From contig JBDNIW010000014.1 of assembly GCA_041688155.1 (NCBI GenBank), positions 9,517 through 73,516 of the forward strand: a stretch of 64,000 nt of DNA, read 5' to 3'. Positions 1 through 64,000 of this stretch are shown here, piece by piece; positions within the stretch are counted from its first letter, which is position 1; each line of letters starts with the position of its first letter. Under the pieces are notes generated by a model, which had not been told where the DNA came from, made no database searches, and saw nothing but the letters and a program-made list of their open reading frames with translations. The DNA comes from Minisyncoccota bacterium (GTDB lineage Bacteria > Patescibacteriota > Minisyncoccia > Phycocordibacterales > UBA918). A program made the translations under genes and the position numbers.

Positions 1-275
1 CAAAGGGCTGATGAACTGATGGAGGAGAATTGTGACGGTGGACTTGGTCGTAGCTTCGGCAAAGGTGTTGTCCCCAATTGACAGACGCACCCTATTTGCG
101 GTCGCATCGGTTAGACCTTTGTCTGGGGATGATGTGAGCTCAGCCGCTAACGAGTCGACGCTGTTCGCCCAAGGATTCACGATTGGTTTGTATTGCTTCA
201 TAGGTAAGTATACTGATTGTATCAAACGGCTTGGATATCGCGCCTTGATTATACCTATGATACAATCGTACCCAT

Positions 276-971
276 ATGAAAAACCCATGGCTTATTTTTG
301 GAGGGATTATTGCAGTGCTGTTTATCGGGGCGTTTTATATCGCTGGCACGGCGGGTGACGCTAATAACGAAGGTGTTGAGGAGTTAACACACGTCAAAGG
401 CAACCCTGACGCAGCGGTAACACTGGTTGAGTACAGTGATTTCCAATGTCCAGCTTGTCGGGCGATGTATCCCATGGTCAATGAACTGATGGAGCAGTAC
501 GGTGAATCACTCCGGTTCGAGTACCGCCACTTTCCAATAGAGCGAGCGCACCCGTACGCGGTCCAAGCTGCGATGGCGGTGGAAGCGGCTGGTCAACAAG
601 GGAAGTTTTACGAATTTCACGATCTCGTGTTTGAAAACCAGCAAGTTTGGTCTCAAAGTCCAACGCCAAACGTACTGTTTGCGCAATATGCACAAGAGTT
701 AGAACTCGATATGGATATGTATCGTCGACACGCTAACGCAAGCCTGCTACGAGAAAAAGTCCGTGCGCAGCAACAGGAGGGACTAGAGATGGGTGTCACC
801 GGCACACCGACAATGTTCCTCAACGGTGAGCGAATGCAGTATGGTACCTATGAAGAATTTATCACTCAGATTGCGACCGCAATCGATCCCACAGCAGCCG
901 CAACCGTTCAGGCTGAGGATACAGCCGTGGTCGGCGAAACCGCTGGTGAACCAGTGCGGTTTGGGCTCTAA
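276..971 (+). CDS. DsbA-family thiol:disulfide oxidoreductase (thioredoxin fold)
   Basis: N-terminal hydrophobic anchor; CxxC active site 'FQCPACRAMYP'; ~230 aa typical of DsbA/BdbD. Confidence 0.8.
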   Translation: MKNPWLIFGGIIAVLFIGAFYIAGTAGDANNEGVEELTHVKGNPDAAVTLVEYSDFQCPACRAMYPMVNELMEQYGESLRFEYRHFPIERAHPYAVQAAMAVEAAGQQGKFYEFHDLVFENQQVWSQSPTPNVLFAQYAQELELDMDMYRRHANASLLREKVRAQQQEGLEMGVTGTPTMFLNGERMQYGTYEEFITQIATAIDPTAAATVQAEDTAVVGETAGEPVRFGL

Positions 972-1058
972 TGCTCAATTCTCTGCTACCAGTGGCTGGG
1001 TCACAAAAAGGTTGTCCGGTAGGTCGTATTAGTAATTTGGCAGTCTAAGTCGTCGAGT

Positions 1059-2333
1059 ATGGGAACAGCGGTTGATGTAGAGTGGTTCAAACAAATACAG
1101 CAAGTGTGCGCCGCGACAGAAGAGGTTGAGTGGCTGCAAAAAAACATGCAGATTATTGAGGAAGAGCGTGAGCAGTTTCTGGCTAACGAAATCGAAAACC
1201 CACAATTTACCTATAAACCCCCCACCCAAGCGACGGCGCTGATTGCTCAGGTGGAAGCGTTGGCTGCCACCATTGCCACCACCGAAACTAACCCCGTAGT
1301 AGCTGACCTGTACAAACACAAAATTGCAAACCAGATCACCCGGATTGGTCTGGCAGTCGCCTCTGGCGCTGGTAACGACAAAGACTTCTATACCCTGAGT
1401 TGTGTGCTCTACGGGAAACCGCGCAAAAAATATTTTGCCTATATCGCCAAGCAAGTGGTGGAGCAGTACAAGCAAGTCAACCAAGCTGGCGGCAGTGTTG
1501 GCAAACCACTCTATAAAATAGTATCCAAAATCGACACGACCAAAGTCGATATCAGTGCTGGCATTTTGCCTCCGCCGGTTGCAGAAGTGGAGCTGGTCGA
1601 GTCGGTCGCGCAAGCGGTGGCTATTTTTGAGCACGCTTTGCATAAACTAGAAATCACCGGTTGGCAAGTAGTGGTCGAGGAGCAGAGCAATCGGTCGCGG
1701 TTTTCGGTTAGTGCGCATAACAAGCGGGTATTTGTACCAAACCAAACCCAGCTGGATCGCCGCGGTAAAAAAATGACTACAGTTCAGCTTGAGGGTATTG
1801 TTGAGCATGAGATCGGCGTGCACGCCAACCGCGCTAATGCTGGCAGCAACAGCCAGCTACAGTTGTTGGGTATCGGTCTTGATTCTTACCTCAGAGGGGA
1901 GGAGGGTTTGGCAAGCTACGTCCAGCAGCAGGTGGAAGGCGCCCAAGAGTTCTACGGGTTTGATCGATACTTGGCCGCGTCGCTCGCTGTGGGGATGGAC
2001 GGGAGTAAGCGGGACTTCCGCGGGGTGTTTGAGTTGATGGTGGCGTACTATCAGTTGCAGTTTGCGTCTACTGGCCAAAAACCGTCATATAATAGAATTC
2101 AAAATGCGGCTTGGGAAGTGTGTCTGCGGGTATTTCGCGGTACTACTGGACAAACGCCAGGATGTGTCTACACTAAAGACATCGTCTATCTAGAAGGTAA
2201 CATCGGTATCTGGCATTTCTTGTCGGATAAGCCGCACACGTTCCCAGCTTTTTTTGTTGGTAAATACAACCCGTTATTACCAAGACACGTCAAGGCGCTG
2301 CAGACATTGGGGATTATTACACAAGACTGGTAA
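1059..2333 (+). CDS. DUF1704 / 'QEGLA-motif' family protein with HExxH (putative metallopeptidase-like)
   Basis: 'GEEGLASY' (QEGLA-like) and 'VEHEIGVHANRA' (HExxH) motifs; 424 aa; sits first in conserved 3-gene cluster. Confidence 0.65.
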   Translation: MGTAVDVEWFKQIQQVCAATEEVEWLQKNMQIIEEEREQFLANEIENPQFTYKPPTQATALIAQVEALAATIATTETNPVVADLYKHKIANQITRIGLAVASGAGNDKDFYTLSCVLYGKPRKKYFAYIAKQVVEQYKQVNQAGGSVGKPLYKIVSKIDTTKVDISAGILPPPVAEVELVESVAQAVAIFEHALHKLEITGWQVVVEEQSNRSRFSVSAHNKRVFVPNQTQLDRRGKKMTTVQLEGIVEHEIGVHANRANAGSNSQLQLLGIGLDSYLRGEEGLASYVQQQVEGAQEFYGFDRYLAASLAVGMDGSKRDFRGVFELMVAYYQLQFASTGQKPSYNRIQNAAWEVCLRVFRGTTGQTPGCVYTKDIVYLEGNIGIWHFLSDKPHTFPAFFVGKYNPLLPRHVKALQTLGIITQDW

Positions 2334-2335
2334 CT

Positions 2336-3271
2336 ATGGACAATATGTATAAAACTATGTTGATGGGAGTGGGACTACTGATAATGGGGCCGACGCTCAT
2401 GCACGCACAGTATGACTTTGCGAGTGATCAACCTGCTGCTACTGAGTCGACCTCCAGTATCACAGCTGCGACCACGACTGTCGCTTCAACCACGCTGTTA
2501 AACCTGATCGGTCAAAGTGTAAACGCCAACCAGCAAAACAACCTCACTCAAGCCGAAGAGCTACCCGAAAAAGTCGCGATTATTTCGCTGTTTGATACGC
2601 GCTTAGTGACGGAACCGTCGGGACTCAATATATTTGCCTACTGGGTCCAGGAAGCGGTGCGGATGGGGATTCCGGCTAACACGATATTTCTGATTCTGTT
2701 GACGCCATTTCTAGCACTGCTGGTCAGCTTTACGCGGGTAGTGATTGGGTTGCCAACACTTGATATGCTGGTGCCAATTGCGTTGGCATTTGCGCTCGTG
2801 GCGGTTGGTATCACCATTGGGCTGTTTGTCTTGCTGGCGATTATTTTGGCGTCGTTTATCGCCAAACGCAGTCTGTCCAGCCTCAAAATCATGTTTTATC
2901 CCAAGCGGTCGTTCTCGATGTTGTTCTTGGCGATTGCGGTGTTTGCCGCTTTAACGTTTGGTGCCATTTTAGATTTAGACCGGATTTTGACGGTGTCGAT
3001 TTTCCCGATTTTGATTTTGATGTTACTGGGCGACTTGATTGTGTCGGTGCAGCTGCACAAAAGCGCCCAAGAGACATTTCTCATCACGGGTACGACGGTG
3101 TTGCTGGGGATTATTGGCTACTTTGCGGCTACCAGTCAATTGATTCAGAATACCCTAATTCTGTACCCAGAAATCCTGCTGTTGGTGATCCCGCTCAACA
3201 TACTAGTGGGTCGGTACTTTGGACTACGGGTGCTAGAGCTGTTTCGATTCAATAACGTGTCGACTGATTAG
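2336..3271 (+). CDS. polytopic (about 7-TM) membrane protein, partner of ATP-grasp/QEGLA cluster
   Basis: signal peptide, Ser/Thr-rich ectodomain, then multiple hydrophobic helices; 3-nt spacing to flanking genes. Confidence 0.6.
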   Translation: MDNMYKTMLMGVGLLIMGPTLMHAQYDFASDQPAATESTSSITAATTTVASTTLLNLIGQSVNANQQNNLTQAEELPEKVAIISLFDTRLVTEPSGLNIFAYWVQEAVRMGIPANTIFLILLTPFLALLVSFTRVVIGLPTLDMLVPIALAFALVAVGITIGLFVLLAIILASFIAKRSLSSLKIMFYPKRSFSMLFLAIAVFAALTFGAILDLDRILTVSIFPILILMLLGDLIVSVQLHKSAQETFLITGTTVLLGIIGYFAATSQLIQNTLILYPEILLLVIPLNILVGRYFGLRVLELFRFNNVSTD

Positions 3272-3273
3272 GT

Positions 3274-4563
3274 ATGGCCATCAGTCAAGCATTGCTCGGG
3301 ATGAACGCCCGCAACTACCTCTATATCAGACAGCTCAACCGGCGCAACCATAAACTGGTGGCTGATGATAAACTACTCACCAAACAGATTTTGCTCAAAA
3401 ACGGCGTCGCCACTGACCCGATTTTAGCGCATTTCAAAACCCTGCAAGACGTGCGGACATTTGACTGGACCAGCTTGCCGACTGACTTTGTACTCAAACC
3501 ATCCCACGGGTACGGTGGGCGCGGGATAACCATCATTCGGGATTGGAACGGTGTGTCAGGGACTATCAGCAATGGCCAAACGGTGACTGAGATAGACGTC
3601 GAACGGATGGTGTTTGGTGCGCTTGATGGGGAACATTCACTCAACAATTTACCAGACACGGTGTTTATCGAAAACCGAATCATTCCGCACGCTTTTTTCA
3701 AAAAATACGTTCAGTCTGGCGTACCCGACATCCGGGTGATTGTCTGCAACAAAGTGCCAGTGATGGCGATGATGCGCTTACCAACTGTGTACTCCGACGG
3801 AAAGGCTAATTTGCACCTAGGCGCACTTGGGATCGGGATTGATATGCGCACGGGGATTACGACGTTTGGTACGTTGCACAACAAACTAGTGGACTACATT
3901 CCCAAAACTAAAATCAAAGTCCGGGGGCTCAAAATCCCCGACTGGGAGACTATCCTTGAGACGTCAGTGGCGGCACAGGTGAGTTCCAAGTTAGGGTTTG
4001 CGGGGATTGACATCGTGCTTGATAACGCGCGCGGCCCGTTGGTGCTAGAGATCAACGCCCGCCCAGGACTGAGTATTCAGATTGCTAATCAAGCCTCGCT
4101 GCGGACGAGACTCGAACGTATCGCTGACCTCAAAGTGCCGTCGGTCGAGCGTGGCGTTGAACTGGCCAAACAGCTGTTCGCTGAGCAGCAGCTCGAGGAC
4201 GTCAAGTCAGAAGACCGGGTGTTGGGGGTGATTGAAAAAATCGTCATCTATGGCAGCAAAAAGAAAAAAACCGTCCGGGCCAAAGTCGATACCGGCGCAT
4301 ATCGTACGTCAATTGATAGTGATTTGGTTGAAGAGTTGGGGCTCGATGCGCGCAACAAGTTCGTTCGCGTACGCTCAGGCAGCGGTCGCCAAAAGCGGCG
4401 TACAGTCGCGGTACGATTCAAAATGAAAGGCAAGGAGATTGATTCGATAGCCACGTACACCCCCCGCGACCACCTGCGCTTCCCAGTGATTATCGGACGG
4501 CGTGACATGAAAGGGTTCGTGGTTGACCCCAATGATATCCCCGCCGGCGTCACGGTGAGATAA
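3274..4563 (+). CDS. ATP-grasp (RimK / alpha-L-glutamate-ligase-like) domain fused to C-terminal retropepsin-like aspartyl protease domain
   Basis: ATP-grasp-like N-terminal ~300 aa; C-terminal 'RAKVDTGAYRTSID' (D-T-G-A aspartic protease signature) resembling RimK-associated 'putative ATP-dependent zinc protease' retropepsin fold. Confidence 0.7.
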   Translation: MAISQALLGMNARNYLYIRQLNRRNHKLVADDKLLTKQILLKNGVATDPILAHFKTLQDVRTFDWTSLPTDFVLKPSHGYGGRGITIIRDWNGVSGTISNGQTVTEIDVERMVFGALDGEHSLNNLPDTVFIENRIIPHAFFKKYVQSGVPDIRVIVCNKVPVMAMMRLPTVYSDGKANLHLGALGIGIDMRTGITTFGTLHNKLVDYIPKTKIKVRGLKIPDWETILETSVAAQVSSKLGFAGIDIVLDNARGPLVLEINARPGLSIQIANQASLRTRLERIADLKVPSVERGVELAKQLFAEQQLEDVKSEDRVLGVIEKIVIYGSKKKKTVRAKVDTGAYRTSIDSDLVEELGLDARNKFVRVRSGSGRQKRRTVAVRFKMKGKEIDSIATYTPRDHLRFPVIIGRRDMKGFVVDPNDIPAGVTVR

Positions 4564-4583
4564 ACCCGTGTTACTATTGTGGT

Positions 4584-5330
4584 ATGTTTCGGACGCGCGA
4601 TTTTGTACTGCTGTTTTCTGCCATCATGTTTTTGGTTTTGGCTATTGGGACGACGCTGCTGACGCAGGGTCGGTCCGCTAGTACGATTGCGGTCCCGTTT
4701 GAGCCAGGGGTAGAGTCTGATGTCAGGTACGTTGCAACTATTGCGCCGTCAGATCAGCTCAATCGGGCAGAGCGGGTAGCGGATATGCGCGCCAAAATCT
4801 CGCAAGAGGCGTTTGTCTATGAACCAGCACCTGAGGTCATCGTAGCTACCAACCCGGCCACTAGTACTGAAGAATCTACAGACGTGGTTACAACTGGCGC
4901 GGTGGAGTGTGCAACCTACCAACCATATCTCGGGTTCTGGGACGCCCGCGGGTTGACCCTCACCCTGGCTGCAGGCACCAGGATGCTGACTCGAGCTACC
5001 GCTGCTACCTCTTCCAGTCTAGAGGTGATACTACAATTGCCAATTGGGTCACAACCAAGTGGTAACCCAACTTGTCTCCAGTCTGATGTTATCGGGATTG
5101 CCAACGATGGATCGTTGATCCGTAACGACGAAGTCGCTTTGTATAGTATTTTTGGAGCCGAAACAGTTATCGGCTACGCATTGGATGGATTTCCAATCTA
5201 TGGTGCCGGTGCCGGTGTAGCGGATGCTTGTAGCGGTCGGTTAGTAGCTGGGCAGTTTCGGTATGAAATACAGCGAGGTGGTGTGACCATTATTAACTGT
5301 TTTGCGGCTACGCCGGTAACTCTCCCGTAG
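4584..5330 (+). CDS. hypothetical membrane-anchored protein
   Basis: N-terminal TM helix then Thr/Ala/Gly-rich domain; no recognised motif. Confidence 0.5.
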   Translation: MFRTRDFVLLFSAIMFLVLAIGTTLLTQGRSASTIAVPFEPGVESDVRYVATIAPSDQLNRAERVADMRAKISQEAFVYEPAPEVIVATNPATSTEESTDVVTTGAVECATYQPYLGFWDARGLTLTLAAGTRMLTRATAATSSSLEVILQLPIGSQPSGNPTCLQSDVIGIANDGSLIRNDEVALYSIFGAETVIGYALDGFPIYGAGAGVADACSGRLVAGQFRYEIQRGGVTIINCFAATPVTLP

Positions 5331-5331
5331 T

Positions 5332-6060
5332 ATGGCGACGCTAGTGTTTGATATCGAAACCGTGGGTCAAGATTGGGATACTATCCCCGAATCAACCCAG
5401 TACGCGCTGACCAAATGGATTGGTCAGCAACCAGTGAGCGATGAAGAGAAAGATCGGCAAAGTGAAGCGGTCAAAGAAAAACTTGGTTTGTCACCCTTTA
5501 CCGCCGAAGTCATCTCGCTGGCGATGTACGACCTGGAACGCCAGCAAGGCGCCGTGTATTTTGTGGCTGATGATTCGGTGAGAGATTACGGTGTCGGTGA
5601 CTGGAAATACAAAGTGCGCACCGAGCAACAGTTACTCGAAGATTTCTGGGAGACCGCCCGCAGCTACGACGTGTTTGTCACGTTCAACGGCCGTTCGTTT
5701 GATATACCATTCCTTCTGCACCGTTCATTGATACAAGGAGTGCGTCCGACCAAAGAGTTGACTGGACAACGGTACCTCAATCGGCAAAGTCCGCCGTACC
5801 ACATCGATTTGCTTGATGAGCTATCATTTTACGGTGCGATGCAACGCCGCCCGTCGTTACAGCTGTTGTGCGATGCCTACAACATCCCCTACGAAAAAGC
5901 GGGTATGGGAGGTGAGGACATCACCGAGTATTACATGAATAAAAAATATCGTGATATCGCCGAGAAAAACGCCGCTGATGTAGTCGCGACGACAGCCTTG
6001 TTTCAAAAATGGAAAACCAACCTAGCTCCTGCAAGTTTTATCAATGCAGTGGAATTTTAG
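5332..6060 (+). CDS. RNase H-like 3'-5' exonuclease (PolB-exonuclease-like / DEDDy family)
   Basis: 'LVFDIETVG' (Exo I DxE), 'FVTFNGRSFDIPFL' (Exo II), 'YHIDLLDE' (Exo III YxxxD). Confidence 0.6.
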   Translation: MATLVFDIETVGQDWDTIPESTQYALTKWIGQQPVSDEEKDRQSEAVKEKLGLSPFTAEVISLAMYDLERQQGAVYFVADDSVRDYGVGDWKYKVRTEQQLLEDFWETARSYDVFVTFNGRSFDIPFLLHRSLIQGVRPTKELTGQRYLNRQSPPYHIDLLDELSFYGAMQRRPSLQLLCDAYNIPYEKAGMGGEDITEYYMNKKYRDIAEKNAADVVATTALFQKWKTNLAPASFINAVEF

Positions 6061-6123
6061 CGAAGGCGCTAATTTGTCCCACACTTGAGGTAGGACAAAT
6101 TAGTAGTTTGCTATAATTTCAAT

Positions 6124-6756
6124 ATGAAAAATATTCTCGCCTTACTCGCTGACTGGGCTAATGGCTTGTTTGCTGTCCTGATTGCGTCGTGGTGGTTTGG
6201 GGTTGAGCCACTCTGGTGGCACTTTGCTATTGGGCTAGTGTTATCACATGCACCAGATCTAGATGCAATCCCAGAGCTACTCAGGCGCGGCCGCGTAGCT
6301 GCTAGTGCTGAGCACCCACATGATCACCGCGAGGCACTACACTATCCAATCATCTTGATTACGCTGGCTGTGCTAGTCGCGTACTTTATTCCGTACTGGG
6401 GAACAATTTTCTTGGTAGCGGTCGCACTACATCTCATAAATGATTTATATGGAACTGGCTGGGGAATTAAATTATTTTGGCCACTGTCAAAAAAGAACTA
6501 CAAACTGCTTGGTCGACGGGTTAATCGTCTAGAGTACATACTTAAATCTGATGGAGATTGGGAGCAACAACCTGAATCAGAGCGAAAGCTTCGTTGGTTG
6601 GTATCTTGGTCGCCAGAAGAATTACCTGGCTACATGACGCGGTGGGGAATTGACGACTGGATTCCCAAATACTACGGCACTTTGAACCGTATTTCGGCAG
6701 TTGAATACTCATTATTTCTACTAGCGATTATTTTGACTGGGCTGGCTCTGGTATAG
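6124..6756 (+). CDS. membrane-bound metal-dependent hydrolase (YdjM/DUF457-like)
   Basis: several TM helices with conserved His/Asp ('LSHAPDLD', 'EHPHDHRE'). Confidence 0.5.
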   Translation: MKNILALLADWANGLFAVLIASWWFGVEPLWWHFAIGLVLSHAPDLDAIPELLRRGRVAASAEHPHDHREALHYPIILITLAVLVAYFIPYWGTIFLVAVALHLINDLYGTGWGIKLFWPLSKKNYKLLGRRVNRLEYILKSDGDWEQQPESERKLRWLVSWSPEELPGYMTRWGIDDWIPKYYGTLNRISAVEYSLFLLAIILTGLALV

Positions 6757-6765
6757 TAGGGTCAT

Positions 6766-7992
6766 ATGCAACGAGATTTTCCGGAGGGATTTTACTGGGG
6801 GGCGGCAACCGCTTCGTATCAGGTTGAGGGTGGGATTGATGACTGCGACTGGGCTGAAGGCGCCCGCGAGGGTAGGGTGCCGGTATGTGGGCGAGCGTGT
6901 GACCACTATAACCGGTACGAGGCGGATTTTGATTTAGCGGTAGAACTTGGGCACACCGCCCACCGGTTCTCGATTGAGTGGGCACGGATTGAACCGGAGG
7001 AAGGCGTGTTTGATCGTGAAGAAATTGAGCACTATCGTCAGGTGTTACAAGCGCTGAAAAGTCGTAACATCAAGCCGTTTGTGACGCTCTGGCACTTCAC
7101 CCAGCCACTGTGGTTCTCGCAATCAGGTGGATTTGAGCGAGTGGATTCACCGGAGGTGTTTGCCCGCTACGCCCAGTTTGTGGTAGAGCAGCTTGGTGAT
7201 TTATGTGACCATTTCTCGACTATGAACGAGCCAAATGTGTTTGGCAGTAACGGCTGGCTGCGTGGAAATTGGCCACCGTTTAAACGGTTTGCGTTGACTG
7301 ATTTAGTATCAATAACTAACTCAGGCAATAATTTTGAAGATAGGGCGCAAAAGGGATTTAAAAACCTGTTTCTATATCGTCGAGTGATGAAACACCTGGC
7401 CCAGTCACACAATGCAGCGTACCGAGCCATTAAGAAAGTTTCTCCTCAGACTGAGGTGAGTGTGGTTAAACACGTAATTGTGTTTGCTACCAACAAGAAT
7501 CCGGTTAACGCTATCAAAGCCGCTGTAGCCAATTATGCCTGGACACGAGTGTTTATGAATCGAACGCACAAATATTGCGACTCGATTGGTCTCAACTACT
7601 ATTTTTATACGCAGTTTGGTGACAAGCGTGACTGGAGAAAGACTGACATGGATTGGAACTTTGCCCCAGATCACATCTATGAGGCGCTGATGATGTTAGC
7701 CCGGTATAACAAGCCGTTGTTTGTATCAGAAGCTGGTATTGCAGACCACGACGACTCTGATCGAGCAGAATACATTACCAAACAAGTTGCAGGGGTTCGC
7801 CGTGCAATTGCTGATGGGGCTGACGTTCGTGGGCACCTCTATTGGTCACTGATGGACAATTACGAGTGGGCGCTTGGGTTTGAAAAGCAGTTTGGTCTAA
7901 TTCACATCAATTACGACACCCTTGAACGGGAAATCCGGCCCAGTGCGTGGGTGTATAAAGACCTGATTGAGCGGTACAGCAAGGTAGAATAA
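6766..7992 (+). CDS. glycoside hydrolase family 1 (beta-glucosidase-like)
   Basis: N-terminal 'FPEGFYWGAATASYQVEGG', acid/base 'TMNEPNVF', nucleophile region 'FVSEAGIAD'. Confidence 0.85.
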   Translation: MQRDFPEGFYWGAATASYQVEGGIDDCDWAEGAREGRVPVCGRACDHYNRYEADFDLAVELGHTAHRFSIEWARIEPEEGVFDREEIEHYRQVLQALKSRNIKPFVTLWHFTQPLWFSQSGGFERVDSPEVFARYAQFVVEQLGDLCDHFSTMNEPNVFGSNGWLRGNWPPFKRFALTDLVSITNSGNNFEDRAQKGFKNLFLYRRVMKHLAQSHNAAYRAIKKVSPQTEVSVVKHVIVFATNKNPVNAIKAAVANYAWTRVFMNRTHKYCDSIGLNYYFYTQFGDKRDWRKTDMDWNFAPDHIYEALMMLARYNKPLFVSEAGIADHDDSDRAEYITKQVAGVRRAIADGADVRGHLYWSLMDNYEWALGFEKQFGLIHINYDTLEREIRPSAWVYKDLIERYSKVE

Positions 7993-7998
7993 AGCGTA

Positions 7999-8931
7999 AT
8001 GGGCTGGATACTACTTGCGTCGGCCGGACAGGTTTTGAACGCCATCGTCGCGATTCTCGACAAATACATCGTTTCGGATGATAACGCGTTGCCGCGGCCG
8101 TTTGTGTACGCGTTTTATTCTTGTTTGCTGACTGGTGGGTGGGCGTTTGTTTATTTGATTGGCGTGGTACCTGGTTTGCATGAGTTGGGGGCACCGTCGT
8201 ATAAAGAAATCCTAGCACCGACGTTGAACGTGGTGGCGCTGGCGTTCCTCGCGGCCTACACGTTTTTTATGGCGCTGGTGTCGATGTACATAGCCCTTAA
8301 GCAAGCTGACGCTAGCAATGTGATGCCCATCATTGGGTCAGTCTCAGCGCTGTCAGCCTTTGGGATGAGTTACTTATTTCTAGACGCGGCCTTGTCGAGT
8401 AACTTTATCTGGGGGATCATCATTCTCGCTGCTGGGACACTGCTCGTCGCACAGACGCTCCCCAAAGTAGGTGTCATCATGCACGTGGCGCACTCGGGGT
8501 TATTTTTCGGGTTGCATGCAATCACGATGAAAGGTTTATTTTTGGAAACTAGTTTCGACGATGGGTTTTTTTGGTCACGGGTCGGATTCGTGTTGTTTGC
8601 ACTATCACTCCTGCTCGTACCAACCTACTACCACAAAATCACCGAGCAAACCAAGGGCACCACCAAAAAAACTGGAGTGATTGTACTACTGACCAAAGTG
8701 TTGGCTGGGGTAGCAGCATTTATGCTACTCAAAGCCACTGACCTCGGTGAAGTGTCAGTCGTGCAAGCGCTCGATGGGCTTAAATTTGTGTTTATTTTGG
8801 TGATAAGTATTGTGTTTGCACACTACTTGCCTAATAGCGCAACTGACCGCGACACCAGACCAGGGACGGTGTTTCGCAAACTACTGTTTGTGATTGTGAT
8901 CATGGTTGGGTTTGTGATGTTGCTTGCATGA
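7999..8931 (+). CDS. polytopic membrane protein, DMT/EamA-like transporter (tentative)
   Basis: about 10 predicted TM helices in two halves; no soluble domain. Confidence 0.45.
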   Translation: MGWILLASAGQVLNAIVAILDKYIVSDDNALPRPFVYAFYSCLLTGGWAFVYLIGVVPGLHELGAPSYKEILAPTLNVVALAFLAAYTFFMALVSMYIALKQADASNVMPIIGSVSALSAFGMSYLFLDAALSSNFIWGIIILAAGTLLVAQTLPKVGVIMHVAHSGLFFGLHAITMKGLFLETSFDDGFFWSRVGFVLFALSLLLVPTYYHKITEQTKGTTKKTGVIVLLTKVLAGVAAFMLLKATDLGEVSVVQALDGLKFVFILVISIVFAHYLPNSATDRDTRPGTVFRKLLFVIVIMVGFVMLLA

Positions 8932-9982
8932 TAATATATATATTATGTGGAAGAAACTACTGATTGGATTATTGATTATCATACTACTCTTGGGGTTTGC
9001 CGTATTACTGCTGGCTCAGAAAGAAAAACCAGCAGAAATAATCTACGGCATGTCGTTCAACACACCGTATGCCCGGGAGTTAGGGTTAGAGTGGAATGAG
9101 ACGTATGACGCCATCCTTGATGATTTGGGTGTGCGCCATCTGCGTTTGGCGGCGCACTGGCCAATGGTGGAACCAATCCCAAACGTCTATAATTTTGAGG
9201 AATTAGACTACCAGATAAAGCGGGCCGAGGAGGTGGGTGCTGAAGTGATATTTGCCGTCGGCCGCCGACTGCCTCGTTGGCCAGAGTGTCATACCCCTGA
9301 CTGGGCGAACAGCTTGACGCTGGCAGAGCGCAACGCCGCCCAAATTCGTTCGATGGAAGTAATTGTCAATCGCTACAAAGACAGTCCGGCTATCACAACC
9401 TGGCAGGTAGAAAATGAGCCGTTTTTGGCAGTGTTCGCATTTGAACATTGCGGGCAACTTGATGTGTCGTTCTTGGACCAGAAAATCGCCAAGCTGCGAG
9501 AACTTGATCCCACTCGACCAATTCTGGTTACTGATAGTGGGAACTTGGGATTATGGTACCAGGCTTACACCCGGGGAGATCAGTTTGGTACCAGTGTGTA
9601 TGTGCATTTTTGGAACCCGGAGCTGGGACAGTTCCGGACCTGGCTACCGCCCTGGTTCTACCGCGCCAAAGACAACTTGATGGGGGTGCTGTTCGGCGAG
9701 AAGGAAACCATCTTGGTCGAACTGTCGGCTGAGCCGTGGTTACTGGAACCGATTGTTGACGTGCCACTTGATGTCCAGTTTACTCGGATGAATCTACAGA
9801 AATTAGAAGATATCTTGACCTACGCCGAAGGTACCTATTATGAGCGGCAATATCTCTGGGGGGCTGAGTGGTGGTACTGGTTATATCTCCAAGACCGACC
9901 AGAGATGTGGGAGCGCGGCAAGAAACTATTCCCGGCTGCGACCACAACCAGCCTGGTCGCTAGTGAGCAGTTGGTACAATAG
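8924..9982 (+). CDS. clan GH-A (TIM-barrel, cellulase-like) glycoside hydrolase with N-terminal membrane anchor
   Basis: TM anchor then 'QVENEPF' (NEP acid/base motif of clan GH-A) and Trp-rich barrel; exact family not assignable. Confidence 0.5.
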   Translation: MHDNIYIMWKKLLIGLLIIILLLGFAVLLLAQKEKPAEIIYGMSFNTPYARELGLEWNETYDAILDDLGVRHLRLAAHWPMVEPIPNVYNFEELDYQIKRAEEVGAEVIFAVGRRLPRWPECHTPDWANSLTLAERNAAQIRSMEVIVNRYKDSPAITTWQVENEPFLAVFAFEHCGQLDVSFLDQKIAKLRELDPTRPILVTDSGNLGLWYQAYTRGDQFGTSVYVHFWNPELGQFRTWLPPWFYRAKDNLMGVLFGEKETILVELSAEPWLLEPIVDVPLDVQFTRMNLQKLEDILTYAEGTYYERQYLWGAEWWYWLYLQDRPEMWERGKKLFPAATTTSLVASEQLVQ

Positions 9983-10246
9983 CTCTGGCGATATTATTGA
10001 AGTAGTAATGAATTATGAAAGACTTCTTCCGGTTTGCGTTTAGTTTCCTGTACACCCGTAATTGGCACACCGGTCAACAAGCACTATCTAACTCAAGGTT
10101 AGTTATTCTTGCTTGCACAGTCAGTTTTGTGGTGATTGCCATGGTACTGATTGGATTTTTGCAGGCGCCGATTGAGGTGACGGCCATCTAAAACTAGGGG
10201 TTCTATGCTAGTATATGACTATATTTAACCGTTAATCCGACTGTGT

Positions 10247-11350
10247 ATGTACAAGCTGCTCCTGGTCCTACCTGCTCTAGTTTTCTTTGTGGCTACTAGT
10301 GTTGAGGCTAATGTCATTGTTCGAACGTCTGATCAATTGGAGGTGGCTGAGGGCGACATTGTGGATGGAGAGTTGGTGGCAGTTGGGTTGCCGGTAGTAT
10401 TGTCTAACAACGTCGCAGAAGATGCGACACTACTTGGGAATCGAGTGAAGGTGAATGGTCTGATTGGTGGTGACCTGTTGGCGGCTGGATTTTTTGTTGA
10501 TGTGAATGCGGCGGTGGCGGACGATGTGCGGATTGTTGGTGGGGAGATTTCTATTGCTGACGCGATTGGTGGTGATTTGATTGTGTTGGGTGGGACGGTT
10601 GATATCTTGTCGACCGCTGCAGTGTCGGGTGATGTGGTGGTGTACGGCGGAACGGTGAATGTGGCGGGAAGTGTCGGAGGCGATATTGTTGGAGTGATGG
10701 AAAATCTGCAAGTTAACGGGTCAGTTGGTGGCGGAATTGATGTCTATGTGACTAATTTTTCACTTGGAGAGCGGGCGTCGGTGACCGCTGCGATTGAGTA
10801 CACTAGCTACAATTTGTTGAAACAATCACTCAATGCCACTGTAGCTGGAGACATCGTCCGGAGTGATCCATTACTCCTGCAAGAATCTGGCTTGCCTCGG
10901 ATGACATTGATGATTTTTCTAGTTGGTTTGTTTTCATCCCTACTCTGGTACTTGGTCTCACGCAAATCACTCACAGCGGTCACTAGCCAGAGTCTAGCCC
11001 ACGTGCTACGCAGTGCTTTTATTGGCTGTTTGGTACCGGTTCTACTACTGCTTGTGGTCGCCGTATTGTTTATTAGTCAGCTGGGGATGTATGTCAGTTT
11101 CGTATTGTTCTTTGGGTTGTTGACAGCTGGGTTGTTAGCTGGGGCAGCGGCACCGGCGGTTGTGGGTCAGTTGGCACTGCGACCACTGCAACAACCAGTA
11201 ACTGATGGTCCGTTGCCGGTTGTGCTTGGGGTGCTGATTTTGACTATTTGTGCCCTGGTGCCGGTAGTCGGTGGGTATCTGCTGGCGGCGGCGTTTGTGG
11301 TCACGCTCGGTGGCTTACTCGAGGCTCTGGTCCAAGCTAACCGCCACTAG
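10247..11350 (+). CDS. bactofilin-like beta-helical repeat domain fused to C-terminal multi-TM domain
   Basis: signal peptide; iterated 'GGD(L/I)xVxGGxVxI/V' hydrophobic repeats typical of bactofilin/CcmA beta-helix; four hydrophobic helices at C-terminus. Confidence 0.5.
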   Translation: MYKLLLVLPALVFFVATSVEANVIVRTSDQLEVAEGDIVDGELVAVGLPVVLSNNVAEDATLLGNRVKVNGLIGGDLLAAGFFVDVNAAVADDVRIVGGEISIADAIGGDLIVLGGTVDILSTAAVSGDVVVYGGTVNVAGSVGGDIVGVMENLQVNGSVGGGIDVYVTNFSLGERASVTAAIEYTSYNLLKQSLNATVAGDIVRSDPLLLQESGLPRMTLMIFLVGLFSSLLWYLVSRKSLTAVTSQSLAHVLRSAFIGCLVPVLLLLVVAVLFISQLGMYVSFVLFFGLLTAGLLAGAAAPAVVGQLALRPLQQPVTDGPLPVVLGVLILTICALVPVVGGYLLAAAFVVTLGGLLEALVQANRH

Positions 11351-11351
11351 T

Positions 11352-11936
11352 ATGTGGTGGCCATCATTTGTGGCGGTGGTGCTGGATTTATTTGGGTTTT
11401 GTTTCTCTGCTGCGCGGCCGATGGTGACTGTGCCGCTTACCAACCAACTGACTGTGGTTCCACGTACGCCCAACCTCATGGTGCGGGTGACTACGCCGGG
11501 TCTGCTGGTCTCGGGCGAGCGCTATGACGTGAATCATGCACAGACCAAAGAAATCCGGACTGCTCTAGCGCGTTACGACGAACACTTAGTTCAAAAATCA
11601 ACTCTTACGCTGCGCGAATGGTTGCTGTGTGTGGTGCATTTCAAACGGCAGTCAGTACCACTATTGGCGCTGCAGATGACCCCCCTCGGTAGCTGGCACC
11701 GCACCCTCAAAGGTCTGTCTGGGATAAGTGTCGGCATTACTCCGTACACTGGTGCCATAATGGAGTGGGGGAGTGACCCCCAAACCGGCAATACCGCCCT
11801 GGTGCTCGAAGTCAGTCCGGAAGAAATCATTACCATTGGTGAACTCGGTGCCGCTGAGCCGGGCATCTACACAAAACGCGGGTTGCCAAAGCAAACTTGG
11901 CTCGAGTTGCGCCCGGTGTTTACCACTCTGCAGTGA
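11352..11936 (+). CDS. hypothetical protein
   Basis: ATG 2 nt after upstream stop; N-terminal hydrophobic segment; no recognised motif. Confidence 0.45.
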   Translation: MWWPSFVAVVLDLFGFCFSAARPMVTVPLTNQLTVVPRTPNLMVRVTTPGLLVSGERYDVNHAQTKEIRTALARYDEHLVQKSTLTLREWLLCVVHFKRQSVPLLALQMTPLGSWHRTLKGLSGISVGITPYTGAIMEWGSDPQTGNTALVLEVSPEEIITIGELGAAEPGIYTKRGLPKQTWLELRPVFTTLQ

Positions 11937-11956
11937 TAGTTTGCTACACTACTGTC

Positions 11957-11979
11957 ATGCAAAAACCAGTAGCATTTTT
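11957..11979. repeat. 23-bp direct repeat copy 1 (atgcaaaaaccagtagcattttt); forms hairpin plus T-run after upstream gene
   Basis: identical 23-mer recurs at 12082-12104. Confidence 0.7.
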
Positions 11980-12008
11980 TAAATGAACAAATACTTGAAG
12001 AGTATATT

Positions 12009-12770
12009 GTGAATTTAGATCCGAATCTTCTCTTTCCTAAAGAAGATTCCTGGATCACTTACTATTTTGATACAAATTACTATGCAAAAACCAGTAGCAT
12101 TTTTGATATAGACGGCACCCTCTTTCGCTCTAGCCTACTGATTGAACTAGTCGAGGAGTTGGTTGGTACTGGTGTGTTTCCGGCCGCCGCACAGGTAGGT
12201 TACACCGCCGCTCACGCTGCTTGGCAGGCGCGCGAGGGCACCTATGAAGCGTACATTGCAGCGGTGATTGATACGTTTTTAACTCACCTCAAAGGCGTGC
12301 ATTATGGCGCGCTGGCAGACGTCGGCCGACGACTAGTGGCGGTCAAATCCAAGCGTGTCAATCGGTTTACTCGTGACTATGTGCGTGAACTCAAGGCTGA
12401 AGGATACATGTTGATCGCGATTTCACAGTCACCCAAGACAATTCTGGATGAATTTTGTCGCCAGTACGGCTTCGATAAAGTTTACGGACGAATGTATGAA
12501 ATCGGTCCAAGTGATTGTTTTACCGGTGCAGTGATTGATGAGTATCTCATCGAGAACAAAGCCAATATCGTCAAACGGGTGTTTGACCGGTATCCCGAAC
12601 TGACGCGTGAGGGTTCGATTGCGGTTGGTGACACCGATGGCGATATTTCGCTGCTGGAAATGGTTGATCGTCCGATTTGTTTTAACCCTAACCAAGCACT
12701 ACTTGACCACGCAAAGCGCCAAGGCTGGGAGGTTGTGGTGGAGCGCAAGGATGTGGTCTATCGGTTGTAG
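12009..12770 (+). CDS. HAD-IB family hydrolase (phosphoserine-phosphatase-like)
   Basis: motif I 'IFDIDGTLF', motif IV 'GDTDGD'. The ORF-track start is GTG and no in-frame ATG lies upstream of motif I, so the start is uncertain. Confidence 0.65.
   Translation: MNLDPNLLFPKEDSWITYYFDTNYYAKTSSIFDIDGTLFRSSLLIELVEELVGTGVFPAAAQVGYTAAHAAWQAREGTYEAYIAAVIDTFLTHLKGVHYGALADVGRRLVAVKSKRVNRFTRDYVRELKAEGYMLIAISQSPKTILDEFCRQYGFDKVYGRMYEIGPSDCFTGAVIDEYLIENKANIVKRVFDRYPELTREGSIAVGDTDGDISLLEMVDRPICFNPNQALLDHAKRQGWEVVVERKDVVYRL
12082..12104. repeat. 23-bp direct repeat copy 2 (inside 5' end of HAD gene, out of frame)
   Basis: identical to 11957-11979. Confidence 0.7.
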
Positions 12771-12807
12771 TGCTTGCAGTGCAACCGATTTACGCTACTA
12801 TTACTGT

Positions 12808-13029
12808 ATGAAGAAAAAAATGACCCTACATACCCAAGATAAAATGGTCGCCGGGGTGTTGTCAGGGATAGCAGACTATTTTGATGTGGATGTGGCCTTG
12901 GTTCGCTTGATTGGGGTGGCGACTATGATACTCACGGTCTTTTTCCCGTTTGCGTTGTTTTATATATGTGCATGGATAATTCTGCCACAGGATACTGCGG
13001 TCGAACCTAATTATAAGATCATTGACTAG
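12808..13029 (+). CDS. PspC-domain protein
   Basis: 'LHTQDKMVAGVLSGIADYFDVDVALVRL' followed by a TM helix, as in the phage-shock PspC domain. Confidence 0.6.
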   Translation: MKKKMTLHTQDKMVAGVLSGIADYFDVDVALVRLIGVATMILTVFFPFALFYICAWIILPQDTAVEPNYKIID

Positions 13030-13031
13030 TT

Positions 13032-14408
13032 ATGGTTGATGCCAGGCGAGTGCAGGTCAAAAATAAACACACCGCCACCGACGGTCCGGTGGTGTATGTG
13101 ATGGCACGTGAGCAGCGGGTGCAGGACAACTGGGCGTTGTTGTACGCGCAAGAACAAGCCGTCGAGCGTAGTGTGCCTCTATGCGTGCTGTTCGCGCTCG
13201 GGCCGATGTTTGTGAGCGGTACAGCTAGGCATAATGCCTGGATGGTGGCCTCGCTCAAGGAAGTGCAGGTAGACCTTAAGGTACACAATATCCCACTTTA
13301 TATTGAGATAGGGGAGTGGGCTGACATTATTCCCACGTTTGTTACTACCCACCAAGTCGGTGAGCTGGTGTTTGATTTCAACCCATTACAGCCCGTACGT
13401 AGCTGGCGTGATGCAGTGGTTAATCAGGTCGACTGCAAAGTGGTCGAAGTCGACGCGCGCAACATCGTACCCGTTTGGCAAGCCTCAGACAAACTAGAGT
13501 ACGCCGCCTACACCATCAGACCCAAAATCACCCGACAGTTAGGTGAATTTCTCACCCCCATCCCCGAGTTACAAACCCAGTCAAAATCATTAGCAAAAAC
13601 CCTACCAAATACTCCAATCGATTGGAGTACTGTTGCGTCGTTTCGGACGTTTGCGGTTGACGCCGTGTTGCCTGATAGGTTTACCCCAGGCGCCGCAGCT
13701 GGCCAAGCGATGTTGCAGGATTTTATTGACCACCGCTTGGTCGGGTATAGTGAGGCACGTAATGATCCTAACGGTGACGGTGTCTCACACCTATCACCCT
13801 ACTTGCGCTGGGGAAATATCAGCGCGCAAAGGGTGGCTCTGCGGGTCAAGCAGGCTGCGGTGTCAGATGAGGATAAAGCTGCGTTCCTTGAAGAGTTGAT
13901 TGTTAGGCGTGAGTTGTCTGACAACTACGTGTATCACACGCCTGACTATGATCAGGTGACCGGCGCGCACGCCTGGGCGCAAAAAACTATCGCCGAGCAC
14001 GTCGACGATAAACGGGACTATTTATATACCCTTGAACAATTGGAGCGAGCCCAGACTCACGACGACCTCTGGAACGCCGCGCAATTACAGATGGTAACCG
14101 AGGGCAAAATGCACGGCTACCTGCGGATGTACTGGGCCAAAAAAATCTTGGAATGGACGCAAAGTAACCAGGAAGCGATTGATTTTGCCCTGACGCTAAA
14201 CGACCGCTATAACCTTGATGGGCGCGACAGCAACGGCGTGACGGGCGTTATGTGGTCCATCTGTGGCGTGCATGACCGCGCCTGGACCGAGCGTGCAGTG
14301 TTTGGCAAAATCCGCTACATGAACTATAACGGCTGCAAACGAAAGTTCGACGTCAAAGCGTACGTAGCCAAATACACCGTTGATCAAGAATCAATGTTTG
14401 ATGACTAA
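13032..14408 (+). CDS. phr: deoxyribodipyrimidine photolyase (class II CPD-photolyase-like)
   Basis: 458 aa; N-terminal 'VYVMAREQRVQDNWALLYAQ' and C-terminal FAD-binding helical domain ('WAKKILEW', 'NGVTGVMWSICGVHD'). Confidence 0.7.
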   Translation: MVDARRVQVKNKHTATDGPVVYVMAREQRVQDNWALLYAQEQAVERSVPLCVLFALGPMFVSGTARHNAWMVASLKEVQVDLKVHNIPLYIEIGEWADIIPTFVTTHQVGELVFDFNPLQPVRSWRDAVVNQVDCKVVEVDARNIVPVWQASDKLEYAAYTIRPKITRQLGEFLTPIPELQTQSKSLAKTLPNTPIDWSTVASFRTFAVDAVLPDRFTPGAAAGQAMLQDFIDHRLVGYSEARNDPNGDGVSHLSPYLRWGNISAQRVALRVKQAAVSDEDKAAFLEELIVRRELSDNYVYHTPDYDQVTGAHAWAQKTIAEHVDDKRDYLYTLEQLERAQTHDDLWNAAQLQMVTEGKMHGYLRMYWAKKILEWTQSNQEAIDFALTLNDRYNLDGRDSNGVTGVMWSICGVHDRAWTERAVFGKIRYMNYNGCKRKFDVKAYVAKYTVDQESMFDD

Positions 14409-15213
14409 AAAAGAACGAGACTTTCAGGCATTTGTACTTGATTGGTATGAGAAATGTGGACGACATGAGCTGCCTTGGCGGCGAGATCATGATCCGTACA
14501 AAATCCTGGTGTCGGAGCTGATGTTGCAGCAAACCCAGGTGCAGCGGGTAGTTCCTAAATACGAAGCGTTTATCAAGCAGTACCCAACGGTACAAAAACT
14601 CGCCCAAGCCTCGCTGGGTGACGTATTACGTTTGTGGCAAGGACTTGGGTACAATCGTCGAGCGAAATATCTCTGCCAAACCGCCGTGTGTATCATACAT
14701 GATACACACGGTGAATGGCCGCAGACGCTGGTTGGACTACAGGCGTTGCCGGGGGTTGGGCCGTATACTGCGGCTGCTATCTGCGCGTTTGCCTACAACC
14801 AACCAGTCGAACTGATTGAGACCAACGTTCGTCAGGTCTACATTCATCATTTTTTTAAGCTTCAGGTAGAGGTGACTGACCGAGAAATACTAGAGCAAGT
14901 ACGCCGTACTGTACCAGAGGGACAGTCACGCCAGTGGTACGCCGCCCTCATGGATTACGGCACCCACCTCAAATCACTCCATGGCAACAATACCAGAGTA
15001 GTCAAAGGCTACACCAAACAATCCAAATTCAAAGGCAGCAACCGAGAAGTCCGCGGTGCAATTTTGCGGGCGCTGACAACACAACTGCTGACCAAAACCC
15101 AGCTCTGGGCAGAGCTAGGGCAGTACGATCAAAGTAAAATCCAACCGCAGTTAGAGGTGTTGCTAGGAGACAGCATGATTATTTTGAAACAGCGTAAGTT
15201 CCAGTTGCCATAG
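14401..15213 (+). CDS. HhH-GPD base-excision DNA glycosylase (MutY/Nth family, short form)
   Basis: 'LVSELMLQQTQVQRVVPKYEAF', 'GLGYNRRAKYL', 'LPGVGPYTAAAI' (HhH-GPD). No Cys4 Fe-S cluster motif or NUDIX-like C-terminal domain seen. Overlaps photolyase stop by 8 nt. Confidence 0.7.
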   Translation: MTKKERDFQAFVLDWYEKCGRHELPWRRDHDPYKILVSELMLQQTQVQRVVPKYEAFIKQYPTVQKLAQASLGDVLRLWQGLGYNRRAKYLCQTAVCIIHDTHGEWPQTLVGLQALPGVGPYTAAAICAFAYNQPVELIETNVRQVYIHHFFKLQVEVTDREILEQVRRTVPEGQSRQWYAALMDYGTHLKSLHGNNTRVVKGYTKQSKFKGSNREVRGAILRALTTQLLTKTQLWAELGQYDQSKIQPQLEVLLGDSMIILKQRKFQLP

Positions 15214-16413
15214 CTATCTCGTATCCTGGATATACATGGCGCAGAACATTGCTGGGACCATCAGCGCGGCGAACACTACAAATAGTAGGTTGAACGGGAC
15301 AAATAGCAGTGACAGACTGGCTACGATAGCCCCCAGCACATAGGCTAATGGTCTGGTGATGCGGAAGAAACTGATGATTTGAGCGTCGGAGGATTTGGTT
15401 TGTTTGAAGAAGTAGCTTTCGGTGGTGACTTCAACCAGCGCTGCACCAATCCTCGTGGTGAACATAATCACTGCCCAGACCGTAACGCTGGCGACCGTCA
15501 CAAACGACATCCACGACGTCGCAATGATGATGATAAGGAACCCAGCCGCCATCATTTCTTTTTCGCCGATGTAGCGGTCGGCTACGATGCCGATTGGGTA
15601 TTCAAGAATCACGTACGCCAGCTGCGCAAAGAATATGACAATCCCAAATTCGGCCCAAGTCAGCCCAATCGTACCGGTCAGGTATAGCGGCGTGTAGACC
15701 ACCATCATCATAAAGAACATCTGCAGGAGAAAATGAGCGATAAACACGCTGCGGATATTGATGTTGATCCAGAAGGTACGGATGGCAGAGAAGAGATCAA
15801 TGGTGTTGTATTGCGGGTCAGAAAAGGTGCGGAAGAATAGTAGTAGGATGAGCATGACTGGGATCAGTGTCAGTGCACTGACAACGTACGCAGTGGAGAA
15901 GTCATTACCTCCCTGCGTAATCAACTGCCCACTGATCAGTGGTGAGAGTGCCCCGACCAAGCTGGCGAGCGTCAGGAGCAGACCGCGACTAGTCCCAGTC
16001 CCACTCTCGTCGTTACCAATACGCTCCTCCATAAATACATCGAGGTTGAAGATTATGAGTGGTACTGTAATCAGGTGGATGATAAATAACGGAATAGCAA
16101 ACTCGAGCGTGGTTGCTTGTGACATCCCTAGCACGGCCACAAAGTTAGTCGCGAGCAGACCAATAGTCAACTTGAAGTTGCCCAACTGGCACAGCACGCG
16201 CGAGACAAACAGAAATATCAGGACACTTAAGGTTGACCCAATGGTATAGATAGTCCCTACGCTCGCGGCATCAATGAATTGTTCCAAGAACGACGAGTTA
16301 ATGTACGCAATCAAAAATGCGTGAAATACCAATAACAGGATGGCAGCATAAATTGGGATCAGTTTACGCTTGGCTCGACGGCGCATAATTGGACTGTGGG
16401 AGGCGCGCGGCAT
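15214..16413 (-). CDS. MFS transporter
   Basis: about 12 TM helices in two 6-helix halves; cytoplasmic loop motifs typical of the major facilitator superfamily. Confidence 0.7.
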   Translation of the reverse strand: MPRASHSPIMRRRAKRKLIPIYAAILLLVFHAFLIAYINSSFLEQFIDAASVGTIYTIGSTLSVLIFLFVSRVLCQLGNFKLTIGLLATNFVAVLGMSQATTLEFAIPLFIIHLITVPLIIFNLDVFMEERIGNDESGTGTSRGLLLTLASLVGALSPLISGQLITQGGNDFSTAYVVSALTLIPVMLILLLFFRTFSDPQYNTIDLFSAIRTFWININIRSVFIAHFLLQMFFMMMVVYTPLYLTGTIGLTWAEFGIVIFFAQLAYVILEYPIGIVADRYIGEKEMMAAGFLIIIIATSWMSFVTVASVTVWAVIMFTTRIGAALVEVTTESYFFKQTKSSDAQIISFFRITRPLAYVLGAIVASLSLLFVPFNLLFVVFAALMVPAMFCAMYIQDTR

Positions 16414-16455
16414 ATGTGGTTAGTATACGCCGTAGGAGTGGGAATTTTTTGAGCT

Positions 16456-16493
16456 ATAAACAAAGCAGCGCCGATAGGCGCTGCTTTGTTTAT
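16456..16493 (-). terminator. rho-independent terminator-like hairpin downstream of rnj
   Basis: perfect 15-bp inverted repeat aaacaaagcagcgcc/ggcgctgctttgttt with 4-nt loop, T-rich flank. Confidence 0.6.
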
Positions 16494-16527
16494 ATGGGTT
16501 CAATCCGTAGGCTAGGATTTACTCACT

Positions 16528-18600
16528 CTATATACCGATCAGCACTGGGATCACCATTGGATTTTTGGAGGTTTTTTGCATCAGGAAACCTGACAGTTGG
16601 TTCATGACTTCTTCTTTGGCAATCTCTAGGTCGATCGGGTGCTGGCCTTCGGTGTTTTTCTCGATGGTTCGCTTGACAAGGACTCGGGCTTCGCTCAAGA
16701 GTTGCTGGTTCTCGCGGAGGTAGACGAACCCACGGGAGATGATATCTGGGGATTTGCGCAGCTTGCCGGTCTTGCTGTTGACAGTGGCGATAACTACGAA
16801 CATTCCGTCTTCGGACAAACTCTTACGATCACGCAGGACCACTTCCTGGCGGGTTCCAACGGTGAATCCATCTACCATGAGTTGGTCATTTGGGATGGTC
16901 ATTGGTAGACGCTGCATTTGGGTACCGTTTTTGATATCGATAATGGTACCGGTGTCAGGGATGATCACGTTTTCGCGCGGGAAGCCGTTCTCAACTGCGG
17001 CGTACATGTGGGCTTTAAGGAAGGCGTGGTGACCGTGTACAGGGATGAGGAATTTCGGCTTGACTGCCTTGTGTACCCATACCAGTTCACCAGCGTTACC
17101 GTGGCCAGAGGCATGTACGTGTGAGCCTTGGAAAGAGGTGATGCGGACATTCATGCGAGAGATATTATCGCGCAATTTCTGGACGGAAATCTCGTTACCT
17201 GGAATAACTGATGATGAAAGTACGATGGTGTCCCGCTCAGTCAGCGTGATGAATTTGTGCTGGTTAGTGGCCATGCGCATGAGCGCGGCGAACTCTTCTC
17301 CTTGAGCACCGGTTGAAAGCACGACGATTTTGTCGACGGGGTAGTTTTTGATGTCGTTGCCTTGGATGAACGTTTTGGGGTCGACTTCAATCAGTTTAGC
17401 TAGGATGGCGATTTCGACGTTGGTTTTCATGCTACGACCTTCGAGGACGACTTTTTTGCCAAGCTCCTCACAGACTTTGATGACACTGATCAAACGGTCA
17501 AATTGTGAAGCAAACGTACCAATAATTAAACGGCCTGTCGCTGCCCGGATGATTTCTTCTAGCGTCTCAAATACGCGTGACTCGGCGGCTGAAAATCCAG
17601 CTCGCTCAGCGTTGGTAGAGTCGCATAATAGGGCGAGGTTGTTATTGAGGCCGACTTTCTCCCATGATGAGCGTTCTTCAACCACCACCTCACCGTCTTC
17701 GTGCACTAGTTTGATGTCACCAGTGACGACGACGTCGCCATGCTTGGTTTCTACACCGATTCCCATAGCGTCAGGGATGGAGTGGGTGACAGGGAAGGTC
17801 TTGATCCGAGTGCTGCCGACGGTGAAGGCTTCACCTTCTTTGATGACATGCATATCAACTGGCTCCATGTGTGGGAATTCTTCTTGCCGCTTGAGAATCA
17901 TCAGTGAGGTCAGGTACTGGGTGTAGATTGGTGGGTTACCAATTCGTTCCATAATAAAGGGGATCCCGCCGATGTGGTCGAGGTGGCCGTGGGTCACGAC
18001 GAGCGCCCGAATCTTATGTTTCCGTTCTTCGAGGTACTGGGTGTTAGGTAGGATGTAGTTGATCCCAGGAGCGTTTGATTCTTCTGACACAAACTGGAAT
18101 CCAGCGTCGACCACGATGATGTCGTCTTTGGTTTCGATGATGTTCATGTTGCGTCCGATCTCTTCGACCCCAGACACGGTAATGATGCGGACGGTGTCCT
18201 CGTCGATGATGTCAGGGATTTTGGTGTGGGTTTGTGCTTCTGAGGCACCCATTCGGTGGGTCAGAGCAGGAGCTTTGTCAGATCGGCGCTGCTGGGGGCG
18301 ACGACTACCGCCGCTGCGGCCACGTTTGGGTGCGCCAGCAGCAGCAGCTGAGCCACCTCGTTGTGGGCCTCGTCCAGCTGGACGGGTCCGAGGACCGCTT
18401 TCGGTTCGGCGCGGACGACCACCACCCGGGCGCTGTGAGCTGCCGCGGGGATTGGGATTAGTACGAGCTGGACGGGCTACTTCCACTGGGGCTGAACGTT
18501 CGGCCGCTCGTGGGTTGGCACCGTCTTTGTTGCCAAAGGGGCGGCGCGTTCGTTTTGATTGCGCTCCCTGGTTTGCATGATTGTTGTTTGTTTCGGTCAT
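16528..18600 (-). CDS. rnj: ribonuclease J with about 140-aa Arg/Gly/Pro-rich N-terminal extension
   Basis: metallo-beta-lactamase 'HGHLDHIGG', beta-CASP and C-terminal domain; N-terminal 140 aa are low-complexity basic (RGG/PRR-rich), encoded by a locally GC-rich segment. Confidence 0.85.
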   Translation of the reverse strand: MTETNNNHANQGAQSKRTRRPFGNKDGANPRAAERSAPVEVARPARTNPNPRGSSQRPGGGRPRRTESGPRTRPAGRGPQRGGSAAAAGAPKRGRSGGSRRPQQRRSDKAPALTHRMGASEAQTHTKIPDIIDEDTVRIITVSGVEEIGRNMNIIETKDDIIVVDAGFQFVSEESNAPGINYILPNTQYLEERKHKIRALVVTHGHLDHIGGIPFIMERIGNPPIYTQYLTSLMILKRQEEFPHMEPVDMHVIKEGEAFTVGSTRIKTFPVTHSIPDAMGIGVETKHGDVVVTGDIKLVHEDGEVVVEERSSWEKVGLNNNLALLCDSTNAERAGFSAAESRVFETLEEIIRAATGRLIIGTFASQFDRLISVIKVCEELGKKVVLEGRSMKTNVEIAILAKLIEVDPKTFIQGNDIKNYPVDKIVVLSTGAQGEEFAALMRMATNQHKFITLTERDTIVLSSSVIPGNEISVQKLRDNISRMNVRITSFQGSHVHASGHGNAGELVWVHKAVKPKFLIPVHGHHAFLKAHMYAAVENGFPRENVIIPDTGTIIDIKNGTQMQRLPMTIPNDQLMVDGFTVGTRQEVVLRDRKSLSEDGMFVVIATVNSKTGKLRKSPDIISRGFVYLRENQQLLSEARVLVKRTIEKNTEGQHPIDLEIAKEEVMNQLSGFLMQKTSKNPMVIPVLIGI

Positions 18601-18639
18601 ATGTATTGTTAGTTAATTAATTTGTTTACAATATAAAAA

Positions 18640-20379
18640 TTATTGATTGTCGGGGCTGGTCTGAAAAAATGGCCAGAGGTCACTGGTGCTCGTGTTCCAG
18701 ATAGCGATGTTGCTAAAACGATCAGCGGGACGTCCCATCTGTTGCATCGGTGCAGTTTGGATTGAGCGGTTAACTACGTAGGCATTGGTTGGTTGGAACA
18801 AAAATATCGCTGGGCGTTCGGCCCGGATAATCGTGAGCGCACTGCCGATAGCTGCCATGCGATCTGGTTCGTTTTGGCTTACACGTGCAGTTTCCAGGTA
18901 GTCGTCGACAGTCAGGTTGGCGTACTGCGTGATGTTTAGTCCAGGGTCGTTTTGTTGCGACGAGTGCCAGAACGGAAACAAGTCACGTGAGCGACTAACG
19001 TCGAGACCAAACAGCAGTACTGAAAAATCTCGCGGTCGGATGACAGACTGGATGAGGTCTGTCTGTTCGTATTGCTCAGTTAAAACTGTCACCCCTAATT
19101 CTCGCCAGGCGGCAGTCACTGCCTCAAGGGTAGCTTCTAGGGTTGGGTTGTTGGCGGTGCGGATCGTGACCGTTAGGTCAATGGTTGAATCGTCTATCTC
19201 TTTTTCCCAGGTTCCAATAGAGGTGAGGGACCAGTCGGCGTCCTCAAGGATTGACCGGGCGGTTTCAAGTCGTTGCGTATCGGTCAAGTTACTGGTCGAT
19301 GCGACGTCAGTAGATTGTACCGCACTTGTGCTGCTCACAACAGATTCTGGGCTGGGGATGCCGCTGCCACTAATTGCTTGGTCAATGATAGCTTGGCGAT
19401 CAAGGACGAGTTCAAGTGCTTCACGTACGGCGCTGTCACGCAACGCAACTGAGCGGTTTTGGTTAAAGAATAAACCAAAAGTGCGCGGCAAGGGTGTATT
19501 GATAGTAGCGAACACTTCAGGGTCAATTGTCCCGAGCTGTTCTGGCGGGATGTGCGAGGTGGCGTCGATAGTGCCTTGCGTCAATGCCTCACCCAGAGCT
19601 AGTTCTGTTCCGAAAAACTTCAGGGTAATCTCAGCAATCAATGGGTTCTGGTAATGGTCAGGCGCTGCCGTCAGGCTGTACGAATCAACCGTACCACTGC
19701 TTGAGAACGCTGCACTTTTGACCATATAGGGACCGCTGCCAATTGGGGTGGTGTTGTATTCACTAAATGGCACCTGAGCGATGGGAATAGTCCGCCAAAT
19801 GTGCGCTGGCAAAATGCCTAACGTAAAATTCTCAATAAACGGAGCGTACGGTTCAGAAAGCGAAATAAGCAGCGTCTCCTGATCGACCGCCTCTACTACC
19901 ACGTCATTCCAGTTGCCGCGAAAGGGACTTTTGAGGTCGGCGTTTTGGGCTAGTCCAATGGTAAACAAAACGTCGTTCGCGGTCAGCTGCACGCCGTCGT
20001 GGAATTGAACGTCGGTCCGGAGGATGATGGTGTAGGTGGTACCATCATCTGATACAGCGATAGACTCGGCAACGTCAGGAACAAGTGTGCCGTCGGGGGC
20101 TATTTTCATTAGTCCACTATAAACGAGTGTGGTGACGTCTTGGTCGGCTCGGGTGATGGCGAGTACGGGGTTAGCAAACCGCGGTGTCCCCAGGATTCCC
20201 TCGGTAAAGCTCCCACCAGCAGATACCCCAGGTACTGACACGAGCTGGTTTATAGCTAAAACAAACCCCACCAACGCAATCATAGTGATAGCGAGTAAAA
20301 CCCGCAATAGCCACCGATCACTTGTTCGTGCGGTTTCAATGATAGAAATAATACGGGAAATAGAAAAAAAGCGAGTCAT
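18640..20379 (-). CDS. ABC transporter substrate-binding protein, family 5 (Opp/Dpp/Nik-like)
   Basis: N-terminal TM anchor; 579 aa; family-5 solute-binding-protein architecture. Confidence 0.65.
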   Translation of the reverse strand: MTRFFSISRIISIIETARTSDRWLLRVLLAITMIALVGFVLAINQLVSVPGVSAGGSFTEGILGTPRFANPVLAITRADQDVTTLVYSGLMKIAPDGTLVPDVAESIAVSDDGTTYTIILRTDVQFHDGVQLTANDVLFTIGLAQNADLKSPFRGNWNDVVVEAVDQETLLISLSEPYAPFIENFTLGILPAHIWRTIPIAQVPFSEYNTTPIGSGPYMVKSAAFSSSGTVDSYSLTAAPDHYQNPLIAEITLKFFGTELALGEALTQGTIDATSHIPPEQLGTIDPEVFATINTPLPRTFGLFFNQNRSVALRDSAVREALELVLDRQAIIDQAISGSGIPSPESVVSSTSAVQSTDVASTSNLTDTQRLETARSILEDADWSLTSIGTWEKEIDDSTIDLTVTIRTANNPTLEATLEAVTAAWRELGVTVLTEQYEQTDLIQSVIRPRDFSVLLFGLDVSRSRDLFPFWHSSQQNDPGLNITQYANLTVDDYLETARVSQNEPDRMAAIGSALTIIRAERPAIFLFQPTNAYVVNRSIQTAPMQQMGRPADRFSNIAIWNTSTSDLWPFFQTSPDNQ

Positions 20380-20432
20380 GGAGAGTGAGCAGGCCGCACA
20401 AAGCGAGCCGCGATAGCCAGATCAGTCTGTCC

Positions 20433-20672
20433 TTAGAGCAGGATATTCAAAAACGTAGAAAATACGAAAAGGATACCAATCACGATTGAAAATCGAAACA
20501 AGAATTCTTCCGCACCACGTCGTTTGTTGAACGCTGAGCTAAAGTTATCTCCACCAAACGCACCGCCGAGACTCGATCCTCGCTGTTGCAGCAAGATCGA
20601 CGCGACGAGTAGAATGGAGAGAGTAATCTGAATGTAGGGCAGTACCGATAGTACCGTATCAATAAGATTCAT
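20433..20672 (-). CDS. secG: preprotein translocase subunit SecG
   Basis: 79 aa, two TM helices, 'LLQQRGSSLGGAFGG' Gly-rich loop typical of SecG. Confidence 0.8.
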   Translation of the reverse strand: MNLIDTVLSVLPYIQITLSILLVASILLQQRGSSLGGAFGGDNFSSAFNKRRGAEEFLFRFSIVIGILFVFSTFLNILL

Positions 20673-21339
20673 GCGTAGACAAGTGTATCAGAAGGAAATC
20701 TGGCTGGCAAGAGGTTGCGCGCGCTGTGGTGGTTATTGTCAGGGGTTGGAGAAGAGTGAGGAATAGTGTGACGGGCTTTTCGGCGGCACACTCGACTCGA
20801 AAACTCCCTGAGTGCACACGCTAAACGCCCGTTGTGGTGGTGCTGGAGCACTTTACTGCTGATGCGCTTTATAAAACACAACAAATTAACTCAATACACT
20901 TGCCCTATTGCATTACCTAGTACCAAAACCACCACGGCGAGTGTTTGGTTTGCTCGGTCAGGGAGCGGATGCGAGTCGAGCGAGTAACCGAAAAGCTCGC
21001 CCGTACTGTTGCAACACTCATCTCCCGCCTGAACATTGCACCACTACATACAGAAAGGCCGCCAGCGTGAGCTGACGGCCAGTACCAAAGCCTACTCCTG
21101 ATGTAAAGTAAACGTCACACCAGCAACTGCCGCTATCAGTGCTAACCGAATCTTGCGACGCTCGCGGAGTTATCCTCAAAGCTGATTTCGGAATTGGTGT
21201 TTCAATTGTGCCTTGTTACTAAAAAATTGCAAACGCTGCCACCTGTTATATACTGTGGACGCGACGGAGGTAGTTCGACGGTTTTTGCAGTCGCAACTGG
21301 TACCAATCGTTTAATTTTATAATTTATACCTATAGATCT

Positions 21340-23333
<1,994 letters not shown>

Positions 23334-23339
23334 AAATAA

Positions 23340-23372
23340 AAAGACCCTGACAAAGTCAGGGTCTTTTTATTT
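23340..23372 (+). terminator. rho-independent terminator after groEL
   Basis: agaccctgac-aaa-gtcagggtct stem-loop followed by TTTTTATTT. Confidence 0.85.
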
Positions 23373-23528
23373 CTGCTCCCTGCACTGCACTCGGAAAAGA
23401 AAATGCCTAACGGCGTTTTCTTTTCACTCGTTACGTTTGGTAGTAACAATAATAAAAGCGCTAGCTCTGGCTAGCGCTTTATGTTTACAGTGATCTATTA
23501 TATAATTAATGCAATTAAAAAATAATGT

Positions 23529-24131
23529 TTGATTATGTTTGGATTAGGAACTGGAGTGGTGATTTTGATCATAGTGGCAGTACTGGCGGTGTTGTACGGG
23601 GTTTACCTGTACAACATGTTTGTGCGACTGACCCAGCGTGGTAAAGAAGCTTGGGCTGACGTAGACGTGCAGCTAAAGCGTCGCTATGACTTGATCCCAA
23701 ACTTGATCGAAACGGTCAAGGGCTATGCCGCACACGAACAAGAAACGTTTAACGCCGTAACAGCTGCTCGAGCGAACGCTACCGCGATGCATGTCGACCC
23801 AACTGGCATCACGCCCGAACAGATCAAAGCCATGGCCGGAGCCGAGGCGGCACTTGGTGGTGCGATTGGTAACTTGCTCGCGATTGCAGAAGCCTACCCA
23901 GACCTGAAAGCCAGTCAGAATTTCAGCCAACTGCAAACCGAACTGTCAGACACCGAGAACAAGATTCAAGCTGCACGCCGATTTTACAACACTAACGTAC
24001 GTGACTTGATGATTGCGCTGCAGTCATTCCCATCAAACGTAGTCGGCAATATGTTCAGTTTTACCGCGCTCGATTACTTTGAACTGCCAGAAAGCAGTGT
24101 GGAGCGAGAGGTGGTAAAAGTTGAGTTCTAA
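23529..24131 (+). CDS. lemA: LemA family protein
   Basis: N-terminal TM; 'YNMFVRLTQRGKEAWADVDVQLKRRYDLIPNLIETVKGYA' conserved LemA core. Confidence 0.8.
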   Translation: MIMFGLGTGVVILIIVAVLAVLYGVYLYNMFVRLTQRGKEAWADVDVQLKRRYDLIPNLIETVKGYAAHEQETFNAVTAARANATAMHVDPTGITPEQIKAMAGAEAALGGAIGNLLAIAEAYPDLKASQNFSQLQTELSDTENKIQAARRFYNTNVRDLMIALQSFPSNVVGNMFSFTALDYFELPESSVEREVVKVEF

Positions 24132-24146
24132 CCAATTCTTGATTCA

Positions 24147-24521
24147 GTGAAAAAAGTCTTCTACAACAAACTAGTCCGGGACAGCATCCCGGCCAAGATT
24201 GAATCAAAAGGTGAGGCTTGTTCTATTCGTGCTATTGCCGATGAGGCTGAGTTCCAACAGGAATTGCTCAAAAAAGTGATTGAAGAGGCGGGTGCATTGT
24301 CACAAGTGCGCTCACGGTCTGATTTCCTGGATGAATACGCTGACCTGATGGTGGTGCTTGATGCGCTGACAGCCTTGCTTGAGGTGTCAGAAGCTGACAT
24401 TCAGATTGCCCTAAAAGAAAACGTTATGCGTAAAGGACTGTACAAACAGCGTCATTACATGCACTGGTCCGAGGATACCGACTATACCAGCAACGAAACA
24501 CCACAAGGAATAAAGAACTAA
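24147..24521 (+). CDS. small all-alpha MazG/HisE-like nucleotide pyrophosphohydrolase family protein (tentative)
   Basis: 'KLVRDSIP' N-terminal signature and acidic helix ('EEAGAL', 'DEYADL'). Confidence 0.4.
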   Translation: MKKVFYNKLVRDSIPAKIESKGEACSIRAIADEAEFQQELLKKVIEEAGALSQVRSRSDFLDEYADLMVVLDALTALLEVSEADIQIALKENVMRKGLYKQRHYMHWSEDTDYTSNETPQGIKN

Positions 24522-24522
24522 T

Positions 24523-25419
24523 ATGTCATCTGCCAACTTATACACCCACCAGTCCGCCAATATATTTAAAACCTACGTCCTGATGGGGGTATTCCTGATC
24601 ATGGTAATTGCCATTGGCTACGCCGCGGCGTGGTACATCGGGAATCCAGTGATTCTATATGTTGCAGTGGCGTTTGCCCTCGGGATGAATATTTTCTCGT
24701 ATTGGAGTAGTGACAAGTTGGTGTTGCGGATGACTAACGCTGTACCCGCAGACCCGACCGTACACCGTGAGCTGATTAATATTGTAGAGAACCTCTCGAT
24801 TACCGCTGGCCTACCAATGCCCAAGGTATACGTGGTCAACGATCCTTCACCCAATGCGTTTGCTACTGGTCGCAATCCTGAGCACGCCGTAGTGGCGGCA
24901 ACTACCGGGCTACTTACCATGCTTGATAAAACCGAAATCGAAGGAGTGATGGCGCATGAACTAGCGCACGTAGGGAACCGTGACATGCTCGTGATGACGG
25001 TCGCTGTGGTCCTGGCTGGGTTTATTGCTATTCTGGCTGACTTCCTGATGCGTTCGATGTTTTTTGGGGGAGGGCGAGACCGACACCCAGCGTTCCTAAT
25101 TGTCGGGATTGCGGGTATCATTCTTGCACCTCTAGCGGCCCAACTGATGCAAATGGCGGTCTCGCGTCGCCGAGAATACCTAGCTGACGCCACCGGTGCG
25201 CTACTAACTCGCTACCCAGAAGGACTGGCTTCAGCGCTCGAGAAAATCAGTGGTGCCAAGATACCGATGCAAAAAGCCTCCCACGCCACCGCCCACATGT
25301 TTATCGCTGATCCGTTTGCGGGTGAGAAGCAAGGGTTTATGCAGAAAATAGGTGGTATGTTCCAAACCCACCCCCCAGCCCCCGAGCGCATTGCACGATT
25401 ACGCGGGATGAATATATAG
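24523..25419 (+). CDS. htpX: M48 zinc metalloprotease HtpX
   Basis: two N-terminal TM helices; 'HELAHV' zincin motif; 'NAFATG'; C-terminal TM pair. Confidence 0.85.
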   Translation: MSSANLYTHQSANIFKTYVLMGVFLIMVIAIGYAAAWYIGNPVILYVAVAFALGMNIFSYWSSDKLVLRMTNAVPADPTVHRELINIVENLSITAGLPMPKVYVVNDPSPNAFATGRNPEHAVVAATTGLLTMLDKTEIEGVMAHELAHVGNRDMLVMTVAVVLAGFIAILADFLMRSMFFGGGRDRHPAFLIVGIAGIILAPLAAQLMQMAVSRRREYLADATGALLTRYPEGLASALEKISGAKIPMQKASHATAHMFIADPFAGEKQGFMQKIGGMFQTHPPAPERIARLRGMNI

Positions 25420-25464
25420 GAAAAGGGCGCAATATAGCGCTCCTTTTGATACACTATCGGTAAC

Positions 25465-25551
25465 GGAGAGATGGCAGAGTGGTCGATCGCGCATCCTTGG
25501 AAAGGATGTATACGTTTACGCGTATCGGGGGTTCGAATCCCCCTCTCTCCG
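25465..25551 (+). tRNA. tRNA-Ser (anticodon GGA)
   Basis: GGAGAGA/TCTCTCC acceptor stem; anticodon stem-loop CATCC-TTGGAAA-GGATG with anticodon GGA; long variable arm ATACG...CGTAT; T-arm GGGGG-TTCGAAT-CCCCC; CCA not encoded. Confidence 0.9.
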
Positions 25552-25703
25552 CATGAACGTAGTGAATAAGGAGAGAGAGTAAAGCGCGGGGCGCTTTACG
25601 TGGGGATTCGAAAAGCTTTTGAGTCAGATTGGGAGCTTTGCTCCCCAATCTGTCCAAAAGGTATACCGCTCGTGTAACGAGAGAAATTCCCCCTCTCTCC
25701 GCA
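25552..25703. repeat. about 150-bp direct repeat copy 1, starting immediately 3' of tRNA-Ser and ending in a copy of the tRNA 3' end (attccccctctctccgca)
   Basis: about 95% identical to 26777-26926; last 19 nt match the tRNA 3' end. Confidence 0.85.
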
Positions 25704-25749
25704 TCTTAGAGCTAGCACGAGACACTATATTTCGTGCTAGTCTTTATTT

Positions 25750-26007
25750 ATGAAAAAAACAGAAACAGATATCTATAAAGAGTATTTGGAGTATAATCAT
25801 AAGCGCTCTTTTCTCTTTGGAAAAGAACAGCACTGGAGAACCCACCATGAAGGTTATGAAGTGGGTCACCAGGATGGTGTAACTGAAACAAATGATTCTT
25901 GGTATAAGGAGCTGGGAATAGATTTGAAGAATTTTCCAATAAACGTAGACGAGCAGTTTAGTATTATGAAAAAAGCGTTGCAGGAGTATTATATTAAAAA
26001 TAAGTAA
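25750..26007 (+). CDS. hypothetical protein (85 aa), islet cargo
   Basis: ORF in low-GC (about 33%) insert; His/Glu-rich; no recognised motif. Confidence 0.5.
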   Translation: MKKTETDIYKEYLEYNHKRSFLFGKEQHWRTHHEGYEVGHQDGVTETNDSWYKELGIDLKNFPINVDEQFSIMKKALQEYYIKNK

Positions 26008-26044
26008 CCCTTTTGCATTTAATGCTAGTACGGAAAATTTTGTT

Positions 26045-26725
26045 ATGAGCTTATTTAAACGAGCTATTGTTTTGATAGAGAAAGCAGCTGATTCTGGTTT
26101 CTTTAATATGCAGGAAAAACCATATATAGACGAAGTACTCTCTAGGCTAAGAGGTCTTGAAAATAGGTACATTAAAGTTACTGAATTAAATAATAGCTAT
26201 CTTGAGTCTGATCAGAGGATTTTAGAGTCTAGAGAAAATTTTAATGAAGAAAAAGTTTTTGAAATGCTAACGAAGCAGGCTACTGTCGATCCAAAATTAA
26301 AAAATTGGATGGCTGGAAAGAAAGAGATAAAGATTGAAAGCAAAACAGAAATAACCACTTTCAATCTTTCAGAGTCAAATGATGAAAAAATTTCTGAACT
26401 ACAATCCTTAACTGAAAATATCTACCATGATTTATGGTCTATTAAAGAACGTTTGAACAAGGTTAAGAAATATAAGAATTTTAATCCACCAGGAGTGCGA
26501 GACGTTAGGAATCAGCTTATTGTTCATGTTGATAAGCCAAATAGTGGAGCAACACTATATTCTTTTGGAATTCAAACTAGGGGTCCTGTATTGAGGCCAG
26601 TAAAACCATCTCAAGCAAAAGCAAGGCATGACAATGGAGCAGTCAGTAATGTTGAGGAATTTCTTAATGATTTAATTAAAATAAGCGCACGAGACACTCT
26701 CAGACCGAAATCCGAAAATAACTAA
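26045..26725 (+). CDS. hypothetical protein (226 aa), islet cargo
   Basis: ORF in low-GC insert; predicted helical/coiled N-terminal half; no recognised motif. Confidence 0.55.
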   Translation: MSLFKRAIVLIEKAADSGFFNMQEKPYIDEVLSRLRGLENRYIKVTELNNSYLESDQRILESRENFNEEKVFEMLTKQATVDPKLKNWMAGKKEIKIESKTEITTFNLSESNDEKISELQSLTENIYHDLWSIKERLNKVKKYKNFNPPGVRDVRNQLIVHVDKPNSGATLYSFGIQTRGPVLRPVKPSQAKARHDNGAVSNVEEFLNDLIKISARDTLRPKSENN

Positions 26726-26776
26726 ATCGGTCAAGCCTACCTTGACCGTCCACGGTTCTAACTCGAGACAGCCCGC

Positions 26777-26926
26777 AGCGAACGCAGTAAGCAAGGAGAG
26801 AGAGTAAAGCGCGCGGCGCTTTACGTGGGGATTCGAAAAGCTTTTGAGTCAGATTGGGAGCTTTGCTCCCCAATCTGTCCAAAAGGTATACCGCTCGTGT
26901 AACGAGAGAAATTCCCCCTCTCCGCA
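26777..26926. repeat. about 150-bp direct repeat copy 2 (right boundary of islet), ends ...attccccctctccgca
   Basis: near-identical to 25552-25703 with 2-nt deletion and a few substitutions. Confidence 0.85.
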
Positions 26927-26949
26927 GCGAACCTTGTTATACTATCTTG

Positions 26950-27468
26950 ATGAAACGGCAAGATATCCTTAATATCCTTTTTACCTTTGTTATTGGGGTG
27001 GTGGTTGGGGTGTATGTGTTTTTTGCTGGGTTTGCGCCGACGGCTGATCGAATTGAAACTGCTGTGGAGGGCATCGGCCAGTCGCTGGTTGTTACCGGTG
27101 AGGCTTATGGTGGTTGTGATCGGGCTGGGACGTGTCCGTCTTTTAATATTGCTGACAATGGTGATTATCGGTACGCGTTCACCCCACGGGGCGCCAACGA
27201 AGCAGTGTTGCGCGAAGGGACCCTGCCACTAGATATCCAGCGCCAAATGAAGCGCAGTCTGCAACCAGACGTTCTGCGCCAGTTTAGTGTCCCTATCGAC
27301 CCAATTATGTGCGACTCGTATGTCGATGGTATTGATGTTCGCTATATCATTGAATTAAATGACGAGATGTATGAGGTTGATTCTTGTGAGACCGCAGTAA
27401 ATGGTGACAGTGTAGCCTGGGAGACACTTGGCGGTTTGTGGTACTACTTTGAACTGTCTGATCGGTAA
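26950..27468 (+). CDS. hypothetical membrane-anchored protein
   Basis: ATG at 26950 just outside repeat; N-terminal TM helix; Cys-containing ectodomain. Confidence 0.55.
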   Translation: MKRQDILNILFTFVIGVVVGVYVFFAGFAPTADRIETAVEGIGQSLVVTGEAYGGCDRAGTCPSFNIADNGDYRYAFTPRGANEAVLREGTLPLDIQRQMKRSLQPDVLRQFSVPIDPIMCDSYVDGIDVRYIIELNDEMYEVDSCETAVNGDSVAWETLGGLWYYFELSDR

Positions 27469-27607
27469 GTTTCATTGCACATCAACGTAAGTGTGTTGCA
27501 AAGTGAAAGAGGGGTTAGTTGTTGTCGTATTAATAGATGTAGCAGTTGTCGCGACTGGTGCACTAGTTAGATATTACAAACTGAAACTTGAAACATTACA
27601 GAGGCAT

Positions 27608-28234
27608 ATGAAAACAACATCTAAATCATTTTTTGTCGCGGTCGCCGCCTTTGCTGTCACCGCGTCAGGGGTGCACGCATTTGGGAGTGCGGAGTTGCTC
27701 ACCAAAGCTGGACTGTCAGATAACCAGGTGATTGCGGTACAAGTGGCTCAAGAACTAAAAGCGACCGGACAGCTAGAACAAGCACGTGCGACTCTCGAGT
27801 CAGCTGGTGTGACCAAGGAAACAATGCAGCACATCCGTGAGGTGGCTAAAGAAGCTAAGCAAGCCATGCAGGCAGCGGTAGAACGCAACGATTACCAAGC
27901 GTTTGTAGTGGCGATAGCGGATTCACCACTAGCGGAGATAATCACAACCGAATCAGATTTTAAACAGTTTGCAGCCGCCCACGAGTTGCGGGGAGTGGGC
28001 GATCGAGATGGAGCGAGAGAACTCCTGAGCGAACTTGGGGTTGATACGCAGATGCACGGGAAAAAGTATCGAGGGAAGCATGGCTTGCGGGCACAAGCGC
28101 GCGAGTTACTCAGTGACACGCAGCGCGAAGCGCTCCAAGTTGCACACGCCGCCAATGACAAAGAGGCAGCCCGAGCGATTTTTGCCGAGGTGGGGATTGA
28201 TCTGCCTGAAAAGGGTGTCAGGCAAGAGCGGTAG
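27608..28234 (+). CDS. hypothetical secreted helical protein
   Basis: signal peptide 'MKTTSKSFFVAVAAFAVTASGVHA'; Ala/Glu/Gln-rich. Confidence 0.55.
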   Translation: MKTTSKSFFVAVAAFAVTASGVHAFGSAELLTKAGLSDNQVIAVQVAQELKATGQLEQARATLESAGVTKETMQHIREVAKEAKQAMQAAVERNDYQAFVVAIADSPLAEIITTESDFKQFAAAHELRGVGDRDGARELLSELGVDTQMHGKKYRGKHGLRAQARELLSDTQREALQVAHAANDKEAARAIFAEVGIDLPEKGVRQER

Positions 28235-28251
28235 TTAGAACCAGTCAGGCG

Positions 28252-28292
28252 GAAATCAACCGTGGGCGCTATAGGCGCCCACGGTTGATTTC
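28252..28292 (+). terminator. rho-independent terminator-like hairpin
   Basis: perfect 18-bp inverted repeat gaaatcaaccgtgggcgc/gcgcccacggttgatttc with tata loop. Confidence 0.7.
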
Positions 28293-28309
28293 TCTGCTAT
28301 GATAGTGAC

Positions 28310-28954
28310 ATGATGCGAACAATTTTTGCTGTAGTGATGTGTATCCTGCCAGTTAGTGCGGTCGCATTCATCGCGAGTGAAACTGACATTAGTCAACCGT
28401 ACGAGATTGTCCCGATTGAGGTTACGATGCCCGAGCAGATTTCGTTTTTAGGCACCCTTAGTGACTTCCCGGTAATGTATGAAATCAGGTCAGAAGAACC
28501 ATTTACCTTTACCGCGCAGCTAGCCCAGCCAGTCAACCAAGTAGCTCAACCGTTCTCAATGCTCTTAATTAGGACTGATGATAGCAGTGGTGGCGTGACC
28601 GAGGTTGTCAGACAGGTGTATGTGGCACAAGATTGGGCAACCAAACGAGACAGTTTGCTCGGTTTGCCTCTTCACGAGTCACCCATCCTCAGTCATGATG
28701 TTGGTCCGGGAACCTATCGACTAGAAGTCAGTAGTCCAGACAACCAAGGGCAATATATGTTTATCGTCGGGACGGAGCAGTCATCAGTTTGGTATTTTGA
28801 GCAGTTAGGTTATATCCGTCAGACGCAAGTGTACTTTGGCTACGGTCTGTTCTCGCTCCTCAAATCGTCCCAGGTGTATTATGCAATTGGAATCATCTTG
28901 CTTCTGCTAGCGATCTTTCAAACTGGGCGATTTGCTCGCAAACAACATATATGA
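28310..28954 (+). CDS. hypothetical secreted protein with C-terminal TM anchor
   Basis: signal peptide; C-terminal hydrophobic helix then 'RFARKQHI'. Confidence 0.5.
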   Translation: MMRTIFAVVMCILPVSAVAFIASETDISQPYEIVPIEVTMPEQISFLGTLSDFPVMYEIRSEEPFTFTAQLAQPVNQVAQPFSMLLIRTDDSSGGVTEVVRQVYVAQDWATKRDSLLGLPLHESPILSHDVGPGTYRLEVSSPDNQGQYMFIVGTEQSSVWYFEQLGYIRQTQVYFGYGLFSLLKSSQVYYAIGIILLLLAIFQTGRFARKQHI

Positions 28955-29120
28955 TTAAATTTACCGTCATCGCGATTAGTGCAGCCATCTTGTATTACTA
29001 TGCAAATTTGGCGTTTCAGGGTCAATTATAATTGACCAAACGCCCCTAACAGGGCATACTAGTGCCGTTATTCCCGTTTGCGGACGGGACATTTTTATTC
29101 TCACTATATTTATCACATTT

Positions 29121-30902
29121 ATGCCACAAGAAATCCGTAACATCGCTATCATCGCCCACGTTGACCACGGGAAAACTACCCTAACCGACGGTTTGATGGA
29201 ATTTACCGGTGACCGCATCGGTGACGCGTCCATGGACAACAACGCCATCGAGCAAGAGCGCGGAATCACTATCTACGCCAAAAACACCTCAGTGACGTAC
29301 AAGGACACCAAAATCAACATCGTAGACACCCCTGGTCACGCCGATTTTGGATCAGAGGTAGAACGAGTATTGCGGTCAATCGACAGTGTGTTGCTTGTCG
29401 TAGACGCGCAGGAAGGTCCGATGCCGCAAACCCGGTTTGTGCTCAAAAAGTCATTAGAACTGGGCCTCAAGCCAATTGTGATCATCAATAAGATCGATAA
29501 ACCAGCGGCTGACCCAGACAAGTGCGAAGAGCAGGTACTGGAGCTGTTTCTTGAACTCGGTGCGGACGACGAGCAATCTGACTTTCAAGTGGTCTACGCC
29601 GTAGGGCGGGACGGTAAAGCCAAACGAAAGCTCGAAGACCCCATGGTCGACCTCGCGCCGGTGCTGGACTGTATCCTCGAAACCGTCCCTGCGGCCAAAG
29701 GGTACGTACCAGGTGATGCTTTGCGCGCCCAGGTGTTTAACCTCGGGTACGACAACTTTCTGGGTCGATTAGCGGTAGCGCGTATTTACGAAGGTACGGT
29801 CAAAAAAGGCCAGTCATTATTTATCAAAATGGAGGGAAGCGATGTGGTCAAAAAAGGCAAGGTTGTCAAAATGTCTGGCTATAAGGGCGTCACCCAAGTC
29901 GAGCTTGATGAAGCGTTTGCTGGTGACATTGTCCTGATTGCTGGCCTTGAAGACATCAACATTGGTGAGACTTTGACCGACACTGAATCAATCGAGCCAC
30001 TCGCCGCTATCCACGTCGATGAACCAACTATCGGGATGCAGTTTTTGGTGAATTCATCACCATTTGCCGGCCGCGAAGGAAAATACGTTACCTCACGCCA
30101 GATCGCCGCCCGACTCGAAAAAGAACTTGAGATCAACGTTGGACTGCAGGTTGATTTTGAAGGGGACATCATGGAAGTGTACGGACGCGGAGAAATGCAC
30201 ATCGCGGTCCTGCTGGAGAACATGCGCCGTGAAGGGTACGAGTTGTCTGTGTCCCAGCCGCAGGTAATTATCAAAGACATCGATGGTGTGAAAAGTGAAC
30301 CGTTTGAAGAGGTGACTATCGACGTTCCAGGTGAGTTCCAAGGACCAGTCATCGAACGACTCTCAAATCGCGGTTTCATTATGCAAAACATGATCACCCA
30401 CGGCGAACAGGTCCGCCTACTATTTGAAGGGCCAACGCGAGGACTGCTCGGATACAAAAACCAGTTTGTGGTCGACACCAAGGGCGAAGGCATCCTCGCC
30501 TCCCAAGTCATCGGTTTCCGACCGTACGCCGGTGAGATCAAGAAACGAAAAGCCGGGTCGATGGTGTCGATGGTGTCAGGCAAGGCGCTTGGCTTCTCAA
30601 TTGCGAACCTCCAGACTCGCGGCGAAATGTATATCGGCCCAGCCACTGAGGTGTACGAAGGAATGGTTATCGGCAACACCAGCAAGGGTGAAGAAATGAT
30701 GGTCAACCCAACCAAAGGCAAGCAGCTGACTAACATGCGCTCATCTGGTACCGACGAAGCCATCAACCTGATCAACCCCAAAATCGTCACCATCGAAACC
30801 GGATTAGAAATCATGTCCGAAGACGAATACCTAGAAGTCTGCCCAGTATCAGTCCGATTACGTAAAAAGTATCTGAAAGAGTCAGATCGAAAAAAGCAAT
30901 AG
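29121..30902 (+). CDS. typA: translational GTPase TypA/BipA
   Basis: 'IAIIAHVDHGKTTL' G1, 'DTPGHADF' G3, 'NKIDK' G4; 593 aa EF-G-like architecture. Confidence 0.95.
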   Translation: MPQEIRNIAIIAHVDHGKTTLTDGLMEFTGDRIGDASMDNNAIEQERGITIYAKNTSVTYKDTKINIVDTPGHADFGSEVERVLRSIDSVLLVVDAQEGPMPQTRFVLKKSLELGLKPIVIINKIDKPAADPDKCEEQVLELFLELGADDEQSDFQVVYAVGRDGKAKRKLEDPMVDLAPVLDCILETVPAAKGYVPGDALRAQVFNLGYDNFLGRLAVARIYEGTVKKGQSLFIKMEGSDVVKKGKVVKMSGYKGVTQVELDEAFAGDIVLIAGLEDINIGETLTDTESIEPLAAIHVDEPTIGMQFLVNSSPFAGREGKYVTSRQIAARLEKELEINVGLQVDFEGDIMEVYGRGEMHIAVLLENMRREGYELSVSQPQVIIKDIDGVKSEPFEEVTIDVPGEFQGPVIERLSNRGFIMQNMITHGEQVRLLFEGPTRGLLGYKNQFVVDTKGEGILASQVIGFRPYAGEIKKRKAGSMVSMVSGKALGFSIANLQTRGEMYIGPATEVYEGMVIGNTSKGEEMMVNPTKGKQLTNMRSSGTDEAINLINPKIVTIETGLEIMSEDEYLEVCPVSVRLRKKYLKESDRKKQ

Positions 30903-30924
30903 TTACATTAGTTGCAAGTCAAAA

Positions 30925-30950
30925 TAAAAGCCCCTAGGGGCTTTTATTTG
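30925..30950 (+). terminator. rho-independent terminator after typA
   Basis: aaagcccct/aggggcttt palindrome followed by tatttg. Confidence 0.75.
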
Positions 30951-30966
30951 TGGTACTATTTTAGAA

Positions 30967-31476
30967 ATGAAGAATATAAAAAAGGTAAATATTGCTTACA
31001 TAGATGCGGCAAACCTACACAAGGTGGCCCAGTCACTTGAGTGGGAGCTCGATTACGCTCGATTTAGGGTCTGGCTGAAAGACAAATATAATGTTGATAA
31101 AGCCTATATTTTTATTGGGTTGATTCCTCGATACACTGCGCTTTATACGTATCTTTCAGAATCCGGTTTTACACTTGTATACAAAGAAGTGGTGTATCAA
31201 AATGGCAGTGGCACGCCTAAAGGTAATTGCAACACAGATCTGATAATGAAGGCAATGGAAGATTTCTATGAAGGTAGGTTGAATCGGGCCGTGCTCGTTT
31301 CAAGTGATGGAGATTATGCTCCTCTAGTAAAGAAATTACAAGAAGCAGACGCATTTGAAGTGATTGTTTCTCCTGCGCTAACCGAAAAATGCTCGATTCT
31401 CTTAAAGAAACTCAACTCTAAAATCGCGTACCTTCATGACCAGAAAACAGTTCTACAGAAGAAAATTAGAAACTAA
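30967..31476 (+). CDS. NYN-domain (LabA-like, PIN-like) protein
   Basis: 'IAYIDAANL...LVSSDGDYAPLV' NYN nuclease-fold signature. Confidence 0.7.
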   Translation: MKNIKKVNIAYIDAANLHKVAQSLEWELDYARFRVWLKDKYNVDKAYIFIGLIPRYTALYTYLSESGFTLVYKEVVYQNGSGTPKGNCNTDLIMKAMEDFYEGRLNRAVLVSSDGDYAPLVKKLQEADAFEVIVSPALTEKCSILLKKLNSKIAYLHDQKTVLQKKIRN

Positions 31477-31607
31477 AAAGAAAAAACCCCCAAAAGAGAC
31501 GGAACTCTAGCAGGGTTTCTTTCGTGGTGATTACTTTTTATATTACACTTTTTGCACGTAAAAGCAACTATTGTATGGAAAACTTGATCATTTGCTATAC
31601 TCCATGT

Positions 31608-32339
31608 ATGAACTGGATATTTTATATTGTAGGAGCAGTACTGTTGGTTGTGGTTGTAGTTATGACTGCCAATGGCTGGTGGCGGTACGTTTTGACTGGG
31701 TATTTGATTGTGCGGGTGACGCCGTACGAGCAGCCGGGTACGGGGGCGGGGAGTATTTTATTTATTGGTGACAGTACTGGGTATGGAACTGGCGCTAGTC
31801 GAGCGAATGAGAGCATCGCCGGCCAGCTTGGGGCCGAGTATCCAGCGTACTTGATCAAGAATGATTCGGTAAACGGACGGACCATCGCTGGCGCGCTCGA
31901 GGCGGCTCAAAACCTCTTTGAGTCAAGCTGGTATGACCTGGTGGTATTGCAGATTGGGGCTAACGACCTGATTAGTGGTCGGTCGGCATCGGACATCGTG
32001 TCTGGTATACAGGAGTTGATTGCCGCCATCGAGCCGCACGCTGGTCATATTATTATTATCGCCTCGGGCAACGTGGGAGCGACGCCAGTGTTTACCGGTA
32101 CAGAGGCAGAAGAGTTGACCGATACGTCACGGCAGTTTGATCAACAGATGACAGCGCTGGCCCAGGGGTCTCAAACTGTATCGTTTATCTCATTGTTTGA
32201 CGAGCCGGAGGATGATCCGTTTGCGTACACCGATGGTGTCTACACTGCGATTGACGGACTACATCCAACCAGTGCTGGGTACAAAGTGTGGTATGACAAA
32301 GCCAAACCAGCCTTTGCGGCAGCGTTAAAGCAACAGTAG
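31608..32339 (+). CDS. SGNH/GDSL-family hydrolase with N-terminal TM anchor
   Basis: 'ILFIGDSTGYGTG' (GDS block I), 'GANDL' (block III), 'DGLHP' (block V). Start could also be ATG at 31575. Confidence 0.7.
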   Translation: MNWIFYIVGAVLLVVVVVMTANGWWRYVLTGYLIVRVTPYEQPGTGAGSILFIGDSTGYGTGASRANESIAGQLGAEYPAYLIKNDSVNGRTIAGALEAAQNLFESSWYDLVVLQIGANDLISGRSASDIVSGIQELIAAIEPHAGHIIIIASGNVGATPVFTGTEAEELTDTSRQFDQQMTALAQGSQTVSFISLFDEPEDDPFAYTDGVYTAIDGLHPTSAGYKVWYDKAKPAFAAALKQQ

Positions 32340-32357
32340 TCTGCTACAATTACCAGT

Positions 32358-32546
32358 ATGAAAACAATTACTTGTATTGATTGCGAGCAACGGTTTGGTG
32401 GTGAGACAGCTGAAGCCATCATGGAAGATATGATGATGCACTACCTCAACGACCACGGCGACATCATGGATGCCCGGACTGAGGAGCTCAGAGATGGTTG
32501 GTTCATCGAATTCAACCAACGCTTTGATCTAGCTTCAGAAGAATAG
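32358..32546 (+). CDS. small hypothetical protein (62 aa)
   Basis: short ORF between SGNH hydrolase and convergent gene. Confidence 0.3.
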   Translation: MKTITCIDCEQRFGGETAEAIMEDMMMHYLNDHGDIMDARTEELRDGWFIEFNQRFDLASEE

Positions 32547-32588
32547 AAAAACAGCGGACCTATTTGGTCCGCCGTTGTTGTGTGTCTG

Positions 32589-32981
32589 TTACCTTGCTCT
32601 GACTGGTATTTCCATTAGTTGTGCCATTTGTTGCAACAAATGGCTGAGTTGAAGGGCCTTTTTCCGGTCTTTCTGAGCTTTCACTAGACAGTCTGCCAAT
32701 AGAGCTTGAGCCCGGAGGGCTTGCTCGAGCACCTCTGCTCCCAGTCCAGCGTCAGAGGCTCGTGAGACCAATGCACTGAGCATATGTTTAGTGTCACCTT
32801 GCCACCAGGCCGCCTGACAATCAAAATGCGCACGACCAAACCAGTTGCCTCGAGCTTGTTGTCCGGTATGGTAGTTGTGATACAACTCACCGCGGTCGAT
32901 AGTACCACCACAGTTAGAACAAGTGTACCTTTTGCGAGCTTTCACTTCGCGTCCGTCACCGTCACTTCGATATTGAGCCAT
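32589..32981 (-). CDS. hypothetical Cys/His-containing protein
   Basis: 'CSNCGG...HFDC' possible zinc-ribbon. Confidence 0.4.
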   Translation of the reverse strand: MAQYRSDGDGREVKARKRYTCSNCGGTIDRGELYHNYHTGQQARGNWFGRAHFDCQAAWWQGDTKHMLSALVSRASDAGLGAEVLEQALRAQALLADCLVKAQKDRKKALQLSHLLQQMAQLMEIPVRAR

Positions 32982-33211
32982 ATTGTTTCCTTTGTGCTAT
33001 GCAACCAATACAATGCAATATTGTGAGAATTATGCAAGTTTTGAGTTTGTTATACCGAGCTAGGCCTTCCACCACGGAAAGAAATCACTGATTTTGTACC
33101 TATTGATCCACCGCAAAACCCTGAATATTGGAAGACATCTGCAGCCAATCAGCAGAAGTCGCAGCCTAATAGTGCGGATGCCTCCTGTTACTCTCCTTGA
33201 TTAACAAAACT

Positions 33212-33236
33212 AAAGCGCCCCTAGTGGGGCGCTTTT
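33212..33236 (-). terminator. rho-independent terminator-like hairpin downstream of pseudouridine synthase gene
   Basis: aaagcgcccc-tagt-ggggcgcttt perfect stem with T-run. Confidence 0.7.
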
Positions 33237-33252
33237 CTATCCAGGTAGGTTC

Positions 33253-33972
33253 TTATTTTATACTGAGCGCTTTCAGGAACACCTGTAGCTCACCTTCGTC
33301 TAGCTTGCGGTACTGGTTGGGTTTTAGTTTGCCTAGTTCGATGTTCATCACGCGGATGCGTTTGAGGGACTGGATTTGGTACCCGAGCGCTGCACACATG
33401 CGTCTGATTTGGTGTTTCTTTCCTTCGGTTATGACTAAACTGAAGCGTTTGTCATTCTTTGGGTTGGCTGTAATGGTGGCTGGCTTGGTGCGGTACCCTT
33501 CGATATCAACACCGGCTTCCATCGCTCGCCTAAACATACTAGAAATTGGTTTGTCTACCAGGACGTCGTACTCTTTCTCTTTTTCGCTTTCTGGATCAAG
33601 CATGGGGCCAGTAATGCGGCCGTCGTTGCTGAGGATCATAAGGCCTTCGGAGTCTTTGTCCAGGCGACCAATCGGGTTGACGTGGGTCAAACCATAGTCC
33701 TTGGCGAGTCTGGTGGCGATGTCGATCTCACCCGCAGCTGGTGAGTGCGTGATGACACCACGGCCTTTGTAGTAGGCGTAGTAGGACTTTGATTTGGTTT
33801 TACCCAGCACGCTGACTTTGTCGCCGTCGTTCACTGGTTGACCCATGATTGCCTTGGCGCCATTAATCTGCACCTTGCCGTTGGTAATCAGCTCATCTGC
33901 TTCGCGGCGCGAAGCGACCCCGGTGTGGGCGAGGTATTTGTTTAGTCGGATAGGGAATTCCATAGATAGCAA
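33253..33972 (-). CDS. rRNA pseudouridine synthase, RsuA/RluB family (S4 domain plus catalytic domain)
   Basis: N-terminal S4 'RLNKYLAHTGVASRREADELI'; catalytic 'VNPIGRLDKDSEGLMILSNDG'. Confidence 0.85.
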   Translation of the reverse strand: MLSMEFPIRLNKYLAHTGVASRREADELITNGKVQINGAKAIMGQPVNDGDKVSVLGKTKSKSYYAYYKGRGVITHSPAAGEIDIATRLAKDYGLTHVNPIGRLDKDSEGLMILSNDGRITGPMLDPESEKEKEYDVLVDKPISSMFRRAMEAGVDIEGYRTKPATITANPKNDKRFSLVITEGKKHQIRRMCAALGYQIQSLKRIRVMNIELGKLKPNQYRKLDEGELQVFLKALSIK

Positions 33973-34002
33973 CTATGCCATAAAAACCCTTAAACTGCAA
34001 TG

Positions 34003-34476
34003 TTAGCTGGCCTGCAGGATGGCGGTCTCTAGCTCATTGAGTTGGTTCTCGTGCACAGTCGTGCGGCGCTCACCGACCCAGTAGGGGATTTTGGTAAATG
34101 ATGCGGTTAGGTCGCTGGTGAGTGGTCCGCTGAGGGTGGCAATAATCAGCAAAGTAAACGAAGCTTGCTCGTCAGCGTCGATGGTGTACCGCTCGCCAAC
34201 AACTGGCTGGTTGCTCAGGAGAACAGCGTTGGTGACCATCACGTCCGCTCCAGTCAAAGCGTATCCCAGCACATCCACCCGGTCAAAATACCCAACTGTG
34301 CTACTAGCCATAATCGGCAGCTGGTAGTCATCACCGGCGGCGGTGAACCCAAAATTAAGGGTAAATAAAACCGTCGTGTCGTTGAGTTGTATGGCAGTTG
34401 CAGCGTCAACCTGGTTCGGCGTAAGCCAAACCGCAGTGATAACTAACAAGGCCACTAGAATCGTTGGTGTTTTCAT
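34003..34476 (-). CDS. hypothetical secreted protein
   Basis: signal peptide 'MKTPTILVALLVITAVW'; divergent from sigma gene. Confidence 0.5.
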   Translation of the reverse strand: MKTPTILVALLVITAVWLTPNQVDAATAIQLNDTTVLFTLNFGFTAAGDDYQLPIMASSTVGYFDRVDVLGYALTGADVMVTNAVLLSNQPVVGERYTIDADEQASFTLLIIATLSGPLTSDLTASFTKIPYWVGERRTTVHENQLNELETAILQAS

Positions 34477-34496
34477 GTCACTATTGTACAAGTAAC

Positions 34497-35072
34497 ATGA
34501 CAGACGAACAAGTGACAGACGAAGTGGTCGTAAAACAAGCCCTGCAAGACAAGGAGCAGTTTGGCGTACTCATGGATCGCTACGAAGCCAAACTCCGTCG
34601 CTACATCGCGCGGCTTGGCGTCCGCAACCCTGACGACCAACTCGACGTGCTGCAGGACATCTTTATCAAGGTGTACCGCAACCTCAATGGGTTTGATCCC
34701 AAACTTAAGTTCTCCTCGTGGATCTACCGCATCGCCCACAACGAAGCCATTAGTGCGTACCGTAAGAAAAACGTCCGCCCCGAGGGGCACTTGGTCGCTG
34801 ATAGTGAAGAAATATTATCGTTTGTGTCGGGATCACTCGAGACAGCCGACGCTGCGTTTGATAAAACCATCAATGCCGACGAGGTTAATGCTGCACTACT
34901 CAAGTTAGATCCTAAATACCGCCAGGTGTTATTGCTGCAGTTTTTTGAACACAAAGAGTACGACGAGATATCAGATATTCTCCAAATCCCCATCGGCTCG
35001 GTCGGCACCCTGATTCATCGCGGCAAAAAACAGTTGGCCACTGTCATAAACGCTGACCATGTACGTATATAG
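34497..35072 (+). CDS. ECF-subfamily RNA polymerase sigma-70 factor
   Basis: region 2 'DIFIKVYRNL...FSSWIYRIAHNEAISAYRKK'; region 4 'YRQVLLLQFFEHKEYDEISDILQIPIGSVGTLIHRGKKQL'. Confidence 0.85.
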   Translation: MTDEQVTDEVVVKQALQDKEQFGVLMDRYEAKLRRYIARLGVRNPDDQLDVLQDIFIKVYRNLNGFDPKLKFSSWIYRIAHNEAISAYRKKNVRPEGHLVADSEEILSFVSGSLETADAAFDKTINADEVNAALLKLDPKYRQVLLLQFFEHKEYDEISDILQIPIGSVGTLIHRGKKQLATVINADHVRI

Positions 35073-35074
35073 TT

Positions 35075-36022
35075 ATGAAACTAGACATGCAACCAACTCC
35101 GCCACAACCACCAGCATCAACCTCAATCAGAGATCGAGTATTTTGTGCGATTGCTGACCAAAAAGTCGAACCCCGACCTGGTTACGTATTTTGGTGTCAA
35201 AACAGCGCTATGTGGCTGATATGGCTACTGACCGTACTATTGGGAGCATTGGCGACCGCGGTGTTGCTGTTCACCTCGACCTACCGCTACTACGATATAT
35301 ATGAAGCAATGCACGATAATTTTGTGACGTTTTTCTTGCAAGCACTGCCGCTTTTGTGGATTGTAGCGTTTGTGGTACTGATGCTGGTAGCGATGCGTGG
35401 CCTGCGGGCTACCCGGCGGGGCTACCGTCTGTCACCAGTACTGGTTGGTGGGTCGAGTGTGGGTGTGAGTGTGTTGCTTGGGCTACTTGCGAGCACGCTG
35501 GGGTTTGGGTTCGTGGTTGACCGGGCGCTCGGAGAACATGCTCCGATGTACCGCTCACTAGCGGAGCAAGAGCAGCAAATGTGGCAACAACCTGACCAAG
35601 GGCGGCTGGTTGGACAAGCAGCCAGGGTCGAGACCCGTGAACAAATGACCGTCCAGTTTGTTGACAGTGCCGGTGTCGCTTGGAATCTAGACATTCAAGA
35701 GCTACGCCCCCAAGATCACCTGCTCCTGGAGTCAGCCCAGCGGGTGCGAGTATTAGGAATGCGGCTAGAGGGGGAAGCGCCCCGCTTCCACGCCTGTGGC
35801 GTATTCCCCTGGATGGCAGACCAAAACCGTCCGCGGAAAGTGCTCAGTGCCGGTCGCCAGGAATCCGTGGATAAAATGTACGCTCATTCCTACACCCCAG
35901 CCGATCGCCTCGCCGAGTTTGAACAACTAGCTTTTGCTGATGCCCGAGCCGATACTGTCCCCAGTATGAAAATCTGCGCGTCCATTGCAGCAGTGAAGCG
36001 CATAACCGAGCAGATGCAGTAG
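35075..36022 (+). CDS. membrane protein, putative cognate anti-sigma factor
   Basis: starts 3 nt after sigma gene; cytoplasmic N-terminal segment then several TM helices and a soluble C-terminal domain. Confidence 0.5.
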   Translation: MKLDMQPTPPQPPASTSIRDRVFCAIADQKVEPRPGYVFWCQNSAMWLIWLLTVLLGALATAVLLFTSTYRYYDIYEAMHDNFVTFFLQALPLLWIVAFVVLMLVAMRGLRATRRGYRLSPVLVGGSSVGVSVLLGLLASTLGFGFVVDRALGEHAPMYRSLAEQEQQMWQQPDQGRLVGQAARVETREQMTVQFVDSAGVAWNLDIQELRPQDHLLLESAQRVRVLGMRLEGEAPRFHACGVFPWMADQNRPRKVLSAGRQESVDKMYAHSYTPADRLAEFEQLAFADARADTVPSMKICASIAAVKRITEQMQ

Positions 36023-36045
36023 CACAAACCCCATGAACCAAGGAA

Positions 36046-36067
36046 CTTAAGTCATCGATGACTTAAG
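36046..36067. repeat. 22-bp perfect palindrome CTTAAGTCATCGATGACTTAAG (REP-like, solo copy)
   Basis: identical to copies at 55406-55427 and 56103-56124 that flank the RAYT gene. Confidence 0.9.
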
Positions 36068-36070
36068 TAA

Positions 36071-36867
36071 ATGGTTTGCCTCGGTGTGGTTGGTGCCTTG
36101 GCGGTCGCCATCTCAGTGTTTTTGGTGACTCATCGTCAATATGAGATATATGAAGCCACCCACGAAAATTGGTTTACCTTTATGGTCGAGGTGCTGCCGT
36201 TCATCTGGGTGATTGTCTTTGGCTTAATGGCATTTTTGGCCGTGTACAACATAAAACACACGAAAAGAGGCTATCGCTACTCGATTACAACCGTTTTGGC
36301 CAGTAGTATCGTCTTGAGCTTTGCTGGAGGCTCAGCGCTGCAGTTTTTTGGCCTAGGATACTCAATTGATGAGATTATAGGGGACTAGATGCCGATGTAT
36401 ATGTCACAGGAGAAAATTGAGTATCAATTATGGCAGCAACCTGCCGAAGGAAGACTGATTGATAGGCAGGTAGTAATGACCGTCGCTACGTCCAGTGTGG
36501 TGGTGTTTCAAGATACTACGGGCATAGGTGGAGAATTGAGATACAAGAGCTGTTACCCGCCGATATACAGCTACTAGCCCCGGGCGAGAATGTACGACTA
36601 CTGGGTCAGAACATGAATGAGCAGGCCAAGGTATTTCACGCTTGTGGGGTATTTCCCTGGATGATGCATCGTGAAGTGACTATGCAGCAGATGAGCGAGC
36701 AGCGCGAACCATTCCTCGGCCGGGTGAGAGAAATGGCGCAGTGGACCGAGGGTTCCATTGCTGATTTAGAGAAAGACTTGTTTGCCGACGCTACGGGGAT
36801 TGACGAAAAAACCATGCCCGTATGTGCCAATATCGCCGCCATGCGGCGGGTAAACCAACGCCAGTAG
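36071..36867 (+). pseudogene. disrupted tandem paralog of the putative anti-sigma gene, split into three ORFs
   Basis: ORFs 36071-36388, 36389-36577 and 36613-36867 align in order to N-terminal, middle and C-terminal parts of the 35075 product (e.g. 'HACGVFPWM', 'YEIYEATHENWFTF' vs 'YDIYEAMHDNFVTF'). Confidence 0.7.
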
Positions 36868-37042
36868 ATTTTATAGAAGTCTCACCAGAGTGTATCAAGG
36901 TCATGTAGCATCTAAATGTTGTGGCAGGACTTGCAAAGCGGGAAATGTGGAGTATGGTTAGCGTATCAGGGCAACTATTTGCTTCCTGGACAAAGTGGAG
37001 GTAGAACAACTACTACTCTTATACGTATAAATACCCTTATTT

Positions 37043-39643
37043 ATGAATGTACTCAGCCTTACCCAACGAAGAATTTCAGCAAAAATGTTTGCCGGAATAA
37101 TAATGGTGTCCCTATTACTCAGCGCTTTTCCAGCGGCTTTTTTTGTAGCGAATGCGGCTGGGCTCTATAGCTTAGCGAGTGCGCAAGCAACAATGACCAC
37201 TGAGTTCGTCTCAGGTGTCATTGACGCCTCTGGACATAACAATTTGATGCTTTCTTTTAATTACGAAGCTGAATTACTTGATGACCGTGATTCGTTTGAA
37301 TATGGTTGGCGTGCTGGTGCAGGTGACAATGATTTTGCTCCAGCGATACTTGGTGCTGATGAGGGTGGTCCATCCGGAGACGAGACTGGTTTTATATCTG
37401 TACCACTTCCGGCCGGAGCACAGGTAGCAAACCTGGAAGTCTATGTTAGAGCAAGTGTTGACGCTGCAACGGACGTAGTAAATCTTACAAATATTTCAGT
37501 GTCTGGCGATGCTGTAGCTCCAGCAACGGTAAATATCACAAACATCACTGAACTACGTGATGCAATTGAAAACCAAGCTGATGGGCAGACGTGGACTATC
37601 CAAGCTGGAGATTACGGACTAGATCAATCAAGCGCAATCGTTGCCAGTGGCCAAACTGGTTGGTATTTCCCAATCGTAGCTGATGATGTGACTATCAATG
37701 GTGTTGGTAACCCAACTGTTTTTGGAGCAACATATTCAGCAAATGGAGCATTTGCTACGCAAAACCTCATTTCTGTATTTGGCGATAACGTTACAATTAC
37801 CGGTCTGACACTGATGCCAAAAGTAGAGCCGAACAAAACAATAGAAGTCATCGGTGAAGACTTCACTCTTGAAGATGTGGTATTTGCTCCCAACACGAAA
37901 GTGCCTGAATCACTCTATGACAGTATTGCAGACGTGACTGATTGGGAAGACTCGAAACAATGGGGTGGATCGCTCTATTTTAGTCATGAAGGTAACCACG
38001 TTATTAAAAACGTGACTATCAACAATGGTGGTGTCTCATTCCGATACTCTCCATCAGGAACTGATATTACCTTCGACAACGTAGAGATTGTGAACGAAAC
38101 AAACGTTGACTGGATTAACGGCTACCGTTTCAGTTCAGCTTTTAACAATAGCAGTAACTCAACAACTGGTTTACCTCAAGTGACGTATCGTATTAATGAC
38201 ACGCTTGATAATGCAGTTTCAGTGTTTGAGAACGCTCAAGACGGAGATACTGTAGAGTTTGATTCAGATATCACCACCACTCAAGAGTTGGTTGTTGAAA
38301 CAGCTGTGACTATCAATGGTAACGGGTTCACTATCACCCCAGACTTTACTTTAAATGGTGGAAATAACTCAGTATTAGAGATCTTCGATATTGACAGTGT
38401 TGAGGTCAACGACCTAGTTATCGACAGCGGACTTGGAAATACTAAGAATCTGCACGGTATCAACATCTATGAGTCTGATGACGTGACCCTGAACTCAGTT
38501 ATTAGTAAAAACAATGGCAAATCAGGAGTTGTTGTAAATGGCTCAGGAGTCACTGTAGATGATATTACGACTAGTGGAAATGGATGGCACGGAATCAATG
38601 TAGATCAGGGAGGGAATGTGACACAGCAGGCAAAGCTCACGATTAAGGAGACAAGTAGTCATGATGAGTCATGGCATATCTACCTAGATAATGTAAATAA
38701 TGATGTACAAGTAGTTGATGTCGACGGACAGTATGATTATGAAGTGTTTGCTAACCCTAATGACGTGAAGAACGAAGTGGCAAATCCTCGCACCTCTGGC
38801 CTTTACACTCTGAAATCAGCGCAAACTCCAGCAGCACCTACAAGTGATAATCCTAAAGTCGTTGTGACTGACTTGAGTCCCATAACGGTTAATGCTGGCA
38901 GTGTAGCAGGTGCTTCTATTGACTATAGTTCACTCCTTACCGACGACAACAGCACTAAAACTACCGGCACACTCCCCGCAACGACCATCAACTCCGATGT
39001 AGCTAATGTGACGATTCTTGCCGATACGATCGTAACGGGTCCTACAGGATGGGATGGCGTCATTGATTTGCCTAGCGCCGGCTTAAGTGGAGGAACGGCA
39101 CCTTCCGGATTCACTGTCGGTGGTACGGTAATTGAAGTCGGTTCGCCAAGTATTACTCTCAACTTCAACAAAGCAGTAAAAATAACACTACTTGGAGTAA
39201 CAGGTGATGTTGGATACAAGCCCGCAGGTTCAGATACGTGGCAAACGATAGATACGCAGTGCACGAGCGCAACGGATTCTAGCAATATCAGTTCAGGCGA
39301 ATGTTACTTCACAAGTGGTAACAATACAGTCATTTGGACTTACCACTTCACCTCATTTGGTGGACTGAATCCTGTGCTCACGTCGAGTGGAGGTGGTAGT
39401 GGTGGTTCCTCAAGTGGTACTCGAATACGAGACAGAGTTGAACCAACTCCCTTAGTACTCGGAGTCACAGATTCTTTGTTACCAACTGATGAGGAGCTCA
39501 CAGGTGTTCTCACTAGTGTCAGTGGGATATTGGCTGGTATCCAGTCGGGTTATGAAGCTGGAGACATCTCAGATGAAGATGCTACAAAGCTTGTTGCCCA
39601 ACTGAGTGAAATTCTCACAATTCTATTGGGACTGTACCAATAA
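37043..39643 (+). CDS. large secreted right-handed parallel beta-helix repeat protein
   Basis: signal peptide; repeated 'NGxGVTVDDITTSGNGWHGINV' PbH1-like units; Gly/Ser-rich C-terminal linker. Confidence 0.6.
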   Translation: MNVLSLTQRRISAKMFAGIIMVSLLLSAFPAAFFVANAAGLYSLASAQATMTTEFVSGVIDASGHNNLMLSFNYEAELLDDRDSFEYGWRAGAGDNDFAPAILGADEGGPSGDETGFISVPLPAGAQVANLEVYVRASVDAATDVVNLTNISVSGDAVAPATVNITNITELRDAIENQADGQTWTIQAGDYGLDQSSAIVASGQTGWYFPIVADDVTINGVGNPTVFGATYSANGAFATQNLISVFGDNVTITGLTLMPKVEPNKTIEVIGEDFTLEDVVFAPNTKVPESLYDSIADVTDWEDSKQWGGSLYFSHEGNHVIKNVTINNGGVSFRYSPSGTDITFDNVEIVNETNVDWINGYRFSSAFNNSSNSTTGLPQVTYRINDTLDNAVSVFENAQDGDTVEFDSDITTTQELVVETAVTINGNGFTITPDFTLNGGNNSVLEIFDIDSVEVNDLVIDSGLGNTKNLHGINIYESDDVTLNSVISKNNGKSGVVVNGSGVTVDDITTSGNGWHGINVDQGGNVTQQAKLTIKETSSHDESWHIYLDNVNNDVQVVDVDGQYDYEVFANPNDVKNEVANPRTSGLYTLKSAQTPAAPTSDNPKVVVTDLSPITVNAGSVAGASIDYSSLLTDDNSTKTTGTLPATTINSDVANVTILADTIVTGPTGWDGVIDLPSAGLSGGTAPSGFTVGGTVIEVGSPSITLNFNKAVKITLLGVTGDVGYKPAGSDTWQTIDTQCTSATDSSNISSGECYFTSGNNTVIWTYHFTSFGGLNPVLTSSGGGSGGSSSGTRIRDRVEPTPLVLGVTDSLLPTDEELTGVLTSVSGILAGIQSGYEAGDISDEDATKLVAQLSEILTILLGLYQ

Positions 39644-39671
39644 ACAAAATAACAGTTTTGTGTACTTAAAA

Positions 39672-39697
39672 ATCCGCCTCTCTTGCGGGTTTTTTTG
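39672..39697 (+). terminator. probable rho-independent terminator
   Basis: short GC stem (ccgc...gcgg) followed by T7 run. Confidence 0.5.
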
Positions 39698-39798
39698 TTT
39701 TTGTAATTACTATATTTTTAACTACAAAATAAATAACACTCAGGAGGGTCTTTTGTTTTGGGTTTGTCGAAAAAAATCTAGTATACTACTAACTATAT

Positions 39799-40941
39799 AT
39801 GCAACTATTCGCGCAATCCGGGTCACGTCAGCTTGATCCAGTCCAGCGGTTTTCGATGTTGCTGATGTCAGTGCTGGTATTGTTGACGTTTGTTGGGACC
39901 AACATGCAGGCGTTACTGTGGCAGTCGTCTGACTGGTTGGTGTCAACGGTGCTGCCAGCGGTGGTGATTGATCTGACTAATAATGAACGACTGGACAACG
40001 CTCGTCCGCAGCTCTCTCGTAACACCATACTCGATCAGGCGGCCACCGCCAAAGCCCAGCATATGGCTGACAATGAGTATTTTGCTCATTTTGCCCCTGA
40101 CGGCACAACGCCGTGGGAATTCTTCCAGTCTGCTGGCTATGTCTATGCCCACGCGGGTGAGAACCTCGCTATCCACTTTACCGACTCGGCCGAAGTGGTC
40201 GAGGCCTGGATGTTGTCACCAGCACACCGGAAAAACATCGTTGACCCCAAATTCCGGGAAATCGGCGTTGGTACGGCGCGCGGGACATTTGACGGCTATG
40301 ACACGGTGTACGTGGTGCAGCTGTTTGGGACACCAGCGGCAACTCCAACTCCAACTCTACCAGTAGTAGTGTCCGCACCAGCCCCAGTGGTCGTCGCTGC
40401 GCTGCCAGCCCCGGTTGGTATACTCCCGGTTGAGCCGGTGGCGGTCCTAGAACCAGTATCGGACGTGGTGCTTGATAGTAGCGAGCCGACCACTATCGCT
40501 GACGGAGTAGTACTCGCCGAGGCTGACCCAGTGGTGCGGCGTAGCACGCTCGAACCAACCGAAATCCTCCCGGCACCAGTTGAAACTGCAATAGTACCAC
40601 CAGTTGACCCAGTGCTGATAACCACCGTGACAGAGCGGGGTGTGTTGGTGGAAACACAGCTAGCGACCTCGTCCGGGCTGGCGGTGGCCACTATGGTTGA
40701 AGCATCATCGTCCCACGCTGGTGCGACGATGGCGTCTATTGTGACCCGACCGAACTTGGTGCTGCAGATTCTGTACGGAATGGTGGCGTCGCTGATTGTG
40801 GTGTCGCTGCTGTACGCACTGATTGTCGACGTCAGGCGCCTGCACTACGTGCAGGTTAGCTACAGTTTATTGCTGCTGGTAGTTATGGGTGGGTTGTGGT
40901 TCCTGCACACGTCACTTACCAGCGGAGCAGTAATCGTGTAG
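39799..40941 (+). CDS. CAP (SCP/PR-1, YkwD-like) domain protein with Pro/Val-rich linker and C-terminal TM anchor
   Basis: 'AQHMADNEYFAHFAPDG...HAGENLAIHF...SPAHRKNIVDPKFREIGVG' CAP signature. Confidence 0.75.
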   Translation: MQLFAQSGSRQLDPVQRFSMLLMSVLVLLTFVGTNMQALLWQSSDWLVSTVLPAVVIDLTNNERLDNARPQLSRNTILDQAATAKAQHMADNEYFAHFAPDGTTPWEFFQSAGYVYAHAGENLAIHFTDSAEVVEAWMLSPAHRKNIVDPKFREIGVGTARGTFDGYDTVYVVQLFGTPAATPTPTLPVVVSAPAPVVVAALPAPVGILPVEPVAVLEPVSDVVLDSSEPTTIADGVVLAEADPVVRRSTLEPTEILPAPVETAIVPPVDPVLITTVTERGVLVETQLATSSGLAVATMVEASSSHAGATMASIVTRPNLVLQILYGMVASLIVVSLLYALIVDVRRLHYVQVSYSLLLLVVMGGLWFLHTSLTSGAVIV

Positions 40942-40954
40942 TATCAGCCTATAT

Positions 40955-41392
40955 ATGTCAGACACCATTATTACCGCCATCTCACCGGCGGCCGAGAGTA
41001 CAGTCAAGCAGTTGGCACCGCTCTATCAGTCGCAGCCAGCGGCCGGGTTTCCGTCGCCGGGTGATGATCTGGTCGAGCAGCCGCTTGACCTGAATGACCT
41101 GATGATCGACAACCCGACGGCGACGTTTTTTGTCCGGGTGTCCGGTGACTCGATGGAAGGAGCTCGGATATTTGCCGGTGACGTGCTGGTGGTGGATCGC
41201 TCGATTGAGGCTCGAGCGGGGATGATTGTCGTGGCTGCTGTCTACGGTGAACTGGTCGTCAAACGACTACAAAAAACCGCCACCGGCCTGGCTCTTTGCT
41301 CAGAACAAGCAGGATATGAGCCGATTTTGATCGATGACACTGAGGGGTGTTTTATCTGGGGTGTGGCCACCGGCAGTGCACGGGTGTTCTAG
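40955..41392 (+). CDS. umuD: UmuD-like S24 peptidase (translesion polymerase accessory / LexA-like)
   Basis: 'VSGDSMEG' Ser nucleophile and 'VVKRL' Lys dyad; 145 aa. Confidence 0.8.
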   Translation: MSDTIITAISPAAESTVKQLAPLYQSQPAAGFPSPGDDLVEQPLDLNDLMIDNPTATFFVRVSGDSMEGARIFAGDVLVVDRSIEARAGMIVVAAVYGELVVKRLQKTATGLALCSEQAGYEPILIDDTEGCFIWGVATGSARVF

Positions 41393-41433
41393 GTGGACTG
41401 AAAGAAAGCCTCAGCGGCAACGTCATAAGCAGT

Positions 41434-42630
41434 ATGAAAGCCCCTAGTGTCAACCTGACCCTCCACCTGGCCCTGCTCGCGTATCTGTGTGTGGCGTTAT
41501 TTGTGCCGCAGCCGGCGCACGCTGCTAACCTTGACGTCGGCGTCTGGATTCCTTGGTGGGCAGATGAAGCCGGGACCGCCAGTGCGCTTACAAACATCGA
41601 TGACATAGACATCATCTATCCGTTTGTCTATGAGGTTTCCGCCAGTGGCAAACTGATCAATCGGGTTGATTTTAATGATAACCACTGGGAAGAGTTGTTT
41701 GATGAAGCGCGGGACGAACGGGTGGACATTATCCCAACCATCGCCTGGTTTAAGGGGCAGGAGATACACGACGTATTAAGCAGTCGAACTAAACGCAAGG
41801 CGCACATAGCTGACATCGTCGCGATGGTCAAAAAGTACGATTTTGATGGGGTGAACATCGACTATGAATCAAAATTAGGAAAGACAATTGACGATTACTC
41901 CATTTTTCTTAAAGAACTCAACCGAGCGCTCGGGCGGCGTGACTTGACCTGTACGATTGAAGCGAGGACACCACCAGAGTCGCTCTATCACGTCGTGCCA
42001 GCCAACATTCAGTACGCCAACGACTATCAAGCGATCAACCGTCACTGCGACTGGGTCGAAATCATGGCCTACGACCAGCAGCGGGCAGACATCAAGCTCA
42101 ACGACGCGCGACGAGGAGTACCCTACGCACCGGTAGCCGATATCGACTGGGTCGAGAAAGTAGTTGAACTGGCGCTGCAGGACATCGATGCGGACAAGAT
42201 CCTCTTGGGGGTAGCGACCTACGGTCGAGCGTGGGATGTCACTGTCGCACCTGATTGGTACAAAGGCTACCAGTCAGTCGCCTCTCTCAACCAACCGCGC
42301 ATCCTAGAGTTGGCCCAAAAATACAACGCCCCAATTGGTCGGGCTGCGAGTGGGGAAGCGGTTATCAGCTATTTCCCCGATGACTCGGTCTGGCGGGTGT
42401 TGGACGCTCTGCCGACCCCAGCCGGCACACCAAAAGGCTACGAAGCAGCCGCCAAGGCCCTGCTGGTCGCAAACTATGCCAACATTGAAGTCCCCGTGCG
42501 ATTTGTCAGCTGGAGCGACGTAACTGCTATCGGTGACAAATTAGACCTGGCTAAGCGGTACAACCTCAAAGGGGTCGCCGTGTTTAAGGTGGACGGTGAA
42601 GAAGATCCCGGTATCTGGAAGCAGATCTAA
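41434..42630 (+). CDS. glycoside hydrolase family 18 (chitinase / peptidoglycan-hydrolase-like), secreted
   Basis: signal peptide; 'DGVNIDYE' matches the GH18 DGxDxDxE catalytic motif. Confidence 0.8.
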   Translation: MKAPSVNLTLHLALLAYLCVALFVPQPAHAANLDVGVWIPWWADEAGTASALTNIDDIDIIYPFVYEVSASGKLINRVDFNDNHWEELFDEARDERVDIIPTIAWFKGQEIHDVLSSRTKRKAHIADIVAMVKKYDFDGVNIDYESKLGKTIDDYSIFLKELNRALGRRDLTCTIEARTPPESLYHVVPANIQYANDYQAINRHCDWVEIMAYDQQRADIKLNDARRGVPYAPVADIDWVEKVVELALQDIDADKILLGVATYGRAWDVTVAPDWYKGYQSVASLNQPRILELAQKYNAPIGRAASGEAVISYFPDDSVWRVLDALPTPAGTPKGYEAAAKALLVANYANIEVPVRFVSWSDVTAIGDKLDLAKRYNLKGVAVFKVDGEEDPGIWKQI

Positions 42631-42649
42631 CTACAATCCATACCGACCA

Positions 42650-42675
42650 AAACCCGACAAAACGTCGGGTTTTGG
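42650..42675 (+). terminator. rho-independent terminator between GH18 gene and umuC
   Basis: cccgac-aaaac-gtcggg then TTTT. Confidence 0.7.
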
Positions 42676-42687
42676 TATACTAGTTGG

Positions 42688-43938
42688 ATGAAGAAACAAC
42701 CGATAGCGCTCCTTGATTGCAACAATTTTTTTGTTTCGTGCGAACGATTGTTCCGCCCAGATTTGCTGGGCAAACCGGTACTAGTCCTATCGTCCAACGA
42801 CGGCTGTGTGGTGGCACGGTCCCAAGAGGTAAAGGACATAGGAATCACCATGGGTGTCCCTTACTTTCAGATAAAGGACATAATCAAACAGCACGACGTG
42901 CAGATATTTTCGGGTCACCTGGCACTCTACCGTGACGTATCACGCCGTGTCTTTGAAGTCCTGCACGACTGTGTCGATGTGGTGGAGCAATACTCAGTAG
43001 ATGAGGCTTTCTTTGTTATTCCACCCGACACCGACGTCGAGGTATTTATTGCGACCGTTAAGCAGCGGGTAGAGCAGGCTGTCGGCATCCCGGTATCAAT
43101 CGGCGTAGGGTTATCAAAGACACAAGCTAAGTGCGCCGGCGCTCTAGCCAAAAAGACAAACGGGCTACACGTGCTGACCGAGCAGTCGTGGCCAGACGTT
43201 GCGGCGAGCCTTCCGATTAGTTCCGTCTGGGGTGTCGGTCGTGGGTTGTCGGCCAAGTTCACTGGGCATGGGATCAAGAGTGTGGCCGACTTACTAGCGG
43301 CGCCGACCTATCAGATTGGGGTATTGTTCGGGGTAGTAGGGAAGCGGTTACAGGCAGAGTTGTCTGGAACCAGCTGTGATCCAGTGGCGCAAAAACGGAT
43401 GTTACAGAAAAGTCTCATGAGCACCCGATCGTTTGCTACCAGTACGGAAAGCAAGGACGTTTTATACGATGCGGCCGCGTATCATGCGCGACATATTGCG
43501 GCTGACCTGCGGTTGATGGGAGCTGCGGTTGTAGCGTTGCAAGTGTCTATTCGGGCCAGCCGCCACGGGGACTTTTTTTTGCGTGGTGGCACCAGAGAAG
43601 TTGTATTTACCGTGCCAACCAACGACACATTTACCCTTACAAACGCTGCCGAATCTGGGATAGATGCACTCTACGAAGCTGGTGTGCCATATCAAAAAGT
43701 GGGGGTATCAGTGGTGGGAATCACGGCCCAATCAGCCGTCCCGCACACGTTATTTGCAACCGATATGACTGACAACACACCGCTACTTGAAGCCATGGAT
43801 GCCATCAACCTGGCTGCCGGTAGCGAGGTGATCACCATCGGCAGCCGACTCAAAACCAAGTCCTGGCAAGCTCGCTCTGACAGACGGTCTCCAGCTTATA
43901 CGACGCGGTGGTCCGACATCGCCACTGTATCTGCCTAG
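42688..43938 (+). CDS. umuC: Y-family DNA polymerase UmuC/DinB-like
   Basis: 'IALLDCNNFFVSCERLFRPDL', 'SVDEAFF' catalytic carboxylates; 416 aa. Confidence 0.85.
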   Translation: MKKQPIALLDCNNFFVSCERLFRPDLLGKPVLVLSSNDGCVVARSQEVKDIGITMGVPYFQIKDIIKQHDVQIFSGHLALYRDVSRRVFEVLHDCVDVVEQYSVDEAFFVIPPDTDVEVFIATVKQRVEQAVGIPVSIGVGLSKTQAKCAGALAKKTNGLHVLTEQSWPDVAASLPISSVWGVGRGLSAKFTGHGIKSVADLLAAPTYQIGVLFGVVGKRLQAELSGTSCDPVAQKRMLQKSLMSTRSFATSTESKDVLYDAAAYHARHIAADLRLMGAAVVALQVSIRASRHGDFFLRGGTREVVFTVPTNDTFTLTNAAESGIDALYEAGVPYQKVGVSVVGITAQSAVPHTLFATDMTDNTPLLEAMDAINLAAGSEVITIGSRLKTKSWQARSDRRSPAYTTRWSDIATVSA

Positions 43939-44289
43939 CAGTCCTAGGACACGTTATGGACATTTGTACTTAATCCAGTCGAGCTGACAGGTCTTTGACT
44001 TTAAACAAAAACCTAGTAAACACAGGCTCGCAATCAGACAAAGCAGACAGCGTTTTGAGGTTATCAACAGTTGATCTCGGACAGAGTTTCTGAGACAACG
44101 TACAATGCAGGCAGATCAGAAGAAGAAGGTGCCAAAAATGTAACGGCTGAGATTTTCTCTCATAATAAAAAAGATTTGGTAGCCGTCTCCACAGAATCTT
44201 CTTCTGAGCCAGTTCAAGCGTTTAGTACAACGACCACTCGAGCGATAAGTTATTCAACAAAAGAATAAATATACGAAAACATGTTTGTA

Positions 44290-45043
44290 TGCAACTAATC
44301 AAGTTGGTGTTACGCAACCAGTGGTCGCGACACTAGTTGCATATGCAGTTGTGATGGCAACCATCGGGTTCTAAAACAAAGCACAAACAGCTAACCTTCT
44401 AAATGTAGCTAACACTGACTGACTCAGCTCCGTCGGCGCTATCTAGTCACTCATTTGCCTTTACCGTTCCACTAACTGGAGCTACAGCAATTGTACCAGG
44501 TGACACTACAACAGTTGCATTCAATGCATTGTTTAAGGGGTTGGAGACGTAGTAGACGGTGACGAAATTGTAACGGCAAATGGAACAGACGAATCAGCAG
44601 CCGCTACAGTAGTTGGCGCTGGTTCAAACGTCACTGTGACAGGGATTACAGTGACGGCGGGGCAAGAAGTCGTAGTCGCAATTGCAGACACAAGGATTAC
44701 TAACCCTGCTAAAGTTAGGGCTGACGGTATAGGTGACTTGTATGAGTTTACTATCAGCAACGCTAACGATACCGCTAAAACTCGAGTTGTTATCATTGAT
44801 ACAGCTAGGTTCATTGCGCAACAGCTAAATGTTACAACCAACGCACGTCACGGGTTTGTCGTATCAGTCGAAAAAGATGCACCTTTGCAATCATCAACTG
44901 GAGCAGATATTGATGAGTTCGTTGACAGTGCCGATGATGTTGAGCAGACAGTTGTTGGGTTCAAAATTGAAGCCTCATCACTCCAAGAAGCGGGAGATGA
45001 CTGCAATACAACCTTGACATACATTGCCACTCCTAGCTTCTAA
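44290..45043 (+). pseudogene. decayed paralog (A1) of surface protein 49539-50681
   Basis: multi-frame remnants: signal-peptide-like 'VTQPVVATLVAYAVVMATIGF', 'LTDSAPSALSSHSFAFTVPLTGATAIVPGDTTTVAF', and ORF 44636-45043 ending '...LQEAGDDCNTTLTYIATPSF' (vs '...LQEAADDYTATLTYVATPVF'). Confidence 0.7.
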
Positions 45044-45186
45044 CTACTGACAATTAGGCGCAGTAATAAGGTACAAAAGACTTCCTCCGGGGAGTTTTTT
45101 GTTGGTTCCAGAATGTCAGCTGTTAAGAAGCCAATTTGCGTACTGACACCTTTGGTAAACTAGATTATTAGTTATTACTTATTTGT

Positions 45187-46251
45187 ATGTCGATTCTGAA
45201 ACAAACTTTGTCCGTAGGGTTATTCGTAGCTCTTGTGTCTGTCTTACTGCCACAGGTTGGTCTTGCCCAGAATGGTGCAGGGGTGCGTATTTCGCCAGCG
45301 GTGATTGAAGAAACCCTTGATCCGGGTACTACAAAAATATACACATTTTCGGTTGAGAACCTCAATGCAAGTGAGCAGCACTATTCTCTCTTTACTAGAA
45401 ATATTAGTGATGTGGCTCCCGGTGGCGCGCCGATTTTTGCTGATTCCAATCAGGAAGTGACGGGGTTTGATTTGGTAGACTGGATAACTCTGCCCATCAA
45501 CGAATTATTGTTAGCACCCGGTGAGCAACGGTTAATCGACTTTACAATTAATGTACCTGCAGACGCATCACCAGGAAGTCACTTTGGAGGGGTGTTTGTC
45601 ACAGCTGACCCGCCAAAGTTTGAGAATAGTGGAGCTGCTGTCGGGTATCAAGTAGCAAACATCGTTAGTATTCGGGTGTCAGGTGAGGCGGTAGAGACTG
45701 CCAGCATTCGGCAATTTTCGACAGGTAAGTTTTTGTACGGATCACAAAACGTCGATTTCAATGTTCGAATCGAGAACGCTGGTAATGTACTTGTGCGCCC
45801 AATTGGACCACTTGAAATCTACAACTCACTAGGTAAGAAAGTGGGCGACGTACTATTTAACGAGGGTCGCGCTGGTGTATTTCCAGGAAAAACTCGCGAG
45901 TTCGACAACATCACATGGATAGGAGATTCAGTCGGGTTTGGTCGCTACGAAGCAGTGTTGAGTGCTGTGTATGGTGATGATGGTACCCGTAAGACGATGA
46001 GTAGCACAGTGACGTTCTGGGTACTACCGCTCAGTATCATTGGTCCAGCGGCAGCTGTTCTGGGCGTACTTCTGATTGCAACGGTAGTTGGTGTTCGAAT
46101 CTATATCAATCGAGCGTTGGCTCAAATGACAACAGGCCGACGGTTGATCAGTCGAAAACAAAAAAAGACATCCAATACATTACCGTTAGTGGTCGCTATA
46201 CTGACCGTACTAGCACTGTTCTTACTTGCTATGTTAGTACTGTTTGCGTAG
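45187..46251 (+). CDS. cell-surface protein: signal peptide, beta-sandwich (DUF916/Ig-like?) ectodomain, C-terminal TM anchor with basic tail
   Basis: 'MSILKQTLSVGLFVALVSVLLPQVGLA'; C-terminal two hydrophobic helices flanking 'RALAQMTTGRRLISRKQKK'. Confidence 0.5.
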   Translation: MSILKQTLSVGLFVALVSVLLPQVGLAQNGAGVRISPAVIEETLDPGTTKIYTFSVENLNASEQHYSLFTRNISDVAPGGAPIFADSNQEVTGFDLVDWITLPINELLLAPGEQRLIDFTINVPADASPGSHFGGVFVTADPPKFENSGAAVGYQVANIVSIRVSGEAVETASIRQFSTGKFLYGSQNVDFNVRIENAGNVLVRPIGPLEIYNSLGKKVGDVLFNEGRAGVFPGKTREFDNITWIGDSVGFGRYEAVLSAVYGDDGTRKTMSSTVTFWVLPLSIIGPAAAVLGVLLIATVVGVRIYINRALAQMTTGRRLISRKQKKTSNTLPLVVAILTVLALFLLAMLVLFA

Positions 46252-46272
46252 GTTACTTGCTATACTTAAAAA

Positions 46273-46698
46273 ATGGACCAATCACTTTTGTATAGAAGTT
46301 TGCTACGAGTGTCCGTAGTAGTGACAGCGATTGTTCTTCTGTTCCAAAGTGGTTTAGTTGATGATCGAACGACGGTTGTGTTTCTGGATGCGACCGAGAA
46401 CCTGCAGGCGATGGTCGGACTGTCTATGTCGGTTGCTCCAACCGAGATCACTTTATTTACAGCTGAATTAACCAAACGGCAGCAACTTCTCAATGCTCGC
46501 GAAGAGACAATCGCGTCACGCGAGAATGAACTAGGGCTAACTGGGGGATCAACTCAAAACAACACCGAAACTACTACGTATATACTGGCGGCAATACTGT
46601 TAATTCAGCTTATTTTATTAATCTTAAACTATCTATTGGATTATGTACGCTCAAGAGAAAACCAGGTGAATCCAATAGATGGACCGGTTCCAAATTAG
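46273..46698 (+). CDS. hypothetical small membrane protein
   Basis: N-terminal TM helix, coiled-coil middle, C-terminal TM helix. Confidence 0.4.
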   Translation: MDQSLLYRSLLRVSVVVTAIVLLFQSGLVDDRTTVVFLDATENLQAMVGLSMSVAPTEITLFTAELTKRQQLLNAREETIASRENELGLTGGSTQNNTETTTYILAAILLIQLILLILNYLLDYVRSRENQVNPIDGPVPN

Positions 46699-47024
46699 TG
46701 GACTCCGCACCTTTAAGCAGCCTCCATACAGCATAATAGTTACAATGATCGCTTTGCTTACTTGGTTTTCAATGATATGTGCTGCTTTGTTTTTGCTTGG
46801 CTGTGAATCCACAGCCAGCAACAGCTGCAAATATTGGATATTTCAGCGACGTGCTGAGTGATTCTGGATCATCACAGCAAGCAAATCACACGTTTAAGTT
46901 TAGACCTACTATGGCTATTACTCCAGGTTCCTACCTGGAAGTTGACTTTCCGGCAGATTTTATAATTACCGAGGCAACGTCCACTTTCTTGTATCGTAGC
47001 GTCGAGCTATACATCAATGTATGA
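46690..47024 (+). pseudogene. frameshifted N-terminal fragment (A2) of the surface-protein A family
   Basis: signal-peptide ORF (46679-46861) switches frame into 'AVNPQPATAANIGYFSDVLSDSGSS...EVDFPADF', matching 'AEAANVTTFSNTLSDSAPT...TFDAGF' of the intact copy; stops at 47024. Confidence 0.6.
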
Positions 47025-47286
47025 GTTTTACGGAATTGGAAAAAACGCTGATGTCCCACTATCACCCGGCCTTAACCGAGATGGGTCTGTTAACCTGATC
47101 GACTTCTCGATTCTGTTCCTCTGGTGACAACCCTGTGCCGCAAAATCCTCTATGCAACAATATTCAAAAGGCTTATATTTTATTTATTGTAATAATCTGT
47201 TTGGTAGTATGAGTTTGAGTAATCTATCAAGTGCACTCTGTGGGTAAACGCATATTGTGGTTTTGTTACGCGTATAATAAAGTTGC

Positions 47287-47763
47287 ATGGTCTTTCTACA
47301 AAGATTGAAAACTAGAGGTGTTCATAACCAGGACACTAGTCTGTTATCCGAGGTGGAAGTAACTGCAGTAGACGGAATCGCTCAACTACACGTTGATGTA
47401 TATCAGACTGAGCGCATGATCGTTATCTACGCTCAGTCTGCTGGTGCAGACATGAACGATATGCATGTCTCTATCGAAGGTGACGCTGACATCGTCTTGA
47501 TTGAAGGGAAACGAATCCGTCCTGAGTACATCGCCTTTCCGCGCAAAAAACTTACCGGTTCGTACGTAGCGCAAGAGTGTGTGTGGGGAGATTTCTACCG
47601 CAGAATTATCCTGCCAGAGAGTGTCAACATTCAAGAGGCTGAAGCCAAAATTAAGAACGGTGTATTGATACTTTTATTGCCGCTACATAAACCAAATGAA
47701 AAAGAAAAAGTCACGTTACAAGTAAAAGGAGGTCACAAAGATCCAGTCAAGAAACGCAAATAA
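47287..47763 (+). CDS. Hsp20/alpha-crystallin family small heat-shock protein
   Basis: alpha-crystallin domain 'GDFYRRIILPESVNIQEAEAKIKNGVLILLLP'. Confidence 0.8.
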   Translation: MVFLQRLKTRGVHNQDTSLLSEVEVTAVDGIAQLHVDVYQTERMIVIYAQSAGADMNDMHVSIEGDADIVLIEGKRIRPEYIAFPRKKLTGSYVAQECVWGDFYRRIILPESVNIQEAEAKIKNGVLILLLPLHKPNEKEKVTLQVKGGHKDPVKKRK

Positions 47764-47764
47764 T

Positions 47765-48904
47765 ATGACACTACCAACCCAGTTCTTTCGGCCCTTTATA
47801 AAATTATTCACACTAACGGGATTGCTGATAAGTTCAGCCTCTTTCGTCCTGGCGGCAAACTTGGTTGTTTCCCCTGCAAGTGGTGGTTTTTCTGCTGAGC
47901 AGACATTTACAGCCACAGTCCCGACGGTTCCTGGGAGTGATGACTCGATTATTTTTGAAGCCCCACCTCGGCAGCCAGAGTTTGGCTCACCGCTATTTTT
48001 AGATCCTGAGATATGGTACAGAAAACTCGATGGAGTATTTAGCTGGACGTTACCATTTGACGTAACAGCCCTAGCGATTGAGGTGTCAGACGACCCGATG
48101 AACGTCCCTCAGGACAACCCAGATGCAATTGTCAAACCACCAGACGAAGCATTTGTCGTCAGTGCTGAAAACATAAAAGACGGGATACAGTACATCAGTA
48201 TCAACTTTGAAAACCAAGTAGGTTGGGGTGCTGTCCTGAACCGACCCTTAAAAATCGATACAACTGCGCCGCTACCGTTTTTAGTAAATGTAACTCCTGG
48301 TTCATCAGCTGATTTCTTCCCGTTATTGAACTTTAACGCCAATGATGAGACATCAGGAATAGATTTCTACCAGATAACAATCGCTGACAAGGAACCTATC
48401 AAGGTAACCCCTGATGAGGCAGCAATCGGCTATTTGTTGCGGGAGCTTGAAGACGGTACTTATACAGTCTCTGTGGTCGCTCATGACATGGCTGGTAATA
48501 CTCGACAATCGAGCGCAGCGGTGCTGATCACTTCAGGTTGGACGAAGCCAATAGAGGTAGAAGATGCAGGTAGTATTTGTGACTTCTTTACCGGAGCTAA
48601 TATACTAATCTTCTTTCTCTCATTGATGGTTGCTCTTCTGGTTATCTATGTTTGGTACGAACATAAAGTCCTGCACGCCAAAGAGGAAAAACTCAGACGT
48701 GAAACGAGAGAGATTCAAGACCAAATGGAAAAGATATTCTCCGCTCTGCGGGACGAGATCTATGATCAGATCAACCATATAACCAAGCGGAAACGCATGT
48801 CGGCTAAGGAAAAAGAAGCGGTCGAAAGCCTCACCCAAGCCCTCGAAGTCTCCGAGATCTTGATTGAGAAGGAAATCAGTGATGTGAAGTCAATTCTGCG
48901 CTAA
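47765..48904 (+). CDS. surface protein family B (B1, intact): signal peptide, Ig-like ectodomain, TM, coiled-coil cytoplasmic tail
   Basis: 'MTLPTQFFRPFIKLFTLTGLLISSASFVLA'; TM 'ILIFFLSLMVALLVIYVW'; K/E-rich tail. Confidence 0.55.
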   Translation: MTLPTQFFRPFIKLFTLTGLLISSASFVLAANLVVSPASGGFSAEQTFTATVPTVPGSDDSIIFEAPPRQPEFGSPLFLDPEIWYRKLDGVFSWTLPFDVTALAIEVSDDPMNVPQDNPDAIVKPPDEAFVVSAENIKDGIQYISINFENQVGWGAVLNRPLKIDTTAPLPFLVNVTPGSSADFFPLLNFNANDETSGIDFYQITIADKEPIKVTPDEAAIGYLLRELEDGTYTVSVVAHDMAGNTRQSSAAVLITSGWTKPIEVEDAGSICDFFTGANILIFFLSLMVALLVIYVWYEHKVLHAKEEKLRRETREIQDQMEKIFSALRDEIYDQINHITKRKRMSAKEKEAVESLTQALEVSEILIEKEISDVKSILR

Positions 48905-48917
48905 AATAGCTCAAAAT

Positions 48918-48959
48918 AAGTATAACGCGCACTCACATAGGTGAGTGCGCGTTATACTT
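48918..48959 (+). terminator. perfect 19-bp stem hairpin (terminator-like) after B1 gene
   Basis: aagtataacgcgcactcac-atag-gtgagtgcgcgttatactt. Confidence 0.55.
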
Positions 48960-49538
48960 ATACCTGACTGCAAACTCTTTTGAGCTGCGGGTAATATAAT
49001 GTTACCGGTACAAAAAAGTAAAAGAAAATACTACGGTTCTCCGTGATGCGAGTGTTGCATGTTTGTCGCTGGAGTTGATGAGGAGTAGTCCGGTAAACTT
49101 TTTGGTTACCCATTGGAATTATGTCTCCCTGAGCGTGCCGTCAAAAAGAGCGCCTTGTTGTTTTTTTCCACCCATAGACCTCCTTACCAACTCGCATCTT
49201 GCTCTAAAAGAATCAGTGAAAATAACGAAATAGACCCTAATCCCGCAGATTGCCTGGCAATCTGCGGGATTATTTGTGTATAAACAAACTCTTAGTTATA
49301 CGGGCAGCGTATACTGCATATGTATCCGCATTGGAGGTAAACCATTTAGTGATTACCGAGCGTACGTAATTTCTACGTACGCGTGCAGTTCAGCCGACTG
49401 TGTCAAGGTGGGTACGTTTACAGTAATTATTTTATAGCTGGGTGTGGAGACTCAGCTATAGTGAGCTGTAGTAATACAGCTCACCTTGTGACGCACTACG
49501 TCAACAGGTGCTGTGAGCTAAATACAACGTAGAGTACT

Positions 49539-50681
49539 ATGTCACGTAATAACTACGCGTTCACAGTACTCCAAGCAACCGCCGCTGTGGTATGTCTTGC
49601 GATCATTGCATGGTCACTTGGCTTTCCCGTTCTGCAATTCGCAGAAGCAGCAAATGTCACCACTTTTAGCAACACACTGTCCGACTCAGCACCCACTGTT
49701 GTGTCAGACCACATGATCACATTTGACACTCCTACTGGAGTAGCAGCTGGTGAAACTATCGTACTAACATTCGACGCAGGATTCTTAGGAATAAACTCAC
49801 TTGTGTTTGGGGACCTCGATTTGGATATCGAAGGTGTCTATACAACCCTAGCCGCAACTGCCTCAGAAGCTGATTGGGGAGTCGCTGTTTCAGCCACAAC
49901 TATCACTTTGACCTCAGGGACAGGAGTAGTAGCCGCTGGAGATACAGTTACAGTCCTGATTGGAGAGAATGCAACTGGAGGAGTTCCAAACTCTCAGATC
50001 ACAAATCCGTCTGCTGGTTCATACCCAATCAACGTAACAGTAGGTTCCGCTGATTCAGGTGAAACTCGAGTAGCAATCGTAGATTCTGTAGAAGTCACTG
50101 CCACAGTTGACACCATCTTTACCTTTACGGTAACTGGTACACCTGGCGGAACTGACGTAAACGGAATCATCGGTGACACGACCGGAGGAACGACAACTGC
50201 AACCACAATCCCATTTGGTGAGTTGATAGGCGGTACCGCTAGTACTGCTGCGCAGAGACTACAGGTAACCACTAACGCATCTAATGGATTTGTTGTAACA
50301 GTTGCTGTGGACCAACAACTCACATCGTCTAATCTCTCTGATATTGACGGGTTCGCAAACGGATCATATACCTCAACCCCATCAGGTTGGACCGCCCCAA
50401 CTGGGACACTCGGTCTAGAAAATGAGTATGGGCACTGGGGTCTTTCATCAAACGATACAACACTAACTGCAGGTCTGTCTGATCTGTACAGTGGTGGAGT
50501 AAACTTTGTTTCAGCATCCACCACATCAGTTGAGGTGTTTCGACACGGGGGACCAGCAAATGGTTCAACTACTGGTACTGGAAGCGCTGACGTTCTGTTC
50601 AAAATTGAAGTAACCAATCTGCAGGAAGCTGCAGATGACTACACCGCTACGCTGACATACGTAGCAACACCAGTTTTCTAA
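49539..50681 (+). CDS. surface protein family A (A3, intact), Thr/Gly-rich secreted protein
   Basis: signal peptide 'MSRNNYAFTVLQATAAVVCLAIIAWSLGFPVLQFAEA'; conserved family C-terminus 'LQEAADDYTATLTYVATPVF'. Confidence 0.6.
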   Translation: MSRNNYAFTVLQATAAVVCLAIIAWSLGFPVLQFAEAANVTTFSNTLSDSAPTVVSDHMITFDTPTGVAAGETIVLTFDAGFLGINSLVFGDLDLDIEGVYTTLAATASEADWGVAVSATTITLTSGTGVVAAGDTVTVLIGENATGGVPNSQITNPSAGSYPINVTVGSADSGETRVAIVDSVEVTATVDTIFTFTVTGTPGGTDVNGIIGDTTGGTTTATTIPFGELIGGTASTAAQRLQVTTNASNGFVVTVAVDQQLTSSNLSDIDGFANGSYTSTPSGWTAPTGTLGLENEYGHWGLSSNDTTLTAGLSDLYSGGVNFVSASTTSVEVFRHGGPANGSTTGTGSADVLFKIEVTNLQEAADDYTATLTYVATPVF

Positions 50682-50715
50682 TCGAAACTGGACTCTAAGC
50701 TTTGAGTTCTGACGC

Positions 50716-50753
50716 AAAAAAACCTATCTCCCACCACGAGGTGGGTTTTTTGT
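50716..50753 (+). terminator. rho-independent terminator after A3 gene
   Basis: cccacc-acga-ggtggg stem followed by TTTTTTGTTT; A-run upstream. Confidence 0.8.
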
Positions 50754-50787
50754 TTGTAAAAAACAAAACTGACTAATTGGAGCGGGT

Positions 50788-51366
50788 TTGCTTACTTTTA
50801 TCAATTTAAAACCACTGATGAGATTAGATGTGGGTTACATACGTAGCAGCACTGTACCGGCACAAGCCTCATCGCTCTACAATGATCCCGGTATGGCTAC
50901 GATGTCTCGTGGAGATGCCTTAAAGCTAAGTGTTAGACTTGGTGGTTCTTATACTGTTAGGGCAGCGACAACTGTGCCAACACCGGAAGTGATTATTGAG
51001 TATGTGCCGGAGGCTAACACTTCAGCTATACCCCGGATCGAACCAGTTACCCACCCTGATCCTGATGGTTGGTATAACATCGCAACGGCAGAACTCACCT
51101 GGACGCTCCCAGTAGATATAACCACAGTAAGGACGTTGCTAAATGGTAGTCCTTCAAGTGTGCCAACCAAAGTCTATGAAACACCAATCAACTCCATCAC
51201 ACTAACTGATCTAGATGAGGGTGTGTCGTATTTCCATATTCAGTTCCACTTGATTAAGATGATGATGCATATCCCCGTGTTTATGAATTGGTTTCTAACA
51301 GAACTATTCTGGCACGGGGTTGTGCGTTTGGGGTGGGGATTCAAGCAGATGTGTAGACAGAAATAA
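50788..51366 (+). CDS. truncated paralog (B2) of surface protein B
   Basis: 'AELTWTLPVDITTVRTL...EGVSYFHIQF' parallels 'GVFSWTLPFDVTALAIE...DGIQYISINF' of B1; lacks TM and tail. Confidence 0.45.
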   Translation: MLTFINLKPLMRLDVGYIRSSTVPAQASSLYNDPGMATMSRGDALKLSVRLGGSYTVRAATTVPTPEVIIEYVPEANTSAIPRIEPVTHPDPDGWYNIATAELTWTLPVDITTVRTLLNGSPSSVPTKVYETPINSITLTDLDEGVSYFHIQFHLIKMMMHIPVFMNWFLTELFWHGVVRLGWGFKQMCRQK

Positions 51367-51697
51367 TATTCGTGTTATTATACAAACAGAGGTTCATTAG
51401 CTGATTCATGTTTCTGGAATATATTAGGCTTTCTCTCACTGAGAATGCGGCCAGAAACACAACCTATTTGTTATGCGCAAAGGGATCAGATCAGGGTTAG
51501 GTTTTCTTATCGTACTATGGGGCTTGTCACAGTTCTTCTCTAATGCATTTCAAGCTTTGGATGGTGCAGCAGCCGAGTCGTTCAAAACACTCGAAGCAGC
51601 CGCCATCACATCTCAAATACAATTACAAAACCAAATTCGCTAAAGCGTACCCATGGGCCGGACATTTGTCTGGCCTTTTGTTGTATACTGGTACCAT

Positions 51698-52762
51698 ATG
51701 TCATTAAGTCGAGTTGTTGAGTACGTATTCTTTTTTGGATTATTAATATTGTCAGGCTATATGGTGTGGCAAATAATGTCGCCTTTTTTGAGTGCACTCG
51801 CACTGGCGGCAGTGATTGTGACCATCTCGAGCCCGCTCTACCACAAAATAATCCCGTATATGCCCAGACGCAGCCCATCGTTGGCGGCATTTATCTCCAC
51901 TATTATTGTATTTGTGGTGGGGATTCTCCCAATAGTGTTGATGACTACATTGGTCGTCAATGAAGTTGTTGACTTCTACCGAGATATAGACTCAGCTGAA
52001 GGTCTGACCATCACCACTATTACCGCTAGCATAGAAGATCAAATTCAACGACTAGTGCCTGAGTTTGAGATAAACGTAGCCGACCAGATTCGCCTGAGTG
52101 CGGAGTGGGTTACTGGCAACCTGGCTTCTATTTTTGCGGGAACTATCTCGACGTTCTTTTTATTCTTCATTGCTTTAATTGCTACGTTTTATTTCTTTAG
52201 AGATGGAAAAGACCTTTTAAAACTAGTCATAAAAGCCAGCCCACTGCCAGATACTGAAGACACGGAAATTCTCAATCGAATGGCTCGAGCGATACGGGCG
52301 GTGGCAACTGGAACTCTGCTTGTGGCTTTGATCCAGGCGGTACTGGCGACCATTGGTATGACGGTTGCTGGGGTTGACCGCGCGGTATTGCTTGGGGGAC
52401 TGGTTGCAATTGCAGCTATGATTCCAGGAATTGGAACTGGAGTGGTGATGTTTCCTGTGGTAATTATCCTGTTCATATCTGGCAACGTAGTACCAGCCAT
52501 TGGTTTGCTTATCTGGTCTGTGGCAGCTGTCGGTTTGGTTGATAATTTTATTGGCCCCCAACTGATGAGTCGTGGTAATAACATGCATCCGTTCATTATT
52601 CTGATTTCAGTACTTGGCGGTTTGTCGTTGTTTGGTCCGATCGGATTTCTAATTGGTCCGGTGGTGGTAACTCTGTTTTTGGTCCTGTTGGAGATATATA
52701 ATCATTATATAGTCCAAGATCAAAAGATCAGTGAAATGGTGGATACTCATGATAGAACGTAG
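51698..52762 (+). CDS. AI-2E family transporter (PerM/YhhT, UPF0118)
   Basis: 8-TM topology with central hydrophilic loop; C-terminal 'GPVVVTLFLVLLEIY'. Start could be 51653 (non-ATG) or 51698. Confidence 0.7.
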   Translation: MSLSRVVEYVFFFGLLILSGYMVWQIMSPFLSALALAAVIVTISSPLYHKIIPYMPRRSPSLAAFISTIIVFVVGILPIVLMTTLVVNEVVDFYRDIDSAEGLTITTITASIEDQIQRLVPEFEINVADQIRLSAEWVTGNLASIFAGTISTFFLFFIALIATFYFFRDGKDLLKLVIKASPLPDTEDTEILNRMARAIRAVATGTLLVALIQAVLATIGMTVAGVDRAVLLGGLVAIAAMIPGIGTGVVMFPVVIILFISGNVVPAIGLLIWSVAAVGLVDNFIGPQLMSRGNNMHPFIILISVLGGLSLFGPIGFLIGPVVVTLFLVLLEIYNHYIVQDQKISEMVDTHDRT

Positions 52763-53156
52763 TTACATTGAAACAATCCTTAGAATCAACGGCATGTCGC
52801 CGTCCGAACCCGATGACATCATTCGGTCAGTTTTACTCAGTGCTCGCTACAATAATGACGAGATAGATACTGCTCTCATGGTTTTGCGTGAGGATTCAGA
52901 AACTAAACGTGTCAGAGTAGAGGGTTTACACAAAGTATTTCGTACCAACGAATCACTTCGACCCCAAGAAATATCCCAACTGCTAGGCATAGACGTTGAT
53001 ATGGGCAGTTACATGTTAGAAACACACGACCCACGCCCTCTTCTGACTAACACATTTGTCAGTGTGTGTGTGTTGTCTGTTTTGCTCGCTGTAGTTGGAG
53101 TACTGCTTTATATGCACATGAACGGTTTTGGTCTGTTTCACCCCGGCGGGTTCTAG
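52749..53156 (+). CDS. hypothetical protein with C-terminal TM helix
   Basis: ORF overlapping end of upstream gene; start uncertain. Confidence 0.35.
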   Translation: MIERSYIETILRINGMSPSEPDDIIRSVLLSARYNNDEIDTALMVLREDSETKRVRVEGLHKVFRTNESLRPQEISQLLGIDVDMGSYMLETHDPRPLLTNTFVSVCVLSVLLAVVGVLLYMHMNGFGLFHPGGF

Positions 53157-53210
53157 GATACCTTGCGTTATTGTATGGTAGCGTCTATCATAGTCGTATA
53201 AATTGATTTT

Positions 53211-53750
53211 ATGTTTAGTAAATTTGAACTGATTGGTGCAGGTGTGTGTGTCGCTTTGATGGCGGTGGCTATTTATATGGTCCAACTTCAGACGGCTTTT
53301 GATGATATGTCGAACTTGCAGCCAGCGGCTGTTTTGGAATCTAGGGTGGTGGTTGTCCCGCAATCAAGTGGTGGACGGCAGGCACAGGCGGAGGCATTAC
53401 TAGCAGCGAGTGATAGTCGTGGTAATTTAAATCGTATGGTAGTTAATGATATAACCATTGGTACTGGACCAGTAGTGCAGACAGGTGACACAGTGCGAGT
53501 GCACTATGCTGGACGGTTGCAAGATGGAACTGAGTTTGATAACTCACGTAAGCGCGGTGAGCCACTGGAATTCACCGTTGGAGCTGGCCGAGTAATTAGT
53601 GGTTGGGAAGAGGGGTTGATTGGCATGCAGATGGGCGGGGAACGCATCCTAGTGATTCCACCAGACAAAGCCTATGGTGATCGGGGAGTCGGTCCGATTC
53701 CAGGTGGAGCAACCCTGGTATTTTCCATTGAGCTTGAAGGAATCAACTAA
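53211..53750 (+). CDS. FKBP-type peptidyl-prolyl cis-trans isomerase
   Basis: 'VHYAGRLQDGTEFDNS...GWEEGLIGMQMGGERILVIPPDKAYG' FKBP core. Confidence 0.85.
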   Translation: MFSKFELIGAGVCVALMAVAIYMVQLQTAFDDMSNLQPAAVLESRVVVVPQSSGGRQAQAEALLAASDSRGNLNRMVVNDITIGTGPVVQTGDTVRVHYAGRLQDGTEFDNSRKRGEPLEFTVGAGRVISGWEEGLIGMQMGGERILVIPPDKAYGDRGVGPIPGGATLVFSIELEGIN

Positions 53751-53752
53751 CA

Positions 53753-54961
53753 ATGGCTGACCGACCAGTCACATTCGATATCGTCAAACGACAGCCCGGC
53801 ACATTAGGTCGGGCTGGTGTCATACATACGCCCCACGGTGACATTGAAACACCGGCGTTTGTTGTGGTTGGGACCAAAGGAACGGTTAAGAGCCTTAAGC
53901 CAGAGGATATGGCGCAGTACGTTGGTAATCAGGTGGCACTGGCCAACACCTATCACTTGTTTCTCCAACCAGGTGATGATGTCGTCAAAGCCGCCGGTGG
54001 TCTACATACATTCTCCAACTGGAATATGCCAACCATCACCGACAGCGGTGGGTTTCAGGTGTTTAGCCTCGGGGCTGCGTTTGGTAAAGGTGTGACCAAG
54101 TTTGCTCAGAATGCTGAAGAAGCAGAACGAGCGGCGCAGAATCGTGGGCTTAACGTCTACAGCAAGGAAATGGCTAGCGAACACGGTCGATTATGCGTAA
54201 TTGACGAGGACGGAGTGACGTTTACCTCGCACATCGACGGGAGTATGCACCGGTTCACCGCCGAGCGTAGTATTGAGATACAACAAAACATCGGAGCCGA
54301 TATCATCATTGCGTTTGATGAATGTACCAGTCCAACGGCTGACAAGGCTTACCAAATCGAAGCGATGGAGCGTACTCACCGTTGGGCTAAACGTAGTATT
54401 TTGGCACATAAACAAAACTATGAAGCTCTTAAACGGCAGGGGATTTACGGTGTGGTTCAAGGTGGCAGACACCTTGATCTACGCTCAGAAAGCGCCCGGT
54501 CGCTAGCGGCGATGGATTTTGATGGCTACGGCATCGGTGGGAGTTTTACCAAAGACGACATGGGTGACGCCATCCGCGTCGTGAACGAAATCCTCCCCGA
54601 AGACAAACCAAGACACTTGCTCGGAATTGGTGAGCCGCGCGACATTGTCGAAGGCGTCTCGCTTGGCTGCGATACATTTGATTGTGTTGCCCCAACGAGA
54701 ATCGCCCGTACCGGCACTATCTACGAACGCACCAACGACGGTCACAAACGAGTTAATCTCAAAAACGCCAAGTACACCCGCGATTTCAGCAAACCAGACG
54801 AGTCCTGTGACTGCTACGTCTGTCAGCACTACACCAAGGCGTATTTAGCGCACTTATTCCGAGCTGGAGAAATGCTGGGTCCACACTTAGCGTCGCTACA
54901 TAACCTCTACTACATCGTCAATTTCACTAAACGATTGCGAGAAGAAATACTGACAGGTTGA
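53753..54961 (+). CDS. tgt: queuine tRNA-ribosyltransferase
   Basis: TIM-barrel Tgt motifs 'DSGGFQVFSLG', 'FDECT'; C-terminal zinc site 'CDCYVCQHY'. Confidence 0.9.
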   Translation: MADRPVTFDIVKRQPGTLGRAGVIHTPHGDIETPAFVVVGTKGTVKSLKPEDMAQYVGNQVALANTYHLFLQPGDDVVKAAGGLHTFSNWNMPTITDSGGFQVFSLGAAFGKGVTKFAQNAEEAERAAQNRGLNVYSKEMASEHGRLCVIDEDGVTFTSHIDGSMHRFTAERSIEIQQNIGADIIIAFDECTSPTADKAYQIEAMERTHRWAKRSILAHKQNYEALKRQGIYGVVQGGRHLDLRSESARSLAAMDFDGYGIGGSFTKDDMGDAIRVVNEILPEDKPRHLLGIGEPRDIVEGVSLGCDTFDCVAPTRIARTGTIYERTNDGHKRVNLKNAKYTRDFSKPDESCDCYVCQHYTKAYLAHLFRAGEMLGPHLASLHNLYYIVNFTKRLREEILTG

Positions 54962-55005
54962 TATTATAAAGTATATTTACAACCGGATAGAAGCAGGAGA
55001 ATAAG

Positions 55006-55215
55006 ATGTCCCAAGTCACGAGATATTTCGGCCCAAAATTTGCTGAAAATCAAACCAAACCAGTAGATTTGCACTATGCGATCGAACAAATTCAATCGCT
55101 ATTGGAAAATGGCTCTGAGACTTTTACAATCCCCACCGAATTGTTTGTCGAGGCTGCTGCCACCGTTGGGTTGAGAAACAAGGTCGAATTAGCTATAGCA
55201 AACACAGCGAGCTGA
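55006..55215 (+). CDS. small hypothetical protein (69 aa)
   Basis: short ORF with plausible spacing after tgt. Confidence 0.3.
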   Translation: MSQVTRYFGPKFAENQTKPVDLHYAIEQIQSLLENGSETFTIPTELFVEAAATVGLRNKVELAIANTAS

Positions 55216-55405
55216 GTATATAGAGATTGATGCATAAGCCATATCAACTACAGTCTCAGCACTGCAGTGCCAGACATATTATGTCTCGGCTTCAATTGTT
55301 GATGGACGCAGTAACGAAACATGATCATATTGCTGGAACGTTTTGGCAAACAACCCGATAAGGTAAACCACCGGCCCCACCAGCGGTTTTTATATAACAG
55401 AAATA

Positions 55406-55427
55406 CTTAAGTCATCGATGACTTAAG
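55406..55427. repeat. 22-bp perfect palindrome CTTAAGTCATCGATGACTTAAG (REP-like, 3' flank of RAYT gene)
   Basis: identical to 36046-36067 and 56103-56124. Confidence 0.9.
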
Positions 55428-56082
55428 TTTCTAATTGGTTGCTGCTGTGGGCTAACTTTGATGATGTAATTATCTGTTTTATATTATTGTTCTGGTTTAC
55501 GGTGCTGCCTAACAGCCCCTTTATTTCCCGGGTTGTAATGATTGAGGGAAAATTCTTGACTTCTTGATAATCAAACAAGCTACTCCAGCGATACTCACGA
55601 AGCACTTGTAGTGCCGTGTTTGGATCTAAGACTGAACCGGTGCGCCATTGAGGGTGTGAATAGTCTAGCGGGTTCAAATGTATGTAATAAGGGATATACA
55701 GAAAATGTACATCTCTATCAATCGGGATTTTTTTGTATTTGCCTTGCCAGACGTAGCCGCTACGTTCGTATTTTTCGTTATAGAATTTAGCATATCCCAT
55801 GTTTAATTTTTTCATGAATAATGAAAGATTCTTCGAATCATTGTCTACTGGGGAGAGTAGCAAATGGTAGTGATTCTTCATCAAACACCAAGCATGTATA
55901 TGCACTAATGGTTCACGCACCCGACCCATATCAGCCCACAAATTTTGTTGGGTTTTACCATTAGGTGGCGACTGTACATCGTTTAATACGTATAGACTGC
56001 GAACGAACCGCATTCGGTCGCTATCGTCGTGTACAATGTCCCGCTTTTCAATTCCGCGATTAAGGACATGATAGAAATCCAT
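55423..56082 (-). mobile_element. REP-associated tyrosine transposase (RAYT; IS200/IS605-like Y1 HuH transposase)
   Basis: 'MDFYHVLNRG...', HuH motif 'MKNHYHLLLSP', catalytic-Tyr region 'RSGYVWQGKYKKIPI'. Flanked on both sides by the identical 22-bp palindrome. Confidence 0.75.
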
Positions 56083-56102
56083 ATACTTAGAATAACACAC
56101 CA

Positions 56103-56124
56103 CTTAAGTCATCGATGACTTAAG
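56103..56124. repeat. 22-bp perfect palindrome CTTAAGTCATCGATGACTTAAG (REP-like, 5' flank of RAYT gene; overlaps uvrB upstream region)
   Basis: identical to other two copies. Confidence 0.9.
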
Positions 56125-56132
56125 TGGTGTGT

Positions 56133-58196
56133 ATGGTGTATACTTGCTTTGTGAAGTTTGAAATCTCGACTGAAAAAAAGCCAGCTGGTGATCAGCCGCA
56201 GGCTATCGCTTCTCTGGTTAAAGGAATCAAGTCTGGTGTCTCGCATCAGACGTTGTTTGGTGTAACTGGTTCTGGTAAAACGTTTACTGGTGCTAACGTG
56301 ATTCAGCAGATTCAGAAACCGACACTGGTAATCGCGCACAACAAGACCCTCGCAGCGCAGCTGGCCCAGGAATACAAGGACTTCTTCCCTGATAACGAAG
56401 TGCATTATTTTGTGTCCTACTACGATTACTATCAACCAGAGGCGTATATGCCAACCTCAGATACGTACATTGAGAAAGAATCGCAGATTAACGAAGAAAT
56501 CGATCGGCTTCGACACGCGAGTACTCAGGCATTGCTGACCCGTGAGGATGTAATCATTGTCGCGTCGGTGTCCTGCATTTATGGTTTAGGGTCGCCAACT
56601 CAGTACTTAAAAAAACACCTCAAATTTGAACGTGGGTTTGAGACGACGCGGACGGAGATGCTTAGAACGCTAGTTGATATGTACTTTGAGCGTACCAACG
56701 CCGACCTCACCCCGGCGCACTTTCGGGCTGTCGGCAATACGGTGGAGATCATGCCTACCAACGAACGGGCAATTTACCGACTTGGCTTCGCTGGTAACAT
56801 AATCAGCAGCATTACCAAAATTGATGAAGTCACGCGAGAAATCATTAGTGAACCGGACGTATTTTTCCTCTTTCCAGCTAAACACTTTGTCACCCCCGAA
56901 GACGAACGTAAAGTTGCCATTGAAGACATCAAGCTGGAACTCGATGAGCGGCTGAAATATTATAAAAAACAACCAGACAAACTACTCGAAGCTGAGCGAC
57001 TCAAACGTCGTACCGACCAAGACCTCGCTATGATGCGGGAGATTGGGTTTTGTAGCGGGATTGAGAACTATTCACGTCACTTTGATCGTCGCAAGCCAGG
57101 TGAAGCACCATACACACTCCTGTCATACTTTCCGCATAAACCAGACGGCACACCTGACTTCCTCACCATCATTGATGAGTCTCATGTGACTATCCCGCAG
57201 TTAAACGGCATGTACGCTGGTGACCGGTCGCGCAAGGACATGTTGGTTGAGTACGGTTTTCGCCTACCATCAGCCGTCGACAACCGTCCGCTCAAATACA
57301 CCGAGTTTGAACAGCGGATTGGGCAGGTTATCTATACGACAGCGACCCCCGGAAAGTTTGAACGAGCAAAGGCTGAAGAGTTGGGTGTGCCGATGGTGCA
57401 GCAAATCATCCGTCCGACGGGGCTGATTGACCCCGAGATTGATGTGCGAGGTATCGACCAGACCGATACTTATCCTGGTCAGGTCAAAGACTTTATCGCT
57501 GAGGCTGAGCGAGTGATTGCTCGTGGCGCCCGAGTGCTGACAACCACCCTCACCAAACGGATGGCCGAAGACCTCGCTGACTTCCTCGAAGAGAAGGGAA
57601 TTAAGACTAAATACATCCACAGTGACGTTGACACGATCGAACGAATCGAAATCCTCACTGACTTCAGGCGTGGAAAGTTTGATTGTTTGGTTGGGGTGAA
57701 CTTACTTCGAGAAGGGTTGGATTTACCTGAAGTTGAACTCGTTGCCATTCTTGACGCTGATAAGGCTGGATTTCTTCGCAGTGAGACGGCGCTCATCCAG
57801 ACCATTGGTCGGGCAGCGCGTAACGTCAATGGCCGGGTGGTACTCTATGCAGACGTGATGACCGACGCTCTGACCTACGCGATCAGTGAGACCAACCGCC
57901 GGCGCGAACTCCAGATGGCCTACAACACCAAACACGGCATCACACCTAAAACCATCATCAAGGAAATCAAATCTATCGCCGATCAAATGCGCACCAAGCA
58001 CGACGAAACAGTAGAAACCCTGCTCAAGGTTGACATGGAACTGTTCAAGAAAAACCCTAAAAAAGTCATGAAAGAAAAAAAGCGTCAAATGGAAGACGCT
58101 GTCTCACAGTTAGATTTTGAAACCGCGGCCATTATCCGTGACGAGATTGTGTACCTCGAAGAATCAGTCACCAAAGCTCAGAAAAAAAAGTTGTGA
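56133..58196 (+). CDS. uvrB: excinuclease ABC subunit B
   Basis: 'KPAGDQPQAI', Walker A 'GVTGSGKTF', helicase motifs, C-terminal UVR domain 'AAIIRDEIVYL'. ATG at 56133 chosen because the ORF-track GTG at 56124 lies inside the REP palindrome. Confidence 0.95.
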   Translation: MVYTCFVKFEISTEKKPAGDQPQAIASLVKGIKSGVSHQTLFGVTGSGKTFTGANVIQQIQKPTLVIAHNKTLAAQLAQEYKDFFPDNEVHYFVSYYDYYQPEAYMPTSDTYIEKESQINEEIDRLRHASTQALLTREDVIIVASVSCIYGLGSPTQYLKKHLKFERGFETTRTEMLRTLVDMYFERTNADLTPAHFRAVGNTVEIMPTNERAIYRLGFAGNIISSITKIDEVTREIISEPDVFFLFPAKHFVTPEDERKVAIEDIKLELDERLKYYKKQPDKLLEAERLKRRTDQDLAMMREIGFCSGIENYSRHFDRRKPGEAPYTLLSYFPHKPDGTPDFLTIIDESHVTIPQLNGMYAGDRSRKDMLVEYGFRLPSAVDNRPLKYTEFEQRIGQVIYTTATPGKFERAKAEELGVPMVQQIIRPTGLIDPEIDVRGIDQTDTYPGQVKDFIAEAERVIARGARVLTTTLTKRMAEDLADFLEEKGIKTKYIHSDVDTIERIEILTDFRRGKFDCLVGVNLLREGLDLPEVELVAILDADKAGFLRSETALIQTIGRAARNVNGRVVLYADVMTDALTYAISETNRRRELQMAYNTKHGITPKTIIKEIKSIADQMRTKHDETVETLLKVDMELFKKNPKKVMKEKKRQMEDAVSQLDFETAAIIRDEIVYLEESVTKAQKKKL

Positions 58197-58238
58197 GTAG
58201 AGTTCGTCTCGCCGATAGACAAGTGCTACACTGCTGGT

Positions 58239-59042
58239 ATGTCAATATTAACCGGAAAGCAGGTCCTAGTTATAGGTGACGAAACCGAGCAGTTAACAAA
58301 AATAGAAGCTGCGTTGATTACCTACGGATCTACCATAACCACCACCACCTGTAAGCAAGCAGACCCGACCTCAATTAGTGCAGCCCACACAGCACTGATT
58401 TTGATTAACCACTTACACGCGGGGGTGCACTGCAACGACACGCTAACTGTTTTGCGGGCAACTCTAGAAACCAAAGACATTCCGGTTTTAGCCCTGGTTC
58501 CAAATGATGAGTCGCACATAGCTGAAGTTTTACTACTTGGTGCGTCTGACTATTTTGTCCCGAGCGAAGACGTTCATACAATTATGGGTAAAATAATGCA
58601 GTCACTGGGTGACTCATCGGTTGCTAATCACCAGAGTGTGATTGATATATCCATTCCAGCAGCTGCCAATCAGACTGGAACGCGAGTGTTTGTGGTTGAG
58701 GATGACTCCCTGTTACAAAACCTTATAGCTACCCGGTTTGAAAAATCAGGTCTAGCATACGAAATAGTTACTAGTGGGGTTGACCTAGTAGAAAAAGTCA
58801 CAGCGTTCAAGCCGCAAATCGTGATTCTTGACTTGATGCTCCCTGGTGAAGATGGATTTAATTTACTCAAAAAACTCAAAACTAGTGCAGCAACGGCCGC
58901 TATCCCGGTGTTGATTTTTTCAAACCGAGACAGTCAAGCCGACCGAACTCTTGCTACTGAGCTTGGAGCAACCGGCTTTTACGTCAAAGCGATGACCGAT
59001 CTATCTGAATTGTTGGATATTATAAATACTAACAAAATATAA
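58239..59042 (+). CDS. response regulator with two receiver domains (first degenerate), no output domain
   Basis: C-terminal REC: 'RVFVVEDD', phospho-acceptor 'ILDLMLPGEDG', 'PVLIFS', 'GFYVKA'. The N-terminal REC-like half lacks the acidic pocket. Confidence 0.7.
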   Translation: MSILTGKQVLVIGDETEQLTKIEAALITYGSTITTTTCKQADPTSISAAHTALILINHLHAGVHCNDTLTVLRATLETKDIPVLALVPNDESHIAEVLLLGASDYFVPSEDVHTIMGKIMQSLGDSSVANHQSVIDISIPAAANQTGTRVFVVEDDSLLQNLIATRFEKSGLAYEIVTSGVDLVEKVTAFKPQIVILDLMLPGEDGFNLLKKLKTSAATAAIPVLIFSNRDSQADRTLATELGATGFYVKAMTDLSELLDIINTNKI

Positions 59043-59104
59043 TTCATTATTTACTATTGTGCATAGGTACCAAAACTAGTAACTAATGTTTGTATAATAG
59101 ATAC

Positions 59105-61603
59105 ATGTCAAATGTTCCCTCCAAGGTGCTAAAACCAGCTCTTAAGAAAACCAACCGGGTTACAGTACCGTCCAGAAAACCATTAGTAGCTACAAAGGTA
59201 ATCCCTAAAAAAAAGTCACCACCAAAGAAAACATCAGCCACAAAACGACCTGCTGTAGCTGCAAAAAAACCAGTCACCAAGCGGCCCAGTGGAGTCAATA
59301 ACCCAAAGCAGACGGCCAATCCATTAGTGGTACTGCCTACTAGAATGAGTATTAGAGCCAGGGAAAAAGCTCTTGCGTGGACGGAGGAGTTTGAAAAACA
59401 ACTACATCGACCAGCGTACGTGCTTACAATGACGTTTGGGTTACTATTTGTGGTGTTTGGTTGGCTACTTGAGATTAGTGATTTCTCTTTTGACTCTACG
59501 TGTACAGACGCGAGTTGTGTACCACAGCAAGTAGCAACAGTGGCTGCTAGTCAGGTTCCAACCGTTACTCTCATTTCTGCGCTCCCGGCAGTCATCAATA
59601 CCAGCGAGCGGTTGGTGATTGATACCGAGCGGCTTGATCAGATTAAAGGCTTTGTTGAGTCATATGACACTTCTGGCACAAAACAAGTTAAGGAAATAGT
59701 AGTGAACAAGCTACAGAGAAACGTGTATCGAGTCACCATTCCCGGACACCAACTTGTACCAAACTCATACACATTACGTGTTGATGCGTACAACGTCGCA
59801 CAAAACGTCACCACTATTACTCTTGGTCAGTTCAGTGTCGTAAGTGCAGCAACCCTAAACAATACTACCGCTAATAATGTTAGGGGTAGTATTGCAGAAC
59901 CAAGTGTCAGCGGCTCAGATCTGCAAACTCCTGCCGAGACAATCACTGTTGACTCTGATGAAATGAAAGTAACCAATGACCCTAACGTCACACAAACACA
60001 TTCCATCAACAATGCTAAGCCTACTCAGACGCAAACCGTGGACATTGATAAAACGGATGATGTTGTGCTGGTAAAAGAGGTTGATACACCTCTAAACCCA
60101 GCCACCCTCAACCCAGCCATTCCCTCGACAATCAAGATTTCTAGCAGTGCGGTGCTGTCAGGCATTGCCACTGTTTCAATTGATTCATCAGTGACAAATT
60201 TTATTTCAATCTATTTACGCCGAGTACAAAGTACTGAAAAGCAACTGGCTGGCAGAACCCACGGTTCAAGCAAAACTTTTGTACTCAACACTCGGAATTT
60301 TCCCAATGGTGAATATGAGTTGTTCGCTGAGACCAGTACTGTTAATGACAAAACAGTAAGTAATTCGCGTCAGATTACCATTAGCAACCAAACAGAGAAG
60401 CTTAAAGCTGTTGTTCCCCTCACGCCTCCCGTCATTAACGAAGAACGTGCGGTACTTAGAATAACTAGTGATGTTATTGACCCCGTGGGATCCCCGAAAA
60501 CTCAACAATCAGAACCCCAACCAAATTTAACTAAACCAGAAACTGATAACGTATTACAACAAGATACATCACCACAAATAGGTGTTTCAACGACTCAGAA
60601 CTTTGACATACATGAGCACATTAAACGACGAACTTTGGAAAAGCTAGCCAAAGATACCGACACCCTTGATGCATTGTTTACCAGGTTTGCTGTAGCGATT
60701 CAGTCTGGAGACGTAGATTTGATTAGAGAGTCACGGCAGGCAATAGCAAATTACCAGCGACTCATTGTCGAGCTGGCTCTTGCTAACGAAGAAGATAGAT
60801 TTATCGCTGATGATCTGTCTACTTCACTTGAAGTAGAGCTGGAACAAATCGCAAAAAAAGTAGAAACGTTTGAAAGCCTCCGCCGGGAACGGCTCGAAGG
60901 CAGTTCAAGTACAGATACTGACGGTGACGGTATTACTGACATTGATGAACGGGTGCTGTTTGGTACGGATCCACTCCGGGCTGATACTGACGGTGACGGA
61001 TTCACTGATGGAGTGGAAATTATCAAAGGTTTTGATCCCCTTGATGCCGCTAGCGAAGCAGTTATAGTGTACCGTTCACCAAGAGAAACAGTCGGTATCA
61101 CTGCTAATGAGAATCTCCAAGTTACCGAGGTGATCCCAACTGTGCAGCTAGCAAATATGACAGATGAGACAAGTGAGTCGGTTGTACAGGCAACTGTTCG
61201 AGGTAGGGCTCTCGCTAATAGTTTCGTTACTTTGTACCTATTTAGTACTCCAACAGTAGTGACCGTCCGTACTGAAGCTGACGGCTCGTTTGAGTACACG
61301 TTTAGTAAGGAGCTCGAAGATGGCCAACATCAAGTGTTCGTCGCGCTCACAGATAACACTGGAGATATCATCGCCCAAAGTGCTCCCTTCACCTTTATCA
61401 AACAAGCTGAAGCGTTTACTAAGGTAGATGCAGAATCAATTGTGTCCGATAGCCAGTCAGGTGTACTGCAAGGTAATCAGACATTTGCCTTTCAAACGGT
61501 CTTATCCATGTCAGTGCTGGCGCTAGGCATTCTCCTGATCTTACTTGGTATTGGTTTACGAGCAAACCGGCCTGAAGAACTAATTGCCGACCCAGCTGCA
61601 TGA
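59105..61603 (+). CDS. large membrane protein: Lys/Pro-rich cytoplasmic N-tail, TM, Ig-like repeats, tandem thrombospondin type-3-like Ca-binding repeats, C-terminal TM
   Basis: 'KKSPPKKTSATKRPAVAAKKPVTKRP'; TM 'VLTMTFGLLFVVFGWLL'; 'DTDGDGITDIDE...DTDGDGFTDGVE'; C-terminal 'MSVLALGILLILLGIGL'. Stop overlaps kinase start (ATGA). Confidence 0.6.
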   Translation: MSNVPSKVLKPALKKTNRVTVPSRKPLVATKVIPKKKSPPKKTSATKRPAVAAKKPVTKRPSGVNNPKQTANPLVVLPTRMSIRAREKALAWTEEFEKQLHRPAYVLTMTFGLLFVVFGWLLEISDFSFDSTCTDASCVPQQVATVAASQVPTVTLISALPAVINTSERLVIDTERLDQIKGFVESYDTSGTKQVKEIVVNKLQRNVYRVTIPGHQLVPNSYTLRVDAYNVAQNVTTITLGQFSVVSAATLNNTTANNVRGSIAEPSVSGSDLQTPAETITVDSDEMKVTNDPNVTQTHSINNAKPTQTQTVDIDKTDDVVLVKEVDTPLNPATLNPAIPSTIKISSSAVLSGIATVSIDSSVTNFISIYLRRVQSTEKQLAGRTHGSSKTFVLNTRNFPNGEYELFAETSTVNDKTVSNSRQITISNQTEKLKAVVPLTPPVINEERAVLRITSDVIDPVGSPKTQQSEPQPNLTKPETDNVLQQDTSPQIGVSTTQNFDIHEHIKRRTLEKLAKDTDTLDALFTRFAVAIQSGDVDLIRESRQAIANYQRLIVELALANEEDRFIADDLSTSLEVELEQIAKKVETFESLRRERLEGSSSTDTDGDGITDIDERVLFGTDPLRADTDGDGFTDGVEIIKGFDPLDAASEAVIVYRSPRETVGITANENLQVTEVIPTVQLANMTDETSESVVQATVRGRALANSFVTLYLFSTPTVVTVRTEADGSFEYTFSKELEDGQHQVFVALTDNTGDIIAQSAPFTFIKQAEAFTKVDAESIVSDSQSGVLQGNQTFAFQTVLSMSVLALGILLILLGIGLRANRPEELIADPAA

Positions 61604-62940
61604 TTTCAAAGTTTCTGTTCACGCTAGAAAGTGGCTGGAAACAAGTCCGGTCCAATTCAAAACTGTTGTTCATTGTGGTCATTTTGTTTGTATTTCCACT
61701 GCTTATTATGTTGGTCATGCAACAGTTTAATGCGGTTGCTACGGCCAATATTCAAACCGCTGAATTCAAGCGAACTGATACGCTTCACAGCTCGGTTTCA
61801 GCTGTACTGCGAGCCAGTGACATGGGAACCGTTAATCGCTTGGTGCAGGATCTAGCTGCTGACTCGGCGGATTTGACTAGCTTGCGCGTGTATGTGGCTT
61901 CGGATGCAAACGTAGTCGAAATCGTCGCTTCTTCTGATTTGACTGAACTAAATGCTACGTCAACCCTATCCACGGTTTTGCAGTTAGGTAAAGTTGAGTT
62001 TGACCAGACGTTTACGGTACCACTCATAATTGCAACGGGACGGATTGAGCAAGCCGTACGATATGTTGAGACTACTAAGCAGAGTTATTACATATTTTCG
62101 GAATACTCTAGAGCCCAGACAGACACAGTGTTGAACCAAAGAACCCAGGACTCGTACTTACTCCTGACACTTATTTTTAGTTTTTTGATTGGTCTTGCCT
62201 ACTGGATTAACCGCCAATCTGATTGGGAAAAGCGACACAACAAAATCAAAACCACACTCGACGAACGTGATTTATTTACTACTATGATTGCGCATGAATT
62301 CCGTACACCACTAACTGCCATCAAGGGCTACGCCAGTTTCCTACAAGAATCAACCACGATGTTACCGGAGGAAATCCGATTCGCAGACACTATTCGAGAG
62401 TCAGCGGAACGGCTAGTGTTACTAGTGAATGACTTTTTGGAAATTGCTCGCATCCAGTCAGGCAAACTGACAATCGAAACAAAACCAGTAGACGTTCGCT
62501 CCCAGATACAAACAGTCACGACGTCGCTTGCAAAAGAAGCCAACACAAAAGGTCTGCAGTTGATATATACTCCGAACCTACAACCACAGATACTCGTCAC
62601 TGATGCAAATCGCTTTGTACAAATCCTCGCCAACATTGTTAGTAATTCAATCAAGTATACCGACAAAGGTACGGTTGAGATCAGTAGCGAGATGGAGCGA
62701 GCCGGTCTGGTGATTAGAATCAAAGACACTGGTATGGGGATAAGCGCTGAGGATCAAAAGCGTCTGTTTGCGCCATTTGCTCGAGTGGGCGGGGTAGACA
62801 AAACCACCACCACTGGCACCGGACTAGGGATGTGGATCACAAAACAAATGATTGAACTACTTCATGGCACGATTGCGGTTGAGTCGATTAAAGGTGTTGG
62901 TACTCATATTGTGCTGCGTTTCAAACAGTCAGAGCGGTAG
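61600..62940 (+). CDS. sensor histidine kinase
   Basis: two N-terminal TM helices flanking a periplasmic domain; HisKA 'MIAHEFRTPLTAIKGY'; HATPase_c 'GTGLGMWITKQMIELLHGTIAVES'. Confidence 0.85.
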   Translation: MISKFLFTLESGWKQVRSNSKLLFIVVILFVFPLLIMLVMQQFNAVATANIQTAEFKRTDTLHSSVSAVLRASDMGTVNRLVQDLAADSADLTSLRVYVASDANVVEIVASSDLTELNATSTLSTVLQLGKVEFDQTFTVPLIIATGRIEQAVRYVETTKQSYYIFSEYSRAQTDTVLNQRTQDSYLLLTLIFSFLIGLAYWINRQSDWEKRHNKIKTTLDERDLFTTMIAHEFRTPLTAIKGYASFLQESTTMLPEEIRFADTIRESAERLVLLVNDFLEIARIQSGKLTIETKPVDVRSQIQTVTTSLAKEANTKGLQLIYTPNLQPQILVTDANRFVQILANIVSNSIKYTDKGTVEISSEMERAGLVIRIKDTGMGISAEDQKRLFAPFARVGGVDKTTTTGTGLGMWITKQMIELLHGTIAVESIKGVGTHIVLRFKQSER

Positions 62941-62980
62941 GGCTGGAACAATCAGCCAATCAAACGTATACTAACGCTTT

Positions 62981-64000
62981 ATGCCCACTGAAAATCACCC
63001 AAAACCCAAGAAAACCAGCACTAATTGGAGCGACGACACCACCAAAGACCAAAAAATCATCGTCAAAGGGGCTCGTACGCACAACCTCAAGAACATCGAC
63101 GTTGAAATGCCGCGCGGCAAAATGATTGCTATTACTGGGCCATCAGGGTCAGGTAAATCGTCGTTGGCGTTTGATACTATTTTTGCTGAGGGCCAGCGCC
63201 GGTACGTCGAGTCGCTCTCACCCTATGCGCGGCAGTTTTTGAACAAAATGCAAAAGCCTGACGTCGATGAGATCAGCGGACTATCGCCAGCCATCTCAAT
63301 CGATCAAAAATCAGCCAGTCGCAACCCGCGCTCGACCGTGGCCACCATTACTGAGATCTATGACTACCTCCGGATCGTCTACGCGCGCATTGGACAGCCG
63401 TATTGTTTAGATGTTGACGTGCCAATTCAAAAACTCTCCCAAGACGAGATTCTTGGTATCGTACTCAAGTCAATCGAAGACAACGAGGTCAAATCTGCCC
63501 AGAAAAAAGAACGCGTGATGGGGATTGAAGTCAGCAAAGGTCGAGTATCTATTTTTTCACCACTGGTGGTCGGACGCAAAGGTGAGTACTACCAATTGCT
63601 CTACGACCTACTTGGCAAAGGCTACGAAACAGTCAAAATCGACGGCCAGATCAAGCAGTTGCGTGAGAAAATTATCTTGACCAAGACTAAACGTCACGAC
63701 ATTGACGTTCTGATTGACGAGATCTACGTCAGCGAGTTTACCGATGACAACAAAGGTTCTCGTGAGCGCCTGAGCGAAGCCGTCGAACTAGCACTAGCAG
63801 AATCCAACGGACTGGTCAAAATTGAGAGCCCAGACGGCTCCAATCGCACCCTGTCAGCCAAATTCATTTGTCCGATTGACGGATCGTCGTTTCCTGAAGT
63901 TGAACCGAGACTGTTCTCTTTTAACTCGCCGTACGGCGCTTGTCCTGAATGTAACGGCCTAGGAACGGTTGGTATTTTTCAAAGTGATGAGTGTCAAAGC
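62981..64000 (+). CDS. uvrA: excinuclease ABC subunit A (N-terminal part; continues beyond window)
   Basis: '[58 protein letters not shown]'; zinc-finger 'CPIDG...CPECNG'. Confidence 0.9.

Follow-up and report, generated by a model that had tools for sequence, protein, structure and literature searches.

Gene content of the locus

The window analysed here, a 64,000-nt stretch of DNA from a tiny uncultured, Paceibacteria-like bacterium of the CPR/Patescibacteria, carries three consecutive open reading frames (1059-2333, 2336-3271 and 3274-4563; hereafter genes A, B and C), all on the forward strand and separated from one another by 2 nt, in agreement with the tight packing reported in the first-pass annotation. 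More than 100 homologues were collected for each of the three proteins, and the catalytic residues are invariant among them. The window also encodes glycosidases, an EamA-family transporter and a DsbA-like protein. No gene for ribosomal protein S6 (rpsF) was identified within the 64,000 nt, and no open reading frame for a precursor peptide was found inside or adjoining the three-gene cluster.

Gene A (1059..2333, forward strand) is predicted to encode a cytoplasmic zinc metallocarboxypeptidase of 424 aa from the MATCAP/DUF1704 family. The match to PF08014 (75 bits, E = 7e-21; gathering threshold 27) upholds the initial assignment to DUF1704, a family since renamed MATCAP. The zinc-binding and catalytic motif, H250-E251-I-G-V-H255 (1806..1823, forward strand), had been read as HExxH, which is incorrect: the string spans six residues and corresponds to HExxxH, the atypical form characteristic of MATCAP/TMCP proteins (PMC10499314). 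In homologue alignments, H250, E251 and H255 are invariant across 68 close and 65 diverse sequences. The third metal-ligand motif, designated EEG or QEGLA and described as EEG for KIAA0895L (PMC10499314), is represented by G280-E281-E282-G283 (1896..1907, forward strand), which is invariant in the alignment of close homologues, with E282 also unchanged throughout the diverse set. Enzymes of the MATCAP/TMCP group act as carboxypeptidases, taking off C-terminal Tyr or Glu and shortening chains of polyglutamate (PMC10499314). Among solved structures, that of human MATCAP is closest to the gene A product, and the fold of the MATCAP catalytic domain is present; a Foldseek search with gene A did not recover this relationship. 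As anticipated, gene A also matches TIGR02421, the QEGLA-motif equivalog, nearly over its full length, albeit below the cut-off (80.5 versus 338.65 bits), and is thus a relative rather than a member.

Gene B (2336..3271, forward strand) encodes a polytopic membrane protein of 311 aa belonging to the PF14402 (7TM_transglut) family, for which a match had been predicted and is now in hand (77.7 bits, E = 1.3e-21, residues 116-308; gathering threshold 25). According to the hydropathy profile, a signal- or anchor-like N-terminus (residues 1-25) is followed by an acidic, low-complexity ectodomain of ∼90 aa rich in Thr, Ser and Ala (residues 26-114) and a seven-transmembrane (7TM) core (residues ∼115-290). 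The most conserved block of the family is the C-terminal motif containing GLRxxExxRF, which the family alignment places at G292-R-Y-F-G-L-R-x-x-E-x-x-R-F305 (3209..3250, forward strand): among 76 non-redundant members of all architectures, G292, G296, L297, E301 and F305 are conserved in 100%, R298 in 99% and R304 in 96%. If the protein has seven helices and its N-terminus lies outside, the motif is cytoplasmic, and it may represent the docking site for the ligase encoded by gene C. The protein ends with the short tail NNVSTD (3251..3268, forward strand), the acidic last residue of which makes it a hypothetical acceptor for that ligase.

Gene C (3274..4563, forward strand) encodes a predicted cytoplasmic protein of 429 aa, in which hydropathy analysis revealed no hydrophobic segment. 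It consists of an ATP-grasp ligase domain (residues 13-283; 3310..4122, forward strand) and a retropepsin-like aspartic peptidase domain (residues 318-429; 4225..4560, forward strand), as the first-pass annotation had recognized; the strings cited there were located at residues 250-255 (HEIGVH) and 280-287 (GEEGLASY) of gene A and residues 336-348 (AKVDTGAYRTSID) of gene C. The ligase domain matches PF14397 (ATPgrasp_ST; 219.8 bits, E = 5e-65), a family whose name, 'sugar-transfer associated', hints at a non-protein acceptor. Its type is probably that of RloC, the 'alpha-L-glutamate ligase-like' proteins: the expected match to TIGR02291, a model to which RloC itself is assumed to belong, covers positions 10-316 of 317 with 264.2 bits, below the equivalog cut-off of 314.2. 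The scores for the RimK family model TIGR00768 (57 bits; cut-off 143.4) and the tubulin-tyrosine-ligase family PF03133 (19.0 bits; gathering threshold 20.1) also fall below their thresholds, the match to PF08443 is confined to residues 233-267, and the Pfam search yielded no match to the pre-ATP-grasp domain Rimk_N (PF18030). The Mg-ATP ligands are invariant in homologues. Structurally, the closest ligases are ArgX/LysX, which act on LysW, and RimK, which acts on S6, all of them enzymes that extend a protein's C-terminal Glu or make poly-Glu; D-Ala-D-Ala ligases and the cycloserine synthetase DcsG are good matches as well, and MdnC/PsnB-type enzymes rank lower. The domain belongs to the RimK/LysX clade of ATP-grasp enzymes, which probably includes RloC.

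The peptidase domain is probably of the RimB/RloA type and is strongly basic (pI 10.5); it matches PF13650 (Asp_protease_2; 34.1 bits, gathering threshold 24.3) and scores 24.8 bits against PF05618, for which the gathering threshold is 27. The catalytic D339-T-G-A (4288..4299, forward strand), identified in the homologue alignment, is preceded by K337, and A336, K337, D339, T340, G341 and A342 are invariant in 56 homologues. The K-x-D spacing of K337/D339 equals that of K46/D48 in RloA (PMC12239564).

Conservation of the neighbourhood and domain fusions

We surveyed 80 metagenomic loci anchored on gene C, with some features counted over 60 or 50 of them. The co-conservation expected of the three genes was recovered: the retropepsin is fused to the ligase in 77/80 loci, and a 7TM gene, frequently overlapping the ligase start codon, lies immediately upstream in 59/60. 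The trio persists down to 58% identity amid differing flanking genes, and the cluster displays conserved chromosomal synteny across many CPR lineages. Given that a MATCAP gene adjoins in only about half of the loci (24-26/50; upstream in 24/50), the obligatory core consists of the 7TM protein and the ligase::retropepsin.

Elsewhere in Patescibacteria, the same ligase is found in Pfam-confirmed ATP-grasp::MATCAP fusions encoded next to genes for PKD-7TM proteins. In six of the seven such fusions, the intervening retropepsin lacks the DTG motif, whereas the MATCAP domain retains HExxxH and EEG, suggesting that the two peptidases work in one pathway. In Saccharibacteria, MATCAP genes adjoin canonical pairs of RimB and RimK, the latter with both the Rimk_N and RimK domains. 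Among the remaining MATCAP neighbours, ATP-grasp is the commonest Pfam family, and class A penicillin-binding proteins (PBPs) account for 5/135. At many MATCAP loci, no ligase was seen within the 8-kb blocks, which are heavily fragmentary. The fusions, the decay of the retropepsin DTG and the location of MATCAP genes beside RimK+RimB lend independent support to the earlier proposal of amino acid ligation and trimming, although a cycle formed by the two activities would be an extension of these observations.

Relationship to the rlo and rim systems

The first-pass annotation considered the neighbourhood recurrent but functionally unassigned. The former holds; the latter does not entirely, given that a proteobacterial relative, the rloABC operon of Pseudomonas aeruginosa, was analysed genetically in 2025 (Lormand et al., mBio 2025, PMC12239564). 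Both operons combine an ATP-grasp protein, probably 'alpha-L-glutamate ligase-like' in each, a PF14402 7TM protein and a retropepsin with the same fold and DTG motif and a basic substrate groove, the retropepsin encoded here being probably PF05618/RimB-like. However, RloA is a secreted, stand-alone protein with a signal peptide, whereas here the retropepsin is the C-terminal domain of a cytoplasmic ligase. RloB carries an inactive transglutaminase ectodomain, in place of which gene B has the ∼90-aa Thr/Ser/Ala-rich region; accordingly, the NCBIfam RloB model is matched only over positions 312-505 of 508 (46 bits; cut-off 900). The MATCAP-family carboxypeptidase gene is an addition, and instead of a proteobacterium the host is a CPR bacterium, monoderm-like in character. 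The cycle would also differ in topology, because both peptidases are predicted to be cytoplasmic, unlike the secreted RloA. The operon is an uncharacterized variant of the rloABC/rimBK systems. None of the Rlo-related NCBIfam models reaches its curated cut-off here and, because this applies to TIGR02291, TIGR02421 and the RloB and RloA models, any function carried over from Pseudomonas is extrapolated.

When the RloA proteases are lost in P. aeruginosa, the resulting lethality is suppressed by additional loss of rloB or rloC; this places the ligase and the 7TM protein upstream of the proteases, as producers of whatever the latter remove (PMC12239564). The TIGR02421 and TIGR02291 proteins of gamma- and betaproteobacteria align with genes A and C nearly over their full length, but the motif here is EEGLA instead of QEGLA, and the fused retropepsin and the trimmed 7TM protein are specific to Patescibacteria. 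In Photobacterium, the QEGLA gene A0J47_RS17025 and A0J47_RS17020, which bears the neighbouring locus tag and is annotated as GshB, are strongly induced at low salinity (PMC10308900), in agreement with the osmotic phenotype of rlo.

The second relevant system is that of RimK and RimB, for which an active hybrid (RimBK) acting on S6 has been described (Little et al., JBC 2025, PMC11957791). The two differ in several respects: in RimBK, RimB precedes RimK, whereas here the ligase precedes the protease; the present ligase is from another subfamily (PF14397/TIGR02291-like); and neither the 7TM nor the MATCAP partner belongs to rim. A direct transfer from this system would mean that the operon performs polyglutamylation and deglutamylation of S6, with the 7TM protein being an unrelated neighbour or a localization factor. 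The RimK-family profile and structural matches of gene C, the existence of RimBK and the MATCAP genes beside RimK+RimB pairs in Saccharibacteria are all compatible with such a role. Nevertheless, we regard it as distinctly improbable. The ligase scores far higher with TIGR02291 than with the RimK model and is devoid of the RimK pre-ATP-grasp domain. Moreover, the near-obligatory adjacency of the 7TM gene points to a membrane-linked role, and rimB shows no genetic interaction with the rlo system in P. aeruginosa (PMC12239564).

The third comparison is with the tubulin code. MATCAP/TMCP1 and TMCP2 (KIAA0895L and KIAA0895; PDB 7z5g and 7z6s) are tubulin tyrosine carboxypeptidases and deglutamylases, to which gene A is only 22% identical, and the present host has neither microtubules nor tubulin. 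The analogy with tubulin detyrosination drawn in the first-pass annotation turns out to reflect homology on the peptidase side, human MATCAP being the closest structure, but does not extend to the ligase, which falls outside the TTL family. The results suggest that the combination of ATP-grasp ligase and MATCAP peptidase, known from the tubulin code of eukaryotes, is older than tubulin.

Proposed function and possible acceptors

On balance, we favour the interpretation that the operon encodes a module, docked at the membrane, for building and trimming acidic tails or polymers with alpha linkages, most likely of glutamate. The sequences directly establish the families and folds, the intact catalytic motifs, the co-conservation and the gene fusions, whereas glutamate as the amino acid added, the nature of the acceptor, the way in which the peptidases share the work and the part played by the 7TM protein are inferences. 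Under this model, the ATP-grasp domain of gene C would add amino acids one at a time, at the expense of ATP, to a C-terminal carboxylate, either of a protein tail or of a growing free poly-alpha-glutamate chain. The retropepsin domain would form dimers inside the oligomeric ligase and act as an endoprotease on long acidic stretches, and gene A would remove single residues from the C-terminal end, where the retropepsin has no reach, so that the two peptidases would jointly set the chain length. Short tails would fall to the exopeptidase, because RimB requires at least 5-6 and RloA at least 8 contiguous Glu residues (PMC11957791, PMC12239564). Gene B is the obligatory partner; its invariant cytoplasmic tail would dock or control the ligase, and its membrane domain would either export the product or make the activity responsive to envelope state.

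One candidate for the acceptor is the C-terminal tail of gene B itself, which the ligase would extend and the MATCAP and retropepsin peptidases would trim, yielding a reversible 'tail code' that tunes transport or signalling, comparable to what TTL/TTLL and MATCAP do to tubulin tails or RimK/RimB to S6. The tail comes directly after the family's most conserved motif, within a protein whose gene is nearly always adjacent to that of the ligase, and its last residue is D or E in 89/119 close homologues, compared with a 15% background. Furthermore, six of the seven PKD-7TM partners of the ATP-grasp::MATCAP fusions end in -EE, like the acceptor of RimK and in keeping with the C-terminal Glu that LysW offers its ligases, and acidic ends accompany an adjacent MATCAP gene (20/31 versus 4/25 loci, p = 3.6e-4, a value uncorrected for phylogeny). 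However, the tails of more distant clades end in K, N, H or T, and the 219-aa forms of the 7TM protein end in K, R, Q or D despite a MATCAP gene 1-3 kb away; we consider this acceptor unlikely. Slightly more doubtful is the broader view that the module, by writing and erasing a code on its own 7TM partner, is the prokaryotic counterpart of the tubulin tyrosination/glutamylation cycle and possibly the evolutionary origin of its peptidase half, with bacterial MATCAPs being the missing 'deglutamylases' of RimK/RloC-type ligases.

Addition of amino acids to an envelope component, such as a cell-wall precursor, a lipid-linked glycan or a surface polysaccharide, appears similarly doubtful; in this scheme, flipping or presentation of the component would fall to the 7TM protein, and recycling or editing of its peptide part to the peptidases. 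The best Pfam model of the ligase is the sugar-transfer associated ATP-grasp family, D-Ala-D-Ala ligases and DcsG are among its good structural matches, and class A PBPs occur next to MATCAP genes. Defects of rlo mutants concern cell shape, sensitivity to ampicillin and survival of hypo-osmotic conditions, and in Vibrio the orthologues are under the control of VxrAB, a cell-wall stress system (PMC12239564); disruption of an RloB homologue causes hypervesiculation (PMC12096838). The glycosidases, transporter and DsbA-like protein in the window would fit as well, but the flanking genes are not conserved together with the trio in locus L005. The nearest ligase structures are those of enzymes that add to a protein C-terminal Glu, RimB/RloA-type retropepsins and MATCAPs are known only on alpha-peptide substrates (PMC11957791, PMC12239564, PMC10499314), and the peptidases of genes A and C are both predicted to be cytoplasmic.

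An ATP-grasp ligase combined with proteases and a membrane exporter is also a common layout of RiPP clusters. By that token, the locus could be a small biosynthetic or conflict cassette for a modified peptide (a RiPP, toxin or signal), tailored by the ATP-grasp enzyme, matured by the peptidases and exported by the 7TM protein. With PADLOC, gene C weakly matched only the candidate system PDC-M08B (E ∼1e-4), over ∼40 residues of the retropepsin segment, and genes A and B gave no significant match to the defence-system models. The missing precursor-peptide gene, the placement of the ligase in the RimK/LysX rather than the macrocyclase clade and the synteny across CPR lineages make such a cassette very improbable.

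Implications for Patescibacteria and DUF1704 proteins

Returning to the favoured module that builds and trims acidic chains, the system is widespread in Patescibacteria. The reduced genomes of these bacteria keep few non-essential functions, so the system probably matters to their physiology or to the envelope. In Pseudomonas, rlo influences tolerance to antibiotics, the formation of biofilms and survival under osmotic stress (PMC12239564), and the CPR version, with its enzymatic parts cytoplasmic and fused, may offer an easier route to the rlo-type product. The DUF1704/QEGLA proteins comprise at least 1,570 clusters at 50% identity, and the fusions and neighbourhoods described here give them a testable role, namely, that of carboxypeptidases opposing RimK/RloC-type amino acid ligases.

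A gene cluster encoding MATCAP, 7TM and ligase-retropepsin proteins

Three co-directional genes on the + strand, separated by spacers of 2 nt each, encode proteins of 424 aa (gene A, 1059-2333), 311 aa (gene B, 2336-3271) and 429 aa (gene C, 3274-4563), exactly where the first-pass annotation had placed a three-gene cluster and with all the peptides quoted there; the cluster is real. In Pfam searches, gene A matches PF08014 (75 bits; gathering score 27), once DUF1704 and today MATCAP (microtubule-associated tyrosine carboxypeptidase), gene B matches PF14402, 7TM_transglut (77.7 bits), and gene C matches both PF14397, ATPgrasp_ST (219.8 bits), and Asp_protease_2 (34.1 bits; gathering score 24.3). 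Assignment of gene A and gene C to TIGR02421 and TIGR02291 stood as far as near full-length alignment is concerned, but the scores fell below the curated cut-offs (80.5 versus 338.65 and 264.2 versus 314.2), so that the two proteins are divergent relatives rather than equivalogs. Where homologues of the three proteins carry a name, it is Candidatus Kaiserbacteria, Nomurabacteria, Paceibacterota or Parcubacteria; the window belongs to a Patescibacteria (CPR) genome. A promoter and terminator scan of positions 900-5400 gave counts not above those of shuffled sequence.

The sequence HEIGVH of gene A, previously taken for an HExxH motif, is actually HExxxH which, together with a downstream EEG, is the hallmark of the MATCAP/TMCP family (PMC10499314); the EEG motif is present in gene A as GEEGLA. 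H250, E251, H255 and G280-E281-E282-G283 are invariant in an alignment of 68 homologues (39-77% identity), and H250, E251, H255 and E282 are still invariant in a wider set of 65 representatives extending down to 27% identity. The AlphaFold model of the protein is very confident (pLDDT 95.7), and a Foldseek search with this model against the PDB gave no significant match. Its hydropathy profile contains no hydrophobic segment, which makes the gene A product a cytoplasmic MATCAP-family protein, apparently an active one. Characterised eukaryotic members strip C-terminal Tyr and Glu off the acidic tails of tubulin and trim polyglutamate side chains to shorter lengths (PMC10499314).

The ATP-grasp domain of gene C spans the N-terminal 305 residues and includes an invariant Mg-ATP block, G-x-D246 ... 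E259-x-N261, which aligns with RimK. The fused retropepsin domain is very basic (net charge +13, pI 10.5; homologue median pI 10.2), which would fit an acidic substrate, as in RloA and RimB; these proteases require at least 8 (PMC12239564) and at least 5-6 (PMC11957791) contiguous Glu residues, respectively. When searched alone against the PDB with phmmer, the retropepsin domain gave only a marginal match (9g59, E 0.085). That the trio is a RiPP or conflict cassette appears extremely improbable: the RiPP/defence reading was ruled out because there is no precursor ORF and the ligase belongs to the wrong clade, and a PADLOC search of the trio returned nothing meaningful.

Conservation of the cluster

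The predicted co-conservation of the three genes was borne out, with MATCAP, 7TM and ligase-retropepsin genes following each other in the same order in homologue contexts at 71%, 67% and 58% identity; the last of these loci (L005) has other flanking genes and an additional RimK gene. Scanning metagenomes with gene C as the anchor yielded 80 loci (46-99% identity), which were annotated with custom HMMs. The retropepsin is fused to the ligase in 77 of these 80 loci, and the 7TM gene lies directly upstream of the ligase in 59 of the 60 with sufficient upstream sequence, whereas a MATCAP gene is found upstream on the same strand in 24/50 loci and anywhere in the locus in 26/50. Thus, the 7TM and ligase-retropepsin genes constitute the obligatory core, and MATCAP is a frequent addition, mainly in the clade of the window.

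Association of MATCAP with ATP-grasp ligases

Of the representatives of 50%-identity clusters, 1,570 are related to gene A at E <= 1e-3, and a motif-derived DNA pattern retrieved 119 MATCAP loci from species-representative genomes of many Patescibacteria classes, DPANN and Methanosarcinales archaea, Proteobacteria, Myxococcota, Chloroflexota, Cyanobacteria and Actinomycetota. A related ATP-grasp is fused to MATCAP or encoded within 4 kb of it in at least 24 of 118 loci, a lower bound rather than a frequency, because the loci are fixed 8-kb blocks with the match off-centre, and only 5/118 contain at least 3 kb on both sides. Among the nearest neighbours of the remaining loci, ATP-grasp is again the commonest Pfam family.

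Four architectures recur among the MATCAP-ligase loci: (i) the window-type arrangement; (ii) a short 7TM gene and a ligase-retropepsin gene, with MATCAP 1-3 kb off and, in some loci, additional RimK-type ligases between them; (iii) a PKD-7TM gene and, after it, an ~775-aa ATP-grasp-MATCAP protein, both domains of which score above the Pfam gathering thresholds; and (iv) MATCAP beside a canonical RimK (Rimk_N + RimK) and a stand-alone PF05618 retropepsin. The fusions of the third type, found in Gracilibacteria, Peribacteria, Saccharibacteria and other Patescibacteria, are single polypeptides of ~770-800 aa (L034 5042-7375 (-), L048 802-3141 (-), L069 2664-5006 (+), L080 3869-6271 (+), L095 1506-3833 (+), L103 3899-6199 (-) and L115 3765-6083 (+)). 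What looks like a linker between their ligase and MATCAP domains proves by hhalign (probability 93.4%, E 2.4e-7) to be a retropepsin domain, in which the DTG motif has decayed to DPH, DLN, NPH or LEP in six of the seven proteins, while HExxxH and EEG of MATCAP are kept; the remaining fusion, from Saccharibacteria (L080), retains IDTGEG. Taken together, the fusion and the fact that one peptidase loses its active site when joined to the other make a good comparative case for a single ligase being served by both peptidases.

Some clusters contain one or two extra ATP-grasp genes, located between the ligase-retropepsin and MATCAP genes or just upstream (L005 80-952 (+); L059 3806-4762 (+); L099 2245-3195 and 3220-4185 (+)). 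The one in L005 has RimK Pfam matches, and those in L059 and L099 match a custom ligase HMM only (E ~1e-4). By analogy, the extra ligases recall the initiator/elongator pairs among TTLL enzymes. Very long proteins with a MATCAP-like domain, of 900 to ~1,390 aa, are encoded in Methanosarcina, Ktedonobacteraceae and other Chloroflexota (L009 1380-4091 (-), L015 4325-7999 (-), L075 1-3980 (-) and L111 1105-5271 (-)).

The 7TM partner and its C-terminal tail

The gene B product consists of a signal- or anchor-like N-terminus, an acidic ectodomain and the 7TM core. The ectodomain of Pseudomonas RloB is an inactive transglutaminase (PMC12239564); gene B matches the NCBIfam RloB model in its C-terminal 7TM part only and therefore lacks this domain. 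The PF14402 ectodomains are interchangeable, with a PKD domain in L048 3147-4700 (-) and L080 2317-3885 (+), an acidic, Thr/Ser/Ala-rich stretch of ~90 aa in the window (2411-2677) and no ectodomain in the 219-aa forms (e.g., L037 6697-7356). Such exchange of transglutaminase-like, PKD, low-complexity and absent ectodomains would be in keeping with a role in sensing or anchoring.

The most conserved block of gene B across 76 non-redundant family members, G-x-Y-x-G-L-R-x-x-E-x-x-R-F (residues 292-305), is located just before the C-terminus and, in the predicted topology, would be cytoplasmic, making it a candidate docking site for a cytoplasmic ligase. Beyond this invariant motif, family members carry a tail of 3-8 residues, the last of which is D/E in 89 of 119 close homologues (background 15%); the tail ends in -EE in 6/7 PKD-7TM partners of the ligase-MATCAP fusions. 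Acidic ends are associated with an adjacent MATCAP gene (20/31 versus 4/25 loci; Fisher p = 3.6e-4, phylogeny ignored); the non-acidic ends in MATCAP-carrying loci are mostly -LEK, -KER and -LER. These D/E and -EE ends and their association with MATCAP recall other C-termini, namely -EE in S6, Glu in LysW and -EEY in tubulin, raising the question of whether the 7TM tail itself is the acceptor of the ligase. We consider this unlikely, however, given that the 219-aa 7TM forms are counter-examples and that the tail statistics take no account of phylogeny.

Relationship to the rlo and rim systems and putative function

In Pseudomonas aeruginosa, rloABC encode a secreted retropepsin (RloA), a 7TM protein (RloB) and an ATP-grasp enzyme (RloC); the three RloA paralogues, which cleave polyglutamate, are jointly needed for cells to survive hypo-osmotic conditions, form biofilms and keep a normal shape, and in a strain lacking these proteases the defects are suppressed by deletion of rloB or rloC (PMC12239564). 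Disruption of an RloB homologue in Shewanella causes hypervesiculation (PMC12096838), and in Photobacterium at low salinity a QEGLA-motif gene and a GshB-annotated gene with a neighbouring locus tag are induced ~30-fold (PMC10308900). RimK and RimB act on ribosomal protein S6 with chemistry of the same type, and a RimB-RimK hybrid is active (PMC11957791).

Rather than being categorically new, the window system is a Patescibacteria version of the rlo/rim type of system, marked out by three features: a ligase-retropepsin fusion whose domain order is the reverse of that in RimBK, a 7TM partner in trimmed form, and a peptidase of the MATCAP family. Unlike in rlo, both peptidases are cytoplasmic, which would place synthesis and trimming on one side of the membrane, as in rimBK. 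Plain modification of S6 seems a very improbable role for the trio.

The best-supported reading, somewhat more likely than not, is that the trio forms a membrane-docked 'write and trim' module which builds an alpha-linked acidic tail or polymer, most plausibly of glutamate, in line with the ligation-and-trimming cycle at the membrane that the first-pass annotation had put forward and that is supported overall. The gene C ligase would add residues to a C-terminal carboxylate, its fused basic retropepsin would cut long runs, and the MATCAP carboxypeptidase would take single residues off the end, a position out of reach of RimB/RloA-type enzymes. The 7TM protein might bind or control the ligase via its invariant tail and might export the product or report on the envelope. 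Family membership, intact active sites and gene linkage are shown by the analysis, while the amino acid used, the acceptor and the part played by the 7TM protein are inferred. None of the ORFs in the 64-kb window has a strongly acidic C-terminus of the kind sought in candidate substrates. An envelope precursor or glycan as the acceptor is slightly less likely still than the 7TM tail.

A literature search retrieved no paper joining MATCAP and RimK-type ligases, and the term DUF1704 occurs in none of the papers it listed; an earlier in silico mention is possible in the 2009 amidoligase survey of Iyer et al., reportedly the first analysis of these amidoligase neighbourhoods. The part most worth following up is the MATCAP-ligase linkage, including the outright fusions with a decayed retropepsin, which offers a testable function for the large prokaryotic DUF1704 family and a simpler way in to the substrate of the rlo system.

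Genomic neighbourhood

Directly upstream of the trio, both in the window (276-971 (+)) and in the related loci L001-L004, lies a gene for a DsbA-like protein of the thioredoxin fold whose N-terminus includes a hydrophobic segment. Thioredoxin and DsbD genes are found near the cluster in L005, and Thioredoxin_4/DSBA beside three other MATCAP loci; the proximity of the DsbA-like gene to the trio may reflect synteny only. Downstream, window positions 4584-5330 (+) encode a protein of 248 aa whose hydrophobic N-terminal segment makes it likely membrane-anchored or secreted and which matches YHYH weakly (23 bits, below gathering); positions 5332-6060 (+) encode a PolB-exonuclease-like 3'-5' exonuclease that stands alone (PF10108, 82 bits). 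L001-L004 share these two genes after the trio; L005 does not.

In a Nomurabacteria genome, a gene downstream of the trio encodes an ~615-aa protein without Pfam annotation (L001 9088-10953 (+) and L002 8536-10401 (+)), which has no equivalent in the window; its weak match to the custom MATCAP profile (E 3e-10) may denote a divergent second MATCAP copy or be spurious. Across the window (1-64000), coding is strongly biased to one strand: 50 of the 59 long non-overlapping ORFs are on the + strand. Cumulative GC skew climbs steadily through the first 12 kb. Both features are compatible with a small CPR genome in which a long series of co-directional genes occupies one replichore.

What the first reader, a model, noticed from the sequence alone, without database searches (positions are those of the whole stretch)
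3274..4563. ATP-grasp ligase fused in one polypeptide to a retropepsin-like (DTG) protease domain
In most genomes the RimK-type ATP-grasp and its associated retropepsin-fold protein (the so-called 'ATP-dependent zinc protease') are separate genes. Here a ~300-aa ATP-grasp module is followed in frame by a ~110-aa domain carrying the D-T-G-A catalytic signature ('RAKVDTGAYRTSIDSDLVEELGL').

The fusion argues strongly for a functional coupling of ligation and proteolysis, or substrate docking. The single DTG suggests it acts as a dimer.
Basis: seen in the sequence. Interest (0 to 1): 0.55.

Follow-up and report, generated by a model that had tools for sequence, protein, structure and literature searches.

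The report
Ligase fused to its trimming protease
One gene of an uncultured ultra-small (CPR) bacterium joins a peptide-building enzyme to an HIV-protease-like enzyme that probably trims its products; this is a reversed-order variant of a ligase/protease pairing already described in Pseudomonas, always found next to a membrane-protein gene.

Summary
ORF 3274..4563 (+, 429 aa) is one uninterrupted protein. Residues 5-305 form an RloC-type ATP-grasp ligase (PF14397, E 5e-65). A disordered linker follows, then residues 319-411 model confidently as a retropepsin half-barrel; the closest solved folds are RloA2, Lpg0085 and RloA, then HIV-1 protease. D339-T340-G341-A342 is invariant. It is not a frameshift: at least 455 metagenomic relatives and 12 genome loci, including a closed chromosome, keep the same frame.

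A retropepsin/ATP-grasp hybrid, RimBK, was published and shown active in 2025, and the separate-gene RloABC and RimB-RimK systems are characterised. Three things differ here: the domain order is reversed, the ligase is RloC-type, and the host lineage is CPR.

Context adds the most. A 7TM (RloB-like) gene lies directly upstream in 72 of 72 testable loci. A MATCAP/TMCP-like carboxypeptidase gene precedes it in about 44%. Other lineages fuse the same four modules in other combinations.

The most likely function is a membrane-coupled machine that makes and trims acidic, polyglutamate-like chains. This is inferred, not shown. Verdict: new variant of a known kind, moderate interest.

The parts
1059..2333 (+). 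MATCAP/TMCP-family (DUF1704, 'QEGLA') metallocarboxypeptidase-like gene, 424 aa. It carries HExxxH (HEIGVH, residue 250) and EEG (residue 281) metal-site motifs. It is an accessory member of the cassette.
   Evidence: Pfam PF08014 E 7e-21; TIGR02421 80.5 bits, well below the 338.65-bit cut-off; motifs conserved in L002, L003, L011, P0166 and P0198. It lies upstream of the 7TM gene in 26 of 59 loci with enough upstream DNA. It is fused to the ligase-protease in P0166 and P0198.
2336..3271 (+). RloB-like 7TM membrane protein, 311 aa. It has an N-terminal hydrophobic leader, an acidic S/T-rich stretch of about 95 aa, then the TM bundle (residues about 119-297). It lacks the inactive transglutaminase domain of RloB.
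   Evidence: PF14402 7TM_transglut E 1.3e-21, residues 116-308; NCBIfam RloB model matched only at its positions 312-505 of 508; hydropathy. It lies directly upstream of the fusion in 72 of 72 loci with upstream DNA. It has a conserved cytoplasmic tail motif G[RK]Y.GLR..E.[FW]RF.
3274..4563 (+). The whole fusion ORF, 429 aa, with no TM segment or signal peptide, so it is cytoplasmic.
3286..4188 (+). RloC-type ATP-grasp amino-acid ligase domain (residues 5-305). Invariant residues include K75, the G79-Y80-G82-G84 loop, D246, E259, N261 and R263.
   Evidence: PF14397 E 5.3e-65; TIGR02291 264 bits over model positions 10-316 of 317. The AF2 model is at high confidence. Foldseek top hits are ArgX, RimK, LysX and cyanophycin synthetase, E about 4e-10. 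The ExN motif aligns to RimK. Invariant columns are in A1.
4189..4227 (+). Acidic interdomain linker (residues 306-318), predicted disordered.
   Evidence: pLDDT below 50 for residues 309-318. There is no stop or frame change, and the reading frame is conserved in all homologs.
4228..4506 (+). Retropepsin-like aspartic protease domain (residues 319-411). It is strongly basic and has no cysteine.
   Evidence: PF13650 above its cut-off; AF2 pLDDT 90.9; Foldseek to RloA2/Lpg0085/RloA, then HIV-1 protease; profile against the PDB; 27 K+R against 15 D+E.
4288..4299 (+). Catalytic motif D339-T340-G341-A342. K337, R375 and R398 align with the polyglutamate-binding residues K46, R114 and R137 of RloA. 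G408-R409-x-D411 is the retropepsin 'GRD/N' motif.
   Evidence: Invariant in A1. D, G and both arginines are invariant in the wider family alignment A2. The residue roles come from PMC12239564.

Best explanation
This is a genuine bifunctional cytoplasmic enzyme. The N-terminal RloC-type ATP-grasp ligase adds amino acids, most likely L-glutamate, to a carboxyl terminus, as RimK does. The C-terminal retropepsin domain pairs with the same domain of a second subunit to form the two-aspartate active site. It then cuts the acidic chains that the ligase makes.

The protein works with the 7TM membrane protein encoded immediately upstream, which probably anchors it at the membrane and may export the product. 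In this lineage it also works with a MATCAP/TMCP-like carboxypeptidase that nibbles the same chains from the C-terminus. Fusing the protease to the ligase guarantees one-to-one co-production of a ligase, whose unchecked activity is harmful in Pseudomonas, and its antagonist. As with RimB and RimK, the protease may also release product and keep the ligase turning over.

Shown here: the domain identities, the folds, the intact catalytic residues, and the conserved gene linkage and fusions. Inferred: the substrate (glutamate / polyglutamate), dimerisation, the role of the 7TM protein, and the physiological role (envelope or stress adaptation, by analogy with Rlo).
For: Domains and folds. Catalytic and nucleotide/metal-site residues are invariant across 40 homologs at 57-89% identity, and D[TS]GA is intact in 79 of 80.

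Substrate specificity: K337, R375 and R398 align with RloA K46, R114 and R137. R114A and R137A reduced polyE cleavage most strongly in vitro and failed to rescue the mutant in vivo (PMC12239564). The two arginines are invariant across the whole domain family. The domain is net basic.

Linkage: the 7TM gene is directly upstream in 72 of 72 loci, often overlapping by 11-14 nt. MATCAP-like is upstream in 26 of 59. 'Rosetta-stone' fusions join the same modules: ATP-grasp+retropepsin+MATCAP, retropepsin+7TM+ATP-grasp, retropepsin+7TM, and retropepsin+RimK.

Precedent: RimB is a dimeric polyE endopeptidase that stimulates RimK, and the RimBK hybrid is active (PMC11957791). Loss of RloB or RloC suppresses the defects of the protease-less mutant (PMC12239564). 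MATCAP/TMCP enzymes shorten polyglutamate chains (PMC10499314).
Against: No biochemical data exist for this protein or for any RloC-type ligase, so the amino acid it adds and its acceptor are unknown. The scores fall below the curated cut-offs of TIGR02291 (264 against 314 bits) and PF05618 (24.8 against 27 bits), so this is a divergent relative, not an orthologue. RloA is secreted, whereas this domain is cytoplasmic, and close relatives fused to the 7TM protein carry signal peptides, so the compartment of action differs between lineages. The window encodes no protein with an acidic tail that could be the target. Pfam describes PF14397 as 'sugar-transfer associated', which would allow a different product. 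Dimerisation was not modelled.
Confidence: 0.6

Rival explanations
1. The C-terminal domain is mainly a regulatory or oligomerisation module. It binds and activates the ligase, as RimB raises RimK ATPase activity, and holds subunits together. Proteolysis is secondary or absent.
For: RimB stimulates RimK independently of RpsF cleavage (PMC11957791). In the Gracilibacteria locus L011 the domain stays between the ATP-grasp and MATCAP modules even though its motif has decayed to VDLTA and the GR motif is lost.
Against: D[TS]GA is intact in 79 of 80 fused homologs, and the substrate-channel arginines are invariant. That is hard to explain without selection for catalysis. The isolated RimB domain of RimBK is an active protease.
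Confidence: 0.15
2. The ligase makes something other than poly-alpha-glutamate, for example another amino-acid polymer or a peptide attached to a surface glycan or lipid. The protease then has a correspondingly different specificity.
For: Pfam names PF14397 'sugar-transfer associated ATP-grasp'. Some loci add one to three further RimK-type ligase genes and a GT4 glycosyltransferase, which suggests multi-step or mixed products. TIGR02291 is a 'hypothetical equivalog' with no assay behind it.
Against: The polyE-contacting K/R residues of RloA are conserved and the domain is strongly basic. The associated MATCAP/TMCP family acts on C-terminal Glu/Tyr. The nearest structural relatives of the ligase, RimK and ArgX/LysX, act on Glu-type carboxylates.
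Confidence: 0.2
3. The protein is a self-processing polyprotein. After dimerisation the retropepsin cuts itself free at the acidic linker, as retroviral Gag-Pol does, and so releases two separate enzymes.
For: The linker (residues 306-318) is disordered and acidic. Retropepsins embedded in polyproteins typically autoprocess (established knowledge of family A2).
Against: The linker holds only scattered Glu/Asp, whereas RloA and RimB need about eight consecutive Glu. D. psychrophila RimBK was purified as a hybrid protein. Nothing favours release, and release would undo the stoichiometric coupling.
Confidence: 0.05
4. The fusion is an artefact: a sequencing or assembly frameshift joined two adjacent genes.
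For: None found.
Against: The same 428-430 aa architecture appears in more than 120 protein clusters, 12 genome loci including a closed chromosome, and at least 455 metagenomic hits from independent assemblies.
Confidence: 0.01

Closest known systems
RimBK hybrid enzyme (Desulfotalea psychrophila DP2392; Little et al., J Biol Chem 2025, PMC11957791)
   Same: One polypeptide combines a RimB/RloA-family retropepsin with a RimK-superfamily ATP-grasp ligase. The protease domain carries DTG and is active on polyglutamate tails. One example of this architecture, P0218, turned up in my own search.
   Different: The domain order is opposite: protease N-terminal in RimBK, C-terminal here. The RimBK ligase is canonical RimK (PF08443 full length), whereas here it is RloC-type (PF14397/TIGR02291). 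No 7TM partner is reported for RimBK. RimBK occurs mainly in Flavobacteriales and Rhodobacterales, this one mainly in CPR. It is therefore probably an independent fusion event.
RloABC operon of Pseudomonas aeruginosa (Lormand et al., mBio 2025, PMC12239564)
   Same: It has the same three module types: a retropepsin (RloA), a 7TM protein (RloB) and a TIGR02291-type ATP-grasp (RloC). The closest solved structures to the C-terminal domain are RloA2 and RloA. The polyE-binding residues are conserved.
   Different: RloA is a separate, secreted, disulfide-bonded protein with long flaps. Here the domain is fused, cytoplasmic, cysteine-free and has a short flap. RloB carries a periplasmic inactive transglutaminase domain that is absent here. 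The described rlo operon has no MATCAP-like gene. RloB was reported as 96% proteobacterial.
RimB-RimK (Pseudomonas fluorescens)
   Same: A cytoplasmic retropepsin dimer acts with an ATP-grasp glutamate ligase. The protease trims polyE and stimulates the ligase.
   Different: The genes are separate. The target is ribosomal protein S6. There is no membrane partner, and the ligase belongs to a different subfamily.
Eukaryotic tubulin tail code: TTL/TTLL ATP-grasp ligases with MATCAP/TMCP and CCP carboxypeptidases (PMC10499314)
   Same: It uses the same writer/eraser logic, an ATP-grasp ligase opposed by a MATCAP-family HExxxH/EEG metallocarboxypeptidase that removes C-terminal Glu/Tyr.
   Different: It is eukaryotic and acts on tubulin, with no retropepsin and no 7TM protein. 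Homology of the ligases is only at superfamily level. This is an analogy plus shared MATCAP-family homology, not membership.
HIV-1 protease and Ddi1 (clan AA, retropepsin fold)
   Same: They share the half-barrel fold, the DTGA motif and the GR(D/N) motif, and they are obligate homodimers.
   Different: Sequence identity is about 20%. The channel here is basic rather than hydrophobic, and the context is bacterial and non-viral.

Membership tests
ATP-grasp superfamily, RloC-type 'alpha-L-glutamate ligase-like' (TIGR02291 / PF14397) | ATP-grasp fold | tested here: met
   AF2 model with Foldseek hits to ArgX, RimK and LysX, E about 4e-10
ATP-grasp superfamily, RloC-type 'alpha-L-glutamate ligase-like' (TIGR02291 / PF14397) | Pfam PF14397 score above the gathering cut-off over the full model | tested here: met
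   219.8 bits against 31.4, model positions 2-276 of 278
ATP-grasp superfamily, RloC-type 'alpha-L-glutamate ligase-like' (TIGR02291 / PF14397) | NCBIfam TIGR02291 score above the curated cut-off (equivalog-level membership) | tested here: not met
   264.2 bits against a 314.2 cut-off. It is the best-scoring family and covers the full length, so this is a divergent relative, not a certified orthologue of RloC.
ATP-grasp superfamily, RloC-type 'alpha-L-glutamate ligase-like' (TIGR02291 / PF14397) | Conserved nucleotide/Mg2+ site (Lys, Gly-rich loop, D...E-x-N) | tested here: met
   K75, G79/G82/G84, D246, E259 and N261 are invariant. ExN aligns to RimK.
ATP-grasp superfamily, RloC-type 'alpha-L-glutamate ligase-like' (TIGR02291 / PF14397) | ATP-dependent ligation of L-glutamate | not testable with these tools
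   This needs an enzyme assay. It has not been shown for RloC itself either.
RimB/RloA retropepsin-like peptidases (PF05618 'Zn_protease', clan AA) | Retropepsin half-barrel fold | tested here: met
   pLDDT 90.9. Top Foldseek hits are 9g59, 2pma and 9g58, then HIV-1 protease.
RimB/RloA retropepsin-like peptidases (PF05618 'Zn_protease', clan AA) | D-T-G-A catalytic motif and C-terminal G-R motif | tested here: met
   D339-A342, G408 and R409 are invariant.
RimB/RloA retropepsin-like peptidases (PF05618 'Zn_protease', clan AA) | PF05618 score above the gathering cut-off | tested here: not met
   24.8 bits against 27, whereas PF13650 Asp_protease_2 passes at 34.1 against 24.3. The family profile still finds RloA structures at E 3e-10. 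This is a short-flap sister subfamily.
RimB/RloA retropepsin-like peptidases (PF05618 'Zn_protease', clan AA) | Basic residues that bind polyglutamate (RloA K46, R114, R137) | tested here: met
   K337, R375 and R398 align to them (residue roles).
RimB/RloA retropepsin-like peptidases (PF05618 'Zn_protease', clan AA) | Homodimer that forms the Asp dyad | not testable with these tools
   No multimer prediction was available. The domain has one DTG and no tandem copy in this protein.
RloA proper (secreted osmotic-stress peptidase) | N-terminal signal peptide and a conserved disulfide pair | tested here: not met
   The domain is internal to a cytoplasmic protein, with no TM or signal segment and no cysteine. 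The NCBIfam RloA3 score is 33 bits against a 210 cut-off.
RimBK hybrid | N-terminal RimB domain followed by a canonical RimK module | tested here: not met
   The order is ligase then protease. PF08443 matches only residues 233-267, and rimK_fam scores 57 bits against a 143 cut-off.
Rlo-type operon (retropepsin + 7TM + ATP-grasp) | Adjacent PF14402 7TM gene | tested here: met
   The gene at 2336..3271 matches PF14402 at E 1.3e-21. It is adjacent in 72 of 72 loci.
Rlo-type operon (retropepsin + 7TM + ATP-grasp) | Inactive transglutaminase domain on the 7TM protein (RloB) | tested here: not met
   Only RloB model positions 312-505 are matched. The N-terminal part is a low-complexity stretch of about 95 aa.
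MATCAP/TMCP metallocarboxypeptidases (PF08014), for the neighbour 1059..2333 | PF08014 above its cut-off, with HExxxH and EEG metal-site motifs | tested here: met
   75 bits against 27. HEIGVH at 250 and EEG at 281. The motif definition is from PMC10499314.

The most novel reading that the evidence does not exclude
The 7TM + (ATP-grasp-retropepsin) cassette, with its MATCAP-like partner, may be a complete prokaryotic polyglutamylation system. It would have one writer (the ligase) and two erasers, an endopeptidase (retropepsin) and a C-terminal exopeptidase (MATCAP-like), coupled to a membrane conduit. It would be widespread in CPR bacteria and found in scattered other lineages. If so, the ancestral job of the MATCAP/TMCP family was to trim tails added by ATP-grasp ligases, and the eukaryotic tubulin ligase/carboxypeptidase pairing descends from such bacterial cassettes. 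The fused forms would also give a tractable single-protein route to the still unknown biochemistry of the clinically relevant Pseudomonas Rlo system.
Probability: 0.3. Interest if true: 0.7.

Novelty: new variant of a known kind. Interest (0 to 1): 0.42.

Why it matters
The Pseudomonas Rlo system affects osmotic-stress survival, biofilm formation and antibiotic sensitivity, yet the product of its ligase and the role of its 7TM protein are unknown.

The fused forms found here tie the four modules together: ligase-protease, ligase-protease-MATCAP, protease-7TM and protease-7TM-ligase. This is independent, phylogenetically broad evidence that they act on one substrate.

They also show that the protease can sit on either side of the membrane. 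That constrains models of where the product is made and trimmed.

The system extends far beyond Proteobacteria, where the RloB-type component was thought to be concentrated. It also links a bacterial ligase cassette to the protein family that erases the tubulin tail code in eukaryotes.

The fusion itself, however, repeats a principle already demonstrated with RimBK.

Tried and rejected
- **Frameshift or assembly artefact:** rejected on conservation.
- **Single-sequence search of the C-terminal domain against the PDB:** gave only E 0.11 to 9g59. A family profile was needed.
- **Metagenome scan with the diverse C-domain alignment A2:** As a result, the genomic context of the standalone roughly 110-aa relatives was not examined.
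- **Iyer et al. 2009 (PMC3268129, the paper behind PF14397 and PF14402):** not held under any identifier. I could not check whether it already notes this fusion or the DUF1704 link.
- **Literature searches for DUF1704/QEGLA/TIGR02291:** returned only Plasmodium gene identifiers. Searches combining retropepsin, CPR and RimK found only the two 2025 papers.
- **Promoter and terminator scans of 1..8200:** at or below shuffle expectation, so uninformative about the transcription unit.
- **Search of the window for a candidate acceptor** (an acidic C-terminal tail or an internal poly-D/E run): found none.
- **Paralogs of the four modules elsewhere in the window:** none.
- **'Gammaproteobacteria' labels on four short MAG contigs carrying the fusion (L004, L005, L007, L009):** not verified.
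Full report

The window contains one uninterrupted ORF at 3274..4563 on the + strand (ATG start, 429 aa). The quoted peptide RAKVDTGAYRTSIDSDLVEELGL is residues 335-357.

- Pfam places ATPgrasp_ST (PF14397) on residues 13-283 at E 5.3e-65.
- Pfam places Asp_protease_2 (PF13650) on residues 332-408 at E 4.4e-8, above its gathering score. Weaker matches go to gag-asp_proteas and to PF05618, the misnamed 'ATP-dependent zinc protease' family of RimB/RloA.
- NCBIfam gives TIGR02291, 'alpha-L-glutamate ligase-like protein', as by far the best full-length model (264 bits, model positions 10-316 of 317). It gives weak hits to the RloA3 and RloA2 retropepsin models.

**2. Is the fusion an artefact?**

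No.

- A protein search returned more than 120 clusters of 420-439 aa at 58-98% identity, all with both domains. Sources named them only 'aspartyl protease family protein', 'ATP-grasp domain-containing protein' or 'alpha-L-glutamate ligase-like protein', from Candidatus Kaiserbacteria, Nomurabacteria and Pacebacteria.
- A genome scan found 12 loci. They include the closed Nomurabacteria chromosome CP060229.1, plus Parcubacteria, Woesebacteria, Microgenomates and other Patescibacteria MAGs. Four short contigs are labelled Gammaproteobacteria or Pseudomonadales; I did not verify those labels.
- A metagenome scan found at least 455 relatives.
- In a 40-sequence alignment both domains are strongly conserved (mean column identity 73%) and the frame is continuous.
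- D[TS]GA is intact in 79 of 80 full-length fused homologs.
- The window itself shares synteny with, and 70-73% identity to, Parcubacteria/Nomurabacteria loci. It is therefore a CPR/Patescibacteria genome fragment with 48% GC.

**3. Structure.**

The full-length AF2 model has pLDDT 82.4 and pTM 0.68.

| Region | Residues | Model confidence |
|---|---|---|
| ATP-grasp body | 5-305 | high |
| Linker | 309-318 | pLDDT below 50 |
| All-beta domain with one short helix | 318-409 | confident |
| C-terminal tail | 412-429 | disordered |

- Foldseek places the N-terminal part next to ArgX, RimK, LysX, cyanophycin synthetase and Ddl, at E about 4e-10.
- The C-terminal domain was modelled alone with a 53-sequence family alignment and reached pLDDT 90.9 and pTM 0.82.
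- Its best solved matches are P. aeruginosa RloA2 (9g59, E 4.6e-7), Legionella Lpg0085 (2pma) and P. fluorescens RloA (9g58). Dozens of HIV-1 protease entries follow at E about 1e-5, with target-normalised TM-scores of 0.60-0.71.
- The family profile finds the same RloA-type structures at E 3e-10 to 1e-8, then Ddi1 (7e-6) and the rickettsial ApRick protease.

**4. Are the active sites intact?**

- **Ligase.** K75, the G79-Y80-G-G82-x-G84 loop, D246, E259, N261 and R263 are invariant. The E-x-N segment aligns to the corresponding RimK segment.
- **Protease.** D339-T340-G341-A342 and G408-R409-x-D411 are invariant. Alanine after DTG is a retropepsin hallmark (PMC12239564).
- **Wider family.** Across an alignment that includes standalone relatives at 31-51% identity, the only invariant positions are the Asp, the Gly of DTG, two arginines and the Gly of the GR motif.
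- **The two arginines.** R375 and R398 align with the arginines of the '...ARPV...' and '...TDRS...' segments of RloA. By their spacing from the catalytic Asp (66 and 89 residues) these are RloA R114 and R137. K337 corresponds to K46.
- **Why that matters.** Lormand et al. showed that RloA cleaves runs of at least 8 Glu. R114A and R137A had the strongest effects on cleavage in vitro and failed to rescue the mutant in vivo.
- **Other properties.** The domain is strongly basic (27 K+R against 15 D+E). It has no cysteine, and the whole protein has no TM or signal segment. It is therefore cytoplasmic, like RimB and unlike the secreted, disulfide-bonded RloA.

**5. Genomic context.**

All three genes are on the same strand, with 2-nt gaps between them.

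| Coordinates | Length | Identity | Evidence |
|---|---|---|---|
| 1059..2333 | 424 aa | MATCAP/DUF1704-family protein (PF08014, E 7e-21) with HEIGVH (residue 250) and EEG (residue 281) | |
| 2336..3271 | 311 aa | 7TM protein (PF14402, E 1.3e-21) | |
| 3274..4563 | 429 aa | the fusion | |

- HExxxH plus EEG are the metal-site motifs described for the tubulin carboxypeptidases KIAA0895L/TMCP. Those enzymes also shorten polyglutamate chains (PMC10499314).
- The 7TM protein matches only the C-terminal 7TM part of the RloB model. It lacks RloB's inactive transglutaminase domain.

I then surveyed 92 loci (12 genomic, 80 metagenomic, 46-99% identity):

- A 7TM ORF lies immediately upstream on the same strand in all 72 loci that have at least 700 nt of upstream DNA. 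It often overlaps the fusion by 11 or 14 nt.
- Seven apparent exceptions came from over-extended ORF start calls. In each, the homologous region starts within about 15 nt of the 7TM stop.
- The MATCAP-like gene precedes the 7TM gene in 26 of 59 loci with enough upstream sequence.
- Thirteen loci add one to three canonical RimK-type ligase genes.

The conserved core is thus the two-gene cassette of 7TM then ligase-protease. The MATCAP-like gene and the extra ligases are lineage-specific accessories. Genes further downstream in the window are syntenic only in close relatives, so I do not count them as part of the system. These are a YHYH-like protein, a PolB-type exonuclease, a YdjM-like protein and a GH1-like protein.

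**6. Other architectures of the same protease domain.**

An exhaustive search with residues 305-429 against 1.84 billion cluster representatives found 563 proteins at E 1e-3 or better. Classifying the best 150 gave:

| Architecture | Count | Examples |
|---|---|---|
| Protease domain only (many about 105-160 aa) | 100 | P0133 |
| ATP-grasp then protease | about 25 | P0120, P0145 |
| Protease then 7TM | 16 | P0159, P0237; P0130 with two protease copies |
| Tandem protease pairs | 7 | P0127 |
| ATP-grasp + protease + MATCAP (about 800 aa) | 2 | P0166, P0198 |
| Protease + 7TM + ATP-grasp (657 aa) | 1 | P0140 |
| Protease + canonical RimK, the RimBK type (496 aa) | 1 | P0218 |

- Nine of the ten protease-7TM fusions I inspected begin with a predicted signal peptide or membrane anchor (P0227 has none by the hydropathy scan). 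That places the protease outside the cell.
- In the window protein the protease is inside. The same subfamily therefore works on both sides of the membrane.
- The Gracilibacteria locus L011 has a 777-aa ATP-grasp + MATCAP protein. Its middle region is a decayed copy of the protease domain: AKVDLTAEE in place of AKVDTGA, and LLAGKY in place of IIGRRD.

**7. How it most likely works.**

The published facts are:

- RimK adds Glu to the C-terminus of S6 and makes poly-alpha-glutamate.
- RimB is a dimeric endopeptidase that removes these tails and also stimulates RimK (PMC11957791).
- Loss of the three RloA proteases is harmful, and deleting rloB or rloC suppresses that harm (PMC12239564). This implies that the ligase/7TM pair makes something that must be trimmed.

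On that basis I infer the following:

- The window protein is a self-contained writer-plus-eraser. The ligase extends an acidic chain, and the protease domains of two subunits pair to cut it. That limits chain length and may release product.
- The 7TM partner anchors the enzyme and possibly exports the product. The P0140 fusion joins the cytoplasmic end of the 7TM bundle directly to the ligase.
- The MATCAP-like enzyme removes residues from the end to which the ligase adds them.
- Fusion enforces 1:1 co-production of a potentially harmful ligase and its antagonist. That is a plausible advantage in streamlined CPR genomes.

The substrate identity, dimerisation, the export role and the physiology are inferences. 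Rival explanations are scored separately: a scaffold or activator role, a non-glutamate product, autoprocessing, and artefact.

**8. Comparison with what is known.**

Little et al. (2025) described RimBK, a RimB-RimK hybrid from Desulfotalea psychrophila. It is active as a protease and was found in 12% of rim-bearing genomes, against 44% with separate genes.

The protein here differs in several ways:

- The domain order is reversed.
- The ligase is RloC-type, not RimK.
- A 7TM partner is obligatory.
- The protease domain has a short flap and no cysteine.
- The MATCAP-like gene is frequently linked.
- The distribution is mainly CPR.

It fails the curated cut-offs for TIGR02291, PF05618 and the RloA/RloB NCBIfam models. 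It should therefore be called a divergent relative of the Rlo/Rim systems, not a member of either.

My literature searches found no description of this architecture, of the CPR cassette, or of the MATCAP link. The key comparative-genomics paper (Iyer et al. 2009) could not be read, so prior mention there cannot be excluded.

**9. Verdict.**

Novelty is 'new variant of a known kind'.

The fusion alone is only mildly surprising after RimBK. The added value lies in the invariant 7TM linkage, the combinatorial fusions that include MATCAP-family carboxypeptidases, and the two-sided topology of the protease. Together these make the unknown biochemistry of Rlo-type systems more testable. Interest is 0.42.

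Noticed in passing
L011:5989-8322 (Candidatus Gracilibacteria MAG JALVIB010000037.1): A 777-aa protein with ATPgrasp_ST and MATCAP domains. The region between them is a decayed retropepsin domain: AKVDLTAEE instead of AKVDTGA, and LLAGKY instead of IIGRRD. The upstream 7TM protein carries PKD domains instead of a transglutaminase domain.
   Followed up: partly
Proteins P0166 (800 aa) and P0198 (798 aa): Triple fusions of ATP-grasp + retropepsin (DTGA or DSGA) + MATCAP-like carboxypeptidase (HExxxH and EEG intact). A ligase and two different peptidases sit in one chain.
   Followed up: partly
Proteins P0159, P0237, P0130, P0140 and 12 others: The retropepsin is fused N-terminally to the 7TM protein. 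Nine of the ten inspected have a predicted signal peptide or anchor in front (not P0227), so the protease would be extracytoplasmic. P0140 continues into the ATP-grasp domain, so all three Rlo modules are in one 657-aa protein. The topology is opposite to that of the window protein.
   Followed up: partly
Protein P0219 (539 aa): A class I lysyl-tRNA synthetase (PF01921) carries a C-terminal retropepsin domain of this subfamily. This fusion is unexplained.
   Followed up: no
Proteins P0127, P0128, P0132, P0136 and P0157 (221-267 aa): Tandem duplications of the retropepsin domain in one chain. They are pepsin-like pseudo-dimers that arose within this bacterial subfamily.
   Followed up: no
L006:7317-9088, L009:2315-4077, L007:1316-2218, L010:7401-9408 and 9 metagenomic loci: In Woesebacteria/Microgenomates-type loci, one to three canonical RimK-type ATP-grasp genes follow the fusion. 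In L010 a GT4 glycosyltransferase follows as well. This hints at multi-step or mixed products.
   Followed up: partly
window 3226..3271 (C-terminal tail of the 7TM protein) and its homologs in L001-L011: The cytoplasmic tail motif G[RK]Y.GLR..E.[FW]RF is conserved from Parcubacteria to Gracilibacteria. It ends just before the start of the fusion gene and may be a docking site for the ligase.
   Followed up: no
L004, L005, L007, L009: Four short MAG contigs carrying the 7TM + fusion cassette are labelled Gammaproteobacteria or Pseudomonadales. L004 has a histidine kinase and a beta-lactamase-family gene upstream. Either the cassette occurs outside CPR or these contigs are mis-binned.
   Followed up: no
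window 4584..5330 (+): A 248-aa ORF with one N-terminal TM segment and a sub-threshold YHYH match. It is conserved directly downstream of the fusion in the close relatives L001-L003 but not in distant loci. Its function is unknown.
   Followed up: partly
window 5332..6060 (+), 276..971 (+), 6766..7992 (+), 25465..25552 (+): Other genes in the window: a PolB-type 3'-5' exonuclease-like gene (PF10108), a DsbA-like thioredoxin, a GH1-like gene syntenic with Parcubacteria loci, and a single tRNA-Ser(GGA). The 64 kb holds no rRNA or other Rfam family. 52 of 70 stop-to-stop reading frames of at least 150 aa (not curated genes) lie on the + strand.
   Followed up: no

What the first reader, a model, noticed from the sequence alone, without database searches (positions are those of the whole stretch)
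44290..51366. Surface-protein locus built from a duplicated two-gene cassette (families A and B) with alternating intact and decayed copies
Two unrelated secreted-protein families alternate. Family A: intact 49539-50681, decayed 44290-45043 and 46690-47024. Copies share signal peptide, an 'LSDSAP' region and a conserved C-terminus '...LQEAxDDxxxTLTY(I/V)ATPxF'.

Family B: intact 47765-48904 (Ig-like ectodomain, TM, coiled-coil tail) and truncated 50788-51366.

Between them lie a signal-peptide/beta-sandwich/C-terminal-anchor protein (45187-46251) reminiscent of DUF916-type anchors of Gram-positive WxL surface complexes, a small membrane protein, and an Hsp20. Long intergenic spacers, hairpins and pseudogenes indicate an actively rearranging surface or adhesion locus. 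In an episymbiont-like organism this could mediate host attachment and undergo variation. The terminal aromatic residue on the A family C-terminus resembles donor-strand/anchor signals.
Basis: partly seen in the sequence, partly recalled or inferred. Interest (0 to 1): 0.65.

Follow-up and report, generated by a model that had tools for sequence, protein, structure and literature searches.

The report
Eroded pilus gene cluster in CPR bacterium
This stretch is the worn-down remnant (about 7 kb left of at least 50 kb) of a surface-filament gene cluster shared by many ultra-small Paceibacteria; one pilin gene, one membrane-anchored chaperone-like gene and a previously undescribed structured RNA leader are still intact.

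Summary
Family A (A3 intact; A1 and A2 decayed) and family B (B1; B2 fragment) are real paralogues, and the pseudogenes are identical in four independent assemblies.

The interpretation does not hold. This is not a recently duplicated, actively varying cassette. More than 70 Paceibacteria genomes carry one conserved supercluster, and every "copy" in the window has its own positional orthologue there: A1-C-D-A2(dockerin)-Hsp20-B1(cohesin)-7,700-aa giant-fn3-ABC-MacB-625-C-like-357-A3-341-B2(cohesin)-226-251-548-2047. The window lineage has deleted or decayed most of it. About 31 kb is gone between B1 and A3.

The A family is remotely homologous to the Pam pilins of CPR bacteria (2026 preprint; NCBIfam NF058581). 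Protein C is a fold match to WxLIP (DUF916) and to PapD-type chaperones, and carries C-terminal membrane helices.

Best reading: a Pam-like pilus system assembled by chaperone-assisted donor-strand exchange. In intact relatives it is probably anchored through cohesin-dockerin pairs. Here it is reduced to a minimal or dying set.

By-product: a roughly 220-nt 5' leader of A3 with strong covariation and no Rfam match. It lies upstream of the A3 orthologue at all 29 loci that carry the A3 module.

The parts
44281..45043 (+). A1-psi: pseudogene of the module-I Pam-type pilin paralogue (381 aa when intact)
   Evidence: Aligned to the intact orthologue L008 8728-9873. Lesions: 2-bp deletion in codon 4, TAC>TAA, further 2-bp and 1-bp frameshifts, a 141-bp deletion that removes the linker strand, and a 244-bp deletion. 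The C-terminal 135-aa ORF hits NF058581 at E = 7.6e-4.
45187..46251 (+). C: intact membrane-anchored protein with two beta-sandwich domains, WxLIP (DUF916)/PapD-like; candidate pilus chaperone
   Evidence: AF2 pLDDT 84.6, two beta-sandwiches plus two C-terminal helices. Foldseek top hits are E. faecium WxLIP 9i25_C/9i1y (E about 1e-11), then CfaA, Caf1M, CsuC, PapD and FimC. The family profile hits EfmWxLIP1 by sequence at E = 5.6e-4. Pfam PF06030 gives E = 0.0018 here and is precomputed on many orthologues. The most conserved 12-mer, 148-159, sits at the disordered loop plus last strand of domain 1.
46273..46698 (+). D: small protein with two hydrophobic segments, conserved cluster member
   Evidence: Hydrophobic segments at 4-31 and 98-126. 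Its orthologue follows C in L008, L010, L037, L038 and L076.
46776..47148 (+). A2-psi: remnant of a 630-aa subunit (pilin-like N-domain + Ig domains + C-terminal dockerin)
   Evidence: Matches residues 7-91 and 560-604 of L008 11551-13443. The intact protein carries Big_6 and Dockerin_1 above the Pfam cut-offs. There is a stop codon inside the signal peptide and a frame change before the dockerin fragment.
47287..47763 (+). Hsp20, conserved cluster member immediately upstream of B1
   Evidence: Pfam HSP20, E = 1.4e-9. It lies next to the B-type gene at the module-I-type loci across Paceibacteria lineages.
47765..48904 (+). B1: membrane-anchored Ig-domain protein with a coiled-coil cytoplasmic tail, here with an in-frame loss of its cohesin domain
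   Evidence: Aligns to residues 1-66 and 188-507 of the 507-aa orthologue. Most orthologues carry Pfam Cohesin plus Big_13. TM segment at 270-300. The cytoplasmic tail is nearly invariant across 32 orthologues.
48916..48961 (.). Perfect 21-bp-arm palindrome after B1; remnant of the B1-giant gene intergenic region
   Evidence: Window 48900-48958, which covers most of the palindrome, is homologous to L008 15574-15632. The deletion scar of about 31 kb lies between here and 49238.
49238..49283 (+). Hairpin plus T-rich tail: orphaned terminator of the deleted upstream gene (the 357-aa dockerin protein in relatives)
   Evidence: 17-bp arms. The same hairpin followed by TTTTGTGTATAA occurs upstream of A3 orthologues.
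49310..49538 (+). -10-like box (TATACT, 49310-49315) and a structured 5' leader RNA of the A3 pilin gene; no Rfam family
   Evidence: On 21 loci the RNAalifold structure has 42 pairs (after dropping one isolated pair); 33 have changes on both sides. 94.8% of cells are paired against 33-43% in slid controls, and 0 of 500 shuffles reach the observed values. Covariance model R1 hits 49320-49418 at 77 bits, and hits once per locus upstream of A3 orthologues at 29 loci. Rfam has no match.
49539..50681 (+). A3: intact two-domain Pam-type pilin (signal peptide, N-domain 39-178, linker 179-197, C-domain 198-380)
   Evidence: AF2 pLDDT 83. 66 of 111 family representatives hit NF058581 CPR_Pam_pilin_C, best E = 1.5e-10, and no other family was hit by more than one representative. 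The linker and C-domain are the most conserved parts. More than 1,500 homologues are found, and the 120 listed are 59-100% identical. dN/dS against L003 is 0.22.
50730..50757 (+). Intrinsic terminator of A3 (CCCACC-acga-GGTGGG followed by TTTTTTG)
   Evidence: The 3' flank 50682-50757 is 91-93% identical to L005, L007 and L012.
50788..51366 (+). B2-psi: chimeric remnant. The start of the 341-aa membrane-anchored cohesin-like gene (50884-50940) is fused to residues 138-262 of the 584-aa cohesin/Big_13 gene (50872-51249), followed by out-of-frame decay.
   Evidence: tblastn and blastn against L005, L007 and L012. The two halves meet at about window 50940 but lie about 1.37 kb apart in L012. The remnant is absent from L003.

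Best explanation
The locus is the reductively decayed remnant of a large, conserved Paceibacteria surface-appendage cluster built around Pam-type pilins.

In intact relatives the cluster runs: A1 pilin - C - D - A2 (pilin-like N-domain, Ig domains, dockerin) - Hsp20 - B1 (cohesin, Ig, TM, coiled coil) - giant protein of about 7,700 aa - fn3 - ABC ATPase - MacB/FtsX - 625 aa - C-like - 357 aa (dockerin) - A3 pilin - 341 aa - B2 (cohesin, Ig, TM) - 226 - 251 (cohesin + dockerin) - 548 - 2047 aa.

The window lineage keeps only C, D, Hsp20, a B1 without its cohesin, and A3 with its own promoter, structured leader and terminator. A1, A2 and B2 are wrecks, and at least 45 kb is gone.

Proposed mechanism (inferred, not shown):
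- A3 is exported by Sec.
- The membrane-anchored chaperone C caps the incomplete Ig-like C-domain of A3 by donating a strand. The candidate is the invariant 148-164 segment at the end of its first domain.
- Subunits then polymerise when the conserved inter-domain linker of the incoming pilin (I180-F196, alternating hydrophobic residues) replaces the chaperone strand. This is how the Pam pili of Ca. Mycosynbacter amalyticus are proposed to assemble.
- In intact relatives, the dockerin-bearing A2 has an N-domain and a possible linker strand but no pilin C-domain. Its partner, the membrane-anchored cohesin protein B1, would terminate the filament and tether it.
- In this lineage the A2 dockerin and the B1 cohesin were lost together, so any remaining filament is minimal, differently anchored, or on its way out.
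For: Shown:
(1) Synteny. Every window element has a positional orthologue in the intact cluster. That cluster is conserved at 72 loci of GTDB species-representative genomes, among them genomes labelled Kaiser-, Nomura-, Harrison-, Sung-, Lloyd-, Jorgensen- and Azambacteria.
(2) Pilin homology. 66 of 111 A-family representatives hit NF058581 'Pam pilus system pilin subunit' at E <= 0.01, best 1.5e-10. The only other hits were two unrelated families, each from a single representative. A1-psi scores E = 7.6e-4 and intact A1 scores 1e-4.
(3) Architecture. AF2 gives two beta-domains joined by a low-confidence linker. The linker (2.74 bits) and C-domain (2.41 bits; C-terminus 3.13) are more conserved than the N-domain (1.81). 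The Pam preprint reports the same pattern: donated linker and C-domain groove most conserved (doi 10.64898/2026.03.03.709456).
(4) Chaperone. The fold of C best matches WxLIP and then chaperone-usher chaperones, and it has C-terminal membrane helices as PamC and PamD do.
(5) Cohesin and dockerin domains score above the Pfam cut-offs in A2-full, B2-full and the 251-aa protein and in most B1 orthologues. The A2 dockerin and the B1 cohesin are both lost in the window.
(6) Decay is real and old. The sequence is identical in four assemblies, and the lesions are shared with L003.
(7) A3 still looks functional. The ORF, leader RNA (77 bits) and terminator are intact, and dN/dS is 0.22.
Against: - A3 itself scores only 13 bits (E = 0.079) on NF058581, far below the 55-bit cut-off. 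The link is remote and rests on the family as a whole.
- No PamA or PamB structure or sequence was available for direct comparison. Foldseek against the PDB returned only generic tandem-Ig adhesins with low TM-scores.
- Donor-strand exchange, the chaperone role of C and the cohesin-dockerin anchoring are inferences. No complex prediction could be run.
- In intact relatives A3 sits next to the C-like paralogue, which is lost here, not next to C. The retained pilin-chaperone pair may therefore not be cognate.
- No tip pilin or PamR-like terminator was identified. The B family profile found only generic Ig/Fn3 similarity.
- The missing genes are absent from this 64-kb window and from their syntenic place, but the rest of the genome was not seen.
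Confidence: 0.7

Rival explanations
1. One reading: a recently duplicated A+B cassette that is actively rearranging, giving copy-number, phase or antigenic variation of a host-attachment protein. The decayed copies would act as silent donors.
For: Paralogous intact and decayed copies do alternate. The locus shows lineage-specific indels, a putative transposase insertion in L003, and a tract of 95-99% identity to L003 inside flanks that are 68-80% identical. That indicates recombination at the locus.
Against: The copies share no DNA-level similarity beyond 77 nt at 73%, so there is no substrate for gene conversion. There are no flanking long repeats, invertible segments or recombinase genes. 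Each copy is orthologous to a distinct, positionally fixed gene in more than 70 genomes. The pseudogene state is invariant across four assemblies. The decayed copies have lost essential parts, such as the linker strand and the signal peptide.
Confidence: 0.04
2. A non-filamentous, WxL-complex-like surface assembly. C acts as WxLIP does in Firmicutes: a permanent membrane anchor that holds A-type proteins at the cell surface by strand complementation, with no polymerisation into a pilus.
For: The best structural and sequence match of C is the WxLIP-WxL complex of E. faecium (9i25_C). In WxLIP, a hairpin strand completes the partner's beta-sandwich (PMC10599100). Pfam PF06030 hits family members.
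Against: No WxL-domain protein was found in the window or in the intact cluster. The partner family is homologous to filament-forming Pam pilins. It also has a conserved, exposed linker strand with alternating hydrophobic residues, which a monomeric anchored protein would not need.
Confidence: 0.15
3. The whole locus is a dead relic. A3, C, D and B1 are still open only because the deletions are recent, and no appendage is made in this organism.
For: At least 45 kb of the cluster is missing, including the presumed cognate C-like chaperone, the ABC/MacB transporter, the giant proteins and all cohesin-dockerin partners. B1 lacks its cohesin. C and Hsp20 show dN/dS of about 0.7-1.0 against L003, although on very few substitutions.
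Against: A3 and B1 show dN/dS of 0.22 and 0.14. The A3 promoter region, its 220-nt structured leader and its terminator are all intact. The surviving ORFs are full length relative to their orthologues, while their neighbours accumulated many frameshifts over the same period.
Confidence: 0.15

Closest known systems
Pam pili of Candidatus Mycosynbacter amalyticus (Saccharimonadia); Troman et al., bioRxiv 2026, doi 10.64898/2026.03.03.709456; NCBIfam NF058581 CPR_Pam_pilin_C
   Same: Found only in CPR. Pilins exported by Sec, with an N-terminal beta-sandwich, a conserved linker and a C-terminal Ig-like domain whose family matches NF058581. PapD/FimC-like chaperones carry C-terminal membrane helices and are encoded beside the pilins. 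There are several pilin paralogues per locus and no usher.
   Different: A different class (Paceibacteria; the preprint's text does not mention it). The pilin subfamily falls below the NCBIfam cut-off. C has two C-terminal helices rather than one. The cluster also contains cohesin and dockerin proteins, a MacB-type ABC transporter, an Hsp20 and giant proteins. The ATP-synthase/CorB neighbourhood described for pam is absent. No PamR or PamT equivalent was identified. In this window most of the system is deleted.
WxL surface-protein clusters of Lactobacillales/Bacillales: WxLIP = DUF916 + DUF3324 + TM helix (PMC10599100; PDB 9i1y, 9i25)
   Same: C is the closest structural match (Foldseek E about 1e-11) and a weak sequence match (E = 5.6e-4; Pfam PF06030) to WxLIP. 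Both have two tandem Ig-like domains, a C-terminal membrane anchor, and a disordered, conserved hairpin in domain 1 that is expected to complement a partner's sheet.
   Different: No WxL-domain partners and no LPXTG protein. The partner here is a Pam-type two-domain pilin. The organism is a CPR bacterium, not a Firmicute.
Chaperone-usher pili of Gram-negative bacteria (Pap, Fim, CFA/I, Caf1, Csu)
   Same: C has the fold of a PapD-like chaperone (hits to CfaA, Caf1M, CsuC, PapD and FimC, E = 1e-11 to 1e-7). The inferred logic of assembly is the same: donor-strand complementation, then exchange.
   Different: No usher and no outer membrane. The chaperone is membrane-anchored. The pilin has two domains, and its presumed donor strand is internal rather than N-terminal.
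Cohesin-dockerin scaffolds (cellulosomes)
   Same: In intact relatives, Pfam Cohesin and Dockerin_1 domains lie on separate secreted and membrane-anchored proteins of the cluster. The window keeps a dockerin fragment at about 47014-47148.
   Different: No carbohydrate-active enzymes are attached. The modules sit on pilin-like and Ig-domain proteins, which suggests anchoring of an appendage rather than assembly of enzymes. In the window both partners are lost.

Membership tests
Pam pilus system (CPR) | Pilin C-terminal domain matching NCBIfam NF058581 (CPR_Pam_pilin_C) at the curated cut-off of 55 bits | tested here: not met
   A3 scores 13.1 bits (E = 0.079), A1-psi 19.6 bits (E = 7.6e-4) and intact A1 22.4 bits. 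Remote homology is nevertheless supported: 66 of 111 family representatives hit this model at E <= 0.01, best 1.5e-10, and the only other hits were two unrelated families from one representative each.
Pam pilus system (CPR) | [quoted passage not shown] | tested here: met
   Hydrophobic segment 5-36. The AF2 model has beta-domains at 41-180 and 194-378 with a low-confidence linker at 181-193. Whether the C-domain Ig fold is truly incomplete could not be inspected.
Pam pilus system (CPR) | Donated linker and C-domain groove are the most conserved parts of the pilin | tested here: met
   Linker 2.74 bits, C-domain 2.41, N-domain 1.81 bits per column over 111 representatives.
Pam pilus system (CPR) | PapD/FimC-like chaperone with a C-terminal transmembrane helix encoded in the same operon | tested here: met
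   C (45187-46251): the AF2 model and Foldseek hit chaperone-usher chaperones and WxLIP. C-terminal helices at 282-316 and 331-353.
Pam pilus system (CPR) | RbmA-like terminator/anchor (PamR) and a tip pilin made of the C-domain only (PamT) | tested here: inconclusive
   None was recognised. B1 has Ig/Fn3-like domains plus a TM segment, but its family profile finds only generic BIg/Fn3 chains.
Pam pilus system (CPR) | Subunits polymerise into a filament by donor-strand exchange | not testable with these tools
   Needs a multimer prediction or cryo-EM.
WxL surface complex (Firmicutes) | WxLIP protein: DUF916 + DUF3324 + TM helix | tested here: met
   Foldseek top hits 9i25_C and 9i1y. Family profile against EfmWxLIP1: E = 5.6e-4. 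PF06030: E = 0.0018 for the window protein (below the cut-off) and precomputed on many orthologues.
WxL surface complex (Firmicutes) | Small and large WxL-domain proteins in the same cluster | tested here: not met
   No WxL-domain hit in any window protein or in ten proteins of the intact cluster.
Chaperone-usher pilus | Outer-membrane usher, and single-domain pilins with an N-terminal extension | tested here: not met
   No usher-like family hit in the Pfam and NCBIfam scans of eight window proteins and ten proteins of the intact cluster. The pilins have two domains.
Cassette-based antigenic/phase variation locus (pilE/pilS type) | Silent copies with long tracts of near-identical DNA to the expressed gene; recombination or inversion signals | tested here: not met
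   Only 77 nt at 73% is shared between A1-psi and A3. No long direct or inverted repeats.

The most novel reading that the evidence does not exclude
Paceibacteria (Parcubacteria) as a class carry a conserved appendage supercluster of more than 50 kb. In it, Pam-type pilins are assembled by WxLIP/PapD-like membrane-anchored chaperones and tethered to the membrane through cohesin-dockerin pairs. This would tie together the Pam pili of CPR bacteria, the WxL clusters of Firmicutes and chaperone-usher pili as one ancient strand-complementation assembly principle in bacteria without an outer membrane. Expression of the major pilin would be controlled by a previously undescribed structured 5' leader RNA of about 220 nt. 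The window lineage would be a natural minimal mutant (one pilin, one chaperone) that shows which parts are dispensable.
Probability: 0.35. Interest if true: 0.75.

Novelty: new variant of a known kind. Interest (0 to 1): 0.55.

Why it matters
How ultra-small CPR bacteria attach to hosts is a central open question. The only structurally defined CPR-specific pilus (Pam) was reported in 2026, mainly for Saccharimonadia and Microgenomatia.

This analysis does four things:
- It places a very abundant Paceibacteria protein family, everywhere annotated 'hypothetical' (more than 1,500 homologues), in the Pam-pilin superfamily.
- It defines the conserved gene cluster around that family.
- It points to cohesin-dockerin anchoring and to a link with WxLIP, neither of which the Pam preprint mentions.
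- It yields a covariation-supported candidate regulatory RNA that can be tested directly.

The window itself documents reductive loss of such an appendage, and exchange of the already decayed segment between lineages.

Tried and rejected
- PDB sequence searches with A3 alone and with the 111-sequence family profile found nothing meaningful: only spurious RecA-fusion hits, then none.
- Foldseek of the A3 model against the PDB gave only generic tandem-Ig adhesins (ClfB, SdrG, CfaE, BslA, integrins) with TM-scores of about 0.2. No Pam entry was among the matches listed from that PDB copy.
- The search for related loci with the diverse alignment failed for lack of a conserved stretch. The closer alignment worked.
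- The B-family profile against the PDB gave only generic BIg/Fn3 hits, so a PamR/RbmA relationship for B1 could not be supported.
- Rfam, at gathering and at permissive thresholds, found nothing for the leader.
- No sortase, WxL or LPXTG component was found among the proteins scanned near the locus.
- A 322-aa 'truncated A3' in the protein database turned out to be a different start-codon call on identical DNA.
- The first literature search, for 'Pam pilus', returned nothing. The preprint was found only with variant phrasings.
- A search for cohesin/dockerin together with CPR terms found no paper describing this cluster in the held library.

Full report
**1. What is in the window**

On the + strand between 44.2 and 51.4 kb lie the following:
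- a broken ORF series, 44281-45043 (A1-psi);
- a 354-aa ORF, 45187-46251 (C);
- a 141-aa ORF with two hydrophobic segments, 46273-46698 (D);
- an 81-aa ORF followed by out-of-frame fragments, 46776-47148 (A2-psi);
- Hsp20, 47287-47763;
- a 379-aa ORF, 47765-48904 (B1);
- a 635-bp spacer;
- a 380-aa ORF, 49539-50681 (A3);
- a 192-aa ORF that runs out of register, 50788-51366 (B2-psi).

- A3 against 44789-45040: E about 1e-6.
- A3 against 46788-46964: E = 0.003 (E = 1.6e-4 in the reverse direction).
- B1 against 51058-51249: E = 2e-5 to 8e-5.

**2. The copies are not a recent cassette duplication**

I used the exact proteins and their homologues to fetch contigs. This gave relatives in which the locus is intact. 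In one genome (L008 and L005), in another (L010 and L007) and in L011 the order is:

CAP - S24 peptidase - Y-family polymerase - A1 (381 aa) - C (354) - D (136) - A2 (630 aa; Big_6, Dockerin_1) - Hsp20 - B1 (507 aa; cohesin, Big_13, TM, coiled coil) - a protein of 7,400-7,700 aa - fn3 protein - ABC ATPase - MacB/FtsX - 625 aa - C-like (314) - 357 aa (dockerin) - A3 (389) - 341 aa - B2 (584 aa; cohesin, Big_13, TM) - 226 - 251 (cohesin + dockerin) - 548 - 2047 aa.

I then ran tblastn of all these proteins against the window:
- A1-psi corresponds to residues 46-88, 141-270 and 351-381 of A1.
- A2-psi corresponds to residues 7-91 and 560-604 of A2. About 470 residues are gone and a dockerin fragment is left.
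- B1 corresponds to residues 1-66 and 188-507, an in-frame loss of the cohesin domain.
- B2-psi corresponds to residues 138-262 of B2, fused to a short piece of the 341-aa gene. The two halves meet at about window 50940 but lie 1.37 kb apart in L012.
- The giant protein, fn3, ABC, MacB, 625, C-like, 357, 226, 251, 548 and 2047-aa genes have no match anywhere in the window.

The 635-bp B1-A3 spacer keeps three remnants:
- the B1-proximal intergenic palindrome (48916-48961);
- the orphaned terminator of the lost 357-aa gene (49238-49283);
- the complete A3 upstream region.

That spacer stands where about 31 kb used to be.

A scan of GTDB species-representative genomes found 72 loci in genomes labelled Kaiser-, Nomura-, Harrison-, Sung-, Lloyd-, Jorgensen- and Azambacteria, among others. 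Their gene order is strikingly conserved. The paralogy is therefore ancient:
- A1 and A3 are about 45% identical; B1 and B2 about 29%.
- The only shared DNA is 77 nt at 73%.
- Each 'copy' is an orthologue of a different, positionally fixed gene.

**3. The pseudogenes are real**

The window sequence is 100% identical in three other assemblies: over 16.6 kb to a Logan assembly of SRR9199117, over 12.5 kb to a JGI contig from sample 3300007520, and in SRR5468152.

A nucleotide alignment of A1-psi to its intact orthologue shows these lesions:
- a 2-bp deletion in codon 4;
- a TAC>TAA change;
- two more frameshifts;
- a 141-bp deletion that removes the linker region;
- a 244-bp deletion specific to the window.

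All but the last are shared with the diverged copy L003. L003 also carries a putative transposase after A2-psi (only a weak HTH_38 hit) and lacks B2-psi.

**4. What the proteins are**

*A family.* NCBIfam gave weak hits to NF058581, 'Pam pilus system pilin subunit'. That led to the 2026 preprint on Pam pili of Ca. Mycosynbacter amalyticus. The preprint describes:
- two-domain pilins that polymerise by donating the inter-domain linker strand to the neighbour's truncated Ig-like C-domain;
- PapD/FimC-like chaperones anchored by a C-terminal TM helix;
- a proposed RbmA-like terminator, PamR.

I scanned 111 diverse representatives of the A family (from an exhaustive HMMER search). Of these, 66 hit NF058581 at E <= 0.01, best 1.5e-10. 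The only other hits were two unrelated families, each from a single representative. Intact A1 hits it at 1e-4.

The AF2 model of A3 (pLDDT 83) has two beta-domains with a low-confidence linker at 181-193. Conservation is highest in the linker (alternating I180, V184, V186, A188, V190, F194, F196) and in the C-domain, and lowest in the N-domain. The preprint reports the same pattern for Pam pilins.

The NCBIfam model aligns to the final residue. It is not a sorting signal.

*Protein C.* The AF2 model (pLDDT 84.6) shows two beta-sandwiches plus two C-terminal helices. By Foldseek it best matches E. faecium WxLIP (9i25_C, 9i1y; E about 1e-11). The next hits are the chaperones CfaA, Caf1M, CsuC, CupB2, PapD, FimC and EcpB, together with RbmA.

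The family profile also finds EfmWxLIP1 by sequence, E = 5.6e-4.

The most conserved 12-mer of the family (148-159, SGAAVGYQVANI) coincides with the disordered loop leading into the last strand of domain 1. That is the position of the strand that WxLIP and PapD-like chaperones lend to their clients. The WxLIP part is from PMC10599100; the PapD part is from established knowledge.

*Protein B1.* It has a signal peptide, Ig-like domains, a TM segment and a cytoplasmic coiled coil that is almost invariant across orthologues. Orthologues carry an N-terminal cohesin domain. Its family profile finds only generic Ig/Fn3 chains in the PDB.

**5. Mechanism**

*Shown:*
- homology of the A family to Pam pilins;
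- the chaperone-like fold and membrane anchoring of C;
- cohesin and dockerin modules in the intact cluster;
- massive decay in the window.

*Inferred:*
- Sec export of A3;
- capping of A3 by C through strand complementation;
- polymerisation by exchange with the linker strand;
- in intact relatives, termination and tethering of the filament by A2, whose dockerin would plug into the cohesin of membrane-anchored B1. A2 has an N-domain and a linker-like 'KVTVGPVDT' segment but no pilin C-domain.

The joint loss of the A2 dockerin and the B1 cohesin in this lineage is consistent with their being partners. It does not prove it.

A3 still looks alive:
- the ORF is intact;
- dN/dS against L003 is 0.22;
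- it has its own terminator;
- the leader RNA is intact.

Its neighbouring C-like chaperone is gone, however, so function with C is an assumption.

**6. A structured leader RNA (by-product)**

The roughly 270 nt upstream of A3 is conserved at DNA level in relatives (76% identity). An alignment of 21 loci shows a -10-like GTACAAT box, followed by invariant blocks GGAGGTA, TTAG, CTTCAGCC, GTGGAGAC and AATACAACGTAGAG just before the ATG.

RNAalifold predicts six helices. Testing the 42-pair structure (one isolated pair dropped) on the alignment gave:
- 33 of the 42 pairs have changes on both sides;
- 94.8% of cells are paired, against 33-43% when partners are slid by 1-3 columns;
- 0 of 500 shuffles reach the observed values.

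A covariance model of the first domain hits once per locus, always 110-210 nt upstream of the A3 orthologue. It does so at 29 loci, 11 of which were not in the seed alignment, and it does not hit upstream of A1 paralogues. Rfam 15 has no match.

Function is unknown. Two candidates are a 5' mRNA-stabilising element for a very highly expressed structural gene (an SD-like GGAGG lies near the 5' end) and a regulatory switch.

**7. Dynamics**

Against L003 the flanking housekeeping genes are 68-80% identical (dS above 2). In contrast, 44184-49600 is 95-99% identical (dS about 0.02), and identity falls along A3 from 93% to 79%.

This mosaic indicates recent recombination or transfer of the already decayed segment between diverged lineages. 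A chimeric metagenome assembly cannot be fully excluded, but L003 has its own indels and an insertion. This is the only sense in which the locus is 'actively rearranging'.

**8. Verdict**

The locus is a new, eroded variant of the recently described CPR Pam pilus kind, embedded in a conserved Paceibacteria supercluster that the Pam preprint does not mention and that a search of the held paper library did not turn up. It comes with an apparently novel leader RNA.

Interest is moderate for the window itself, and higher for the cluster-wide picture and the RNA.

Noticed in passing
window 49310-49538 (+); orthologous positions in L003, L005, L007 and L012-L036, about 110-270 nt upstream of the A3 orthologues: Structured 5' leader RNA of about 220 nt for the pilin gene. 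Six helices; 33 of 42 pairs covary; invariant blocks GGAGGTA, TTAG, CTTCAGCC, GTGGAGAC and AATACAACGTAGAG. No Rfam family. Found once per locus at 29 loci and only upstream of A3 orthologues.
   Followed up: yes
window 44184-49600 against L003 3650-10060: Mosaic identity. This tract is 95-99% identical to L003 (dS about 0.02) while the flanking genes are 68-80% identical (dS above 2), and identity declines along A3. This suggests recent exchange of the decayed segment between diverged lineages. There is also an 82% patch inside B1 at 48382-48631.
   Followed up: partly
window 48680-48904 (B1 residues about 305-379) and Hsp20 at 47287-47763: The cytoplasmic coiled-coil tail of B1 is almost invariant across 32 orthologues, far more conserved than its ectodomain. 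Hsp20 ends one base before the B1 start codon, and the Hsp20-B gene pair is conserved across Paceibacteria lineages. This hints at a cytoplasmic partner or a coupling between the two.
   Followed up: partly
window 49539-49652 (A3 residues 1-38): Among close orthologues (59-100% identity) the signal-peptide region is unusually conserved: L11, Q12, A13, A15, W25, G28, F34, A37 and A38 are invariant. 'F[STN][VIL]LQA[TI]A' was one of the two best search patterns. Across more distant relatives it is variable.
   Followed up: partly
window 50682-50757: The 3' flank of A3, including its terminator, is 91-93% identical at DNA level to L005, L007 and L012, although the A3 proteins are only about 66-72% identical.
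   Followed up: no
L003 6635-7570: A 311-aa ORF is inserted between A2-psi and Hsp20 in the related lineage. It has only a weak N-terminal HTH_38 hit, as in IS30-type transposases, and is absent from the window.
   Followed up: partly
window 55423-56103 (-): IS200-like Y1 transposase gene (Pfam Y1_Tnp, E = 3.8e-6) about 4 kb downstream of the locus.
   Followed up: no
window 40955-43938 and orthologous positions in L008, L010, L038, L040, L046 and L076: An S24 (LexA-like) peptidase gene and a Y-family polymerase (IMS) gene lie immediately upstream of the A1 module in several Paceibacteria lineages. In the window a glycosyl hydrolase 18 gene sits between them.
   Followed up: no
L084 6001-6969 = window 49713-50681: JGI annotation calls A3 as a 322-aa protein starting at Met59, on DNA identical to the window. 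This is an annotation difference, not a truncated allele. Another cluster member, P0512, has a frameshifted C-terminus in one JGI contig.
   Followed up: yes
L012, L016, L017, L027 and others (record titles): Many third-party (TPA) MAG records that carry this Paceibacteria-type cluster are titled 'uncultured Candidatus Saccharibacteria bacterium'. Their synteny and similarity group them with Kaiserbacteria- and Nomurabacteria-type genomes, so the labels look unreliable.
   Followed up: no
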